Shown: in pieces, positions 1 to 64,000 of the stretch
Position numbering within the stretch: the first letter of the stretch is position 1
Layout: every line of letters begins with the position of its first letter
DNA from: Carpediemonas membranifera BICM
Lineage: Eukaryota; Protista; Fornicata
Reading direction: 5' to 3'
Assembly: GCA_019828565.1 (NCBI GenBank)
Contig: JAHDYR010000002.1
Location: 124,001-188,000 of the forward strand
Length of the DNA: 64,000 bases
Notes under the pieces: generated by a model
The model's input: only the letters and a program-made list of their open reading frames with translations
The model's database searches: none
What the model was told of the DNA's origin: nothing
Made by a program: the position numbers and the translations under genes

Positions 1-48
1 CGCGAGTCGGGCTGCTAGGATACTCTAGCGCAGTTGTCATTGAAAAGT

Positions 49-130
49 CGAGTGAGATGGGATTCGAACCCACGCTCCACTAGGGAAACAGATTAGCAGT
101 CTACCGCCTTAACCACTCGGCCACCCACTC
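49..130 (-). tRNA. tRNA-Ser(GCT)
   Basis: Minus strand folds as a cloverleaf: acceptor GAGTGGG/CTCACTC, D-arm GCCGAGTGGTTAAGGC, anticodon loop CT-GCT-AA, long variable arm, T-arm GTGGG-TTCGAAT-CCCAT, discriminator G, followed by a TTTT Pol III terminator (43-46). Confidence 0.93.
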
Positions 131-337
131 ATGCATATCATCGATATGTAAGCTATCACGCCTCGGGCGTGGCTCACGCCCTGACACTGCTGGGTCAGGG
201 TGTGTCAGAACAGGATTCCGGGGACACGAGAAAGATGGCCAAAATATTTAGAAAATCTCGAAAGATATGATTGTGGATACGGTCTTGATCCGTCCCGATC
301 GCGAGCAGATCGTATCCCTCCAGCAGAAACCGTGAGG

Positions 338-877
338 ATGGCCGAAGGCGACACGGATAACGCTGATCCGCCGCCTGTCACCATGGAGAGCCTTGCTGAG
401 CTCATACAACAGCAGCAGAACGTCATTACGGCACTCCGTTCGGAGGTTTCATCGGTTAAGGACAGTACACGGGACCCGAGACGCCCGTCTCGGATAGGAG
501 CCGTTGCTAAGGAGTACGACCACCTCCGCGAGACACTTGCCGACATCAGAGGTATCCTCAACAACCCGGAGATGACGCGCGTCAACCAGATCGAAGCCGC
601 GATCGAGGCGGTCTTCGAGCGCAGACTCGAGTTCCTACGGCTATATGACAGCCACTCCGACACCGCTGCGCGCTACTTCATGGCTATTTCGAGAGAAGAA
701 CGAGACGCGCAACGCTTCGTAGTGCTGGCCGCCAAGGCGGCCAAGGCCACCCCACCGCCTCCTCGACCCAAGCGGTTCCAGAGAGGCTTCGGCGGCTTCA
801 GCCGCAACTCTCCCCGCTTCAACAACAACAACCGTCGTGCCCCGGCAACCGACCTCGGACCGGGGCGGGCCCAGTAG
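338..877 (+). CDS. DIRS gag-like ORF1
   Basis: Coiled coil (LAELIQQQQNVITALRSEV), RRLEFLRLYD helix and basic tail; resembles the gag of the DIRS array at 32665/34006. First ATG at ~338 within ORF 200..877. Confidence 0.65.
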   Translation: MAEGDTDNADPPPVTMESLAELIQQQQNVITALRSEVSSVKDSTRDPRRPSRIGAVAKEYDHLRETLADIRGILNNPEMTRVNQIEAAIEAVFERRLEFLRLYDSHSDTAARYFMAISREERDAQRFVVLAAKAAKATPPPPRPKRFQRGFGGFSRNSPRFNNNNRRAPATDLGPGRAQ

Positions 878-906
878 AGGCCAGAGAAGGGTTAAGCCTG
901 AACCCG

Positions 907-3039
907 ATGACTATAAAAGGCTCGATATACTTCGAAGAGTTTGTTTGCAATGGAAAGAGAAGAAGCACAAGAAGATCAGCAAGACACCTCCACCCAGTGT
1001 ATACAGGGGCTGACGGGCTCGATGAGCCGTCGGTGGATGAGGTGGGAGGCCCTCGGGGCCAGCAGGGAGGTGGTGCAACTGTTACGAGAGGGAGTGAAGG
1101 TCACCCCGGCAGCACCGGCGCTAATGCGCACCTCCAGAAGGAGACAGACACGATGAAGGCTCTACTAGAGGAGCTACTGCAACAGAAAGCAATAGAGAAG
1201 GGCGAGGCGACGACAATATGCCCCCTGTTTACATTAGAGAAGAAGATCGCAGGCAGCTACCGTCTGATACACGACCTGAGACCGGTCAATGCATACCAAG
1301 AGGACCTAACATTCAGGCTGAAGGGCCTAGCAGAGATACAGCATGGCGTTCCGAGAAACTCGTGGGGAATAACATTGGACATGAAGTCCGGGTACTACCA
1401 GCTCCTAGTGGAGGAGAACTCACGACAGGAACTCGGATTCTCGTTCGAGGGAGAACAATACAGATGGAGAGGACTCCCTTTCGGCCTCTCAACGGCGCCA
1501 CGGCAGTTTCAGTCGGTTACGTCACAGATGGCGAAGATCTTGCGCTCACTTCTCGAAGGACTGATAATATACGTGTATCTGGACGATCTGCTCATAATCA
1601 GTCGCTCGAGAGTGTCGTTGAGCGCCCAGGTCCCACGGATCTTAGAGATCTTGGACTCACTTGGAGTCGTCCTATCGAGAGAGAAGTGCCACTTGACCCC
1701 GTCCCAGAGGGTAACTTACTTGGGCGTGATAGTCGACTTGCGCGAGATGACGATGTCGCTGCCAGAGGAGAAGAGGGCTCAGTACAGCAGTCTCATAGCC
1801 AACCTGCAACTCAAGAGACACACAAAGCGGGACCTTCAGACCCTTCACGGAAAGCTACTCTTCTGCCGGTTCGCACTAGGGACGCGGGCACTTGTCCGGC
1901 TCAGAGAGCTGCAGGTCAGGATCGCTGGCTGCGACGACCGAGTGCGGTACCCAAAGTCCAGCCTGCCCCAGGACCTACGAACGGACCTGCGGTGGTGGGC
2001 CAGACAGCTATCATCCGATCCGGCATGGTACTTCGGCCCAAGAGGCCAGGTACTTCGTATGGAGACCGACGCGTCGGACTATGCGTTCGGCGCGACGCTG
2101 TTTGTCGAAGACACGTCCCTCAACATCCAGGGCAGATTCTCAGAGGCACAATGCTCCAAGAGCATCAACGCGAAGGAGCTATGGGCAATGGAGGAAGGCC
2201 TGCGGAGATGGACGAGCGACATTCAGGAGAGGGACCTACTCCTAGCCGGGGACAACACATCAGCGCTTTCATGGGTCCTGAAGTCAAGCACCAGAGCCCC
2301 CCGACACATCAGAAGGACGATTGTGAAGCTTCACGACTACTTGTTCGAGATTGGCTGCAGGATAAGAACCAAGCACATTCCAGGGAGATACAACACGACT
2401 GCCGACGGGCTGTCCAGGTACCGGAAGCTGGACTGGAACTCACCCGCGGCGATGCTCCAGAGCGCGCTGGAACGATGGGGGTCAGTAGACCGATCACTCT
2501 TCTGCGCGGAGAGATTCCTGCCGGAGGACCACGACTTCCAGACGGACGCATTTACATGCAATTGGTCAGAGATGAGGTCATTGGCGGTCCCACCAGTCAG
2601 CCTACTGGACAAGGTCATCGCCAGGGCGGAGGAGATCGCCACGTCAGACGAGACGCACCCCGCACTGCAGCAGAGAGGCCTATTAGTCATCGCACCACAA
2701 CGCAGGACGAACTCCAACGCCAGACTGGCAGCCATAGCACAGGACTGGTTCGAGGCAGCGTTCCCGACCAGCTGGTGGGCCCACACGGAGATAGGGAGCC
2801 TCTTCACAGGCAAGCAGAGAGCGACGTTCATAGCCTACTGGATCCCGATCGCCACAGAGACCTCGTCCTCACAGCCGGGGGAGTCCTGCAACAGAGAGCG
2901 AGAGAACGTATCGCCAGCGGAAGACAGGAGGAGCACAGGTGGCGAAGAAGCCCCAGAGAGTTCGAGACAGGCCTCAGAGATCAGATACTCGGAGCAGCAC
3001 TCATCAGGGACCGGGAACGGAGCACCCGAGAGCGCATAG
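907..3039 (+). CDS. DIRS pol: reverse transcriptase, RNase H, Dam-like methyltransferase domain
   Basis: RLIHDLR, LDMKSGYYQ, LPFGLSTAP, YLDD; RNase H ETDAS, INAKEL, GDNT, HIPGRYNTTADGLSR; then SLFC...DAFTCNW...AVPP (DIRS MT-like). The true N-terminus (RWEALGASREVVQLLREG) lies in frame 941..1156, implying a frameshift at ~1110-1150. Confidence 0.88.
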   Translation: MTIKGSIYFEEFVCNGKRRSTRRSARHLHPVYTGADGLDEPSVDEVGGPRGQQGGGATVTRGSEGHPGSTGANAHLQKETDTMKALLEELLQQKAIEKGEATTICPLFTLEKKIAGSYRLIHDLRPVNAYQEDLTFRLKGLAEIQHGVPRNSWGITLDMKSGYYQLLVEENSRQELGFSFEGEQYRWRGLPFGLSTAPRQFQSVTSQMAKILRSLLEGLIIYVYLDDLLIISRSRVSLSAQVPRILEILDSLGVVLSREKCHLTPSQRVTYLGVIVDLREMTMSLPEEKRAQYSSLIANLQLKRHTKRDLQTLHGKLLFCRFALGTRALVRLRELQVRIAGCDDRVRYPKSSLPQDLRTDLRWWARQLSSDPAWYFGPRGQVLRMETDASDYAFGATLFVEDTSLNIQGRFSEAQCSKSINAKELWAMEEGLRRWTSDIQERDLLLAGDNTSALSWVLKSSTRAPRHIRRTIVKLHDYLFEIGCRIRTKHIPGRYNTTADGLSRYRKLDWNSPAAMLQSALERWGSVDRSLFCAERFLPEDHDFQTDAFTCNWSEMRSLAVPPVSLLDKVIARAEEIATSDETHPALQQRGLLVIAPQRRTNSNARLAAIAQDWFEAAFPTSWWAHTEIGSLFTGKQRATFIAYWIPIATETSSSQPGESCNRERENVSPAEDRRSTGGEEAPESSRQASEIRYSEQHSSGTGNGAPESA

Positions 3040-3114
3040 CCGTGGAGACGGCAAAGTACATCAGTTTTGCAGAACGTATGATGGAGGAAGAGGAGGAAGC
3101 TGGAGAGAACAGAG

Positions 3115-3996
3115 ACACGGCAGGTGTAGTCAGAGTAGTCCTTTGCCGGCTTCTCCTTCTTGATTGCCTTGTGGCCCTTGTTGGTTTCAGCCGACCGGTT
3201 ATCGGACGAGGGCTTCTTCGGGATCACAGACGAGTCGTGTCTGCGGTCATGGCGGGACGTGTAGGGTTGACGAGAGGGAGCGTCTTCGAAAGCGCTTAGT
3301 AGATCCCGCGACTCTTGGACTTCACGTGCTAGGGCTAGGACGGCGGGCATAGCCTTTTCCAGGGGCTGGTCCTCGATGAGCTCTTGGATGCGGTACATGG
3401 CCTTGGGGTTGCTCTTAAAGGCACGCGTATACGCCTCCTTGAGGTTGTCCTCGTTGAGGGACTTCCCATCGAACAGGGACAAGAGGAGAGTGAACTTCCG
3501 ATTGACGCGTGCGACCTGTACCGTGTCGAAGCTGTTGGCTCTTAGACGGAACAGCTGGAGGCGTGAGGTCTTGGTTCTGGGTTGCAGGGCTTGTCCGAGC
3601 CGCTTGAGAGTTCTCTGATCCTTCAGATCGCGGATGTTCTTCCTTGAGGCTACTAGGGGAGTGTGATCGTCGTCTTCGTCCTGCGTAGTGGATAGGATCG
3701 TGGCAATGAGGTCTTGTACCGAGCTATCAATCAAGTCTGAGATATCCCGATGGCCTCCATAAGCGCGATAGTCGCGGAAGGCCTCGGCGAAAGTGATGAG
3801 AGCCTCAACTGACGGAACCGTTAGTAGAGGAGGTGTAAGGCGTTTCTTATCGTTCATGGCTTGAATTTCTAGAAATGTAGTCCGTTAGGGACAAGAAAGC
3901 TTTACAAGGAAAAGAGACGACACCAAATGTGTCGACAGAAACCTCAAGACGATGTAAATAATACAACTATGTAAATATTGGGTAAGACCCACGACA
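3115..3996 (-). mobile_element. Ty3/gypsy 5' fragment: candidate 5' LTR (3876 to ~3965 or 3996), palindrome, gag (ATG 3857) truncated at the zinc knuckle
   Basis: Gag MNDKKRLTPP...DYRAYGG...DYSDYTC is homologous to the gag remnant at 14747; an AT-rich TGT...ACA segment starts at 3876 on the plus strand. Confidence 0.65.
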
Positions 3997-6900
3997 AAGC
4001 CCGCATTCCGCAGGGCCGAAGCCGTCTTTAACTCGGCTGTCGAGGACGTGACAGACACGGCCACCATGCTCCGCAACGACACGCTGCCGATAACGACCCT
4101 CAAATTCGCCACCCTCGTCGACCCACTCGACGACAAACCGGTGCGCGCGCAAGAGGATGTCGACACAGTCAACGAAGCCCTGCCCGAAACATCAGACGAG
4201 CAGAAGACGCCTACTCGCACGCTCCGCGAACGGCTCACCGACGAGGCCAAGATGGTGGTTCCCCACCTCTGCCTCGCGCTGATGCCGTCAACTGACAGAG
4301 GCGCTAGACTCGCCACTATGGCTAGCTCGAAGCTGCCTCCCTTATACGGCCCCGCGGCCCAACACCGACTCGCGCTTCTCTAGCTTGAGAAGCGCGAGCT
4401 CGCTCATCGAGGGTCTTAACCCAGACCTTGAGGCCGCGAACTTCTCCCGCCTCCCCGGGAGCACTATTCGCGACATCGTCTCTGGTTTCGCCTTAACAGG
4501 CTTCGCGAAGACGCTTTTCAAGGCACTTATCGAGACCAACGACGACGGCGCGCGGCAGTCACCTGCCGACTGCATCGAGGGCCTTCGTAACCTCGACGTG
4601 GACCACGAGGGCAACGTCGTTGTCCCGTGGCGAGCCTTCAAGACCGATCGCAAGCAGTCGGACACACAGTCCAAGCAAAAGGGCACGAAGCCTCCGCGTC
4701 GCGACAACCGGCATCCGCCCAGCGAGCAAACCAACGACTCGCCGGACACGGGGCTACCCGATCCCAAGACTGTCGACTCGGGCCCCGATCGCTACGTGCA
4801 ATTTAAGGACAAGAAGAAGTACGCCATCCCAGACCACTTCAACAGGTACTGCAACTTCCACGGATGGAACAGCAACCACACTACTGACGGATGCAGGCAA
4901 CTTAAGGCCAAAAAGGCCGCCGTCGAGGAGATTTCCACCAGTTCCGTCCCGATCACCACGCCCGTTAGCATCGACGGCCATGAGTGTAATGGCAAGCTCG
5001 ATACAGGCGCAGATGTTTGCACTATCTCTACAACTAAGGTCGAAGAGCTTCATCTCGCTAGAGAACCTTCGTCCCTTTCCATCACTTCTGCCGAGAACAA
5101 GAAGATCTCTACTGGATCCCTTGTGCAGGCCAGCATCACACTACCGAGCATCGATGGCAGACTTGTCACAACTCGGTGGCCAATCCACGTCATCTCAGGC
5201 AACAGCGAGCGAATCCTCATCGGGAAGGACCTGCTCAGCCACCTTGGGTACATCGCCAACGACAGACTCGTGATCATGCCGGCTAGCCCAATGGACGACC
5301 CTGATGAGCTCGAGCCTCATCCAATGATCGACGCAGAGGTCGAGGAAGCCTCAGCTGACGCTTACCTAGCTATCAACGTCCCATCGGACCACGGGGCCGC
5401 CTTCCAGGCTCGGGTTCGCGAGTCCATCGCGCGCCACCCTAACGTCTTTGACCCCGCGCTGCCCGAGGAAGGCAGCAAGCTGGAGCCTCACGTAATCACA
5501 CTAACCAGCGACGTACCGATCAAATGCAGGCCCCGCCCCCTGGTCGGCACGGCCGGCTCGGCGGCTCAAACCGAGATCGACAAAATGGTCTCCCAGGGAG
5601 TCATCCGAGAGAGCCGATCGAGCTATGCGAGCCCCCATACGATGGCGACGAAAAAGAATGGCGAAGCCCGCTTCTGCGTTGCCTACAATGGCCTCAATGA
5701 TATCACCGTACCCGACGCATTCCCGCTCCCGGACCTACGCGAGCTACCACACGAAGCCGCGGGCTGCGCATTCTTTGCATCGATGGACCTCCGTTCATCC
5801 TCTGGCAGCAGAGGCTTGACCCTGCCTCGGTCCCCCTCACCGCATTTGTCGTGCCCGGACACCAATACGAGTTCTTGCGCGTTCCCTTTGGTCTTACAAA
5901 CGCGCCCAGCAAGTTCCAGCGGGCAATGGACAAGCTCTTCGACGGTGTCAAGGGCGAGCGCACGTACATTGACGACATTTTCTTATTCGCCCACACCGCT
6001 GATGAGTTCATAGCCACTCTCGACGAAGTCTTACGCCGTCTTGACGACTGCGACCTCCGCCTCCGCGCCGATAAGTGCACAATCGGTGCCAAGGAAGTCG
6101 AGGTGTGCGGCTTCATCATCAACGAACAAGGCCGCTCCATCTCACCGTCACGCGTCGAAGCTATCCAGAAGCTCACGCCCCCGACAACAGTCACAGAACT
6201 CCGCCGGACGATGGGCAAGTTCAACCACTTAGCCAGCTATATTCCGTCCCTGGCTGCCGCAGCGGCAGAGTCTACTTCCACCGGAACCTGGTCTGGCTTC
6301 TGATGAAATCTGAAGAGGGCACTCGCAAAATGACGAGATGGCGCTTGATTCTGACTGAATACCCCTTCAAGATTCACCACATACCCGGAGCCTTCAACCT
6401 CGTCGCAGACGCGCTCTCCAGACCGTCCCAGATGCACGTCGACGAGACCTCCACGACTCTGCCACACCTCGACGCCATCGTCAGCTGCCACGCAGGCAAG
6501 TTTGCTCACGTCGCTGTCGACCAAACCGTCAAAAACCTCCGCGCCGCTGGCCACTCATGGGACTCCATGCGTGATGAGGTCGCGACTTACGTCGCCTCGT
6601 GCCCAGTCTGTCAGAAGCTCAAGGCACATAGGCACACACCAGCGCCCTGGCACTCTACACAACACACAGCGCCGTTCGAGGTGGTTCAAATCGATACAGT
6701 CGGACCCCTACCTGAATCTAACGGCTTTCAACACATCATCGTCTTCGTCGATGCATTCTCCAAGTATACGTACCTCGTACCCGTCAAGTCTACATCCGGC
6801 GCAGAAGCCGCGACCGCTATGCTCCACTTGTGGGCCCAGTTCGGCCTCCCCCAACTGATACAGACGGACCAGGGTACCCAGTTTCGGAACTCACTCGTCT

Positions 6901-7784
6901 CTGAACTCAACCGCCGGCTAACTCTGAACCACCGGTACAGTACCTCTTACCACCCCCAATCGAACGGGATCGTTGAGCGCACTAATGGTACAATAATGCG
7001 CCGCCTCCGGGCCCTTCTCATCGATGCCGGCTCAACCGATTGGGCCGACCTACTCCCACTCGTACAACACGCGATCAACAGGTCAACTCACGCCACAACT
7101 GGATTCTCACCGTTTGAGGTTCTCTTCGGCGCCACCATAAAACTTGCCGCCATCTCTGGGGCCCAGCTCGAGGCCGCAACCGAACTATTGTCGAAGACCT
7201 CGCGCGAGACCCGCAAGGTTGTCAAGGCGTTCCAAGCCGATGTGGCCGCCATCCAAGACCTCGCCCGCCAGAAAGTGGAAGCTTACGAGCGAGCCAAGTC
7301 CTCGTCCTCACCCGCGCCCGGGTCCCCTGGAAAGATCAGGAACTCGTGCTCGTCCGCTACCCAACCAAGAGCCCTTCCAAGATTCTCGCCCCGATCCGCG
7401 GCCCTGTTCGCATGCTGGGGGAAGGGAAGAGCCCCAATACCTATCGCCTTCAGGATCTGGTCACGAAGGCTGAGCTGCTCGTACACGCTGATCGCCTTGT
7501 GCCGTTCAAACGTGCCCATAACACGTCGCTCAAGGACCTCGAGACCCTCGTCGGGTTCGAGCAGAACGAGCAGCCTGTCGACTCTATCGTCGGTCATCGC
7601 GAGCGTAACGGCAAACTCGAGATGCTTAGCCACTGGCAAGGTCTCGAGGACTCGGAAGACTCCTTTATCCCGTACAACGCCTACTATGAACAACTCGCCG
7701 CACTCGACTCGTACCTCGAGGACAACCCTACCTTGCACCCCCTGTTCGCCCTGTACGGGCAGTTTGCAAATGCGAGACGAAGAG
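3997..7784 (+). mobile_element. Ty3/gypsy chromodomain LTR retrotransposon, degenerate (gag-PR-RT-[RNaseH mostly deleted]-IN-CHD)
   Basis: CNFHGWNSNHTTDGC knuckle, protease LDTGAD (4385..6013), RT VPFGL/YIDD (5851..6303), integrase CPVC, IDTVGP, TDQG, NGIVER (6075..7796), chromodomain VDSIVGH...HWQG (7346..7819). Several frameshifts and an internal deletion near 6270. Confidence 0.88.
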
Positions 7785-10020
7785 TGTTTACGATAGGGTT
7801 CAAACCACCAATATACTAAAATGGTGGAAACTAAATATATCATATCTGGCGATATTGCTGGCATGGTGATGCATGGTGGCAACAGTGCCTCCCTCTTATT
7901 TCCTTTTTGAACGTTTTGGAGCTTTTCTTGCAATTATACATTTGTGTAAATGCGGAGCGTACGTTTTGGGGCGTCCGAGGGTTGGAATCTGTAATGACGC
8001 TATGAAAGCTACATTAAGCGATACTTGATGCATTGTCTTCGAAAAACGTATTATTAGGGCTCAACAACGCTTCATTGGCGAGTTTCAGACAAGTTCTTCT
8101 TTGGCTGGTGGAAAATGGCGGGCGATGCTGCTAATCCTTGTCCTTTCATGCAAATAACAACATCAATGTCTTATAGAAGCTAGGTCTGTGTTGCTGCTGT
8201 GCTGTTAACGTTTAACTTCGTGTTCAAGCTCAGGATGCTGAGCGAAGTACTTATCGATGGCTTCAAGGGACCGAACGTCAGCCCACTGGAGCCACGAGGC
8301 TTCTTCAGGCTCAAAGCCCGCCCATTGTACCTCGAACTCATAGCCAGTTCTGGTCTTTCTGTGTGCTGAGACCTCTGAAACTATGTACTCGTCGCTGTCG
8401 GTGGCGGCTAGAGCCTTCAACTCCCTGAGCGTTAATTTGCCTTGCTCGAAGGGGTGGAATCTTGAAATGTGGACTCGTAGTGACTTGTGAGTGTTGAGAT
8501 CCTCTACGATGAGGGTGGCAGGGGTGTTGAACTCATTGCACTCGTACCCCGTGACTCGTAGGGGACCGCGGTAGCGTGCCACTGTCTTCGTTGGTCTGAA
8601 CGATGGGTAGCTCAGTAGGATAAACTCTGGTAGAGCTGGAGTGACGCGTCCAGTGGCCTGGGACAACATAGCTTGTACGCGTTCAGCTTGTTTCGACTTA
8701 GCGGTGGCTATGACGGCTTCGGCTGCTCGTCTTAGGTTGAGCGGGGTATCAGAAGCAGGGTTTCCCATCATGAGTTCGCGGCCAAACACGATTTCGTTGG
8801 GGGAGACGCCAAGTCATCACTTGGCGATGAATGCCTCGCTGAATTGAGGATGGCTTGAATGAAGGGGATGTGTTGCGACCAGCGATCGAGGTGCTTGATC
8901 TCTAATCTCCTGGCCATCATGTGGGCGTTGATTTCACGATTAACTCTCTCAACTATCCCATTGCTCTGGTGATGATATGGAGCAGTGAAGTGGAGATCAA
9001 TGGCGTGGCGGTTGCAAAACTCAGTAAATGTCTGGTTCTTGAATTGTGATCCGCTGTCAGTGATGATTTTCCTGGGGACTCCGTGGCGTAAAAACCAGTT
9101 GTTGACTACACACAAGGCTGCTTCTTCTGCCGTCGTTGACTTGATCGGGGTTATCTCAACATATCTTGAGAATAAGTCCACCATGACCAGGACGTGTTGG
9201 AACTCACCATCGACGGGGTAGGGGCCCATCGTGTCAATGCAGAGTGTGTCCATAGGGAATGGGGCCTGGAGGGTCAGGTCAAATGACGACATCGGTCTGG
9301 TCGGTACTGTCTTCTGGCAGACAGGGCAGTGTGATATGACATCTGCGACAGCTTGTCTCATGCTGGGCCATGCATGTCCGTTGGCGCGCAGCTGCTGTAC
9401 TGTTCTGTTCACGGAGAGGTGCAGGCCGCCGAGGGTGTGATGTTCCTTGATGATGGCCGCATGGGGGTTAACTTCGGCGTTCGTTAAGGCTGTGCACACA
9501 CGAGATAGGCCATCAGCGGCGCCATTTGCAACACCAGGCACATGGATCACGTCGTAGCTGAACTGTTCGAGGAGGAGGCTCCATCTGGCGACTTTGGCGT
9601 TAGCACTTTGGTGCATTCGAGTGAGATTGTGGTGGTCGGTGGCAATTGTGAAGTGTGCCCATCGGAGATAGCGTTCGGCTTTTGACAGACAATATACTAC
9701 CGCATACATCTCTTTCTCGATAGTTGGCCAGCGCTTTTGGGGGCCGGTGAGCGCCTTCGACAGATACATTAAAGGCTTGTCGTCCTGAAGTAGAACTCCT
9801 CCCACGCCATAGTCGGAGGCGTCAGTGATGAGTTTCAGCTTTGCTCTCGGGTTATAGTGTACAAGAGTTGGAGCTGACGTGAGGCGGGCTATAATGATAT
9901 CGAATGCCGACTGGGACTCGGGTGTCCACGAGAACTGCTTGTGTTTTGTGATCTCGTATAGTGGAGCTGATATGGTGGCGAAGTCGCTCCCGAGGTAGTC
10001 ATGGAAGAAGTTGACGAGAC
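7785..10020 (-). mobile_element. Ty3/gypsy 3' half (RT end, RNaseH, integrase, chromodomain, PPT, candidate 3' LTR 7785-7884)
   Basis: ITDASDYGVGG, IEKE, TDHHNL, HHCC, IDTMGP, TDSG, NGIVER (8768..9805); chromodomain YIVSEV...VQWAGF (8205..8789); minus-strand purine tract AAGAGGGAGGCAC directly before a 100-bp TGTT...AACA segment. Confidence 0.85.
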
Positions 10021-12189
10021 CAAGACAATGACACGGAGCGCCTGATTCAACTAACGAACCAGCTCAAGTCCATCACAAACGGATACAATGCCGTTAACGA
10101 CGAGATCCGCATAATGAACTCTCTTGCAGGTAGGCTTAACCTTGATATTGTGCGGATATCTCCTGTTACCTCGAAGATCAAGTCTCTCGCGTGTAATATC
10201 CAGAATATGGAGGAGATAGAATCACTTCTCCAATCTGACACCGCTTGGAGGAGATTTATCCGCAGTCACGTTCCCGCCAACATTCAGCACAGGGTAACGG
10301 CGAGAAGGTCTGATCAGGCCAATCAGGAATATGAGCTCGACCTCATCACCCATGTCGAAGCTCCTCTTGATGTTGTACGATCATATATTCAGGGCGACTC
10401 GGCCCATGCAGAGCACGTTGCAGGAAAGATCGTCGTCTTCTATGACTCAGAGCAGGACCGTGAGACTCACTATAGCATCATGAAAGAGCAAGGCCTCACC
10501 CCTCGGATGCAGACGAGTGCAAGATATACCCATGTATATCATGCATCATTTGATATCATGGAGTATTATCGCCAAGCGGTTGCATTCCCCGTATCGCTGG
10601 AGACGTCACGATCCGGGCGCAAGAGTGCAGCTCGGACATTTAGACGACAGAGTCATTCCGCTGAGACGGGGACGATCCCACTCGTGTTAGAGGTGTGGGT
10701 CGATGCGTGGAGAGGGCTGACAACCGCTGTTAAGATTCGTTTCCTCGACGACTCCCACAAAGTCTTTCCGTCTGGTGCGACTCCTCCTTTCCGGATTCTT
10801 GAATACAACGGCCCAGAAAGTCTCATCACTGAGCACTTTGCCTTCATTGAACAGTCCATCGAGAGCACACACCGCGAGGTGCTGGAAGTCAGGAACACGG
10901 GTCTCCTCTGCCGAGTAACGCGTGTCTTTATTATCGCTGACCATCCAGCCATGTCCAAGGTTTGCGGGGCACTCATTGGAGGCAATTACCCCTCGCCATT
11001 CAGTCCCGTTCATTCGAAGAACAAGGGCTGGAGTCCCTTTGGTCGCACCCCGCGCTGCACCTTGGCAGATATCCTGCTGGCGAAGCATAAGTCACAGTTC
11101 GACACTATTATGGACAGAGAGGCCAAATGGGGATCCTTCTATAACCATCAGAAGAAGTGCATCGCTCCCACTTTGTTTGAGACGTCGACTGCGTCGCTGC
11201 CCAGAGACTGCGTCTTCTTATTCCCTCCAATCATGCATGTCAGTCATGACTTTGTGTCGTTGATTCATGCCATGTGCCGCATGTTCAAGCCAGAGCCAAT
11301 TGACCCGGAGAGCGACCCTCGTCAAATTAAGGAGGTGAAGGCAAGGAACGCGATGCTAGCGAATCTGGCGTCGTTTGAGCCACCCAGCCGTACGACGGGC
11401 TGCAACGAGCAAGTCAAGGGGAGAAAGATGATAGCATCGATTGGACTTAAGCTGCATCGTGCGTTCCCGCCCCCCGTGCAGTCATTATTCATACTCGCTA
11501 CATACCTCCAGGAGCACTACTAACCCCACGAGGATGTAACTGAGAACATGGTCGTGTGGCATCGCTTGACAGCACTTCTCGTGCACCTCTTCTCTGTGAC
11601 CATGTGTCTTAGCACATCTAACACGGTTGCCCCAGACATTCCGATCCGTCAACCATCTGCGACTCCCGATACGGCGCCGTGTGTTGATACACTTCACGGA
11701 TTGGCGCGTATTGCCGCGCTGCCGGATATACAAGCGAAGACTCGGGCTTCCCTTGGTCGAGTCATCGAAGAGTGCTTTGAACGTGATTTCATTGGGAATC
11801 AGGAGAGTCGAGTGCGATTGCGTCAGAACCAGACGGTTCTTGAGAGCACTATTCTGAAGGAGCAGGTTGAGTTGCTGTTCAGATGCCTTCGTGGAGTGAT
11901 TTCCTACGGAAGACGCGAAACAGATGTCCCACCCCAGTCACCCCTGAAACATATGCGCATTCATAAGTGTTGTAAGGATGCCAATTGGTGGCTTCGTATC
12001 CGGAGTGTGCATTCTAAGACGCTGACAGCGACTGAGTGCCAAAAGCTGCACATGGTGTTTACGAAGGAAGTCAACGGCCTATGGCACACTGTATTGTCGA
12101 AAGCAGACTGTACCTTTGACTCAGACTGGCTGTATGTTCCCATTCACGAGCAGGGACACACTCTTGATGTTTGCATATGTAAGAGATAG
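10021..12189 (+). pseudogene. Divergent DDE transposase (CMC/Transib-like), copy 1; 5'-truncated, one in-frame TAA at 11521
   Basis: ORFs 10114..11523 and 11548..12189 are in the same frame and collinear with the transposase at 60417-62957: WVDAW, TPPFR, ADHPA, YPSPF, PPIMH, RTTGCNEQ, EECFERDF, HKCC, CIC. Confidence 0.72.
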
Positions 12190-12867
12190 TAAAGATCGGA
12201 TTTAGTCTCGCGGTCAATCTCACGTGGCCCAGAGCAGCGTGCTCCTGGAATCAACAGGGCATAAAACACCCTGCGTATTCCGGTAGCACACCGTTCTGAC
12301 TCATACGTCCGTCTCTGGTTGTCGTATACAGGTCTATTTACGTGTTTGGCGATGGCGCTCCCTTAAATCTGCTTGAACAGCGTGTCGTGGCTGTCAGTAT
12401 GCTGCAAATGTCTCAGCGAGAAAGGAGTCACCAATCGCGTTCAGCTTTCTTGTTTCTCGCCTGATAAGGCTCGTAATATCGTTCAAGCGTGAATCTATGA
12501 AGTAATGGGACTGAATGGCCTCTATTGCGTCAATTTCTTGCGTAATCGTTGTTGAATGGCCTAGAATAGATGTTGCAGCTGCTTCCAGCTCCTGTTGCAT
12601 GCTAAATGCTGTGTTTTGGACAATTGGCCGTGTTCAGGCAGAATTTTTTCGTGCAAAGTGCAGGCTAATACCCGTCCTTAAACTGTGGGATCAGCCGCTG
12701 GGTAAATATACTGAGAAAAAACCATATAGCTGAGTTCACTGTCTTGTGCTGAATACGGTGGCGCCATTTATTTCTCTGAATCGCTAAGTTTTGTCAGCGT
12801 TGACCGCGCACGACCGGTCGTCCTTACGCGATGTCACCAACACCATCATATTCTTCCCCCTGATATT

Positions 12868-13389
12868 CTACGTGTCCCCCAGTCTGGATTCGTGGTCTGC
12901 AATATTCACAGAGATATTCGCCTTCTCTTTCGCGAATTTGACTTTTTTAATTATATAAATAGGGCGCGTATAGCGCCACAAGCAGGAAGGTGCTGCCGAG
13001 TTTGTAGCGTAGGCCACAACGTGACCACGAACGGTCTGGCCCTCAGTCGCACTGCGCACGATCACCCCACGCACACTCTGGACCGTTGGATGCCGCTCAG
13101 TGATGTCCGGCAGATCGGGCAACGTAATGATGCCCGTAGCGCCATCCACCGAATCATCGCTGGACGAAACGTCGTCGGGAGCTGGTTCCTCGACGGGAGA
13201 AGGCTCTGGAGCTGCAGGAGTCGGTGGGGGCACGGCGCTACCGCAATGCTTGCGCTTAAGTGCGCGGAGACGAGAAACAAAGGCCGAAGCCGTAGAGTTG
13301 GATGAAAACTCGGTGATTAAGGCATCCAGATCCGCTTCAAGGGCGCTCATTAGGGCGTACGAGACCTTTGTTCGAAAACAAAGGTCCAT
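12868..13389 (-). CDS. hypothetical protein (Pro/acidic linker), possibly TE-associated
   Basis: 173-aa ORF with plausible composition; no recognisable motif. Confidence 0.3.
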   Translation of the reverse strand: MDLCFRTKVSYALMSALEADLDALITEFSSNSTASAFVSRLRALKRKHCGSAVPPPTPAAPEPSPVEEPAPDDVSSSDDSVDGATGIITLPDLPDITERHPTVQSVRGVIVRSATEGQTVRGHVVAYATNSAAPSCLWRYTRPIYIIKKVKFAKEKANISVNIADHESRLGDT

Positions 13390-14259
13390 TTACATTAGTT
13401 ACATGTGCAGAAATATGGACCTTGAGGGTGCACACTGACCTAGTCTACCCAACTTTAGACGAGGAATACCGTGGTAACACTCATAGTTCGCCATTTATTG
13501 ATCGTCATCGATTTCTGAAGGCTCGTTCGGGCCGATCCCTAATTCCCAAAACCAAAGGCCGAGTTCAAGAGATAACAACGGCCTTCTTACCCCAAAGGCT
13601 AATGGCATAGATATTGATGTTCTTAATTTGAGAAGGAAGGCCTTAAGCCGTTCCAAGAAGCAACGCAACGAGCAGAAGAAGAAAAATCGCCAGAACTCGC
13701 GAACGAGGCCGAATTGAGGCCTCTAAAGGCGTTTTTCACCTGCACCTATGTAAGTATGGGCGCTTCGGGCTACATACCCGAAGACTTTTCCATCTACGTC
13801 TCATTATGCACTTTAAGGCATTAGATCGAGATAATCAAATTTCAAACGGCCCTTTTAGGGTCCGTGGAGGGGCAGAGGACCCCGGTAAGACATCGCATAA
13901 CATAGCTAGCTAACCCAGTGGTACCACAATGATTGAATCCGTTCGGATCCCGAATCTTTTTCAAGATTCTCAAACCAGCCTATTCTGGCAACTCATATGA
14001 GGTGTTCGCCTGGCATCCCTGCCAAGGATGTCGCCAAAGGTGTCTGAAGAGTTGGCCCCCCGACGTCCCGGAGGTCACTTGAGTTTTAGAGCGTTCGCTC
14101 ATATTCTTGTCATGGCTCTGCGAGCCATGGGGAGGCAGTGTCGTGGGTCCTACCCACATGTTACACAGAAATAGATTTACACAGTCATCAACAGTCAAAC
14201 GACACCCATTGTGTCGACTCTTCTCTTTGTAAACCCTTTTTACCTTTGTTTGGCCCGAG

Positions 14260-14847
14260 GACCACAACAGAGCCTGTCCGCGGAACGCGAAGGCTCGGAG
14301 GTATGTTTCGATGACAGAGTCGTCTTCTTCGAGAGCCAAGCAGGCGAGCGTATTATTGAACTTGGTGTTGAGCCTCGAGACCTCGATCGGGGTGAAAGAT
14401 GATAGCTTCATTCGAAGCAGATTGAGGCATTGCTCCTGTCGCTTAGGGCGCAGGACGGAGGCAAGCCGACTGATGGCTGCGTTCTCGCCAGACTTTCTCA
14501 GCTTGGACTTGTGTTTCTTTTCAGATAAGTCCTGAAGGACAGGATCGTCCTCAGCGAGCGTCGGTTCGTCTATCTTGGGAATGGCCAGCATTTGGCACAC
14601 AAACGAGCGCACCTCGGCGGATAAGAGCTTCACCAGTTTGGTTTTCCCGCCGAGGGCGCGTTAATCCAACAGTTCGGTGTAGAACGCGCTGAAAGCGTCG
14701 AAAGTAGCTGTCTTGAGCATCGGGGTGTCATTCTTGGGGTTCTTCATACGTTTGAAAGTACTAGTACTGTGGTTGATGAAGAAGGTAATGCTAATTTGCC
14801 TTTTCGGGGCTTTTTCCTCACTCTCTCTGATTTACCTTCTATTAACA
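14260..14847 (-). mobile_element. Ty3/gypsy remnant: candidate 80-bp LTR (14768-14847), palindrome, gag pseudogene (ATG 14747)
   Basis: MKNPKNDTPML...LLD*RALGG... aligns with the gag at 3857 (FRDYRAYGG); TGT...ACA segment upstream. Left boundary approximate. Confidence 0.62.
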
Positions 14848-14945
14848 TGTGGTGATGCCATTAGGTCTATTTTTCATTTAACGGGCAATAAAATATTAAC
14901 ATAATGAGCATACCCAGCGAACCCATGGCTTCCCAGCCCCGTCAT

Positions 14946-15761
14946 TCAGACCTTCCCCTTGTACTCGATCTTAACCTTGGCCACGACGTCCTGCGCGGTC
15001 ATGCAGTCCGGGTAGACCGACTGCCAGTCATTCATGTGCTTGTGGGAGGTCAGGATGTGGTTGTAAAGATGCTCTTTTCGAACAAACGTCTCGCCACACT
15101 GCGGCATACGGCAGACGAACGGCCTGTCTCCTACGTGCTTCCGTTTGTGGAAAATAAGCCTCTCCTTGCGACTAAAGGCCCTACCGCAGCCTTCCCACTC
15201 ACATATCCACTGGTTCTCGCAGTGTACCTCCTTCATGTGGCGCTTAAGCTGCCCATTCGTCCCAAATGTACGCTTACACTGGCTGCAAATGAACTTATCG
15301 AACGGGTGGTTCTCATTGGCATGCTGCACTATCTGTAGCACGCTCTTGACTACGACGTGGCAGTATGGGCATTGGATGTCCATTGCATGGTCGGGCATGT
15401 TCTCAAGCTGATCCATTGACGCTTTCATATCGCCCATCGGAGCACGCATGTGCGCGTTCAGGCGGTGTTTAGAGCGGTTGGGGCGGAGAACGGGCTTGAG
15501 CCTGAGGGCTGTGGGGAGGGGGGCCTTTGGATGGCTCATGGACGGCATTGAGTGGGTATCCGTGCTTATTTGGGGAATAGGTGCCGGCTGTGGAGGAACA
15601 AGATGCGCGTTCATGAGAATAGAGGGCTCGCGGAACGGTAGCGTGTCCAAATCATGGTCAATTTGCAGTTTGTGGTGATAGCCGGTGGGATCGACGCTGA
15701 GATTCGGCCCATCCATCATATGATGACTCTTATCAATGATAAAGTTATCATCTCCGAACAT
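14946..15761 (-). CDS. C2H2 zinc-finger transcription factor (4 fingers)
   Basis: CPYC..H..H, CSQC..HMKEVH, CEWEGC..HKRKH, linker VGDRPF, CRMPQC..HILTSH. Confidence 0.9.
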   Translation of the reverse strand: MFGDDNFIIDKSHHMMDGPNLSVDPTGYHHKLQIDHDLDTLPFREPSILMNAHLVPPQPAPIPQISTDTHSMPSMSHPKAPLPTALRLKPVLRPNRSKHRLNAHMRAPMGDMKASMDQLENMPDHAMDIQCPYCHVVVKSVLQIVQHANENHPFDKFICSQCKRTFGTNGQLKRHMKEVHCENQWICEWEGCGRAFSRKERLIFHKRKHVGDRPFVCRMPQCGETFVRKEHLYNHILTSHKHMNDWQSVYPDCMTAQDVVAKVKIEYKGKV

Positions 15762-16072
15762 TCTGCTTCTGTTGGCTCAAACACTGATTGTTGGATGAAT
15801 GGTCCGGAAGTCAGCAAAAATGAAGTCATCGCCCGACAGACACGGGAGGGCCCGAAAGACTACCATGGACCCCCTGATCGGACACGGATCCTCTGCCCTA
15901 CGTTCACGAGCTTGGAGTCGAGAGTGAATGGGAGCACGCCGATGTTGCAAAACTGCGGGGGGAGACAACTCCCATTGCAACCGTGATCTCCGCCAACAGC
16001 TCTTGGGGTCAACAACAGCCTCGTCATCCCCAATACGTCTCTCTCTACACTTCGCTACGCTTATACACTCAT

Positions 16073-17593
16073 TTACCTGACCTGGTTCCTGAGGATCTGA
16101 TCGATTTCCTTGACCTTATTCTGCACATCCTCGTCCGACCCCCCAAACACCTTACCCTGTTCGTTCTGCAGCACGTATGTGGCCGTAGCGTGGGTGCACC
16201 TCCAGTACCTCGACCTTGAGTCAAACTGCCCGCCCGAGATAAACGCGTAGTCTCCTGCCGGGGTGACGTTCTGTGCCCTGAGGAACTTGCTGGTCTCCAG
16301 GGCCTGGTGGTAGTGGGGGATCGGGAAGTCCGGGTCCTTCCACACCGGGACGAACACCACGAATGACAGAGGCACCCCGGCCTGCTCAGCCCGCTCGAGC
16401 TGGGCATTTACGAGGTCGGCCGTGCGGTCCATGACCTCGAGTGTGAAGGGCGGGTTGGCCTCGTACGACCCGCTGGTAATGCCAAGGTCGAAGGCAGACC
16501 CGAGGGACCCGAAGAAAACGTCGATGTCGGGGAAGGCGGAGCAGTAGTGGGAGAAGTAGCAGTTCGTGGGCGAGGCGAAGAGCTCCATGCCCACACCAAA
16601 GGCAGTCACCAGATGCTCGAAGACGGCCTCGGGGGCGGCCGCGTGGAAGGCACGGCCCTGGAACCGAGATGGACCAAAGAAAGTGTTGTAGCGGAGTAGG
16701 AGGACGAACACAGCCCTGTTGAAGTGGACGAGGTCCGGGTCAGCGGTGCAGTGTCGCGTGTACAGCTCCTTGAGCTTGCTGAGGTGCAGCTTACCAATGT
16801 GGAGCCGCTTGTTGCCGTGGTCGACGGCACAGTCGTCCCTCCCCTCAGTAATAGTCACGGCAGCAGTGGAGTCGCCCTCCTGCCTCTGGGGCCTGGTCCC
16901 GAGCTGCGCCTCGGTCGTCTGGATCAGGTGCGAGTGGATCGACCGCATGGCCGAGTCAAACACGGGTCTCAGGGTAGCACGGACGGTCTTACACGCCTCG
17001 ACGAACGCTGTGACGTCAGGTCTGTCCGGCTCGAGGGTCTTGTCCATTGCTGCGAGGGCAGCGGGCACGTCCTCCGAGGCCTTCCCATGGTCAGTCCAGT
17101 CAGACACGGCCTTCTTGTACTCAGCAGCGAACTGGCGCAGGTGTCCTACGTTGTCGAACAGTGTGGTGAGGGGGATGGGGAAGGCCTCGTATAGGTCCGT
17201 CTCGAGCACAGAGGAGGAGACAAGCACCTCGGGGCACCGCAGGACGGGGTCGGCAGAGGACTTGGGGGTCTCTGCAACCATCTCGAACAGCCAGCGGTTG
17301 AAGGATTCCTTGCGGGGCCTGGTGTGGAGCTGGTCCTTGCAGATCTTGATGTACTCGTCGCGGAGCTTCAGAACAATGTCCGCACGCCACATTTCTTCGG
17401 AAACAGTGGGCATAAGGCGATCTACCTCATCAATAGAGGACTGAATGGCTTCGGCTGATGAGTCTACGGGAGATTCTGCGGGGCACAGTGTTTTGCAATC
17501 AAGGAGGAAGTTCCACGGGTTGATGATGGGGCGATCCCTCTCACGATACGGTGCATCACGGCGTCTACCATCATTTCTTCCACGACGACCCAT
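16073..17593 (-). CDS. PCIF1: mRNA cap-adjacent m6Am methyltransferase (PCIF1/CAPAM-like), no WW domain
   Basis: ESFNRWLFE, LLLRY, HAAAP, ELFASP-N, YCSAFPD-D-FFGS-GS and catalytic GSYEANPPF, LSFVVFVPVW: the PCIF1 catalytic-domain signature. Confidence 0.88.
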   Translation of the reverse strand: MGRRGRNDGRRRDAPYRERDRPIINPWNFLLDCKTLCPAESPVDSSAEAIQSSIDEVDRLMPTVSEEMWRADIVLKLRDEYIKICKDQLHTRPRKESFNRWLFEMVAETPKSSADPVLRCPEVLVSSSVLETDLYEAFPIPLTTLFDNVGHLRQFAAEYKKAVSDWTDHGKASEDVPAALAAMDKTLEPDRPDVTAFVEACKTVRATLRPVFDSAMRSIHSHLIQTTEAQLGTRPQRQEGDSTAAVTITEGRDDCAVDHGNKRLHIGKLHLSKLKELYTRHCTADPDLVHFNRAVFVLLLRYNTFFGPSRFQGRAFHAAAPEAVFEHLVTAFGVGMELFASPTNCYFSHYCSAFPDIDVFFGSLGSAFDLGITSGSYEANPPFTLEVMDRTADLVNAQLERAEQAGVPLSFVVFVPVWKDPDFPIPHYHQALETSKFLRAQNVTPAGDYAFISGGQFDSRSRYWRCTHATATYVLQNEQGKVFGGSDEDVQNKVKEIDQILRNQVR

Positions 17594-17723
17594 AATTGGC
17601 GAGAAAATACGTCAGCGACTTCTGAGCCTTAAAGTGCGGTTTTCGACGAATGCGGCATTCCTCGCCTCCAACGCAGTGCCCGAGCCCCCTCACAGACAAC
17701 CAGCCAAATAATCACTACTTTAC

Positions 17724-19898
17724 TCATCCAATCACGAGCACGAACGCCACCACAGACACTGCGAGCAAAACCACGGCGCCCAACGCTCCCGCCAATACAA
17801 GCCCGTCGCCCGCACTCACAGCAGCTGTGACCTTCGCGCCAAGGAGCATGCGGAGTATCCTGAAGAAGAGCACCTTGATGAGCTCGGACACGGGTGCCTC
17901 CAGGGCGTTAAGACCGTCGTCTGAGGCGTCCACGTGGCCCTCATCGTCCTTGACCTCATGCTCAGCCACACGGGAGGGCCTGGCTCTCCGCTTCTTCTTC
18001 TTGCCCTTCTCCTTGGGCTCGTCTCTCTTACTCTGGGTAGGCTCAACCTTCTTGGTCTTTTGTACTTTCGTCTTGAGAGTGACCTCGACGTCTCTTCCTT
18101 CAGCCCATGCCTTCTCCTCCTCTGTGGCAGGCTCGACAGCGCGGTGCTTGAGGCTGGGGGTGGGTGGATTCGAACCCGAGCTCATTGCTTCTCTCTTGCC
18201 CTTGCGGGCGGTGCGGCCCTGATCCTTCCCAGAAGCTGAGGGGGATGTCTTTCCTGTCTTGGTAGCAGGAGCGGGCTTCTTCTCAGCCTTGGCATGCTTG
18301 GGCGTCTTCTTCTCCCTCACATTCACGTCGACAGGCTCGGGGCTCTTCAGCTCGAGGACCTGCTCGACCTCAGTTACGGCCACCTCCCGAACAAGAGGGG
18401 ACCCGACCTCAGCTTCCCCACTGGGCAGAGTGAAGCCCTGCCTGGCTGCTGGGGGTGGGGTTGAGGGGATGGGGTTGTTGGGCACATGCGTGTTGTTGTT
18501 GCTGGAGCTCGAGGCAAGAACATGCGGGCGATCAGACTCGGCAACCTTGCGGCGACGCATGGCGTAGAACTGGCGCTTGACCTCCTTCTCGTCTCCGGCC
18601 ACAGTCTTGGCCCTACCCTGCCTAGGGCCCATGCCACCACCCCGACCGTGGTGGTTGTTGTTGAGTCGCCGAGTCACGGGACCAGGAGTCGCGTTCGAGT
18701 CGGCTCGGGCCTTGGTTACGGTGACAACGTCCGGGACAGGCTGGGGTTCCTCAAAGGAGGGGCTGGGTGAGGAGACAGAGACGGGGATCGGCTTTTCCAC
18801 CACTATGGCCATCGTGGCCGACTCGCGGGCAATGGGGGTCGGGCCAGCGACAGCAGCTGCGAAAGAAAGCTTGGGCTTGATGGTCCTAGGTGGTGAGGGC
18901 GCCTTGGGCGGGCTCCGAGGACTGGCATGTGCCCCGTTTCGCAGGTTTGCCCAACGATCGATGTCGCGACCGGGGCTCGGGCTCTTCCCGCTGGCTCCGT
19001 CCCTGTAGAGCATGGGACGTTCGAACGGCAGGTTGGGCTTCATCTTGGTGACGAAAGAAGTAGCCCTCGATCTGTTGGGGCTTGAGGTGGCAGAGATGCT
19101 GAGGTCGCTAATGTCGCCCCAACGGACGCTACCAGGCGACTGGTGGGTGAAGGAATCAGCGTCCATGCTCTCCGCTCCGCTGTCGATAGAGCTAAACTCG
19201 GCTTTGAGGCCGTCGAGCAGAGCTTCGAACGAGACGACCCTGTCGTCACCTAACTGGGTCAGGTCTCCAGTAGAAGGGCGGCGGGACATGGCGCGAGAGG
19301 CGGGGAGTGAGGTCAGCATAAACTGCTTCTTCGGGGAGGGTGTCGCGTTGGCTGGGGCGGGGGCGACGCTCGTGGAGCTGATGAGCTCATGGTGCAGGGT
19401 AAACTTCATCTTCCGGCCGGAATACAGGCCTCTGCGACGGAGGGCGCGGCGTAGGGCGTTGATGTAGCGCTGATCGATGATGGAGGTCCACACTGTAAAC
19501 GTAGCCTTGTGGGCTTTGACCGAGAGGCAGACTCCGGTGACGTGTTTGAGCAGGACGGCCTCAATGCGCCTCTTGATGAACAGATCGATCACTGACTCCC
19601 AGTTCTTCTGAATATCGGCCTCGCCGGTCGGCCAGAGGAAGGATAGGTGGCCGCCATCGATGTTTTGAGGGGCTTCCCAGGTTGGAGGGACGCCTTCTTC
19701 GAATATTTTCACGGTGAAAGGCGTATCGAGAGCGCTAATATTCATATATGGCCTGATGGCTGCATCGAACTCCTCTTCGGTGCGGCAGCAGGCGATACTT
19801 GCTTTCGCAGCGCGTACCTGATACTCGGAAGCGGAAATGCCGGTATGCGGCGTCTTATTGTTATCGAAGTAAAGCTGGAGCGGCTTGAAGCGTGCCAT
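17724..19898 (-). CDS. eIF4E-domain protein with long disordered region and C-terminal hydrophobic (putative transmembrane) tail, 724 aa
   Basis: N-terminal ~175 aa: FEEGVPPTWEAPQNIDGG, QKNW, VTGVCLSVK, FTVWT (eIF4E core). C-terminus GLVLAGALGAVVLLAVSVVAFVLVIG. First ATG at 19898. Confidence 0.8.
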   Translation of the reverse strand: MARFKPLQLYFDNNKTPHTGISASEYQVRAAKASIACCRTEEEFDAAIRPYMNISALDTPFTVKIFEEGVPPTWEAPQNIDGGHLSFLWPTGEADIQKNWESVIDLFIKRRIEAVLLKHVTGVCLSVKAHKATFTVWTSIIDQRYINALRRALRRRGLYSGRKMKFTLHHELISSTSVAPAPANATPSPKKQFMLTSLPASRAMSRRPSTGDLTQLGDDRVVSFEALLDGLKAEFSSIDSGAESMDADSFTHQSPGSVRWGDISDLSISATSSPNRSRATSFVTKMKPNLPFERPMLYRDGASGKSPSPGRDIDRWANLRNGAHASPRSPPKAPSPPRTIKPKLSFAAAVAGPTPIARESATMAIVVEKPIPVSVSSPSPSFEEPQPVPDVVTVTKARADSNATPGPVTRRLNNNHHGRGGGMGPRQGRAKTVAGDEKEVKRQFYAMRRRKVAESDRPHVLASSSSNNNTHVPNNPIPSTPPPAARQGFTLPSGEAEVGSPLVREVAVTEVEQVLELKSPEPVDVNVREKKTPKHAKAEKKPAPATKTGKTSPSASGKDQGRTARKGKREAMSSGSNPPTPSLKHRAVEPATEEEKAWAEGRDVEVTLKTKVQKTKKVEPTQSKRDEPKEKGKKKKRRARPSRVAEHEVKDDEGHVDASDDGLNALEAPVSELIKVLFFRILRMLLGAKVTAAVSAGDGLVLAGALGAVVLLAVSVVAFVLVIG

Positions 19899-20685
19899 GG
19901 TCGGTGTTGCGGAGTTCTGGGTCTGCTTCCTTCGAGTCGAAACTTGAGATATCCTGCGATCCGCCCGATCTCCGATTGCTCGGGCGGGTGCGCCGGTCAG
20001 GATGGTCAGCTGAGGCCAAGTTAAGAAGAGTTGGCGGTTATCGAAATTTTTGAGCTCTGGGTGGCTTAAACTGCCAAGGCAAAAATCACGGAGGACACCG
20101 GCATGACACGCTAAAATGGTGGAGTGATTATGGATACTCCATTCAACTCCTTGGCTATTTCGGTCATCTATCAGGCCTCGACAGTTTACGATTTCCACAG
20201 TTTCTGCAGCTTCAGTTCTCAATATTCGACTCTGCTTGCTGCCAACACAAGTGACGGAAGAGATGTGTAGTCATCGATGCTGACACTCATAGTAGCCACG
20301 ATCTAGTCCTCGGTCACCTCCAATTCAGCCTGAGCATCTCGACTATCTCACGAGGAAGTGATTGCCACCTACAGGCCAATCCTGGTGACCATGCAAGCGC
20401 CACAAGGTGCAGATACTGATATTGTTAACTAGCGAGGCCGCACACGGCGGGGGGTGCAATGCTGCGGCAACCTCAGGGGACTTTTCCAAGAACAAGTCGA
20501 GGAAAGAAGTCTCCGGTCTGAAAAATTCGGTTGGATCTAAAAACTACCCGGAGGCAGTATTTGTGTGATCAAACACAAAAGAACATGAAACTTCACTTGA
20601 ATTCGAGCTAGTCGAAGAAGACTGGTGCTGAAAGAAAAAATAAAATGCAAGAAAAAAAGAAGAAGGTGGAACTCAGTTTAAGAGC

Positions 20686-21611
20686 TTAGAAGTGGCCGGC
20701 CATGCAGCCCATGCTCTCGATACCGCACTCATCAACACCACGCTTGATCTTGAAGGTGCCACCGATACCCCAGTCATAGCCCCAGGAGTTGGCAACTGTC
20801 CAGTAGGGAGTGTTGTTCTCAACGCCCCAGCCGATGATCTTGATGGCGTGGCCACCCATCTCAGCGCCAGAGGTGTGGGAGTAGACACCGGAGGTGTAGT
20901 AGTAGAAATCACGATAGACGATGAAAGCAGCCTCGATGGGGCCGTATTTGTAGATCTCGTCCTGGATCTCCTCAACGGAGTTGAGCTGCTTGAAGGAGGT
21001 AGCGTAGTACTTCTGGGGGGCGGAGCCGTCCTCACAGGTGGAGGGGCAGGCGGGCACGTCACCCTGGGCGGACTTGTAGGAAAGGCAAGAGTTGGGGACG
21101 ATGCCGTAGTTCTTGATGTAGTTCCAGACGTTGTACATAGCACCACCGTTGCAGCCGTGATCGGTGTGGTCGCAGGAGACGAGCCACTGAGCGGAGAACT
21201 TCACAGACTCGCCCTTGGCGATGCAGTAGCGGTCAGAGGAGGACTCGGCGGCGCCGAAAGCCCAGCAGGAGCCGCACTGGGCCTGGTTGCGGATCTCCTT
21301 GACGGTGGGGCAGGAAGCGCCCCACTTGTCGCGGGAATCGAAGGACTCGGGGAGGGTGTAATCAACCTTGAAGGTGGACTCGCGGAACATGCGGGGGCGG
21401 CGAGCGGGGATGGTGCGCATGACCATGCGGGAGAGCTCCCAGTCAGACTTGCCAACGAACTGGTCGTGGATGCCGACCTATGTGAGAAAAGAATATGGTG
21501 GCGTGAACAGACCTCGAAGGAAGGGTTGGATTGGCGGATCATCTCAGCCTCGTGCTGGGAGAGCTGAGCGAACACAGTGGCGACAATAGCCAAGGCAATG
21601 ATGAGCTTCAT
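20686..21611 (-). CDS. Cathepsin B-like cysteine protease (papain C1A), 2 exons, intron 21478-21512
   Basis: Signal peptide MKLIIALAIVATVFA; QAQCGSCWAF, GCNGG, GGHAI, ANSWG. Splicing the 35-nt GT..AG intron joins SFE to VGIHDQF in frame. No occluding loop. Confidence 0.95.
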
Positions 21612-22130
21612 GTCCGTTTCGTTTTTGTGGCAAAGCTGCACATGGATCCGAGATTTTGAGCATCATTGATCCATCTCAAATCACAGATGGGGTTTCGCCC
21701 ATCACACCGTCAGCGGGCTCCATGGAAGCAGAAGAGCACCCTGCCGGCTTGAATCATACATTGACCAGCGTTGACTGGTTGAGACGATCACGAGACTGGG
21801 CCCGCCGAGCCCTTCCTGGGCATCTGAACAAAAAGTGAACAAATATGGACATTTCCAGTCGATCTGGATGACAGACACTTCTTTGACTATCGTTGACCTT
21901 CGTTGGTTTTGTCTAGATCGACGGTGGTAGAGGCTCTCAGCATGTTATACCGCGAATAGTGCCAGTATGAACATTGTGATTTATTACAAGTGCTCTTGGC
22001 AGAAGGCTGACTACTCGTTTTGAGTCGCAGACGATTGATGCAAAAGGCGAGTTACTACAGAACTGGCATAAATATCACAGCCACAGCATCAAATCATGTG
22101 ACGTGGCTATAACCAGCGTTCATTCCTCCC

Positions 22131-22700
22131 TCATCCAGACTCATGGCCCTGACCCGACCCGCCCCATGCCTGCTCGAGGGCAGACACTCGTGCATCCAAC
22201 GCCGACACCACTGCCTCGATCCTATCAAGCCTGCTCATGCCCTGCTTGTCACTAATTGCCGAGTATAGCGCCTGCTGGCCCTCGATGAGGCGGGCCATTT
22301 GGGCAGACTGCTCTTGCATGGCTGAAATGACGGATACGAAGCTTGAATCGATGCCTGCACTTGGTCTCTCCATCGGGGGTGGTGTTGGTGCCCGTTGTCT
22401 GGATGGAGACGAGAATACCGGCGAAGTATGCGGTGATTTTTGAGGGGACTGGGTCGGCGGGGCGGAATCAAGCACGCGCTGCATGTGATTGAGAGGATGG
22501 GATGCTTTGATAGGACTAACATGCTCCAGTTCGCGCTTGAGAGCATCCAGCGCCCTTTGCCTGTCCGATAATTCTCTCCAGAACGGAGACTCGGCGGGAA
22601 GCGCTTGCGATGTGAACCTGGCGGGCGAAGAGGCATAAGTTCTGCCACCTGTCCCGTATATATATGGAGAGTTCTGCATTGGCACATGGAATTCGGACAT
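22131..22700 (-). CDS. hypothetical coiled-coil protein
   Basis: 189-aa ORF with SP-rich linker and heptad repeats; additional upstream exons possible. Confidence 0.5.
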   Translation of the reverse strand: MSEFHVPMQNSPYIYGTGGRTYASSPARFTSQALPAESPFWRELSDRQRALDALKRELEHVSPIKASHPLNHMQRVLDSAPPTQSPQKSPHTSPVFSSPSRQRAPTPPPMERPSAGIDSSFVSVISAMQEQSAQMARLIEGQQALYSAISDKQGMSRLDRIEAVVSALDARVSALEQAWGGSGQGHESG

Positions 22701-22994
22701 TGTATCGGTTGTTCAGCGTGGCAAAGTCGATCGACTCTGCAACGACGGACCAGCCTATTATGATGGCCAGCCATGTCTGCGCATGTATAAGCAGTACCAA
22801 CACGGTAATTTAGTCTTAGGTCTGGTCGAGATCAAGGACGGTGACGTCAGGGGGCTATAGGGGTGAGTCTGTCGTTGAGGAGATGAGCTCGAGACTGATG
22901 ATAAGGGGCTCGGCTTGTTGTTGTTGCTGGTGGGGTCTCTGCTGGATCATAGTCTGTGTTTGGCATCAATAGAGAAAAACGCGGCCACACTGCA

Positions 22995-23366
22995 CTAACT
23001 GCGGCGCTTTCTCTTGCTCACAGGGGCGTCAAGGCCGGTTACTTGGATCTGACCGTCGTTGGGGTTGGCTAGCAGGTCATCCATGCCGCTGTCGTCCCCA
23101 CCAGTGCCGCGGGAAATGCTGACGCCCTGTGCGTTCAGATGCCACGTAGACTCGATTTGGTTGTGAGAAAACAATGTTCCAGTGATATTGACTGAAGGAA
23201 AGTCGCTCTCAGCAACTGTAGAGGCCATAGCCTCGTCGAACTTGGCCATTACGGCGTTTCTAACCATCGCATGGTGATTTGAATCCACGTTGATCTCCAA
23301 ATATGTGTCAATGACCTCAGAAAGTGATCTCCCAACCGCAGTAGACGTCCGTGCGTCCGCTAGCAT
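22995..23366 (-). CDS. TOA2: TFIIA small (gamma) subunit
   Basis: RTSTAVGRSLSEVID...VMAKFDEAM...VNITGTL...ESTWHL matches the TFIIA-gamma pattern (RxTTLGxSLxESLD...LxxFDKAI...FRGSL...DNVWTF). Confidence 0.75.
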   Translation of the reverse strand: MLADARTSTAVGRSLSEVIDTYLEINVDSNHHAMVRNAVMAKFDEAMASTVAESDFPSVNITGTLFSHNQIESTWHLNAQGVSISRGTGGDDSGMDDLLANPNDGQIQVTGLDAPVSKRKRRS

Positions 23367-23625
23367 CGCTTGGTCTAGAGCATAAACTGCGATTGTGTCT
23401 TAAAGTGCGGTGGCCATGGCGGAGCCACACCTCCGACACAATTGGGGCGGTGCTCAGCCGCCGAAGCAGCAAAGATCACCTGCCTATGAATTTGATGGCG
23501 TATTAAGCCTGTAAGAGAAAGAGGGCCGAAGCCCGAAAAACGCATCCGTGGTTCGAAGCTCTGCGGCGACAGCTCTTGCTCGACACTGTCTCGACTCGCA
23601 CTCGTACCAATCTCACAAGTAACAT

Positions 23626-24312
23626 TCACGCCTTGCAAGATGAAGCCAACTCGCGCACGTCATCGAAAGCCGTCCGCAGGTCCTCGCGGCTCTTGGCGTA
23701 GACCGACACATTGCCCGTGGTGAAGAGGTTGGTGGTCGCCCCGTCCGGGTCCGACCACTTCGAGTTGACTGCGTCCTGGATCTCGGGTGAGTAGTTACTG
23801 ATGACGGCGTACGACTTGTAAAACTGCGCCAGGTCCACCCTGAAGCCGATGTTGCCCTGTCCATTGACAGAGGTGATCTTGGGCGTGGTGATCACCATCT
23901 CGCGGTACTCCTCGGACTTGCGGAGCTTTCCCTTGAGGTAGTCGGTCACTTTTCGAGGCTCTTCTTCGCTGCGGCAGTCGAGGATGGTGCCCTTGCCCGA
24001 CTGGAAAAGACGAACAGTGATCTTCGTTCCTGAAGGAATCATTGGAAGATTCTTGTTCCCAATATCGATCTGCATGGCAGGTGAAGGCTTAAGGCCAGCG
24101 TTCTCTGAGAACTTGGGGTTGTAGTCCGAGGACAAGCCGAGCTGCTGCAGAGACTGGCTCAAACTCTTCAGTCCGTCCCTAGAAAACTTCTGGGACTTCA
24201 CCTTGAACGAAGCAGCAACAGTGCTCACTCGAACACTTCCAACGTTGTCGCCCTCCAGTAGGCTACTGGTTAAACTGCCCGTTCCGTCTCTATGATCGCC
24301 CACACACATCAA
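23626..24312 (-). CDS. TBP: TATA-binding protein (divergent TBP/TRF)
   Basis: Two TBP repeats: YNPKF...RLFQSGK...CRSEEE and GFRVDL...NYSPEI...NLFTTGN...AKSREDLRTAF. Start uncertain. Confidence 0.8.
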   Translation of the reverse strand: MMCVGDHRDGTGSLTSSLLEGDNVGSVRVSTVAASFKVKSQKFSRDGLKSLSQSLQQLGLSSDYNPKFSENAGLKPSPAMQIDIGNKNLPMIPSGTKITVRLFQSGKGTILDCRSEEEPRKVTDYLKGKLRKSEEYREMVITTPKITSVNGQGNIGFRVDLAQFYKSYAVISNYSPEIQDAVNSKWSDPDGATTNLFTTGNVSVYAKSREDLRTAFDDVRELASSCKA

Positions 24313-24415
24313 ACAGCTGACCTACAGCATCAGTCGCATTTACGTTTTCCTCACAATGTTATCTTGACCTGGAAGAGTGTTCTTGCTGCATTGAGCGGGT
24401 TGAGCGGTTGGGAGC

Positions 24416-25546
24416 TCAGATGCAATACTGCTTGATGGCCTCGAAGCCGTTGAAGTTGACGCTCGAGACGCTGGCGGCGTAGGCGCCGCAGGAGTTGAAG
24501 TACACCAGGTCGCCCGCCCTGAGGCCGACGGGCATGCGGTACTCTTTCTTCTCGTAGATCACGTCGACGCTGTCGCACGTCGGGCCCGCGAGGATGACGG
24601 GCTCGGTCTCATCGCCGTCGCGCGAGGTCGTGATGTTGTACGCGATGGCCTCGCCGAGCGTCTCGCTCAGGCCGTTGAACCTGCCGGCGTCGAGGTACAC
24701 CCAGCGCTTGCAGTCGTCGTTGGACTTGCGCGACACGAGGACGACCTCAGCCTGGAGGACGCCAGAGTCGCCGACCATGGAGCGGCCGGGCTCGATCATG
24801 AGGCGCGGGTGGCGCATGCCGAAGTGGCCGATGACGGACCGCATCACCGCCTCGGCGTAGGCCGGGAGCTCCTCGATCTGCTCCTGGTAGTGCGCGGGGA
24901 GCCCGCCGCCGAGGTCGATCGCCTGGAGCTCGACACCGCGCTCCAGGAGGGTCATGAAGAGCGAGACGACGCGGGTCATGGCGACGTCCCACTGGCTGAG
25001 GTCGAGCTGCTGGGAGCCGACGTGGAAGGAGACGCCGTGGGGCACGAGGCCGACCTCGCGGGCCTGGCAGAGGAGGTCGGCGGCCATCTCGGGCTCGCAA
25101 CCGAACTTGCGGGACAGCGGCCACTGGGCGCCCTCGTTCTCGACGAGGATGCGACAGTAGACCATGGAGCCGGGGGCCGCGCTGGAGATCTTGAGCAGTT
25201 CCTCCTCGGAGTCGAACGCGAAGAGCCTGATGCCGCGGGAGTATGCGTAGGCGATGTCGCGCTCCTTCTTGATGGTGTTGCCGAATGACATGCGCTCGGG
25301 GGACGCGCCGAGGTCGAGGCAGAGCTGGATCTCGGGCAGCGACGCGACGTCGAAGCCGGAGCCCTCCTCGACAAGCACGCGGACGACCTCGGGCGCGGGG
25401 TTCGCCTTAACGGCGTAGAAAACTTCGGTCTTAGGAAGGTACCGGCGCATGGCGCGGTAGTTCTGACGGACGACGTCGAGATCGATCACTAGGCACGGAG
25501 TAGCGGGTTTGTTATCCGCCAGGAACTTTTGAATGCGCTTGTTCAT
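24416..25546 (-). CDS. ODC: Ornithine decarboxylase, fold-type III PLP, bacterial (proteobacterial)-like
   Basis: FYAVKANP (PLP lysine), SFGNTIKKERDI, WPLSRKFG, SFHVGSQQ, IEPGR, GPTCDS, GAY. Confidence 0.92.
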   Translation of the reverse strand: MNKRIQKFLADNKPATPCLVIDLDVVRQNYRAMRRYLPKTEVFYAVKANPAPEVVRVLVEEGSGFDVASLPEIQLCLDLGASPERMSFGNTIKKERDIAYAYSRGIRLFAFDSEEELLKISSAAPGSMVYCRILVENEGAQWPLSRKFGCEPEMAADLLCQAREVGLVPHGVSFHVGSQQLDLSQWDVAMTRVVSLFMTLLERGVELQAIDLGGGLPAHYQEQIEELPAYAEAVMRSVIGHFGMRHPRLMIEPGRSMVGDSGVLQAEVVLVSRKSNDDCKRWVYLDAGRFNGLSETLGEAIAYNITTSRDGDETEPVILAGPTCDSVDVIYEKKEYRMPVGLRAGDLVYFNSCGAYAASVSSVNFNGFEAIKQYCI

Positions 25547-25962
25547 TGCTATTCGCTCTTGTGCTGTTAGTGGCTGCGGCAGGGACTCATTCTGAGATGG
25601 TATGGTTCATTTTGGTCAGGGCAAATCCGGCAAAACATAAAGGCGGATATGACGCTTCTACGGGCATCACAGGTGCTTAGGTCCGTATGCGCGCCCGTTG
25701 GTAGGGCAGACTATTTTGGGCAGACTCAAATTGCCTACTCTAAATCTTTGAGCGTGGTCAAGCTTCGTGGGGTGGCCTCCGACCGAGGGCAATCAGGTGT
25801 GTGTGATGTTATGGGGCCTGTATATAGTCTGCACAGAGTGTGTCTGGCACAGTCGTCGAAGCGAATGACGTAACCATCCCGCGTTGTTGCGTCTCCTCGC
25901 ACATACAAGGAGCTCATAAACTGCCATCCTTCTCACTTCACTTCATTTACTGCAACGTCGTG

Positions 25963-27855
25963 CTACCCCTCGTGTACCCAGACCACCTCGTCCATGATAC
26001 CCGCCTGCTGCCTCACCAGGCCCGCTGCCAGCTCGCTCAGGCTGCTGTACTGACCAGTGCCCGCGTATCGCCGCAGTCCGGGGTTCCCAATGAGCACCCG
26101 CACCGGAACCTGACCGGCCTCGAGGCTGTCCTCGGAGAAGACGAACTCAGGCTCTCTCTGCCTCAGCGAGGAGAGGAGGTCAGCAATGGGCACCGACAGC
26201 ACAAAGAGTACAGCCGGCTCGTCCGGCTGGGTCAGCTGGAGACTGATCTTGAGCGAGGTCGGGTCAGCCGCAGGCCAGGTTTCGGTGAGGAAGACCTGGG
26301 CAACTCTGGGGAACTTGGCGCCAGACCGCTTCAGAGATGCCTTGGGGCAGTTCGCGAGCGAGACTACATCCATGATGTGGTCGAATATATGCCCGAATCT
26401 CTGATCCGCCTCGACTGGGTCGGCCGGGGCCTCCATCGACTCGAGCACAATCGCCTGGAGTCTCCTGAAGTACGCTCGCACGCTATCGCCCACACACCAT
26501 GGCCGCCGCACCAGACCAGGGAACGGCGACGACTCCTGCTCGACCTCAGTCAGGCCCGGGTGCAGGGTAAGGCCGGCCTCGTCGTGTCTGAATATCCCCA
26601 TGAACATCGTGGCGGCCCCGGTCTCCTTCCAGACCCAGGCGCTGCTGTCCACCGGGGTGCCCTTGGACGATGCCTGGGCGGCGCGCTTGGCCTCTGCTAT
26701 GGAGGCGAGCATGCTGACCTTCTTGATCTCTTCGTTCTTGCTCGCAATCTCGGCTTCGATCTTCTTGATTCCTTCTTCAAGGGCCTCGATCTGGCCGTTA
26801 TGATCAGAAGAAAGCTTCGAGTCTGCCGCAAGCTGGGTGGAGAGCTGGTCTATCACGCTCTTCATCCTATCGGCGCCTTCGTTCATCTCAACGTGCTGGT
26901 GTGCCAGGGCGACGGCCTTACGGGTCTCGAGCTCACGATCCTGGGCCACACGGGTGCTCTGGAGGTCCTGAACCTCGTCTAGCTTCTGCTGGACGAACCA
27001 AGGCGTCCTGTCGACGTCGCTGTCGATCTCTGCGTCCTCCTTGAACTCGTCATAGCGGCCCTTCGACTCTTTCCCTAGCTTCTCCCTCACTGTCTTGTCC
27101 AACGACTCGAACCACTGGCAGTAGCGCGCCTTGGCCTCCTTGCTGAACTGGCTCTCCATGGCTGACGTCAGGCCGCCGCAGAGCTCGAAGTAAAAGCTCT
27201 CCGCCTTCGAGTCGGCCTCGGTCTTCGCCTTCTGGATCTTTTTGAGGAACGCTGCGCGGTTTGAAGCCCACTCTCGGTTCGCCGGGTCTCGCACAGCTTT
27301 GGGAGCTCTGCGGCGATTCGAGGTTGGCTGAGGCTCGCAGTTAAACTTCTCGATCAACTCGGCCACGTCTGCTGCGAGCTTCTTCCGCTCTTCCCGGAGC
27401 ACCTTCTCGCCGAATTCCCTTCTGTAGAAGTCGCGGGTCGTGTTGTTCATGCCTGGCGGGGTGAGCGAAGGGGTGCTGGCGCCCCTCAGGGCAGACTTGG
27501 GGCCATTCTTGGTCGCAGTCATCCATTCGTTCAGCTGGTCGAGGGAGGCTAGCTCTGGTATGCTGGTGTCCATCGTGCGGAATTCGTCAAAAAGCTCCTT
27601 TGCTTTGAGCTTGGCGCCTGAACCACCAGTGCGCTTGTCAATGCTCATTGCTAACGCGCTATTGATATCCTCATCCTGTGGCAATGGATTCGTGTAGAGC
27701 GACGGCTTCGAGATGGGATCAGTCAGCGTGTACGTCATCGTCTCATCGCCCATGAGCATGGTTTCGTTACCTACCATGCTTTCATCCAACGTCGAAAGCG
27801 AATACTGGCTTGTGTCGCCTTGAATAAACGTCTCCTCCATCGTCGTTTTGCGCAT
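25963..27855 (-). CDS. coiled-coil protein, possible KNL1/Spc105 (Spc7) homolog
   Basis: N-terminal MEET/NETM/DETMTYT motifs, EAKARYCQW segment, long coiled coil, globular C-terminus. The ORF is solid; the identity is tentative. Confidence 0.45.
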   Translation of the reverse strand: MRKTTMEETFIQGDTSQYSLSTLDESMVGNETMLMGDETMTYTLTDPISKPSLYTNPLPQDEDINSALAMSIDKRTGGSGAKLKAKELFDEFRTMDTSIPELASLDQLNEWMTATKNGPKSALRGASTPSLTPPGMNNTTRDFYRREFGEKVLREERKKLAADVAELIEKFNCEPQPTSNRRRAPKAVRDPANREWASNRAAFLKKIQKAKTEADSKAESFYFELCGGLTSAMESQFSKEAKARYCQWFESLDKTVREKLGKESKGRYDEFKEDAEIDSDVDRTPWFVQQKLDEVQDLQSTRVAQDRELETRKAVALAHQHVEMNEGADRMKSVIDQLSTQLAADSKLSSDHNGQIEALEEGIKKIEAEIASKNEEIKKVSMLASIAEAKRAAQASSKGTPVDSSAWVWKETGAATMFMGIFRHDEAGLTLHPGLTEVEQESSPFPGLVRRPWCVGDSVRAYFRRLQAIVLESMEAPADPVEADQRFGHIFDHIMDVVSLANCPKASLKRSGAKFPRVAQVFLTETWPAADPTSLKISLQLTQPDEPAVLFVLSVPIADLLSSLRQREPEFVFSEDSLEAGQVPVRVLIGNPGLRRYAGTGQYSSLSELAAGLVRQQAGIMDEVVWVHEG

Positions 27856-27965
27856 ATTCTGCACCAACATCGACCAAAACACCCGCCTCGACCTCCGTTG
27901 TAGTAGCCCTGCCTTCCCAAGACACCCCCGAGAGTGATAGTTTACTGTTAATAAAAGAAATACAA

Positions 27966-30877
27966 CTACGGCGTCGGCGGCGTATCCCGCTCGACCTTGG
28001 CCGTCTTGCCCGTGCTAATAGGCGAAGCAAAGTACCGCGGGTCGATCTTCCCACTCATAGCTTGCTCAATCACTGCCGCCTTGCCCCCGGGTGTCCGCGG
28101 TGTCCTTGCAGTAAGAGGGGACGACGTCTGCGGACAAAACGCCTTGGGAGCATCATCAGTCTCCAAAAGCTCGATCGGTGGAGTCCTAAAGTTCGAAGAT
28201 TCATACGCATGAAGCATGCGGGCCATACGATCGCTTGGATCCTTGCCCTTGGCCTCAGCGACTTGGTCCATTGACATAAATTTGTCGGAATAGTCGAGGA
28301 AGACATCGCCTACCTGAACCCCCTTCTCGGCCGCCTTGTAGAGGAGGAACTGCTGGGTCTCGTATAACGGGTCGCGACGTATCGCCTCGTACCGTATCTC
28401 ATCGTCAATGAATTTTTTCTGCGCGTCGTGGAGATCTTCCATATCTTTTTTCAGATTCTTTCTAATCTTACTAGATTTGAGCAGCATGTCATGGAATGTC
28501 ATATGATCCACTCTCGTGGTGTTAACACTCCGCCTAGCCTCCTCCACGGTCTCGATACTCCATGTATGGCGATCAGACTCGGCCTTGGGCGTCCCATCGT
28601 CCTCCTTGGTTCCCTCGTTCGTCCCTGTGGGTTGTTCTGGGTCTGTAGTGGAGATATGGACTCTCCTCCCCTTGGCCCGCCGTTCTTCCTCAGCCTGTCT
28701 TAACCTGCGCTGTGACTCTGGGGGAAGTCGCTCATAAATGCGCTTAGCTCTCTTGAGCTCCTTGGTGTATTGGACAGAATGGGCAGACGGTCTGGCCGAG
28801 GCATATGTGTGGCCTCCCTTTGTGTTACGAACGAGGTCAATCCTTCTTCTGTGCTCCTCGTGAATTTGCTGCTGGGCCTTTTGCTCCAGACGCTTGGCAT
28901 CGTGGTCAAGGAGTTGCTGGATGAGCTTCGGTGATAGCTCAGCGACTCCTATGACGTTGTTCGCATAGTCCAAGTTGCTGTTGAGTTCAATCTTCTTCTG
29001 ACGCAGGTCCACATCCCCAGCAGGGTCATGTTCGACTCCAATAAGCCGCGAAGCATGGCTGTAATTGGCCCGGGCCACGTCCAGGATGTAGCTGTCGGTC
29101 TTGTGCTGCCTTCGTGCCTCATCCGATATCACATCATAGTAGTCTAGCTCGAGCTTCTTAGCGGGGAGCTTATGGCTCGAAATCCGGAGGCGACTCTCGG
29201 CTTGGCGTCGCATGGCGTTCTGCTTGACCTCACGTACGATGTCTTGGCTTGAATCCCGTACTTCCCGGGGCTTGTCGTCGTCTTCCTTCGCCCGACCCGA
29301 CCGCTCATCCTCGTCAGTGTACTCAATAGTCCGCGATCGCCTAAGTTTCTGCTTCCTTACGTGGATCTTGTCAATCTCCTGGACCACATTTCGACCCTCG
29401 TCGACTCTGGGCAGTTTTCGGAACTTATCGAAAGAAAGCTCGTCAATTTCCAGTGACAGTGGGATCTGGTCGGCCGTAGGAGCGGCGAGTGGCTTGGATT
29501 CATTCAGAGGCCGAGGAAGGGGCGTGATGTGCTGGATGGGGCGAGGGCCATGAGGCGACTCAGAGTCACCCGATGCAGTCGACTTCTTGCCGTAAAGATT
29601 GCGGACGGCACGACTCCGTTTGAGTCTGGATGAGGCGTCTTCCACTGTTGTCAGCCGCATGCTTCTCGAGAAGTTGCCGTCTCGGACCCACACCTCGTCG
29701 TCGCTGTCGTCGCTCCTCTGCCCAGTACCGTCGTCCACAATAGTGTCGGGCCCGCCGAGGTCGAGATCACGATCGAACAAGGCCACCATAACATCTTCAT
29801 CAATTGATGTGTCGTCCTCTAAGTCATCCGAGTCACGTCTCATGTCCTCCGGGCCGGCGTCGAGGCGTCCAGTCTGTAGGAAGGCCCTCACCCGGTGCTG
29901 GAGGGCAGTGTCCTTCGCCATTGCTTCTTTGCGGTGCCTCGCCTTAATCTGGCGCTCCTTGATCTTCTCAGATGGTCTGGCTGAGTGGTTCGACCGCAAG
30001 GCCTTGACAACCTCGGCTAAGGCGTCTTTGTAGTCCGACGCACTTGCCTTGAGGATCTCTTTAGCTTCAGATTCAAGGTCGTACTCTCTTCGGGCGAGGT
30101 CAGCCTCATCTACGGTAAGAGGCATGCCGTTCAGCACCTGGAGGTTGCAGAACGGCCCGTCCTTGGGGAGTACGGCCTCGTTCATGTCTACATAGTGCTC
30201 AGTGTCATTGGTAATGCCCTTGAGCCTGTCCCGGACCTCCTGTGGCGAGTCCCGGCCGGGGTTTACCCCGTAGTACTGCAGACGACCCTCTGTCTGAGAG
30301 CTGAAGAGGTTGGGAGTGCGTGCGCCCTTGCGTGCAGCAGTTGCCGGTCGGGGGCGTTGGGGCGGTGCCTGACCGAAGCGGCGGACAAGGTTGGCCCATG
30401 TTCCGTCATCCACGGGCCGGAAGACGAGGTCCGTGAGGAGTGTGACGCGCTCGGTTACATGTGGAAGTGGGTTATCGCGAATATCGAGGTTTGTCAGGTT
30501 GGGACAAACACCGAGGCCCAGAATGTCCGTAATGTGGAGGAGCATGTTGCTGGACAGGTCGATGCGCTCTAGATGGGGCATGGCTGTGATGATCTTGAGC
30601 GGATGGAGGCGAGTGAGGCGGTTGTTAGAGAGATTGAGGTATTTCACAGAGGAAAAGATATAGATGGGTGAAGGGATGTTACGAAGTACCTGTTTGGAGA
30701 CGTCAAGTTCTTCCATCTGCTGCAGGATCTCGGTGGGGTAGTTCTGAGTGAGAATTTGGTAAAAATACGAACTTCGAAGAGGAACTGCAGTGCTTTTGGC
30801 ACACTATTGTCGTCATTATCAAGTGTATCAAGGTCTGTGAGGCTCAAAGGGCCGAGAGGCGGCACTTTAGGCTCCAT
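27966..30877 (-). CDS. Leucine-rich-repeat (SDS22-like) protein with long charged/coiled-coil C-terminus, intron 30744-30772
   Basis: LNLSNNRL, IDLSSNML, LDIRDNPL and LRR cap LQVLNG. A 29-nt GT..AG intron joins exon 1 (MEPKVPP..FLFE) to NYPTEILQQMEEL in frame. Confidence 0.82.
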
Positions 30878-31632
30878 TCCGAGAAAGCGTATGTCGGTGG
30901 CGATAATCTGCGAATAGGACAAGAAGATTGCCTGGCGACTTGGCCCATAGGTCAGAGTGAATGAGGCTTGGCGAAACCTACTTCTAGTCTATTGGGCTGT
31001 GATAATTCGGCCTTTTTGATCTACCGTGCTTTGTCGTCAGGCGACCTGAAGCGTGATGAGCGGGAGACCAACAACTCGTCAAGAATCCAATAAGAGGACC
31101 TAATTCAAGATCTTATCGGGTCTACTCTGCCGGCAACAACAACTGGTCATCTAACCGTGATGGCCTGATGAGTGGGTTGGAACGATGAAACTGGGCCAAA
31201 TCTGTGAGGATCTTGTGGTAGAGTTTGACTGATCTCCAACTAATGGCGACTCTTTTCGACGAGGAACGGGTGTGAAACTCGCTAAGTCAAGTCGGAACAA
31301 TTTGAATGAACAGCTAGTTGTTCTGTAGTTGGCTCGTTAAGACTACCAATGAGCTGTGGCAGTCGGACACAAGATCAGGTCTGCTCGGCCCAGAGGACAT
31401 GAAGCAGCGTTGCCATGGCCGAGAAGGAGGCCACTGCCGTCTCAGAAAAGATGCTCAGCTGTTGCGTGACCCTGCCGACAGACAAATCTCGCACTGACAG
31501 CATGTCATGGGCCGGATGAGAGTCTTACCTCCTGATTTAGCCTTAATAGACATCCTAGGCGTCTGCATGCCAGGCTAACAGCACAAGACTGCTTGAAGAC
31601 TTTGGATATGTACATCGAAAAATCAGGCGATT

Positions 31633-34600
31633 AGTCAGACAGGCTGACGATCCGGTAGACTCCGTCCATTCCCACAGGGGGGGTAGGTAATTTATTGTGT
31701 CGCGTTCTCGCATCGTCCCGGGTCTATCTCTGTGTAAGCCGGAGTAAATTACCTCGCTCGACCTTACGTAATGCCGAGCGTCACCCTCCGAAGGAGGGGA
31801 TCGGGAGCAAGGCTGCCCCGCGGTTTCAGTTCGCTCTTGAACAACTGAACCGCCCTTATGAGACGCACGATCCCGTCTTTGAGATCGTATCGAATCATCC
31901 TCGACCTCTCGCGCCGAAGTTTTGGCTCCGCTGGCCTTGCCAGTCAGACAGGCTGACGATCCGGTAGACTCCGTCCATTCCCACAGGGAACCAGTCGCCG
32001 CCCAAGCGATTGCAGCCGATCGGTGCACTTGGACGTTGAAGGCATAGGGTCTCCCGTCGACCACGAAACCCAGCAGCGGGCTGTCCGAGGCCCTGACCCC
32101 TAACTGGTAGTAGCCCTTGACTAGGTCCAAGCGTGCCATGTAGTCTCCTTCGCGAAGCTGGGCCATCGCTTGCTTGACTCCCTTCAGCCGAAAGGTTCGA
32201 TGTTCCGTTGACACTGCGTTCAATGCCCTTAGGTCGTGGATCAGACGCGTCTCTGGTGGCGTCTTCGGCACAGTGAAGATAGGTGAGATCAAGCTGGGAG
32301 ACCGGCATGGGCTTGCCGCGCCCAGGCTCAGGAGGGTTTTTCAGGTGGTCGCGGAATGCCTTGCGGTCCTTGGCGCGAGTTGGTGGTAGGCGCGGATGAC
32401 GAGGGTGCGCTCTTAGGGATATCGGGACGCCCTCGCGTAGCCACGTAACCACCTCTGATGGCGCGCCCAAGTGCCTCCATAGGCGCCACTGCCTGTTGAT
32501 GCAGGGAAATGGTGGAACTGACGGGGGAGGAGGTGCTGTGGACGGGGGAGGAGGAGGCGTCGGTGACAGGGGAGGAGATTGAGGAGTAGTGGGATTTGTG
32601 GTTGGATGAGGAGTTAGGACCTGTGGACCGGGGCGAGGATCCTTGATGGGTGGTTTCTTTTGACTTAGTTTGAGTTCTTCGTGCCGGCGCGCTTCGGCTT
32701 CTTCCCGTGAAAACCCCGGTTGCCGCCGTCATGTCCGGTGCCGGGCTTGGTGTTCTTCTCGGTCAGGCGGGGGATCTTGGACAGGGTGCGGAGGACGAGA
32801 GTCTCGATCTCCGTCTCGTTCATCTCGTGGCGCTCGGCAAGGGCGGCCATGCCCGCGGTGGAGACAGCAGAGGCGGCTAGGTAGCCGTAGCGGTCCTTCA
32901 CCCATAGGACTCGGTGACGGAGGAAGATGCGAGCGAGTACGGCGAAGCCACTGATTCGATTGAACTTGAAGCTGCGGTAGATCTCCTCGAGGAACTCCGC
33001 CTCTTCGCGCATAGTGGATGAAGCAGGACGCTTCCAAGTCATGGTGGTCTCTTGCCGAAGCAGATCTACTGTCTCTCGGACGTTGCCGCCGGCAGTAAAT
33101 GCGTCTTGAAGCTGTTGAACGGTGGCTTTGAGCTCTGCGATCTCTTGGGCGGCGTCTCCCATCTGTTTCAGTTCGCTCTTGAACAACTGAACCGCCCTTA
33201 TGAGACGCACGATCCCGTCTTTGAGATCGTATCGAATCATCCTCGACCTCTCGCGCCGAAGTTTTGGCTCCGCTGGCCTTGCCAGTCAGACAGGCTGACG
33301 ATCCGGTAGACTCCGTCCATTCCCACAGGGAACCAGTCGCCGCCCAAGCGATTGCAGCCGATCGGTGCACTTGGACGTTGAAGGCATAGGGTCTCCCGTC
33401 GACCACGAAACCCAGCAGCGGGCTGTCCGAGGCCCTGACCCCTAACTGGTAGTAGCCCTTGACTAGGTCCAAGCGTGCCATGTAGTCTCCTTCGCGAAGC
33501 TGGGCCATCGCTTGCTTGACTCCCTTCAGCCGAAAGGTTCGATGTTCCGTTGACACTGCGTTCAATGCCCTTAGGTCGTGGATCAGACGCGTCTCTGGTG
33601 GCGTCTTCGGCACAGTGAAGATAGGTGAGATCAAGCTGGGAGACCGGCATGGGCTTGCCGCGCCCAGGCTCAGGAGGGTTTTCAGGTGGTCGCGGAATGC
33701 CTTGCGGTCCTTGGCGCGAGTTGGTGGTAGGCGCGGATGACGAGGGTGCGCTCTTAGGGATATCGGGACGCCCTCGCGTAGCCACGTAACCACCTCTGAT
33801 GGCGCGCCCAAGTGCCTCCATAGGCGCCACTGCCTGTTGATGCAGGGAAATGGTGGAACTGACGGGGGAGGAGGTGCTGTGGACGGGGGAGGAGGAGGCG
33901 TCGGTGACAGGGGAGGAGATTGAGGAGTAGTGGGATTTGTGGTTGGATGAGGAGTTAGGACCTGTGGACCGGGGCGAGGATCCTTGATGGGTGGTTTCTT
34001 TTGACTTAGTTTGAGTTCTTCGTGCCGGCGCGCTTCGGCTTCTTCCCGTGAAAACCCCGGTTGCCGCCGTCATGTCCGGTGCCGGGCTTGGTGTTCTTCT
34101 CGGTCAGGCGGGGGATCTTGGACAGGGTGCGGAGGACGAGAGTCTCGATCTCCGTCTCGTTCATCTCGTGGCGCTCGGCAAGGGCGGCCATGCCCGCGGT
34201 GGAGACAGCAGAGGCGGCTAGGTAGCCGTAGCGGTCCTTCACCCATAGGACTCGGTGACGGAGGAAGATGCGAGCGAGTACGGCGAAGCCACTGATTCGA
34301 TTGAACTTGAAGCTGCGGTAGATCTCCTCGAGGAACTCCGCCTCTTCGCGCATAGTGGATGAAGCAGGACGCTTCCAAGTCATGGTGGTCTCTTGCCGAA
34401 GCAGATCTACTGTCTCTCGGACGTTGCCGCCGGCAGTAAATGCGTCTTGAAGCTGTTGAACGGTGGCTTTGAGCTCTGCGATCTCTTGGGCGGCGTCTCC
34501 CATCTGTTTCAGTTCGCTCTTGAACAACTGAACCGCCCTTATGAGACGCACGATCCCGTCTTTGAGATCGTATCGAATCATCCTCGACCTCTCGCGCCGA

Positions 34601-35063
34601 AGTTTTGGCTCCGCTGGCCTTGCCAGTCAGACAGGCTGACGATCCGGTAGACTCCGTCCATTCCCACAGGGAACCAGTCGCCGCCCAAGCGATTGCAGCC
34701 GATCGGTGCACTTGGACGTTGAAGGCATAGGGTCTCCCGTCGACCACGAAACCCAGCAGCGGGCTGTCCGAGGCCCTGACCCCTAACTGGTAGTAGCCCT
34801 TGACTAGGTCCAAGCGTGCCATGTAGTCTCCTTCGCGAAGCTGGGCCATCGCTTGCTTGACTCCCTTCAGCCGAAAGGTTCGATGTTCCGTTGACACTGC
34901 GTTCAATGCCCTTAGGTCGTGGATCAGACGCGTCTCTGGTGGCGTCTTCGGCACAGTGAAGATAGGTGAGATCAAGCTGGGAGACCGGCATGGGCTTGCC
35001 GCGCCCAGGCTCAGGAGGGTTTTCAGGTGGTCGCGGAATGCCTTGCGGTCCTTGGCGCGAGTT
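31633..35063 (-). mobile_element. Tandem array (~2.4 units of 1341-1342 bp) of an internally deleted DIRS-like element
   Basis: Near-identical units each carry gag (32665..33240, 34006..34581) and an RT N-terminus (LGAPSEVVTWLREG, RLIHDLR, LDLVKGYYQ) stopping before YxDD. A 47-bp repeat occurs at 31633, 31942, 33284 and 34625. Confidence 0.85.
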
Positions 35064-35073
35064 AGGTGTGCTC

Positions 35074-35196
35074 TGTAGAGGTACCAACACGCTTAGGCGT
35101 TCCTCGAAGGGGTGACACAAACTGTGACATTCAGCTTACACAGCAGGACGAGTAGCAGGACACATTAAATTCTTTCTTCTTTCTTCTTCTTCTACA
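35074..35196. repeat. candidate solo LTR (123 bp)
   Basis: Ends TGTAGA...TCTACA (6-bp inverted repeat), flanks GCTC/ACTC, sits directly before RT codons LNRDKC of the adjacent gypsy fragment. Confidence 0.5.
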
Positions 35197-37156
35197 ACTC
35201 AACCGTGACAAGTGCCAGTTTTCGAGGGCCGAGGTCGAATTCCTGGGCAGGGTCATATCCCATGGCTGTCAACGCATCGCAGCGGACCGCATTCAAGACA
35301 TCCTGGATCTCGAAATGCCTAAGTCGGTCAAGGGAATGCAAGCGCTCGTCGGATTTCTTAACTATTTCCGGGATCATGTCCCTGGTTTCGCAGAAGTAGT
35401 ACACCCCTTAACTCAAGCGATGGCCTCCAAGATCCCGCTGGGTGGCGACGAGCAAGAGCAAGCCCTACGCAAAGTCAAGACACTCCTCGCCCAAGCAGAA
35501 GCACTCGCCATCTTCGATGCGTCCAAGGAACACACTATTATGACCGACGCGTCAGGGCTAGGCTACGGCGCAGTACTATTGCAGGAAGGCCAACCCGTGT
35601 GCTTTATGAGCAAGGCCTTTGACCAAGTGCAATCGCGATGGTCGGTCGGAGAGAAGGAGGCATTCGCCATCGTCGCCGCCATTAAGCGATGGAACAAGTA
35701 CCTCTCCTGGGGAAAGTTCACCCTCCTCACAGACGATCGCAACCTGATTTACATGCACAAGTCGACTAACGCCAAGGTCCGCAGATGGGCTGAGGCTATG
35801 TCCGACATGGTCTTCGACGTCAAGCACGTCGCTGGCCTTGATAACGGTGGGGCAGACGGCTTATCGCGAGTGTACGTTATGCAGTCCGCATCAGAAGATG
35901 ACGTTGAAGCAGAACACCTCACCGCCGGGGCCCACCTCTCCCGACGCGTGGTCACTGAACGACTCAAGGACCAAGGCAAGTCAGTATCACGTGAGACTGT
36001 CAGCAAGGTCATCGAAAACTGTCCGGTGTGCCAGGTGATTAGACGCCCTCCGGTTGACAGCCCGTCAGGATTGCACACAGCCGTAGATCGCCCGTTCCGT
36101 AGGGTGGCAGTTGACACGATGGGGCCTTTCCCCTCCGTCGACGGCAAGGCTTACATCACAGTCATGATCGACATGTGCAGTCGGTGGACTGAGCTAGTCG
36201 CATCTTCGAGTACCACCGGCGCGGCAGCAGCGGACGCCCTGGTCAACAACTGGATATTGCGTTTCGGGTGCCCTGAGGTTCTCCAATCCGACGGAGGACC
36301 AGAGTTCAAGAACCAACTCTTCAAGCGCATCGCAGATGAGATGGGGTTCAAGATCCATATTACCACGGCTCACCACCCGCAATCCAATGGGATGGTAGAG
36401 CGCGCCAACCAGCAAGTATTACGCATCCTCAAGGCGCGTAAGTTTCAGCTCAGAGGGTCAACCTGGATCGAGAATCTACCTGTCGCCCAGTTCATCGTTA
36501 ATTCATCCCCGCGCACGTCTACACGCCTGTCACCAGCCGAGATAGTTCTCGGGTACGACCTGAGAATACCACAGAACGTGTATGTGACTGATTCTAGTAC
36601 AGCGAGCGCGAGTGAGTCTCACAGGGAAGCGGCCGCAGCGGCTGTCCAACTCGCCAGCAGCCGAGTCCAGGCGATGAGAGAGGACGCCCTCGCAAAGGCT
36701 ACTGCCTCGAGGAATGAGATTATTAGCAGGTTCGTCGTAGTCAAGTACCCCTCTAGACCACCGAACAAGTTGTCACCTGGATGGAGAGGGCCAATGCGAA
36801 GGCTCGCCGGAGTGAAACAACACGGTGTCGTTGTCGCGTATAAGGTTTTAGACCTAGCTGAGAAGGACAACTCGAAAGCGATCACGGTAGACGCATCGAG
36901 AGTTCGGAAGTTCAATCCCGGCAGGCTGACAGAAGATCAGATCAAAGCACTCGCAGCCACGGCTGACGACGAGTGGGAAGTTGAGCGAATCAGTCGATCT
37001 CGAGGTCGAGGCCCGATGTCCAAGCGGGAATACCTCGTCCATTGGGCTGGGTGCGAAGACGAAGAGGCCACGTGGCAAGACTATTCGTCAGTCAAGGACC
37101 TAGAGGCGCTAGACATATTCCTGAAGTCAGACGAGGCCAAGCGAGCCGGTCTGTAA
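35197..37156 (+). mobile_element. Ty3/gypsy 3' fragment (RT end, RNaseH, integrase, chromodomain); ORF 35315..37156
   Basis: MTDASGLG, GEKEA, TDDRNL, HHCC, VDTMGP, SDGGPEF, NGMVER, WEVERI...YLVHWAG. Confidence 0.9.
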
Positions 37157-37189
37157 ACCTTCAGCAGCTACTCAATCCAAACCTTTATC

Positions 37190-37504
37190 TCACTCCAAAA
37201 CACCCCCGCTGAGAGCACCGTTCGCGTCCTCAGACCGAGTACAATAGCGAACTAGCTCGGGATGAGCAGCAAAGTACTTGACCCCAGCCTGACTATCACG
37301 GATTGCCTCGGTTGCCAGGATAATCGAGCTGTACTCGCGTCGAGCATAGTGCACGAGCAGATGCAGGGAATTCTCATGCAGATGGTGGCCAACGATTGCC
37401 TCAAGCACATACACACGACGTGGCTCGTTATGATCGAGCGCGACGGGCAGGACGTCACTGCCGGGGACATCGAACAGGAAGTTGTCCATCAAAGAGTGGC
37501 GCAC
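37190..37504 (-). pseudogene. degenerate chromodomain remnant of a gypsy element
   Basis: YVLEAIVGHH...LLVHY...YFAAHPEL resembles the chromodomain tail at 8205 (YFAQHPEL). Confidence 0.5.
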
Positions 37505-37706
37505 ATGACCGAAACCAGTGGGGATGTGATGTCCGTGATGCCACGAATGGTATGTGAATCAGAGTATCGATACTGTGACATGATGAGGAGATGATAGATG
37601 AACTGTTTACATAAAGTGCACCGCAGGGTGACTATGCGGAGTCAAGGGGACACCACAGTTCTCCGAAGAGAGCTATAATATCGACGATCTGTCAACTGGG
37701 AGCATT

Positions 37707-38304
37707 GTGTGCTGCTCATGCGGCTGCCCCCATTCTTCGAACAAGAGCAAGCCGTTCGACTTCTTCTGTGTCAGCTGCCACAACCTCATGCCTCCCCAGA
37801 AGGATGCCTCATTCTTCCAGCTCTCATGGGTTCGTGGAAAAGTTCAAGATGGAACTCAAGAGCTTGGAGAAGAGATACCGCAAGCTTCAAATGCATGTCC
37901 ACCCCGACAAGTTCCACAGCAACGGCGGCGATCAGCTTGAGATGGCCGAGGAGCATTCATCTATCCTCAACACGGCCTACTGGACCCTCCGGGACCCAGA
38001 ACAGCGTGCTTTCTACATGCTTTCCCGCCGCGGCTTTGATATCTCGGAAGAACACATGAGCAAACAAGTGCCGTTCGACCCGATGTTCCTCATGGAGGTC
38101 ATGGAGACCCGTGAGATCATCGAGGAGGTCCCAGCTGAAGCAATGGCTGACATGCCCTCGGATGTGGACAAGGACATTGCTATAAGAGTCGAGCGGCTAG
38201 GAGAGCTCCTTGACAACGACCAGGACAAGGAGGCGTTCGAGATGGCTGTGCAGCTCCGCTACATGAACCAGATTAGACGGGAGTTGTATGAGCTTGTCGG
38301 TTGA
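37707..38304 (+). CDS. HSCB: HscB/Hsc20 (Jac1) Fe-S cluster J-domain co-chaperone; frameshift at ~37822, 5' end unresolved
   Basis: CxxC..CxxC (CCSC, CVSC) in frame 37707, then LQMHVHPDKF, SSILNTAYWTLRDP-RA-Y, FLMEVME-RE and LRY in frame 37705. Confidence 0.85.
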
Positions 38305-41300
38305 AATCATTTACAGTAAACCGCAGCGGGGTAAAAGTGGTCAAAACTGGACGGAGCAGTTTATAGACCGGTGACACTACCTCCCTTTTTGATGAGAAAA
38401 CCCCCAACCTGCAAGGAACGGGGGAAAAAGATGGTTAGTAGAGTTTCAGGTTCTTCCTCGCCTTACGGGCCAACCTCTTCATCTCCTCGAGGTGTTTCAC
38501 TCCCGAGAGTGGTTCTTCCGTTATGTTTTCGAATCCTACCCACTTGATGGCGGCTGTCCCTTCTTTCCAGTCTACCGATACTACTCGCTCTACCTCCCAT
38601 TTTTTTCTGGTCGAAGCTTGCAAGTTGAAGCATCATCGTGTCCGTTACGGCATCCGTGTCGAACATCATGAGTTTTTCAATGTGGGTTGATCTGGTCGAT
38701 CCGTCGAGTATCGACTGCAGGACTATTCTGTTATTATCAAGTACATCGTGTACCTTCCATGGGCCCCTGTTGCGCGCGTCTAGCTTCTGAGGGGCCTCAT
38801 CTTTCCAGAGGACGTAGTCACCCGGCTTCAGTTCGGTGTTGACTATTGTCTTTTGGCCCGGGCCCACACTCTCTCTGGCAGTGGTCTCCAGGGCGTTAAG
38901 GGCCAGCTCCAGGTCCTTTTTGAACTCTGGGAAATCTCTGATCGGAGAGTTGTTGTCGTTCGTCCACCAGCTTGTAAACATGTTGTGCTCATGGCCAAAT
39001 ATCAGCTCGTGCGGGGAGAACTTCGTGGCCGTATGTGTCGTGCCGTTGATAATCATCTGGACCGTCGGTAGGAGTCCGCACCACTGGTCTTTGTAGGCTA
39101 TTGCCAGGACAAGCCACCGTAGGTGTCTTCCAATCTCCGCATTCCTTCTCTCCACGAGACCATTGCTCTGTGGATGAAACGGGATGGTGAAGTGGTGTGC
39201 GACTTTCAATGACGTTGTGAGTTGTTCAACTATCGAGTTCGCGTACTCCGGGCCGCCGTCGGACAGAATCTCCGCCGGTATCCCGTGTCGCGTGAAAACG
39301 TGGTCCCATAGGGCCCTGGCGGAGGTCTCGGCGTCGATCGATGCGACTGCGACGAGCTCGGTGTATCTTGTAAACATGTCTACAGCCACAATGATGTAGC
39401 GAGCGCCCAGCGAATCCGTTGGGAGAGGGCCAATTGTGTCGACTGCCACTGTCTCCCATGGTCTGGTGCGTCTTGTCTGGCCCTTTTGGGCGATAAAGTA
39501 GTCCTTGATGCGAGTCTTCAGACAAATGGGGCACGTCTTGATGTGCTTTTTGACGTCCAAGAGCATCCCCGGCCAAAATGCAGACGTGGCGAGTGCTTGG
39601 AACGTTGAATTTGCTCCCGTATGAAATTGGTGAGCGGTCCGAAGGGCCTTGTCGCGTGTCTCTCCCTTGGGGATAATCGGCACTCCGTCCTTGAAGTAGA
39701 TCGAGTTTTCGATGGATACTCCCTCTAGTTTCTCCCAGCCGACTCGAGTTGACTCCAGGTGCCATGGCCTGGGCAGCCTGGATCAACTCAAGGGTCAGCC
39801 CTGGGCCGGCGTCCTCCGCCTCTAGCAGGTTCAGCTGCGGCCCGAGGTCCCCCTCGGGGAAGGATACGCGACAGCATGTCTGCCATCTTGTTTGTCTCTC
39901 CAGCAATATGCTCGATCGTAATGTTGTAGTCCGACAAGACAGACGTCCACCTGAGGAGTTTCTTGGAAAGCTCCTTCCTCTGCATGAGATATACCAGATT
40001 CTGGTGGTCGGTGCGGATCTGTATGTTGTCCTTGAGGCGGAAAAGTTGAGCCATGTCAGGTCTCGTGAGACAAAAAGATGATAGCATGAAGCTCTTGTTC
40101 GTAGGTCGGCCACCTAGTCTGGGTTGGCGTATGACACTTTGCGAAGAGCGAGACGATCTCTCGGTTGCCGGAGTCGTCTTCTTGGAACAGAATGCCCCCT
40201 AGTCCGTCGTTCGACGCGTCCGTCTCGAGGGTCCACTTCTTTGAGAAGTCGGGGAAATGGAGGACTGTGTCTGAGCTGAGTCTCTCCTTGAACGTTGTAA
40301 ACGCCTCTTCTTGTTTGGGGGTTCCAAGTTATGTTCTTTGAGTTCTCCTGTGCCGTTAGCATCTCGTTGAGAGGTTTGAGGATTCGTGATGAGTCCGGGA
40401 CGAACTGGGCGACATAGTTGAATGATCCCAGTGTCCTCTGAAGCTCCTTTGCGGTGGACGGGAGCGGTATGGCGTTTACCGCCTCTACCTTCTCTGGGGC
40501 AAGTTGTTTCCCCTTCTCCGAGACAATATACCCGACGGCCTCGACGTGGGCTGAGCCTATCGTGCACTTCGGGCCTTTAAGGCGCAGTGAATAATGTCTA
40601 CAGATCCTGAAGACGGTTTTGATCAGGGTGAGAAACTGGGCCTCGGTCTTGGCGTAAATCAAGATGTCGTCAAGATAGATGTCCACCCCTTTGTGGAGGA
40701 CCTCGGCGAACGCCTTCTGCATGGCGCGTTGGAATCTCGCCGGGGCGTTCATCAGGCCGAATGGACATCTGGTGAACTCGCAGTATGCGTCTGGAGTGAC
40801 AAAAGCGGTTTTGGGGATATCTTCCTCGTGCATCCGCATCTGGTAGTAGCCTTGTCTGAGGTCTAGGCCTGCAAAGTATTTGCAGCCTGATGCTCGGTCT
40901 ACAAACTCGCGCGTGTTAGGCAGGGGGAAGTTATCCCTCACTGTCTTGGAGTTTAACTCCTTGTAGTCAATGCAAAGACGGATCTTGGTCGATCCTTTGT
41001 GGCCCTGCCTGACTACTACGATCGGCGAGCTGTACGGCCCAGTCGAGTCCTGGATTATCCCGTCTCGCCTGAGTTGTTCTAGCTCTGTCGACACCAGGCC
41101 TTGGGTCACTGGGTCGAGTCTGCGAGCGCGGCATTGTACAATTGCCCGCTCGTCTATCAGTTCAATCGACATGGGTTCCAGTCGAGACCCTTCCTTGGGT
41201 AGTTCTTCCTCGAAGATATCGTCAAATGAGTTGATTATCTCGAGAATCTCGGGTCGGATCTTCGACTCCGGGACGTGGACACCACAGTAGTCGTCGGTTA

Positions 41301-42656
41301 TCGCCATGTTTGCGTCCTCCGTGAGATATTCATGGTAGAACGGCAGCCAGTCCTCGTCCTCCCTCAATTGAGGAGAGCTTGTGCAGGTTAAGGTTGAGTG
41401 TGCCATCGCCAATGAGTGCGAGTGACCTCAGCAAGTCACACCCGATGAGAGCCTTGAAGAACTCACCGGGGAGTACGTAGTACTTCCATGTAACCTCCAA
41501 CGGTGTGACACCTAGTGCTGGGAATGCTGCCTTAAATGTGACTGCTTGATCTGTCACGAGGGAGCGTCCGTCTCCTAGCGTGACCTTGATCTTTTCCTCG
41601 AGAGAGGTCTGCACTGTGTCCTTGGGTAGGGTACGTAGTGCCTTCGAACTAATGAAGCTTCGGCTTGCACCAGTGTCTACAACGAACGAGTAAGTTTTGC
41701 CTTTTACAGTAGCGGGGGTCGTCAGTGGACCCTTCCCGCCCTTCTCGTTAGTCGACGCGCTGTCGGCGTTGTTGTTCTCGCTGTAGCGGGGGTGCTTATC
41801 GCATCTGAAGTCCATGTGGGGACCGCCACAGAAACGACAGGGGCGCGACGGCTTCTTGGGTCCGTCGGCCGGCGGGCGCTTGGCCGCGTCCGGGCGGTAC
41901 TGGGCCTTCCTGGCCTGGGCCGGGGCCTTGGGTCCGCCGGCCGGGGTTTGCGAGAGGGGTTGATCATGGTCATACGCCCTAGCAGCCCTAAGAGCCACCG
42001 CTACGGTGTCCTCGAAGGTCTTGACGTTGTGGAGAGCAAGCAAGGTCTGTGCCTTCTTGCGGAATGCTGTCGGGTTCAGGGACTCCCGGAAGAGCCGTGC
42101 AGCCAGCTTATCAAAGCTTGCGAGCAGTTCGTCGGCATTGGGGTTGTCGTCGATGGGGTCCAAGAACCCTTCTGGGTCTGGCGTCTTGGAGTAGAGCTCG
42201 ATGCGCTTGCGGAATGCTGCCGCTTGTAGTCTCGTGCCAGCTTCGAAGTTGCGTGCGGTGCTCGGCACCATGGGGAAACGAAGGTCTTGGAGCTCTTCGA
42301 CGAGTGCTAGGATGGAGTGGGGAAGGAGCCGCTGGCGACACCATTCGGTGAAGTTCTTGAGAGTGTAGTTCTTGTCGGATGTGTCTATGCCTTCGGCCTT
42401 GAGTTCGAGGGCAAATGACTCCTCAATGAGGACGGACAGTGGGATGCTTGGGTTTTGTATAGTAAAAATCGTTGCTCGGCGCTCAAACTCCTCAAGAGTC
42501 TCTAGTGTTAGATTTGAAGGAGAAAGCTCAGGAATTTGAACAGTTAACGACATCAGCACAGCTAATACTAGTATTGTCGGTTGAAATCATTTACAGTAAA
42601 CCGCAGCGGGGTAAAAGTGGTCAAAACTGGACGGAGCAGTTTATAGACCGGTGACA
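38295..42656 (-). mobile_element. Full-length Ty3/gypsy chromodomain retrotransposon, 4362 bp; identical 82-bp LTRs (38295-38376, 42575-42656); TSD AGCT
   Basis: TG..CA LTRs, PPT AAAAAGGGAGGTAG, gag CRFCGGPHMDFRC, PR VDTGAS, RT YLDD, RNaseH ETDAS, IN, chromodomain WEVERV..IKWVGF; several frameshifts. Confidence 0.95.
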
Positions 42657-43409
42657 AGCTGGTGTAGTCTCGTTGGCGTTTTTACTTTTCTTTTATTTAT
42701 TCGATATGTACCTTAATTCAGGCTTGTTGTGGTCTTTGACGTGCATGAAATACAAGCTTAATGAGCTTATTGGGCTATGAAACGTTGTTTTACAACATGA
42801 TTGATCTCTTTCCCTCGAGAGGCAGACTGTTACTTGCCCAGCAACGCAATAAACCACGTCATTATAATATGTAACCATTCATAGATTGGTATCACCGAGA
42901 CACGCACTAAACACCCGCCCCGCCCCGCCGGCGTTTATTTAGACGGTGGCTGTGATGACTACACGCATGACGAAGCGGACTCGGGCTGGCATCTTCGAAG
43001 AGTGGCACCGTTGGACTATGGATGAGCGCATTAAGCACGGGAACGACAGGCGCGCCCGGCAGCACTATAGGCGGAGGCAACTTGAGTTGTTTATGTCTGC
43101 CTGGCGCACTTATGTGGACAGCATGACGTGGTAAGGAGTTGTGATAAAGATAACTATCGACACACGTGCGAGTCAACTGCGCCACTTTTCTCATCCCATC
43201 AATCAGGGTGAGGCTGTGCGTTGTGGGTCTACCTCCGAGTCCACCGATCTGATCAAATCTCCGGTCACAAGCGGAGTCGAGCCAGTCACACTTCACAGTT
43301 GAACACTCAGCGTGACAGACCCAGACCTTCCAGACAGAAGTCGTGTTGAACTGTGATTTATCGCTGAGAAGCAGACTCGGACCCGACTCAAGCTGGAGTC
43401 AATATCACT

Positions 43410-44873
43410 TCACAATTCAGTCGACTCTTCGGCGCCCGGGGTCCACGGATCGACGTCGACAGTGACGATTGTATGCACATCTGAACGAGGCGGCGCCTCG
43501 CAGTCTTCCATCTCAATAGCTTCATCCAAGTCTTTCAACGGCCTGAACCACTGGCCGCACTTACAGAAGCTGCAACTGCTGAAAGCTGTCGCCTCGAAGG
43601 GGATAATGATGGGTTCAGCATCACACTTACAATAATGGCTCTTGCCCTCGGTGACCCAGATCAGGTCGAAGTTTGATGCGAAGAACCCCTTGACCCTCTC
43701 TGGGAACCGGAGCGGGGTGGCTGTGAGGCAGCTGTCGTCCTTATTGTATCCAGGAAGCAGGCCCGACTGGACAATATGCTTGAGAACCATCCCGGCGAAG
43801 AGCGGCTGGCGGCCGCTGAGGAATATGTTGAAGAACCATTCGGACATGACCCGGTCAACCCTGAAGGGCAGGTCGACGAAGCCGGTCACCCAATTCTCGT
43901 GCCCGAGTCCCAGGCGGCCATCCCAGTTGCTCCCGCTGATCATCTGCCGATCGCCCATGGAGAGGATGGCAACTCTGCTACCCTGCATGATGTGATCTGG
44001 GACAAAGCCAGGTGGCACAGCGACTGGGTTGAAGTGATATACGTTCTCCACCTTGACTGGGCCGACATATCTCTGAGCATCACTGCCGGCCATGACAGTG
44101 CCGACTGGGGTGAGGATGAACGTCCGATATCCCTTCATCGACACATCAGTCACCATCATGTGCTTCTCCCAGGGGGGCAGGCTGGCCTCGAGCACGACGA
44201 CCTCGGGGCAGGTGGGGAAGGTGAGGCGGGTCAGGTCGGCGAACTCGCGATATGATGACTCGAACCCCAGCTGGCCATGTTTGTTCTCCTCCCAGCCCCA
44301 CATGCCCTTGGGCGTCCTGGTGATGTAGGTTGACCATTCGATACAGACCTCGAGGGCCCTGGGCATTCTGGCCCTAGTGAAGGAGGTGTCGTAATCATCA
44401 ATGCAGAGCATGAAGAGTCGGCCCATGTACATGCGGTGGTGGTAGCATCTCCCGAATGCATTCCACTGACAGCTCTCGCCGTCCTTCTCGGCGACGTTCC
44501 AGGTGAAGAAGAACTTGCGGCAGAGGAACCAGAGGCACTTGGCCTCGGGCGTGAGAGCCTTGTAGATCATGTCACGCATCTCGATGGCGTCTGCCCAGTC
44601 CTCTGGATACTCCTCCAGCACCCTGTCCTCGAGGTCTGGGTTGGCCCCGCCACCCAGCAGACACGCCCACACCGCGCCCTGGTTGAGCGTGTGCAGGGCG
44701 GCCGGGAGCGCCTGCCCCGCCGCGAGCTCGACGTTCATGGACAGCGGGGGCCACTGGTGAGGATCGAGCGGGCGCGATCGAGGAGGACTTGCGCGGCTGG
44801 CTCGAGAGGGGGGATCTCGGAGAGCATGGCGGTGAGGGAATCGAGCGATGCGGTGCAGTCTGCCCCAAGTCAT
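43410..44873 (-). CDS. RCC1-repeat-like protein
   Basis: WGWEENKHGQLG and SGSNWDGRLGLGH resemble RCC1 repeats; start uncertain. Confidence 0.55.
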   Translation of the reverse strand: MTWGRLHRIARFPHRHALRDPPSRASRASPPRSRPLDPHQWPPLSMNVELAAGQALPAALHTLNQGAVWACLLGGGANPDLEDRVLEEYPEDWADAIEMRDMIYKALTPEAKCLWFLCRKFFFTWNVAEKDGESCQWNAFGRCYHHRMYMGRLFMLCIDDYDTSFTRARMPRALEVCIEWSTYITRTPKGMWGWEENKHGQLGFESSYREFADLTRLTFPTCPEVVVLEASLPPWEKHMMVTDVSMKGYRTFILTPVGTVMAGSDAQRYVGPVKVENVYHFNPVAVPPGFVPDHIMQGSRVAILSMGDRQMISGSNWDGRLGLGHENWVTGFVDLPFRVDRVMSEWFFNIFLSGRQPLFAGMVLKHIVQSGLLPGYNKDDSCLTATPLRFPERVKGFFASNFDLIWVTEGKSHYCKCDAEPIIIPFEATAFSSCSFCKCGQWFRPLKDLDEAIEMEDCEAPPRSDVHTIVTVDVDPWTPGAEESTEL

Positions 44874-45901
44874 CCCGTGAACCCCGATAGGTCAGCCATA
44901 GCAGGGTCATCGCTCAGCCCGACAAGAGCAGCCCTCAGGCCGCCCGTGAGGTTCAGCCGGTCATTCGTATGGTGGTAGTGTGACTTCTGGTGACTCACCC
45001 GGGCTTCAGGGGTGAGTCCCTCGGCCATGAGAGGTCGCACACGCCAGCTGACGCCCTGCATGGTGGTTGACAGGGCTCTAGACCTGTCATTGGCCAGAAC
45101 AGTGGCTTTAGTCGGGTCGACCAGGTGCACCAGTCCGTCGTTGATTGCCTCCTTCACAACCTTGGCTCCTTCACTCGCCATGAGCTGAGGGAAAGCTCCG
45201 GTCGCAAGAGTGGTGCATACGTACTCCACAGCCTTGAATAGGAGTGGCATGTGGCATGCGGCGTGGATTTCCACGAGAGACTGTGTGTTGATCACTCGAC
45301 CGCGTTCCCGACACAACGAAACCCGCTCAGAGTCGATTAATGGCGGGACTACAGTCAGCTTGTGTAGCTTGTCCACGTCATGCATCATTCGCTTGATGTG
45401 TTTGTCTGCAGGCGGTGGGTGGGCGCCAAGCATGGGGAGGAGGATGGAACAACAAACTACTCGGAAGAACACACAGCACACGGACACCTCCTCGCCGCTG
45501 GTCAGTTTGGTGCGGATCTGGCTCGCATTGACAGGTCCGAAGACCTCTATGTCGGTCGGATGGGTGCGCATGAACGCTTCTAAATGTTTGACGACGTCGT
45601 TTGCAGGAGGGATCGAGTTCCAGTCGATTGCTGCGATATCGGACGCGCGTGGTGGCGAGGAAGGCTCATTGGTGCCGTGAGAAGAGCCAATGCGGCCCTC
45701 GTCTTCTGTGGGATTCATTGCTTTGTGAAGACGGGCCAAGGCGTCCTTTGTGGCCAATTCAATCACCCGATCCTCTGCATTCCTGATCTTTTCTCTCACC
45801 TTCTTCAACTTCAAGCCTCGTGGTGTTTGTGATTTGTTCGGGTTTGAAGAGTCAGGCATTCTGAGAACCCGCGACTCAAGCAAGTCAAGTAAGCTTGGCA
45901 A
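44870..45901 (-). CDS. hypothetical protein
   Basis: 343-aa ORF; may contain an unresolved intron (Cys/Val-rich stretch at ~45410-45490). Confidence 0.5.
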   Translation of the reverse strand: MPSLLDLLESRVLRMPDSSNPNKSQTPRGLKLKKVREKIRNAEDRVIELATKDALARLHKAMNPTEDEGRIGSSHGTNEPSSPPRASDIAAIDWNSIPPANDVVKHLEAFMRTHPTDIEVFGPVNASQIRTKLTSGEEVSVCCVFFRVVCCSILLPMLGAHPPPADKHIKRMMHDVDKLHKLTVVPPLIDSERVSLCRERGRVINTQSLVEIHAACHMPLLFKAVEYVCTTLATGAFPQLMASEGAKVVKEAINDGLVHLVDPTKATVLANDRSRALSTTMQGVSWRVRPLMAEGLTPEARVSHQKSHYHHTNDRLNLTGGLRAALVGLSDDPAMADLSGFTG

Positions 45902-45990
45902 ATAGCAGCAGAGCGCCGCGGGAACAAGTCACAAACGGCAGCGCAGGGTCAATGTTTACAGAATAAAATGAAGGTTGATCTGATCATCGT

Positions 45991-46509
45991 CTACATCTCG
46001 ACGTCGGCCTCCTCGCCGGGAAGATGAATGTCAGACACGTCAGGCAGGGTGATGCCCGTCTTCTCGAGAAGGGAGGCGAGTTTCTCGTCGCCGGTTGGCT
46101 CCTTCTGGATGCCTTGCTTGGCTGCACGAGTCTCGGCGAGGTTTTCGGCAAACTCGTTGAGTTCGGGGAGCATGAATTCAAGCTCAAGCTCTTTCAAGAC
46201 GTTAAGGATGTGCTCAGGCTTCATCGTTTTGACCTTTGCGGGCATGGCATCTTGAGCCCTGTGTGAAAGAGACGAATGTAGCAAACATGATACCGAGATA
46301 GGAGACGAACATGAATGAAGCGCGGTGGAGAGCAAGAGACGCATCTTTCTGGAGGTTGGTCCCCTCTGGAAGGCATGGTTTCACGAGATGCTTGGTAACT
46401 GTCTATGTAAGATAGTTCAGGGGATAAAACAGACAGCAAGAGGATATTCACGCATCTTGGCGGCACTGTCGGCCGTCTTTGTTGCTTCAGCTCCCTTTTC
46501 TGCCGACAT
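45991..46509 (-). CDS. H2B-like histone-fold protein (Dpb4/POLE3/CHRAC17-NC2beta family), 3 exons, introns 46403-46434 and 46259-46286
   Basis: Spliced product reads YPLATVTKHLVKPCLPEGTNLQKDASLALHRASFMFVSYLGIMAQDAMPAKVKTMKPEHILNVLKELEL, matching the Dpb4/POLE3 pattern LPxGxNxxKDAxxAxxRxxxxFV. Confidence 0.78.
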
Positions 46510-46592
46510 TCGAGAATCTCGTTCGCGCAGAATAGCGCCCGTCGAAAAACGCTCGATTTCCATCTCTTTACCTGTCCAACGTCTCCAAACAC

Positions 46593-48560
46593 TCACCCAA
46601 ACACCTTGGCGAAGTCCTTATTCGTCAACGCTCCCTTGTTCCCCAGATCGATCACAGTCTTCGGCCTTCCAGCTCCGGCCTTCTTCACAGTCCTGCGGTC
46701 CTCGTACTGCATCACCACACAGTCCTTCCACCCCAGCTTGACAGTCTGCCCGAGCGCTGCATCCCGACTCTCGGTCGAGTCGAAATGGATAAACGCCTGC
46801 CCAATGTGATCTGGAACATAATCGGGTTGGTCGTGCTTGTGCGGCTTAGTAGGAATGCTGACCGCGGTCACATTAGCCAGGGTAGACTTGATAGTCGCCT
46901 TCATATCGTCTATGGGCACATGTTTGGCTGGCGGCAGGCCCTTGACGAGTGCCATCACCGCCGAATCTCTGGGCGCGTGCTTGTACTCTGGCCTGCCGCT
47001 AGTGTCGCCACGATCTCTACCCGCCCCGACCCGCTTCCCTTCCCTTCTCTCACCGTGCACTGACTCGGCCCATGCTTTCCGCTTTCCCGGCCCAGTTCGC
47101 TTGGGTCGAGCGAGGTAGTCGGGAAGCTTGACTGTACTCAGAGTCAAACCACACACGTTGACTCCGGAAAGCTCTTTTCCGGCAACCATTAGTGCTGTCG
47201 ACCCAGTCATTGCGGTCCGATAAATCTCTAGGGGCGCCTTGGTGCCGGCGAGTGCTTGGAAAACGGCAGCAAGTTGAGATCGCATGCGGTGGGTGATTAG
47301 GTGGGTCACAATGTTCTTGAGATTGTTCCAGGATTCGGCTTTGACCAAAAGAGAAGTCAGATCGACCCAGAATCCAGGATCGCCGGCCACAATCTTGGAC
47401 TGAGCTGCCTTCAAAGCAGTTGTCAGAGCTTCCTCGAGATGACCAGTCGACTCATGAATGCGGATCACAACGCGATACACGTGAGACTGACGGTCTTTGT
47501 CAGTCAAAGATTCGATCGACTTATTACACTCAGCCTTGAGCTCATCAAATGTCATTATCCCAGAGTGGAACTTGTGAGCAACGGTGTGAAGCCAAGAAGC
47601 GAGGGCATTGTCCTTCCATGAGTCTGGTTTGGTGGGGGAAACATCGGGGGTAGAGTCTGCAAAGCAAGTGACGAAGGTATCGTTGCGAATCTGTTTCAGT
47701 CTATCTAAAATCGGATCCAGTTCCTCTCCCTTCTCAGATGCATAAGCGATACGACTCGACCACAAAATAACCGACTCTGGGCATTCGGCGACACTTCTCT
47801 CGAGCACTCCTCTAGCATCAGCCCCGCTTGCCCACAATGTTAGGGCATAGTCGAGGAAAGACTCTTGGAGGGAATGAAGGACCAGATCTTTCATCTTACG
47901 ATTAGGAGCGGCAGTGTAGTCTGCTTCCTGGACCTCTATGGCTGCCTGGAACTTGGCGGCGGCAGTGTCCAGCTTGTGTGGCTTTGGAATGGACGACTCT
48001 CCGAGGGGGACGTTTGATTGCTGGGCGTAGGCCTTGAGTTCGAGTATCAGCTCATCTCTGTATGTCAGCGGGCCTCTCATCTGCTCTATGTAGCTGTCTA
48101 CTACCGACTGCGTCTCGTCCAGCATAAGCATTCGGGCCATCGTCCAAAGTGTCCTTCCTTGTGTAGGTTCGTGGGCCCATGGGGAGCGCAGCATAGTCTT
48201 ACGGAGGTCCGAGCGCATTACTGAGCTGTAGTCCTCCTCTTCTGTGAGAATGGTAGGGAAATCGGCGTCGTCTTCGAGGATGGGCAGCAGACTGGTGAAA
48301 TCGAATGGGGCGCCCATCAAATCAACAACCTTGAACTCCAGAAACTGGCGACAGACCGTAGGGCATGGATACTCGCGCATAGCGGTGGCGAAATATTCAG
48401 CACAAGCGGTCATTTTCTCTTCAACTAAAGAAATGGTCGCTTCATCGGGCTGCTCGTCTCCGGTGCTGGCTAGGATGTTTTGAGCTTCATTCACGGCCAC
48501 CATGAGCCGATCTGGCCATGTAGTATACACGTTAGGACCTTCTTTTTCCTGTTCTGCCAT
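46593..48560 (-). CDS. SART3: SART3/Prp24-like U4/U6 recycling factor
   Basis: HAT-like repeats (VLERSVAECPESVILW), C-terminal RRM (LVKGLP, GQAFIHF), terminal Lsm-interaction motif LTNKDFAKVF. Confidence 0.78.
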   Translation of the reverse strand: MAEQEKEGPNVYTTWPDRLMVAVNEAQNILASTGDEQPDEATISLVEEKMTACAEYFATAMREYPCPTVCRQFLEFKVVDLMGAPFDFTSLLPILEDDADFPTILTEEEDYSSVMRSDLRKTMLRSPWAHEPTQGRTLWTMARMLMLDETQSVVDSYIEQMRGPLTYRDELILELKAYAQQSNVPLGESSIPKPHKLDTAAAKFQAAIEVQEADYTAAPNRKMKDLVLHSLQESFLDYALTLWASGADARGVLERSVAECPESVILWSSRIAYASEKGEELDPILDRLKQIRNDTFVTCFADSTPDVSPTKPDSWKDNALASWLHTVAHKFHSGIMTFDELKAECNKSIESLTDKDRQSHVYRVVIRIHESTGHLEEALTTALKAAQSKIVAGDPGFWVDLTSLLVKAESWNNLKNIVTHLITHRMRSQLAAVFQALAGTKAPLEIYRTAMTGSTALMVAGKELSGVNVCGLTLSTVKLPDYLARPKRTGPGKRKAWAESVHGERREGKRVGAGRDRGDTSGRPEYKHAPRDSAVMALVKGLPPAKHVPIDDMKATIKSTLANVTAVSIPTKPHKHDQPDYVPDHIGQAFIHFDSTESRDAALGQTVKLGWKDCVVMQYEDRRTVKKAGAGRPKTVIDLGNKGALTNKDFAKVFG

Positions 48561-48676
48561 CCTTGCTTTCTGTCGTCCCACATACATAGGTACATAACCC
48601 CACATAAATCGCTCAAACTCACTCTCAACCCACCGCTCACAGCAAATGTGTTTACGCAAACAAACAGTGTCAAAAA

Positions 48677-50104
48677 CTAAACGAGAGACTCTTCAGGAGA
48701 GATCCCGAGGAGCGCGGTCTCCATCTCCCCATCCTCCGTACATATTGATTCCATATCAGAGTCCATATCAGATATAAATCGGATCTGCAGCCTGCCCCCG
48801 GAAAAAATAAAGTAGACTGCGCACAAGGCGAGCATAAACATGCCTCCGCCAATGATGCAAATGTAAAGCAGCTGAGGCAAGATTTTCATGGCAAACCCAA
48901 GACAAAACGGGATCATCACACCGCCAAGCTGGGTACAGAACAGGTACAGTGTCGTTGCGGGGCCGTACATGCTTGCTGGATACCCAGACCCAACCCACAC
49001 GACGGGAAGGGAATAAGAACCCATCACAGCCGCCCCGTAGAGTACCATGGCCCCGTGTAGTATGTGATCTATGATCTCATGTGCTACATACCATTGTATA
49101 CCTTTTGAGGGGAAATGGTGGGTGGTGGTGAGAAAGAGGAGGTAGTAGCCAAGCATAATAAGGGCGGAAGAGAATATTAGGATGAGGAGGACGGAGAAGA
49201 GCATGTTTCTGGTGCCAATAACCTTGAGAATGATCGAATAGGGGATTTGGAAAATGATGTTCCCAATGAGCATAACAGAGAGAAGCTGCCCCGCGACAGC
49301 TTGGGTCAACCCCATGTCAAGCGAGTATGCAATCATGAGATTATCGTGAATAACATGGATTCCTCCGAAAAACACGGCTACAAATGGGAAAAGCGGACAT
49401 AGTTTCAAGGCGGACCACACGCCCCGGAAAGAAATCGGACTAGATTCCGAATCAGGTGCTGTGGACGCCACTAAGGTGAGTATAACCGGGTTGAGAGAGC
49501 CACATATGGCGCATATGAGGTAGACGGGGAAATGGAGAGGGTTGAAGATGGATAGCAGAAGAGGGCCGAGGGCAAGGCCGGTACCAAGGAGGGTGGTATA
49601 TAGGCCGATGCACATAGCTCGGTACTTCTCGTTGTGGATAGTGTTGAGCCAAATTTCGGCAACAACCCAGGGAATGGAGGAAATGAAGCCAAAGAGGCAG
49701 TAAATGAGTAACCAGACGAAAATATGGCCAATGGTGAAGTAGAGTGCGATGATAAGAACTACGTCGACCATGACGGCGGCGAAATAGGTCGGGAACGTTC
49801 CGAAACGAGACATAACGCGCACCCCAAGGACTGAGCCAGTCATCATAGCGAGGCTGTTAAGAGCCGAAAAAACACCGACAACGAGGTCTGATCGCTTGCC
49901 CATTGCATCTGATTTCAAAACAATGGTCACGATCGGGTATATAAGGCCCAAACAGATGGAAATGGAAAAAATCGAAAGAGCAAAGACGCCAGCAAATGAA
50001 AAGTGCTGTAGGCGAGTAAGATATGACTTCTTTGATAAAGAATCGCTCACAGACCCTTGTTTAGCTTCTAATGGAGCCATATCATATGGTGCTATGCTGT
50101 GCAT
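48677..50104 (-). CDS. MFS transporter (YcaD-like)
   Basis: About 12 hydrophobic segments and AEIWLN...RAMCIGLY...GLALGP. The first residues of ORF 48677..50152 come from the LTR, so the native ATG is probably 50104. Confidence 0.8.
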   Translation of the reverse strand: MHSIAPYDMAPLEAKQGSVSDSLSKKSYLTRLQHFSFAGVFALSIFSISICLGLIYPIVTIVLKSDAMGKRSDLVVGVFSALNSLAMMTGSVLGVRVMSRFGTFPTYFAAVMVDVVLIIALYFTIGHIFVWLLIYCLFGFISSIPWVVAEIWLNTIHNEKYRAMCIGLYTTLLGTGLALGPLLLSIFNPLHFPVYLICAICGSLNPVILTLVASTAPDSESSPISFRGVWSALKLCPLFPFVAVFFGGIHVIHDNLMIAYSLDMGLTQAVAGQLLSVMLIGNIIFQIPYSIILKVIGTRNMLFSVLLILIFSSALIMLGYYLLFLTTTHHFPSKGIQWYVAHEIIDHILHGAMVLYGAAVMGSYSLPVVWVGSGYPASMYGPATTLYLFCTQLGGVMIPFCLGFAMKILPQLLYICIIGGGMFMLALCAVYFIFSGGRLQIRFISDMDSDMESICTEDGEMETALLGISPEESLV

Positions 50105-50121
50105 TTTAACGTAATGTGTTT

Positions 50122-53100
50122 TGATGCATTCAAATCCCCTAGTTTGGACCATTTACACCACCACGGGTCTAAACCTCCTCAGTAAACACATTGTTTGACC
50201 CTTCAATAGCACAGTAATTACTACGCATGAAGGAGGATGACGATGACGACGACCCAAAAGGGACTTACCCGAAGTATCTCCGGCACACTGCAGCCGACTG
50301 GGTGAGGTTCCGCATGAGCTACGCACTCTATGCTGAAGATGAGGTCAAGCCGAAGACCCTCTTCGAGTGCATCGACGCGAAAGTGAGAACAAGTATCAAG
50401 GACGCATACCAAGCTCTGGAGGACGACGAAAGCTCCGATGACAGCTCTGACAGCTCGAGTGAAGACGACGAGGAGATGTTCAGCGCCAACGAGGGTAGCG
50501 ACAGCAGCAGGGGCGGCGAAGACGCGCACGCCCAGAGCGACTCCGAGGATGACGCCCGGAGCACACTCATCGCTAACCCGGCCCGGAAGAAGAAGACAAG
50601 CGGCAAGACGACCGCCCGGGACGACGCTTTGCTCCGGTACATCATGGCTCAAGACCAAGAGAAGAAGGAGGCGAAGACAACGAGGAGGAAGCGCGATGAG
50701 CGCTGGGTGGTGATGGCTGAGGCCACACTAACCAATATCAGTCTTCAGCGCGCGTACCGCGAGCTTCGCAAGCTCCGTGAGACCTCTTTCACCCGTTACC
50801 GCCATGTGTTCACGGATATGGTAGATCTGTTCGAGAAGGTCGGATCCCTGGATGCTAGAGAGCTCCAGGAGATCGTTCTGGCGAGCCTCGATGACGAGAC
50901 GATCGCATCGTCTCTTCGCTCTGTTGTTCTTTCCAAGTCAACAGTCGCGAAGTCGTTGAAGGTCATAGCAAAGTACCTACGGGCCCGAACAGATGCCATG
51001 CGAGAGTTTGACCTGGTGCCGAGCAGCCGGCTCGCGGCCCTACAGAAGCAGCTCGAGTCACTGCAGAGCAAGCCGAGAGAGGAGCGGAAGATACCAGCGA
51101 GGACGGGAGAGCGCAGACGCAATGACGGCGCGGCCGAGGGGGCCAAGCCTGAGCGGCGGCAAGGGGGCCGCGGCTGCTTCAACTGCGGCGAAAAGGGTCA
51201 CGACTCGGCCGACTGCCCACACGAGGAGCCGAAGTGCTTCAGGTGCGGCGAGTTCGGCCACAAGTCGCACCAGTGCACAGTTGTAAAGCCATCTGAGTAT
51301 CCTTTCTGTTTTATGTTAGCGTCCAAGACTATCTGGCAGGAGAAGGCCAGTCTGCTGGGCGAAGAGTTGATCGTCCGCATGGACACCTGCTCCTCGTTCA
51401 GCGTCGTGCCGAGGGACTGGGCCGTCGAGAAGGGACTGAAGATCGCCACGCGGGGCGAGACAGTCCGCTTGGCTGACGAGTCGATGAGGAGGGTCTACCG
51501 AGTGTTGTCAGATGTGCCGATCACCCTCCACCTCGACAGAGAGGTCACCGCGACGCCGACCTGGTATGCGATGGACAAGGCCGAGTCGTTCCTCATCAAC
51601 ATGGAGGTGATTGACTCCCTCGGCCTAATCAACCGCAACCTTGACACCGAAGCAGACCCCATCCAGGTCATCTCCAAGCTCACAGAGGACTGGGCCGAGA
51701 GATACAGCGACTGCTTCGGCGATGCAGGCGAACCAGCAGACCTTAAGCCGTTCAAGGTCACGCTGAAGAAGGACGCCCGACCCTACTTCCGTCTGCCCCG
51801 AAGGTTCCCAAGACAGGTGGAGGATGAACTCCGGTCAGAGATGCAGAAGCTGGAGGAAAGCGGGATCATCATCCCAACCAAGTCTCCCTGGAGCAGCTCA
51901 GTGGTCATGGTGCGGAAGAAGGCCGGGACGTGGCGGCCGTGCATGGACTACTCGCCACTGAACGAGCTCCTGGCGTCCATGACTCAGCACGACTTGCCGT
52001 CGACGGAAGAGCTGATCGAGAGGCTGAGGGGCAACAAGTACTTCGCAGCACTTGACCTCAGCAAGGCCTTCCATCAGGTCCCGGTGCACCCCGACACACA
52101 GGAGTACCTGGCGTTCACGTACTCCAAGGGGCACTATACCTACACTACGATGCCGTTCGGCCTTGCCACCGCGGCTGGCCATATGCAAGAGGCCTTAGAG
52201 GAGGCTTTCGCGGACATGCTGGGCACGGCGTGTCTTGTGTACGTGGACGACATCATCGTCTATGGGTCGACCTGGGAAGAGTACCAGGCGAACCTGATGC
52301 GGGTGATGGACCGGGTGCGAGAGAAGAAGCTGAAGCTCAACAAGAACAAGTGCTTTTTCGGGTTGACGGAGGTGGAGTACCTCGGATGGATAGTGTCGGC
52401 GGAGGGAAAGCGCATCCCCCATGGCGCGTCCAGGGTGTCCAGGAGCTGCCCGACCCGACAAACGTGAGTGACGTCAGGTCCACATTGGGCATCTTCAACT
52501 TCTTCTCCCAGTTCATCCCCGGCTACGCGGACATCACCGAGCCGATCCGCAAGCTGGAGATCAAGGGCCAGACGTTCGTGTGGGGCGACCCCCCAGAGAG
52601 AGGCGTTCAAGAGACTGAAGAAGATCGTCACCTCCCCCACACTGTTGGTCACACCGGGCCCTGACGACCGCCTACAGCTGTTCACCGACGCGTCCGACAC
52701 CGGTGTCGGCGCAGTGCTGGTCAGAGTCGAGGACGACGGGTCGAAGCGACCTGTGATGTTCTTCTCCAAGGCCCTGACAGCAAGCCAGCGCAAGTGGAGC
52801 ACCTACCGCAAGGAGGCATTCGCCATCATAGCGGCCACGAGGAAGATGAGACGGTTCCTAGCCACAAGGGAGTTTGAGATGTTCACGGACCACCGTAACC
52901 TCGTGTACACGTGGGGCAACGTCGACCCCATGGTGCAGCGCTGGGCACTTGAGCTGGGCAACCTCAAGTTCAGCATCACCCACGTGCCTGGTAAGTCTAA
53001 TACGGTCGCGGACGGCCTGTCCAGAATGCCCCGCGCAGAAGCCGAGAGCCTGACACCAGAGCAGCAGGGTGCGATCGTGTCCGTGATGTGTGCAGTCGAC

Positions 53101-54766
53101 GCAGCGGAGGAAGAGTCGGAAGAAGTCGCCGCCGACGAGCCGAGAGTTCGGTTCCGCGAAGAGGCGGCAGGACAGCCTGACCGCGAGCGCGACGAGGCAG
53201 ACGAAAGCGACACCGAGGAAGCAGCCGGGACAGACGAGGGCGACACCCTTGACGCCGAGCCCGAAGAGGAGGGCACGTTCCCGGCCATACCCGAGTCCCA
53301 GAAGCTGCCACGCTTCAAGTCCGTTCACGGACCTGGCACCGGTCACCACGGGGTTGACCAGACGCTGTGGAAGCTCGAGGATAAGGGATTGCGCTGGGAC
53401 ACTGCGGACACGGACGTCCAGAGGATGGTTAAGGAGTGCCCCGTGTGCCAGAAGAACGCCGAACACCGGTCACGCGAGCAATATCAGGAGCAGCTGCGCA
53501 TGCCAGCGTCGCCGTTCAGTCGCGTGTTCGCCGACACCATCAACATGGCAGAGGCAGACCAGGGTTACCGGTACATCCTGGTGCTGGTGGAGGAGTCGAC
53601 GAGGTGGGTCACCCTGTGCCCACTGAAGACGGTGACCTCCGCCGCCACCATCAGAGCAATCAGGGAAAGATACCTCACACACTTCCCGCCCCCGGTCGAG
53701 TGGGTGACCGATAGCGGACGGCAGTTCGACTCGAAGGAGTTCAAGTCGTTCGCGGCAGAGCTAGGCGGGGGCGCGAAGACGACCACCCCGTACCATCACG
53801 AGGAGAATGGGATCGTTGAGCGCAGGAATCGCGAAGTGAACCGCCACCTCAGGGACGAGATGCATCAGCGCGGCACGAAGCAATGGATGGGCCTACTGCC
53901 AGCGGTTCAGAACATCATCAACCAGGCTAGATCTGCCACGACAGGCACGTCACCCTGGAAGCTAGTGGTGTCCACAGAGCGGGAAGGGAAGATGACACTG
54001 TCGAACCAGGAGAGAGCCGACGTTACGGACGTCATTGACAAGATGGTCCGGAACGAGAAGATGAGAGCTCAACAGCGCAGGGACGCGGCGAAGAAGACGT
54101 ACGACGCGGCCAAGGCCAGACAGGACAAGCACAACAAGAGGACACCGACCCGTATCACAGCCAAGGCGTGGGTCATGGTCGACAGGGATGCAGAACAGAG
54201 AGGGAAGTACCAGCTACGATGGAGAGGCCCACTTCAGGTGGTCAAGAAGGCACCTGGAAACGCCAGCTCGTTCGTGATAAGGGACCCCGAGACGAACAAG
54301 ACGTATAAGAAGCACGTGAAGCATCTGAAGCTCGCAGAAGGCGACTGGGATGAGGAGAAGGCGAAGGCAGAATGCGCCAAGGACCGTATGCACACGTATA
54401 TCAAAGAGATCGTCACGCACAGGATCAAGAAGGACGTGATGAAGACGCCAGAGGTGAAGGTGCGCTGGTTAGGATACGAACCAGCAGACGACACGTGGAG
54501 AAACCCAACAGACGAGGATATGAGAGGCAATGCGATACTTCAGCAGTACCTGCAGGTGAATACACCCCTAGAGGAAGCCATGAAGCGGTTTGATGATTTG
54601 AAGCTCAGAATGTCGGCCCGCCAATCAAATGGCACTCGGCAGGATTAGACATCGCATTGAAGGAGGGGGGGTAGTGATGCATTCAAATCCCCTAGTTTGG
54701 ACCATTTACACCACCACGGGTCTAAACCTCCTCAGTAAACACATTGTTTGACCCTTCAATAGCACA
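50122..54766 (+). mobile_element. Full-length Ty3/gypsy chromodomain retrotransposon, 4645 bp; identical 92-bp LTRs (50122-50213, 54675-54766); TSD TGTTT
   Basis: Gag with two CCHC knuckles, PR MDTCSS, RT YVDD, RNaseH FTDASD, IN (HHCC, ADTIN, TDSG, NGIVER), chromodomain VRWLGY..DDTW, PPT GAAGGAGGGGGGGTAG; frameshifts near 52420 and 52590. Confidence 0.95.
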
Positions 54767-54834
54767 TGTTTACTGTGGCATTTAGAGGGTTTATGAATTT
54801 ACTCGATTGTATGTAAACATGTACATACCATTAT

Positions 54835-57800
54835 TCAGCCATTGCGGGGCGCCAAAGCGCCTCCACTCTGACTCCGCTGGATGGCGGCGGTGGGAGGGGG
54901 TGGGGGGAGATGTGGAGGATTGATCACGGACGTGGCCAGATGGAGCAGGCGGTGTGCCTTGCGGAGCTCGAATGACTTCTTCAGTAGCCAGCCCATCAGT
55001 GCGATCGCGAGAACCGACCGAGCTCGGCGGTCAGTAAAGCATTCTGCGCCGGTGATCGTGCAGATTTCCTGTCCGATTTCAACCAGACTCCTGGCGGCTG
55101 ACTCGATGTGGCTGCCGGTTGGAGTGAGTGCGACGACGATGACGTCAACATTGTAGTCGGCGTACTGGTCCTTCTTCTTCTGGATGAATGAGTCCGAGTC
55201 AGACTTGCCGACTGTGACCTCAATCACTAGAGGACGGCCTTTCCGGAGCAGAGGCTCATTAATCAGGATATCTGCGCGTGCCTGCGTGATCTTACTTGCC
55301 TGATCAGCGATTGCTTGCGGAATAGGCCTGTTTGCTTTCTGCAGGCGTTCCATTTCGTCGTATGCAACCTTTGCTCGGTACTTCTCGTCCTTTAGGAGCC
55401 CATCATCAAGGGGTTCCTCATGAAGGACCTCTGTCGAGGTCGTGCTAAGCAGCTGTACGATTCCGTGTTTCACCAAGTCGTGGCGGTGCAAAAGGTTCCT
55501 CTTCCGCTGAGGGAACCAGCGCTTCGCGCTACAGAGCATGGCATGGTCTTCCCACGTGCCTCTAGTTACACCTTTGCCGCAGAAGGGGCAGAAGAGTGCC
55601 GTGTTCCCGTCCTGGAGGCGCCGTGCCACTGGGCTGGGGAGCCCCGAGATCATGCCAACCCCGAGGACCGCCCTATAGGCTGCTATCACCGGTCGTGCTG
55701 TCGCGTACTGGTCGTCTACCGCCGTGTTGAGGCAGGCCGCCAGCAGTTCGCCGTACGGAATCCTCGACGTCCTGTGACGGGCGCGGTATATGTGCTCGGA
55801 GAAAACGCACTGCGGCCGGTCCGCCTTAGGCATCATGAGTTCCGGGTCCGAGCCTGCCATGTGGGGGATGGGCGGGACTGTGTCGCAGACAGGGGTGTAT
55901 CCAGGGCCGCCCATGCGTATGAGATCACTCCTGGCGCCAAGGTATGCTGCCACCCAGTGGTCGAGTGGGTGCCTGAAGCCCCAGCCGTTGTCACTCGGCT
56001 TCTGCCACAGTGCATCTAACCTCGCGCTCTCCCAGCCGGCTGGGGAGTTCGCTATGACCCTCGCCACCTCGATGAGGCTGGCTTCTAACCTCTCAGCGAT
56101 GGCTACATTCGGTGCGTTCGTCCTGAGCATGAAATTCAGGTCCGCGCTGATGCATTTGCGGATGATGTGCAGACACATCCAGGACACCTGGTTTTTCGCG
56201 TGCCCCGTCGACTGCTCGATAATTCCACACAGCCAGCTGAGCTCGTCAATAACCTTCTCAGCCGTAACCTGCACCGCTGTAACGCGGCTCGTGGTCGGGC
56301 CGATGGTCACCCCGAGGTATTCCCACGCATGTACGAATGGGTGGCCTGCGTCGTGTACGTCCGGGTGGGCGAGGATCACCGTCTTCGCCATGTTCAGGCG
56401 GAGACCATACTTCGACGCGATGCGCGTGAGCGTGGCGATCTCAGCCGTGGCGTCGCCAGCCGTGCTGTGGATACTGGCGACATCATCCAGGTACGCAAAG
56501 CGTTCATTTGGAGCCGCCTCGGTGAGCTCGTCGAGTATGCAGCGCATGACGAAGGAGAACAGCAGCGGGCCAAGAGCGTCTCCTTGGATGGTCCCGCGTT
56601 TGACGTCCACCCACCGCGCGGTCGTGCCAGCCGCGCCGTATGTCTCGTAGTAGAGGCGCGGGTCGTCGTAGAACTGGTCGACAAAGTCAGTAAGGGCCGG
56701 CGCGTACTCATGAACCATGGCCTTCATCGTGTGACGGTTCGCTTCGTTGAAGGCGTTCGTGAAGTCCGCTATGACGATATACTTCCCAGCCCGGTATGCC
56801 TTGTCGACACGGTCGATCAGTTTCTCCACGTCGCTCCGGCCGCCCAGGCCATATTGTTCCGGCAGCCAGTCCGGCAGTGCCCCGGCCGGGTCGTCCCCGC
56901 TGTCGTCTGGCTTCAGGTGCCCGAGAGCAAGCTTAGCGAGGTATTTGCCTGCGATCACGTAGAACGGTTCGTTCACCCCTATTGGCCTCAGGCTACCGTT
57001 CGGCTTTGGCAGCATCGAGAGGTATGCCTGCGTCAACGGTCTGCAGGACGACTCACCCCTCACGATGCAGGAGACAATCTCGGTCATTGCGCTGACTACC
57101 GATTTGTTGGAGTCGGCTGGCCTCAGACGTCGGGCGTTCCTCCTCGTGTCGGTGGCGAGATGCCGGCCCAGGAGCTGTAAGATGTGTTTGTTCGACCATC
57201 CTGACAGTCCCGCCGCTTTGGTGCCGTCCAGGCCGGTCATGATCTCCTCGCATTCTCGGGTCGGCAGGTCCCTCGGTAGTGTGGGCGGTGGGCTGGCCCA
57301 TTTCAGGGACTCCGCTCGAGCCACCGTTGTGCGTGGGAGGGGTACGATCTCATCAGCACGGTCTGCCGGGAAGAGCCTGTGGACCTCCGCCACTATTTGG
57401 TCCTCCGACCATGCCGACTCATGGCGTGGTGCCAGAAGCTTCCGTGATTTTCCGACCTGTCCAAGCATGAAAGAGTCCACTGCCTTCTCAACCTGTCTCC
57501 TCTGCCGGGATGCGGCGGTGCGGGGGGTGGCAGGGATGTTGCGGATTACCCGTCTGATGGCATTTCGGAAGCCGACCGCAGCGAACTTCCCGCTGTGTGG
57601 CAGGCACCTGATGAGCACTGCGACCGTCTCCATCGCGCGGTCGACGCCCTCCTGTGGGTGTCCCGCCATGAACGCTCTGAGCTGACTCAATTTCGAGGTG
57701 ATGACTGCCCTGCTGTCTGCAGACAGGTTCATGCTCCCGAGCATGCGTGCTCTACCCAGGGATCTCCCGGCCAGCGCTGTGCCTGCTGGTGCGAGCTCGC

Positions 57801-59331
57801 TGTGGGGGACGACGCCGCGTGGTCTCTGGGGCAGGTGGGTCTGGGCCATATGTGGGGCTCGGTGTCCGACTCTCGCCGCCATCTCAAGCTGTATGGACGC
57901 TGCTGTGATGCGGTTGGCGAGCCTGCTGTCGTCACATTGATCCACATTGACGTGCCGGCGCCAGATTGCGTGGCCGCCATGGCGGAAGACCATCCCGCAT
58001 TCTCTGCAGATGCGTGGTAACTCCTGGCACCCGCAGTATCTGCTAATCTGGTCCGCCGTCGCAGCCACCAGCAGGTGTCGGAGGTCCCTGCCGGTCGCGG
58101 CGTCTGGTACGCCCGGCAGGCGTATGGGGCATGTCGCGGAGGTGAAGTCGGGCTCGTCATCGCTGGACCCCTCTGCCCCGCCTCCCGACAAGGACTCGTA
58201 GTCTTCGTCAGAGCCAAGGATGAAGGTTGGGGCCTCGGTGGCCGAGCCTGCAGCGTCAGGCTCTATTACGCTCACCTCATCGGTTTCTGAGGGGGCGTCG
58301 TCAGTAGGGTAATACTCCTGTCCGCCGTCATCGCCGCTGTCACTTTCATCGGGGCTTAACTCAAGCTCCTCCGGCATTTCAGTGTGGTTCCCGCCCGTGT
58401 GTGCCTCTCCGTCAGGACCAGACCGGGAGGCTTGGGGGTCCTCATATTCCTCCGTATCATCGTCAGGGTCCTCTGATGATGCGCTCTGGTCTATCACCGT
58501 GGCCTCGGAGTCTGTCTCCTCACCTTCGCCGCCCCACGAGGACTCGTAATCCGACGTTGGGCTGGATGTGCGGGACATGCGGTGGAGGTCTGGCCTGGGC
58601 GATGGGGTCAGGAACGCCCCAAGCTCGACACGGGCTGCGTGTGCCTGGTCGCCCTCTGCTGCCCTCGATGTCAACCGGGCGACCGGGATGCCAACCGCCC
58701 GCGGAGCTCTTCGGCGGGGCGAGGGTGGGGTGTACGGGAGCTTGACCTTCCTCGCTCGGACCGGTCTCCGTGCTCGCTGAGCAGAGGCTGGTGCCTCTGC
58801 CGCTGGGCTTCCTGGCGCGCCATTGTTTCCCGCGGGCGTAAGTGCGGGCGTGGGCGCGTGCGTAGGCGTGGGCACAGGCGCGGGTGCGGGCATGGGCGCG
58901 GGTGCGGGCGTGGACTCCGGCCTCCGGGCGGACTCCACCTGAGTCAGGCGGGCGAGGGTTACCTGCTCGAAGCCCGGGGGGGATGGTGGGGGAGTCTGAG
59001 TCCCGCTTTGACTATTAAAGGAACAGTACTTACGACTCTTTACATCCTTCCCACTCGCCTGCCGGCTCCGACCGCCCCTCCCTCCTCGCGTACGACGCCG
59101 CTGGCCCACTTGGTTGGCCGCAAGCGCCTTGTTCTTGGCCTTCAGGCTCTCGATCTCAGCCTGGAGGGGCTTGCTCGTCTGCCTTTCGGCGGTGAGTAGC
59201 TCTTCGTCCCTAGCCTGCGCGGAGCGTAGGGAGTCGATGAACTGCGTAGCCTCGGGCATCTCGGCATGAACGAGCGCCGATAGACTGCTCGCGGCAGTCT
59301 TAGACTTGAGCTTCCCGCACATAAGGAGCAT
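54835..59331 (-). mobile_element. Non-LTR retrotransposon with RLE endonuclease (CRE-like), single intact 1498-aa ORF
   Basis: N-terminal zinc finger CRECG..RRH, RT (AAGLSGW, LRPIGV, QYGLG, DFTNAFN, QGDALGP, YLDD), CPFC..H..C knuckle, RHD, RADI, IEVTV, KKxxY. Confidence 0.92.
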
Positions 59332-60206
59332 CCATACTGTTAGAATGGCCAGTTAATCCGGGGATATACGGAGGATAAACGCAAATTCCTTATTCGTGCT
59401 TCAGGGCGTTCGAAGTCCTAAGAAGCAGCTGAAATGATAGATGCGAGTGCATTAATGACATATCCATGCTTGATGTAACATGTGCGAGATTGGTGGTCGA
59501 GCAAATTGCCTCTCGCATTTTAAGGTCGAAGGCAAAAGTGGTCGTACGACCAAGTGGCCTTGTCAGCAAAGTCTGTGTGTTCTAAAGAGTATCCTCTGTT
59601 GTTTTTATGCGTCAACTCCTTCTCAGTCGCCGGGAACTAATGACTGAATCAACCAATCAAAAGAATGAAGCTGTCCCCCAGAAAGCAGGCCATACTACGG
59701 TGGTATATAGTCAGTATACATCATCGGAGTATGTTCGGTTTTCTGGGGGACAGATTCAATCTTCTGTATCTCAAAATTTGCATTTTTTTATCGGCGATAA
59801 GATGGAATCAGAAGACTTGGCTCAGAGCTCAAGTGCACTTAGCTCCATAGAGCTGAGATCGGCAATTGGCATGATCCACCGCCGCAGAAGGTGCCCAAAG
59901 AGGCGCTGACGTTGAGCGGTCGATCATGGCCGTTTAACACATCAACGGGGGCCTCATCCCATGCAGTATCCATAACTTTTTACCATTTTCTTCTAGCTGC
60001 ACTGGTTGGCAAATGAGCATTTTGTGTCGCCTTCATCATGGCAATATTCGAGATCAAATCCAGATTTGCTTTTTTTGTGCACAAGGAGCACAACAGCAAA
60101 TTCGCAAGTAATGCAGATGAAAATCAGATGAATCTTAATCAGGCACTCTCATACACACACTGCTTTAGTTTCGGAGCCAACGTCCATAAACTGAAGGAGT
60201 TCTGAA

Positions 60207-63082
60207 CATTGTTTCACCAATTGTGTGAAACTGGTGAAATTGTGAAATAGTGTTGAAACGGCCAGAGAAGAAGAAGGAACCCCGGCAGCGCAGTTGTAGC
60301 TGCTCTTATAGAGCTATAGCAACAGCCAAATTGTCTGATTTATCTCACAGACCGTTGCGCATGTACCTGCCTAGTTTTTGTACAAAAATCTTGTTTTTTT
60401 AAACTCTACAGAAATCATGGTTGCTCATATTGTGTTCGAGAGCCACATCGGTACAATATATGATGACCAGCCACGCTCAGTTGAGCGCATGAATTACCTT
60501 CTTGGCTGTACCTACTTCGCCATGGTCGGAATTGGCCTCAACTCCGCCAGAACAAGACCTCAGCGCGAGCAATTCTGCCAGCTCGTCCGCGAGATGGAGG
60601 AGGCGGACCTGATCTCCCAGCGCATTCACGACGCAAGGTTCTTCCGCCCTCCAGCAGACTCCCGTCCCTTCCAACGTGCCGCAACCGCACACGGAAATCA
60701 ACACCCTCCTCACCCCTGTCTTCGTACGGGACGATTACCGCACCCACGCCATCCAGGAGCGTGCTGTGCAGGACTACAACGACTCAGAGGAGCGCTCCGC
60801 CAACTTTTCTGAAATCATGGAGCTCACATCGATCCTGATGTACGTCCGCAATGGCTTCAACTCGACCCAAGAGCTCTTTAAGCTCATCAACAACATCTCC
60901 CGCCGGCTTGGAAAGCCGATCTCGAAGAACAAGACCGCGGAGGTGCTCATTAAGGACCTTGGCATTGACATGACCAGAATATCTGGTGTCTCAGAGGCCC
61001 TCACTGAGGAGGAGCGCGCCTTCGTCAAGCATCTCGTGCCGTGCAGGTCGGTCTCAGGCAATACAACATGGCGGCGTACCATGTCCGGCACGCAGTCGCG
61101 ACTTGAGCTCACGAACCGTTTGACTGTAGCCGACGGAGCCGAGCCGACTCCGTTTTTCGACCACGACCTCGTCGCCGACCACACTTGGGAGCGACCGACG
61201 CTCACCCTCCACTATGACAGCGAATCCGACGCTGTCCAGCACTACCAGTCCCTCAAAGGCAGTGTAGGTATCGCCCATCTGGGCAAGCGACTGAACAGCT
61301 CGACCTGGGACAAGGTGGAAACGGTGTGGTTCGATGGCGTGTACTATCTGCAGCAGGCAGTGCTTCACCCGGAGTGGCTCGAGTCTGACCAGACGAACTT
61401 CGAGCGTTGCTCTCGTGCCCTTCAGGACCCAGGCCATGTCGAGTTCCAACCACTAAAACTACTCCTGTGGCTCGACGCATGGAAGGGACATACCGCAACG
61501 TTCAAGATCCGCATCTACGACCCGTCAGGCTTCACGTTCCCTAACCGCATCACTCCCCCCTTCCGACTCGTTGAGTGTCTTGCCGGTGAGAAGGAGCTGA
61601 CGGAGGAGGGAAACCTTCAACTCGTTGAGGAAGAAGTCGAGCGGATCTATCAAGCCCTCATACCGATCAGAGGAACTGACCAGGTCACCACCTTCGACCA
61701 AGTCATCGTCATGGGCGATCACGCGGCCATCAGGAAGCTGTCATCCGGCATCGAGGGTAATGGAGGGCACTATCCCCAGCCCTTCAACAGCATCCGTCGA
61801 GACCACAAGGCGCTGCACCCCATTCCGGCGCACTCTCGGGTCACCTTGCATGATTTGCTCGAGCAGAAGGCAGCGTTCCACGCCGTGCAGGCCGACCCCG
61901 ACCGTGTGCAGGACCCGAAAGAGGAGTATGGCAACTTCTCCGACAAGAGGGCCATCTTCGAGAACCGGCCAGAGCCCCGAGTCATCCACACGGAGCGAGT
62001 TGTCTTTTGTCCTCCGATCATGCACAACTCGCACCGCCTGCTCGAGCAAGTGGCACGGCTATGCGCCAGCTTCCCCGCTGATCGGAACGCAACTGCCGTA
62101 GACAAGCGCAAGCTCCAGCGCATGTCATCCAACCGCAGTATTGACCGCACTGTCGGGTGCAACGAGCAGTCTGCTGCCAGAGTTCGCATGGCGAACACCA
62201 CGAACGAGGATTACGAGGCTCTTCCTGAGTCCGTCCAAGATATTGTGCGACTCATTGGCTATCTCCAGGCTCTTTACTACTCAACCGAGCCTGTCACCGA
62301 CAGCAAAGTCGCATTCCACTTCTTGGCCGCGTCCATGTGCCACCTGTTCCACGTCATGCTCAGTCTGCAGGCACACCAGACAAAGCTGGCGTTGCTCCCT
62401 CCTGGGCAAGCAGACAAGGCGGAGAAGCCATGTGCCCAGACACTCTATGTCAACAGCAGGCTCACTGCCCAGCCTCTTCTTCACGATCATCTCCGCATTC
62501 CTCTTTTTTTACCTCCTCGAGGAGTTCTTTGAGAGAGAGTTCATCAAGAACCAGGAGGTCCGAGCCGAGTTGCACAGGTCGGCCATGATCGAGAAGCTGT
62601 GTTTGACCGAGCAGACCACCCTCATCTGCACGTTCTTAACGGGTATTCGCTCGTTCGGTCGCCAGGACTACTCAGTCCCCCCGCTGAACAGGCTTCGTCG
62701 TGTCCGAGTCCACCAATGCTGCAGACAAGCTCGCTCATGGTTCGCCATTCGCAGCCACATGGAGGCAAGGCACCAATTCCATGCCACGGCGGCGGTGGTG
62801 CGCCTCTTCCAGGAGCTCGTTGACGAGATGTGGCAGTACGTCAACGATTATACGGCTTTGGCATGGGACGAAGAGTCTGGGGGTGATGGTTTGCGAGTTG
62901 GCAGACATGGGTGAGGAGCTTGTTTGCTGCATTTGCGGTCATGCACGCGCTGAGTAGTGAGTAAAGGAGTTTTATTGGTCAGTACATCCCATTTGGTGTG
63001 TTTCCCCAACTACCAATTTTTTTTTTCAACATTGGTAGTTTCACAATTTTCACATTACGTCACTTGTTTGGTGAAAACAATG
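60207..63082 (+). mobile_element. DNA transposon, 2876 bp, CATTG...CAATG termini, ~50-60 bp imperfect TIRs, 3-bp TSD GAA
   Basis: Left end CATTGTTTCACCAA..GTGAAATTGTGAAA..TGTTGAAA matches the reverse complement of the right end; GAA at 60204-60206 and 63083-63085; encloses one transposase-like gene. Confidence 0.85.
60417..62957 (+). CDS. Divergent DDE transposase (CMC/Transib-like), copy 2; frameshifts at ~60670, ~62505 and ~62880
   Basis: WLDAW, MGDHAA, YPQPF, PPIMH, RTVGCNEQ, EEFFEREF, HQCC and CCIC, collinear with copy 1. The two distal shifts fall in T and G homopolymers. Confidence 0.72.
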
Positions 63083-63109
63083 GAAACGCCACTTCCGACA
63101 TGGCTGACG

Positions 63110-64000
63110 ATGAATTTATCGCAACACAAGGCCTATATTCAATATGTCAAGCTTTCAGACAAGTCTGAGCTCTTGCCGTCTGTCAGGGCCTTCTTCAACA
63201 GAGATCTGGCGACTTCGAACCTCGACTGTCTGAACTACTCATTCGTCATGTATGTCAGACCCACTACACTTCTTGTTAACACAGTCTCATCGCAATTCGT
63301 GGGGTTGAGATGGACAACATCAAGGCTGCATGCCTTCTCTTCCGCGAGTCGTACAGGGAGGGGCAGACCCTGAGCGGACAACTGCACCAGGAGCGGTTTG
63401 TCATCGGCTTACGGACAGCCGTCTCCTGCAGAGGTCTTGGGTTCGCGAGGGTGCTTCTTAGCATAGCATCTGCCGAAGAACTCGTCCGACTGCAGTGCGA
63501 CAAGCGACTCCAGGACATGTATGCGTCCTTTGGCCTCAAGGAGTCATCGGACCCGTCGCAGGTCGAGCAGCTGGTGGACACGGGGGGCAACCCACTTGCC
63601 ATTGTCACGATGGAGGGCACGATGGGTCCCAACAAGTGGACCAACCTCGGCAAGAGCCTGACAGAGTGCTGTGGGATGATAATGCAAGGCTCTACGTTGA
63701 TCCGCGTGACCAACCATGGTAATAGACTTGATCAGCACGCTCATGGGATGCCTGCTTCCGACAAGAGGAGTGTTGACTCGTTCGTGGAACGCACCCGTGT
63801 GTCCGTGCGCCGTGAACGTGCGGCAAAACGGCCTAACGTCACCCGCATCAGGCAGAAGTTGATGATTATCCGCCATTACAACCTTCGTTCTTTCACGCTG
63901 GTCAAAGAGATCAAGGAAACGAGGACCGAGATGCGTAAGGAGAAGAAAGCCAACTTCTGGGACAGTGAATGGAATATTTCCGTTGAGGATGACGAAGAAG
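63110..64000 (+). CDS. GNAT-family acetyltransferase-like protein, intron 63250-63284, runs off the window end
   Basis: After removing GTATGT...TTAACACAG the frame is open to the window end, with motif A-like FVIGLRTAVSCRGLGFARVLL and motif B-like DMYASFG. Confidence 0.6.

What the first reader, a model, noticed from the sequence alone, without database searches (positions are those of the whole stretch)
17724..19898. eIF4E-family protein with a predicted C-terminal membrane anchor and no eIF4G-binding tryptophan
Seen: an eIF4E core, ~500 aa of low-complexity Ser/Pro/basic linker, an amphipathic segment and a ~25-residue hydrophobic C-terminus. By manual alignment the cap-binding W102/E103 (PTWE), W130 and W166 are kept and W56 appears as Tyr, but TVEDFW (W73, the eIF4G/4E-BP surface) is TEEEFD. 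Known: characterised eIF4Es are soluble. Inference: a tail-anchored cap-binding protein that could tether or repress mRNAs at the ER or at a mitochondrion-related organelle.
Basis: partly seen in the sequence, partly recalled or inferred. Interest (0 to 1): 0.8.

Follow-up and report, generated by a model that had tools for sequence, protein, structure and literature searches.

The report
Tail-anchored eIF4E-family cap-binding protein
This protist gene encodes a relative of the mRNA cap-binding factor eIF4E joined by a long floppy linker to a membrane anchor at its very end, a design kept in a sister species and seen here in a few other protists, which suggests that some cells fasten mRNA 5' ends directly to a membrane.

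Summary
Window 17724-19898 (-) is one uninterrupted 724-codon ORF. Residues 1-176 are an eIF4E domain: Pfam IF4E E 2e-14, AF2 pLDDT above 90, Foldseek TM 0.72-0.80 to solved eIF4E and 4EHP structures. About 490 residues of disordered Ser/Pro/basic linker follow. Then come a basic cluster, a helix at 670-691 and a helix at 699-723 that is strongly hydrophobic, with the stop one residue later.

The cap-contacting W102/E103, W130 and W166 equivalents are kept. W56 is Tyr and W43 is Leu, a class-II-like pattern. The dorsal W73 is Asp.

The only close relative, a 605-aa protein probably from Carpediemonas frisia (51% identity in the domain), has the same layout, the same Asp and its own C-terminal membrane helix. 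A gene-model artefact is therefore unlikely.

Weaker eIF4E relatives from a skoliomonad-like metamonad, from amoebozoans and from marine metatranscriptomes also end in a C-terminal membrane helix. I found no paper describing this.

Cap binding, membrane insertion, the target organelle and the function (tethering or silencing mRNAs, most likely at the ER) are all inferences. I rate it a new variant of a known kind.

The parts
17724..19898 (-). Complete intronless CDS, 724 aa plus a TGA stop. It is identical to a 724-aa protein already in public collections (P0001).
19371..19898 (-). eIF4E domain, residues 1-176
   Evidence: Pfam IF4E E 2.2e-14. AF2 pLDDT above 90. Foldseek hits to 5wb5, 2jgb, 1ejh and others, TM 0.72-0.80.
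19821..19823 (-). Y26, aligned with human W56, the cap-stacking residue. It is Tyr, as in class II eIF4E/4EHP.
   Evidence: Alignment A2 column: Y in 35, W in 13 and F in 8 of 60 sequences. Caveat: the AF2 model places it in a short helix, 23-32.
19764..19766 (-). D45, aligned with human W73 / yeast W75, the dorsal eIF4G/4E-BP contact
   Evidence: phmmer alignment to yeast eIF4E. A2 column: W in 45 of 60 sequences, and D only in this protein and its orthologue.
19674..19679 (-). W74-E75, aligned with human W102-E103 (cap stacking and N7-methyl-guanine recognition)
   Evidence: W in 58 of 60 sequences, E in 59 of 60
17892..19370 (-). Disordered Ser/Pro/Ala/basic linker, residues 177-669, containing short conserved islands
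   Evidence: pLDDT below 50. Composition. No paralogue in the genome. No Atlas match.
19185..19325 (-). Conserved linker islands at residues 192-238: an SRRPS basophilic-kinase-like site and a predicted helix at 224-235
   Evidence: Pairwise alignment with P0002. AF2 helix with pLDDT about 65.
19050..19127 (-). Conserved Ser-rich island, residues 258-283
18537..18590 (-). Predicted basic helix, residues 437-454, with an aromatic residue followed by RRR(K/R), conserved in the orthologue
   Evidence: pLDDT about 73
17970..18008 (-). Lys/Arg cluster, residues 631-643, about 55 residues before the membrane helix. A comparable cluster precedes the anchor in all tail-anchored groups found.
17826..17891 (-). 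Juxtamembrane helix, residues 670-691, hydrophobic with K and R and moderately amphipathic
   Evidence: AF2 helix with pLDDT about 70. Hydrophobic moment up to 0.48 and KD at most 1.4.
17727..17804 (-). C-terminal transmembrane helix (tail anchor), residues 699-724, with one residue after the helix
   Evidence: KD 3.05. Summed insertion free energy about -3.3 kcal/mol, using a scale recalled from memory. AF2 helix with pLDDT 84-91. The orthologue also has a C-terminal helix.

Best explanation
The gene encodes a lineage-specific member of the eIF4E family that is a tail-anchored membrane protein. Its cap-binding domain faces the cytosol. It hangs on a disordered tether of about 490 residues that ends in a juxtamembrane helix and one C-terminal transmembrane helix.

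Insertion would be post-translational, by a Get3-type route, most likely into the ER or nuclear-envelope membrane system. The domain keeps the residues that recognise the m7G cap but has lost the dorsal Trp through which eIF4E recruits eIF4G and 4E-BP-type partners.

I therefore read it as a cap-binding protein that does not initiate translation. It would capture capped mRNAs near a membrane and hold, silence or localise them. The conserved short motifs in the tether (a kinase-type SRRPS site, two short helices and a basic cluster) would be its regulatory and partner-binding sites.

Shown here: the ORF, the fold, the residue pattern, the hydrophobic C-terminus and their conservation in a second species. 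Inferred: membrane insertion, topology, organelle, cap binding and the effect on mRNAs.
For: The ORF is single and open, with coding-type GC3 throughout and no in-frame stop in the linker against 13.6 expected. It is identical to the public 724-aa gene model.

The eIF4E fold is supported. W74/E75, W100 and W137 are kept. Y26 is in place of W56 and L7 in place of W43, as in class II proteins. K128 is in place of R157.

D45 is in place of W73 in both Carpediemonas proteins, while three of the other four paralogues in the same genome keep the Trp. MIF4G and GYF proteins are present in the genome, so dorsal-site partners plausibly exist.

The C-terminal helix at 699-723 has KD 3.05, and the N-terminus has no hydrophobic segment. 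A hydrophobic C-terminus this strong is unique among 174 frames in the window.

The orthologue P0002 is 605 aa, from a separate assembly and a separate Logan contig. It has the same order of parts: domain, conserved islands, basic cluster, acidic patch, aromatic-basic helix and terminal membrane helix. A neighbouring enzyme is only 58-59% identical between the two genomes.

A Get3/ArsA homologue scores E 4e-96 in the genome.

Independent eIF4E groups with C-terminal membrane helices occur on mRNA-sized contigs from RNA data sets.
Against: There is no RNA evidence for this gene.

No dedicated transmembrane or tail-anchor predictor was available. The insertion energy uses a scale recalled from memory.

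The W56-equivalent loop is two residues longer than usual and is modelled as a helix. R112 is His. The K159/K162 region is only partly basic. Cap affinity could therefore be low or lost.

The target membrane cannot be read from the sequence. The basic cluster could equally be a nuclear-targeting signal.

The domain sits on a long branch, so its class assignment is unsupported by phylogeny.
Confidence: 0.55

Rival explanations
1. The protein has the same tail-anchored architecture, but it sits in the nuclear envelope or inner nuclear membrane. It would be directed there by the Lys/Arg cluster upstream of the anchor together with the long unfolded linker. It would meet capped mRNAs at or just after export, rather than on bulk ER.
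For: A KKKKRR-type cluster lies about 55 residues before the membrane helix. It is conserved in the orthologue, and comparable clusters precede the anchor in the other tail-anchored groups. From my own knowledge, an NLS plus a long unfolded linker is a known route for membrane proteins to reach the inner nuclear membrane in yeast.
Against: Basic residues on the cytosolic side of an anchor are also expected from the positive-inside rule. No NLS predictor was run and there is no localisation data. In the known cases the linker lies between the NLS and the membrane helix. Here the long linker lies on the other side of the cluster.
Confidence: 0.15
2. The anchor targets the outer membrane of the mitochondrion-related organelle. 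There the protein would collect mRNAs for organelle proteins so that they are translated locally.
For: Tail anchors are a common way to reach organelle outer membranes. The organism has such organelles (general knowledge; not tested here).
Against: The helix is long (about 25 residues) and very hydrophobic (KD 3.05). No basic residues follow it, because the protein ends one residue later. In well-studied systems, outer-membrane tail anchors are less hydrophobic and are flanked by basic residues (own knowledge). Without the dorsal Trp the protein is unlikely to promote initiation by the canonical route.
Confidence: 0.1
3. The eIF4E fold no longer binds caps. It would serve as a membrane-tethered protein-interaction module, or be a decaying paralogue.
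For: hR112 is His, hW56 is Tyr in an altered loop, hW43 is Leu and the dorsal Trp is lost. The branch is long. The Pfam score is modest, at 54 bits.
Against: W74/E75, W100 and W137 are all kept, and they are identical in an orthologue only 51% identical overall. Tyr at the W56 position still supports cap stacking in solved 4EHP structures (top hits; own knowledge). The domain is the best-conserved part of the protein, which argues for selection on it.
Confidence: 0.15
4. This is a gene-model or assembly artefact. An eIF4E gene and an unrelated downstream membrane peptide would be read as one ORF by chance in GC-rich DNA.
For: GC-rich DNA gives long chance ORFs. No reads could be laid on the locus.
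Against: The linker frame has 0 stops against 13.6 expected, and its GC3 is gene-like throughout. The same fused layout occurs in an independent assembly of another species and in a Logan contig of its reads. The public annotation, which was built with RNA-seq hints according to PMC8516963, calls the same 724-aa product.
Confidence: 0.03

Closest known systems
Class II eIF4E (human 4EHP/eIF4E2, plant nCBP)
   Same: Tyr at the W56 position and a non-Trp residue at W43. W102/E103/W166 are kept. 2jgb (4EHP with m7GTP) is the second-best structural hit. 4EHP does not bind eIF4G and acts as a repressor (own knowledge), which is how I think this protein works.
   Different: 4EHP and nCBP are soluble proteins of about 220-250 aa. 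They keep the dorsal Trp and use it to bind 4E-T and GIGYF. Here that residue is Asp, and the protein carries about 550 extra residues ending in a membrane helix. The tree does not place it with nCBP.
Leishmania IF4E-1 (PDB 5wb5)
   Same: It is the best sequence hit and the best fold hit among solved structures. It is a divergent protist eIF4E.
   Different: It is soluble and binds its partner 4E-IP1 on the dorsal side. Identity is only 27%. It has no membrane anchor.
Tail-anchored membrane proteins (for example Sec61-beta, cytochrome b5, SNAREs)
   Same: One transmembrane helix at the extreme C-terminus, no signal peptide and a cytosolic functional domain. A Get3 homologue is present.
   Different: To my knowledge no described tail-anchored protein carries an eIF4E domain, and none appeared in the paper searches. 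Insertion was not tested.
Uncharacterised eIF4E relatives with C-terminal membrane helices found here
   Same: All have an eIF4E domain, a low-complexity linker, a basic cluster and a terminal hydrophobic helix. They are P0039 (NCBI KAL0226824.1, Eukaryota sp. TZLM1-RC), group A including Nematostelium gracile, group B and group C.
   Different: They are 290-540 aa, and most keep the dorsal Trp. Many group A members also have a hydrophobic N-terminus. The best tree places them in four separate positions, although a single clade is not rejected (AU p 0.32). Sequence similarity to the Carpediemonas pair is weak (E about 1e-4 to 1e-5).
Membrane-anchored RNA-binding tethers (for example mitochondrial AKAP1/MDI with KH domains)
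   Same: The working principle is the same: an RNA-binding module is fixed to an organelle membrane so as to localise or control mRNAs (own knowledge).
   Different: They use a different fold and an N-terminal anchor, and they bind the mRNA body rather than the cap. They are not homologous.

Membership tests
eIF4E family (Pfam PF01652) | Significant match to the family profile above the curated cut-off | tested here: met
   54 bits against a cut-off of 28.7, E 2.2e-14, residues 9-155
eIF4E family (Pfam PF01652) | The eIF4E fold: a curved antiparallel sheet backed by helices | tested here: met
   AF2 pLDDT above 90. 183 PDB matches at E 0.001 or below, and the 50 listed are all eIF4E or 4EHP, with TM 0.72-0.80.
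eIF4E family (Pfam PF01652) | Cap-binding residues: the aromatic pair (hW56, hW102), hE103, hW166 and basic phosphate contacts | tested here: inconclusive
   W74, E75 and W137 are kept. hW56 is Y26, hR157 is K128 and hR112 is H84. Binding itself cannot be tested with these tools.
eIF4E family (Pfam PF01652) | Dorsal Trp (hW73) that binds eIF4G/4E-BP, a feature of initiating eIF4Es | tested here: not met
   D45 here and D in the orthologue. W in 45 of 60 aligned relatives.
Class II eIF4E (4EHP/nCBP) | hW43 replaced by Tyr/Phe/Leu and hW56 replaced by Tyr/Phe (definition recalled from Joshi et al. 2005) | tested here: met
   L7 and Y26 in alignment A2
Class II eIF4E (4EHP/nCBP) | Groups with 4EHP/nCBP in a phylogeny | tested here: not met
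   The careful ML tree places the Carpediemonas pair on a long branch away from the nCBP clade.
Tail-anchored membrane proteins | A single transmembrane helix within about 30 residues of the C-terminus | tested here: met
   Helix 699-723 of 724 aa, KD 3.05, AF2 pLDDT 84-91
Tail-anchored membrane proteins | No N-terminal signal peptide or other membrane segment | tested here: met
   The N-terminus starts directly with the eIF4E fold. No other 19-mer reaches KD 1.6, and helix 670-691 reaches at most 1.4. No dedicated signal-peptide predictor was run.
Tail-anchored membrane proteins | Post-translational insertion with the N-terminus in the cytosol | not testable with these tools
   Only the presence of a Get3/ArsA homologue (E 4e-96) could be shown.

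The most novel reading that the evidence does not exclude
Membrane-anchored eIF4Es are an unrecognised and possibly ancient class of the eIF4E family, present in metamonads, amoebozoans and marine protists. In this class the mRNA cap-binding module is wired directly to a membrane by a tail anchor. This would give cells a one-protein way to tether, sort or silence capped mRNAs at endomembranes. The Carpediemonas form is the most derived member: it has the longest tether and has lost the eIF4G/4E-BP surface.
Probability: 0.25. Interest if true: 0.8.

Novelty: new variant of a known kind. Interest (0 to 1): 0.62.

Why it matters
Textbooks treat eIF4E and its relatives as soluble factors whose position in the cell is set by partner proteins. 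An eIF4E-family protein with its own membrane anchor would be a direct physical link between the mRNA 5' cap and a membrane. That bears on how mRNAs are localised and silenced.

It also bears on how translation control works in metamonads, a group with a reduced initiation machinery. The finding can be tested directly: cap-resin binding, fractionation, localisation of a tagged protein and identification of bound mRNAs. The wider set of tail-anchored relatives found here gives comparative material.

Tried and rejected
I did not use read laying, because it accepts only run ids from that tool. The gene therefore has no read-level check.

Homologue searches.
- The word-based search restricted to long proteins found only the protein itself.
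- The same kind of search with P0039 also found only itself.
- The exhaustive phmmer search found the orthologue and the other anchored groups.
- An Atlas search with the linker plus tail gave only meaningless matches, TM below 0.2.
- The linker and tail have no paralogue in the genome.

An internal 4E-binding motif, [YF]xxxxL followed by a hydrophobic residue, is absent from both orthologues.

A functional link to the adjacent PCIF1-like gene is not supported. The orthologue's neighbours are different: an ankyrin/DUF2838 gene and a GH14 gene. The GH14 homologues in this genome lie on other contigs.

The bacterial-type promoter and terminator scan does not apply to this eukaryote.

Single origin of all anchored eIF4Es. 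The best tree needs four changes, but the AU test does not reject one clade (p 0.32). The question stays open.

Source of P0002. No paper names the assembly GCA_002919055.1. Its assignment to C. frisia rests on matching contig count and GC in PMC8516963 and on read accessions of similar date.
Full report
WHAT IS THERE

On the minus strand, a stop-to-stop frame runs from 20222 to 17724. Its first ATG is at 19898. From there it encodes 724 residues and ends in TGA at 17726-17724, and a TAG lies two codons further on. The C-terminus is therefore fixed whichever stop is used.

The frame looks coding along its whole length. GC at the third codon position is 0.63-0.79 in every 100-codon block, like neighbouring genes. 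The linker (485 codons tested) has no in-frame stop, against 13.6 expected from shuffles. The other two forward frames carry 18 and 25 stops.

The translated product is letter for letter a 724-aa protein already held in public collections, from a 496,590-base contig.

The host genome has 24,237,836 bases in 69 contigs. This matches the Carpediemonas membranifera assembly in Table 1 of PMC8516963 (24.2 Mb, 69 contigs, 57.1% GC). That annotation used RNA-seq intron hints.

THE eIF4E DOMAIN

- Pfam IF4E matches residues 9-155 at E 2.2e-14.
- An AlphaFold2 model of residues 1-300, built on a 60-sequence alignment, has pLDDT above 90 for about residues 30-170.
- Foldseek returns only eIF4E and 4EHP structures at the top. 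These include Leishmania IF4E-1 (5wb5), human 4EHP with m7GTP (2jgb) and human or mouse eIF4E with cap analogues. TM by target is 0.72-0.80.

Residue mapping comes from the phmmer alignment to yeast eIF4E and the 60-sequence alignment.

| Human position | Here | Note |
|---|---|---|
| W102/E103 | W74/E75 | kept |
| W130 | W100 | kept |
| W166 | W137 | invariant in all 60 sequences |
| R157 | K128 | conservative change |
| W56 | Y26 | Tyr |
| W43 | L7 | Leu |
| W46 | Y10 | Tyr |
| R112 | H84 | His |
| W73 (dorsal) | D45 | Asp |

The Leu/Tyr pattern at positions 43 and 56 is the one that defines class II eIF4Es (4EHP, nCBP), as I recall from Joshi et al. 2005. The tree does not group the protein with nCBP.

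One caveat applies to Y26. The loop that carries it is two residues longer than in canonical eIF4E and is modelled as a short helix, so its stacking role is not assured.

THE REST OF THE PROTEIN

The full-length AlphaFold2 model leaves residues about 177-669 at pLDDT below 50. The exceptions are short helices at 224-235 and 437-454. It then predicts a helix at 670-691 (pLDDT about 70) and a helix at 699-723 (pLDDT 84-91).

- The last helix has a Kyte-Doolittle maximum of 3.05. Its summed insertion free energy is about -3.3 kcal/mol, on a scale I recalled from memory.
- Only one residue follows the helix, and no basic residue follows it.
- The helix at 670-691 carries Lys and Arg, reaches a KD of only about 1.4 and has a moderate hydrophobic moment of up to 0.48. 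I read it as a juxtamembrane helix rather than a second membrane span.
- The N-terminus has no hydrophobic segment.
- A C-terminus this hydrophobic is unique among the 174 long frames of the window.

This is the anatomy of a tail-anchored protein. The genome encodes a Get3/ArsA-type ATPase (E 4e-96).

CONSERVATION

An exhaustive phmmer search of 1.84 billion representatives with residues 1-175 found one close relative, P0002 (605 aa, E 1e-52, 51% identity). It lies as a single uninterrupted ORF on a 6-kb contig of assembly GCA_002919055.1, and again on a Logan contig of run SRR4018424.

The contig count and GC of that assembly fit the C. frisia metagenomic bin described in PMC8516963 and PMC5437931. 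The assignment to C. frisia is an inference.

P0002 has the same order of parts:
- the eIF4E domain, with the same Tyr and the same Asp;
- conserved islands (an SRRPS site, the short helix, a Ser-rich block, an aromatic residue plus RRR helix, and an SPEPV block);
- a Lys/Arg cluster and an acidic patch;
- an aromatic-basic helix and a terminal hydrophobic helix with nothing after it.

A neighbouring glycoside hydrolase is only 58-59% identical between the two genomes. The species are therefore well separated, and keeping this layout is meaningful. It removes the artefact explanation for practical purposes.

Gene order is not conserved, so the PCIF1-like gene 130 nt downstream in this window is probably a chance neighbour.

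THE SAME DESIGN ELSEWHERE

Some of the weak hits of the same search, and of a follow-up profile search, also end in a C-terminal hydrophobic helix:
- P0039, 349 aa, NCBI KAL0226824.1, from 'Eukaryota sp. TZLM1-RC'. From memory I take this to be a skoliomonad metamonad.
- Group A, about twenty proteins of roughly 290-440 aa, including Nematostelium gracile (Amoebozoa).
- Group B, two proteins, one of them from MMETSP.
- Group C, from marine metatranscriptomes.

Groups B and C sit on mRNA-sized contigs from RNA data sets.

All these groups show a Lys/Arg cluster some tens of residues before the anchor.

The careful ML tree of the domain places the anchored proteins in four positions. The Carpediemonas pair is on a long branch. 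An AU test does not reject a single clade, with p 0.32. One origin or several therefore remains open.

Four full-text searches found no paper describing an eIF4E with a transmembrane or tail anchor.

CONTEXT IN THE GENOME

C. membranifera has five IF4E loci. Three keep the dorsal Trp, one (contig 26) has Asn, and this one has Asp. MIF4G-domain and GYF-domain proteins are present. This agrees with earlier unchecked notes of the scan on eIF4G-like and GYF proteins. Partners for a dorsal site thus plausibly exist, and this paralogue has opted out of them.

HOW IT MOST LIKELY WORKS

Shown: the fold, the residue pattern, the anchor and their conservation.

Inferred:
- The protein is inserted post-translationally with the eIF4E domain in the cytosol, on a flexible tether of about 490 residues.
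- It binds m7G caps, probably weakly as 4EHP does.
- It cannot recruit eIF4G by the canonical surface, so it holds capped mRNAs at the membrane in a non-initiating state, or hands them to partners bound to the tether motifs.

The very hydrophobic, unflanked anchor favours the ER and nuclear-envelope system over the mitochondrion-related organelle. The basic cluster leaves a nuclear-envelope variant open. Loss of cap binding is the main functional rival.

WHAT COULD NOT BE DONE

No dedicated transmembrane, signal-peptide or NLS predictor was available. Model coordinates could not be inspected, so I could not test whether the conserved helix 224-235 docks on the domain.

VERDICT

It is a new variant of a known family, with a real chance that it belongs to a wider, undescribed class of membrane-anchored eIF4Es.

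Noticed in passing
window 16073-17593 (-): A 506-aa protein lies 130 nt downstream on the same strand. It has a strong PCIF1-family match (PF12237, E 2e-55) and an NPPF motif, so it is a candidate cap-adjacent adenosine methyltransferase. The adjacency to the eIF4E gene is not kept in the orthologue's contig.
   Followed up: partly
window 17719-17724 (-): The stop codon overlaps the hexamer AGTAAA (TGAGTAAAG). This resembles the AGTRAAY polyadenylation signal I recall from Giardia. It may mark a very short 3' UTR before the next gene.
   Followed up: no
P0054-P0060, P0063, P0026, P0012 (group A relatives): Many amoebozoan-type anchored eIF4Es also begin with a conserved, moderately hydrophobic N-terminus (MP.T.KD.LLFLLSSVLVSS). 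If it is a signal peptide, the eIF4E domain would face the lumen or the outside, which would be very odd. If it is a second anchor, both ends would be fixed to the membrane. The Nematostelium protein lacks it.
   Followed up: no
G000:C26:261910-262362 (L002 1348-2112, -): A second C. membranifera eIF4E paralogue (254 aa) also lacks the dorsal Trp, which is Asn, and has Tyr at the W56 position. It has no membrane helix.
   Followed up: partly
G000:C4:412612-413556 (L008): The Get3/ArsA homologue matches over the full profile but has one in-frame TAA. This is probably an intron.
   Followed up: no
window 20686-21426 (-): The upstream neighbour is a papain-family (cathepsin B-like) cysteine protease (PF00112, E 4e-62). 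The ORF as listed starts close to the mature domain, so a signal or pro-region exon may lie upstream.
   Followed up: no
P0004 cluster (includes a Euglena mutabilis transcript): This is a very divergent eIF4E-like group with Gly at W73, Tyr at W102 and Asp at E103. It is the tree neighbour of the Carpediemonas pair (98/82), possibly through long-branch attraction.
   Followed up: no
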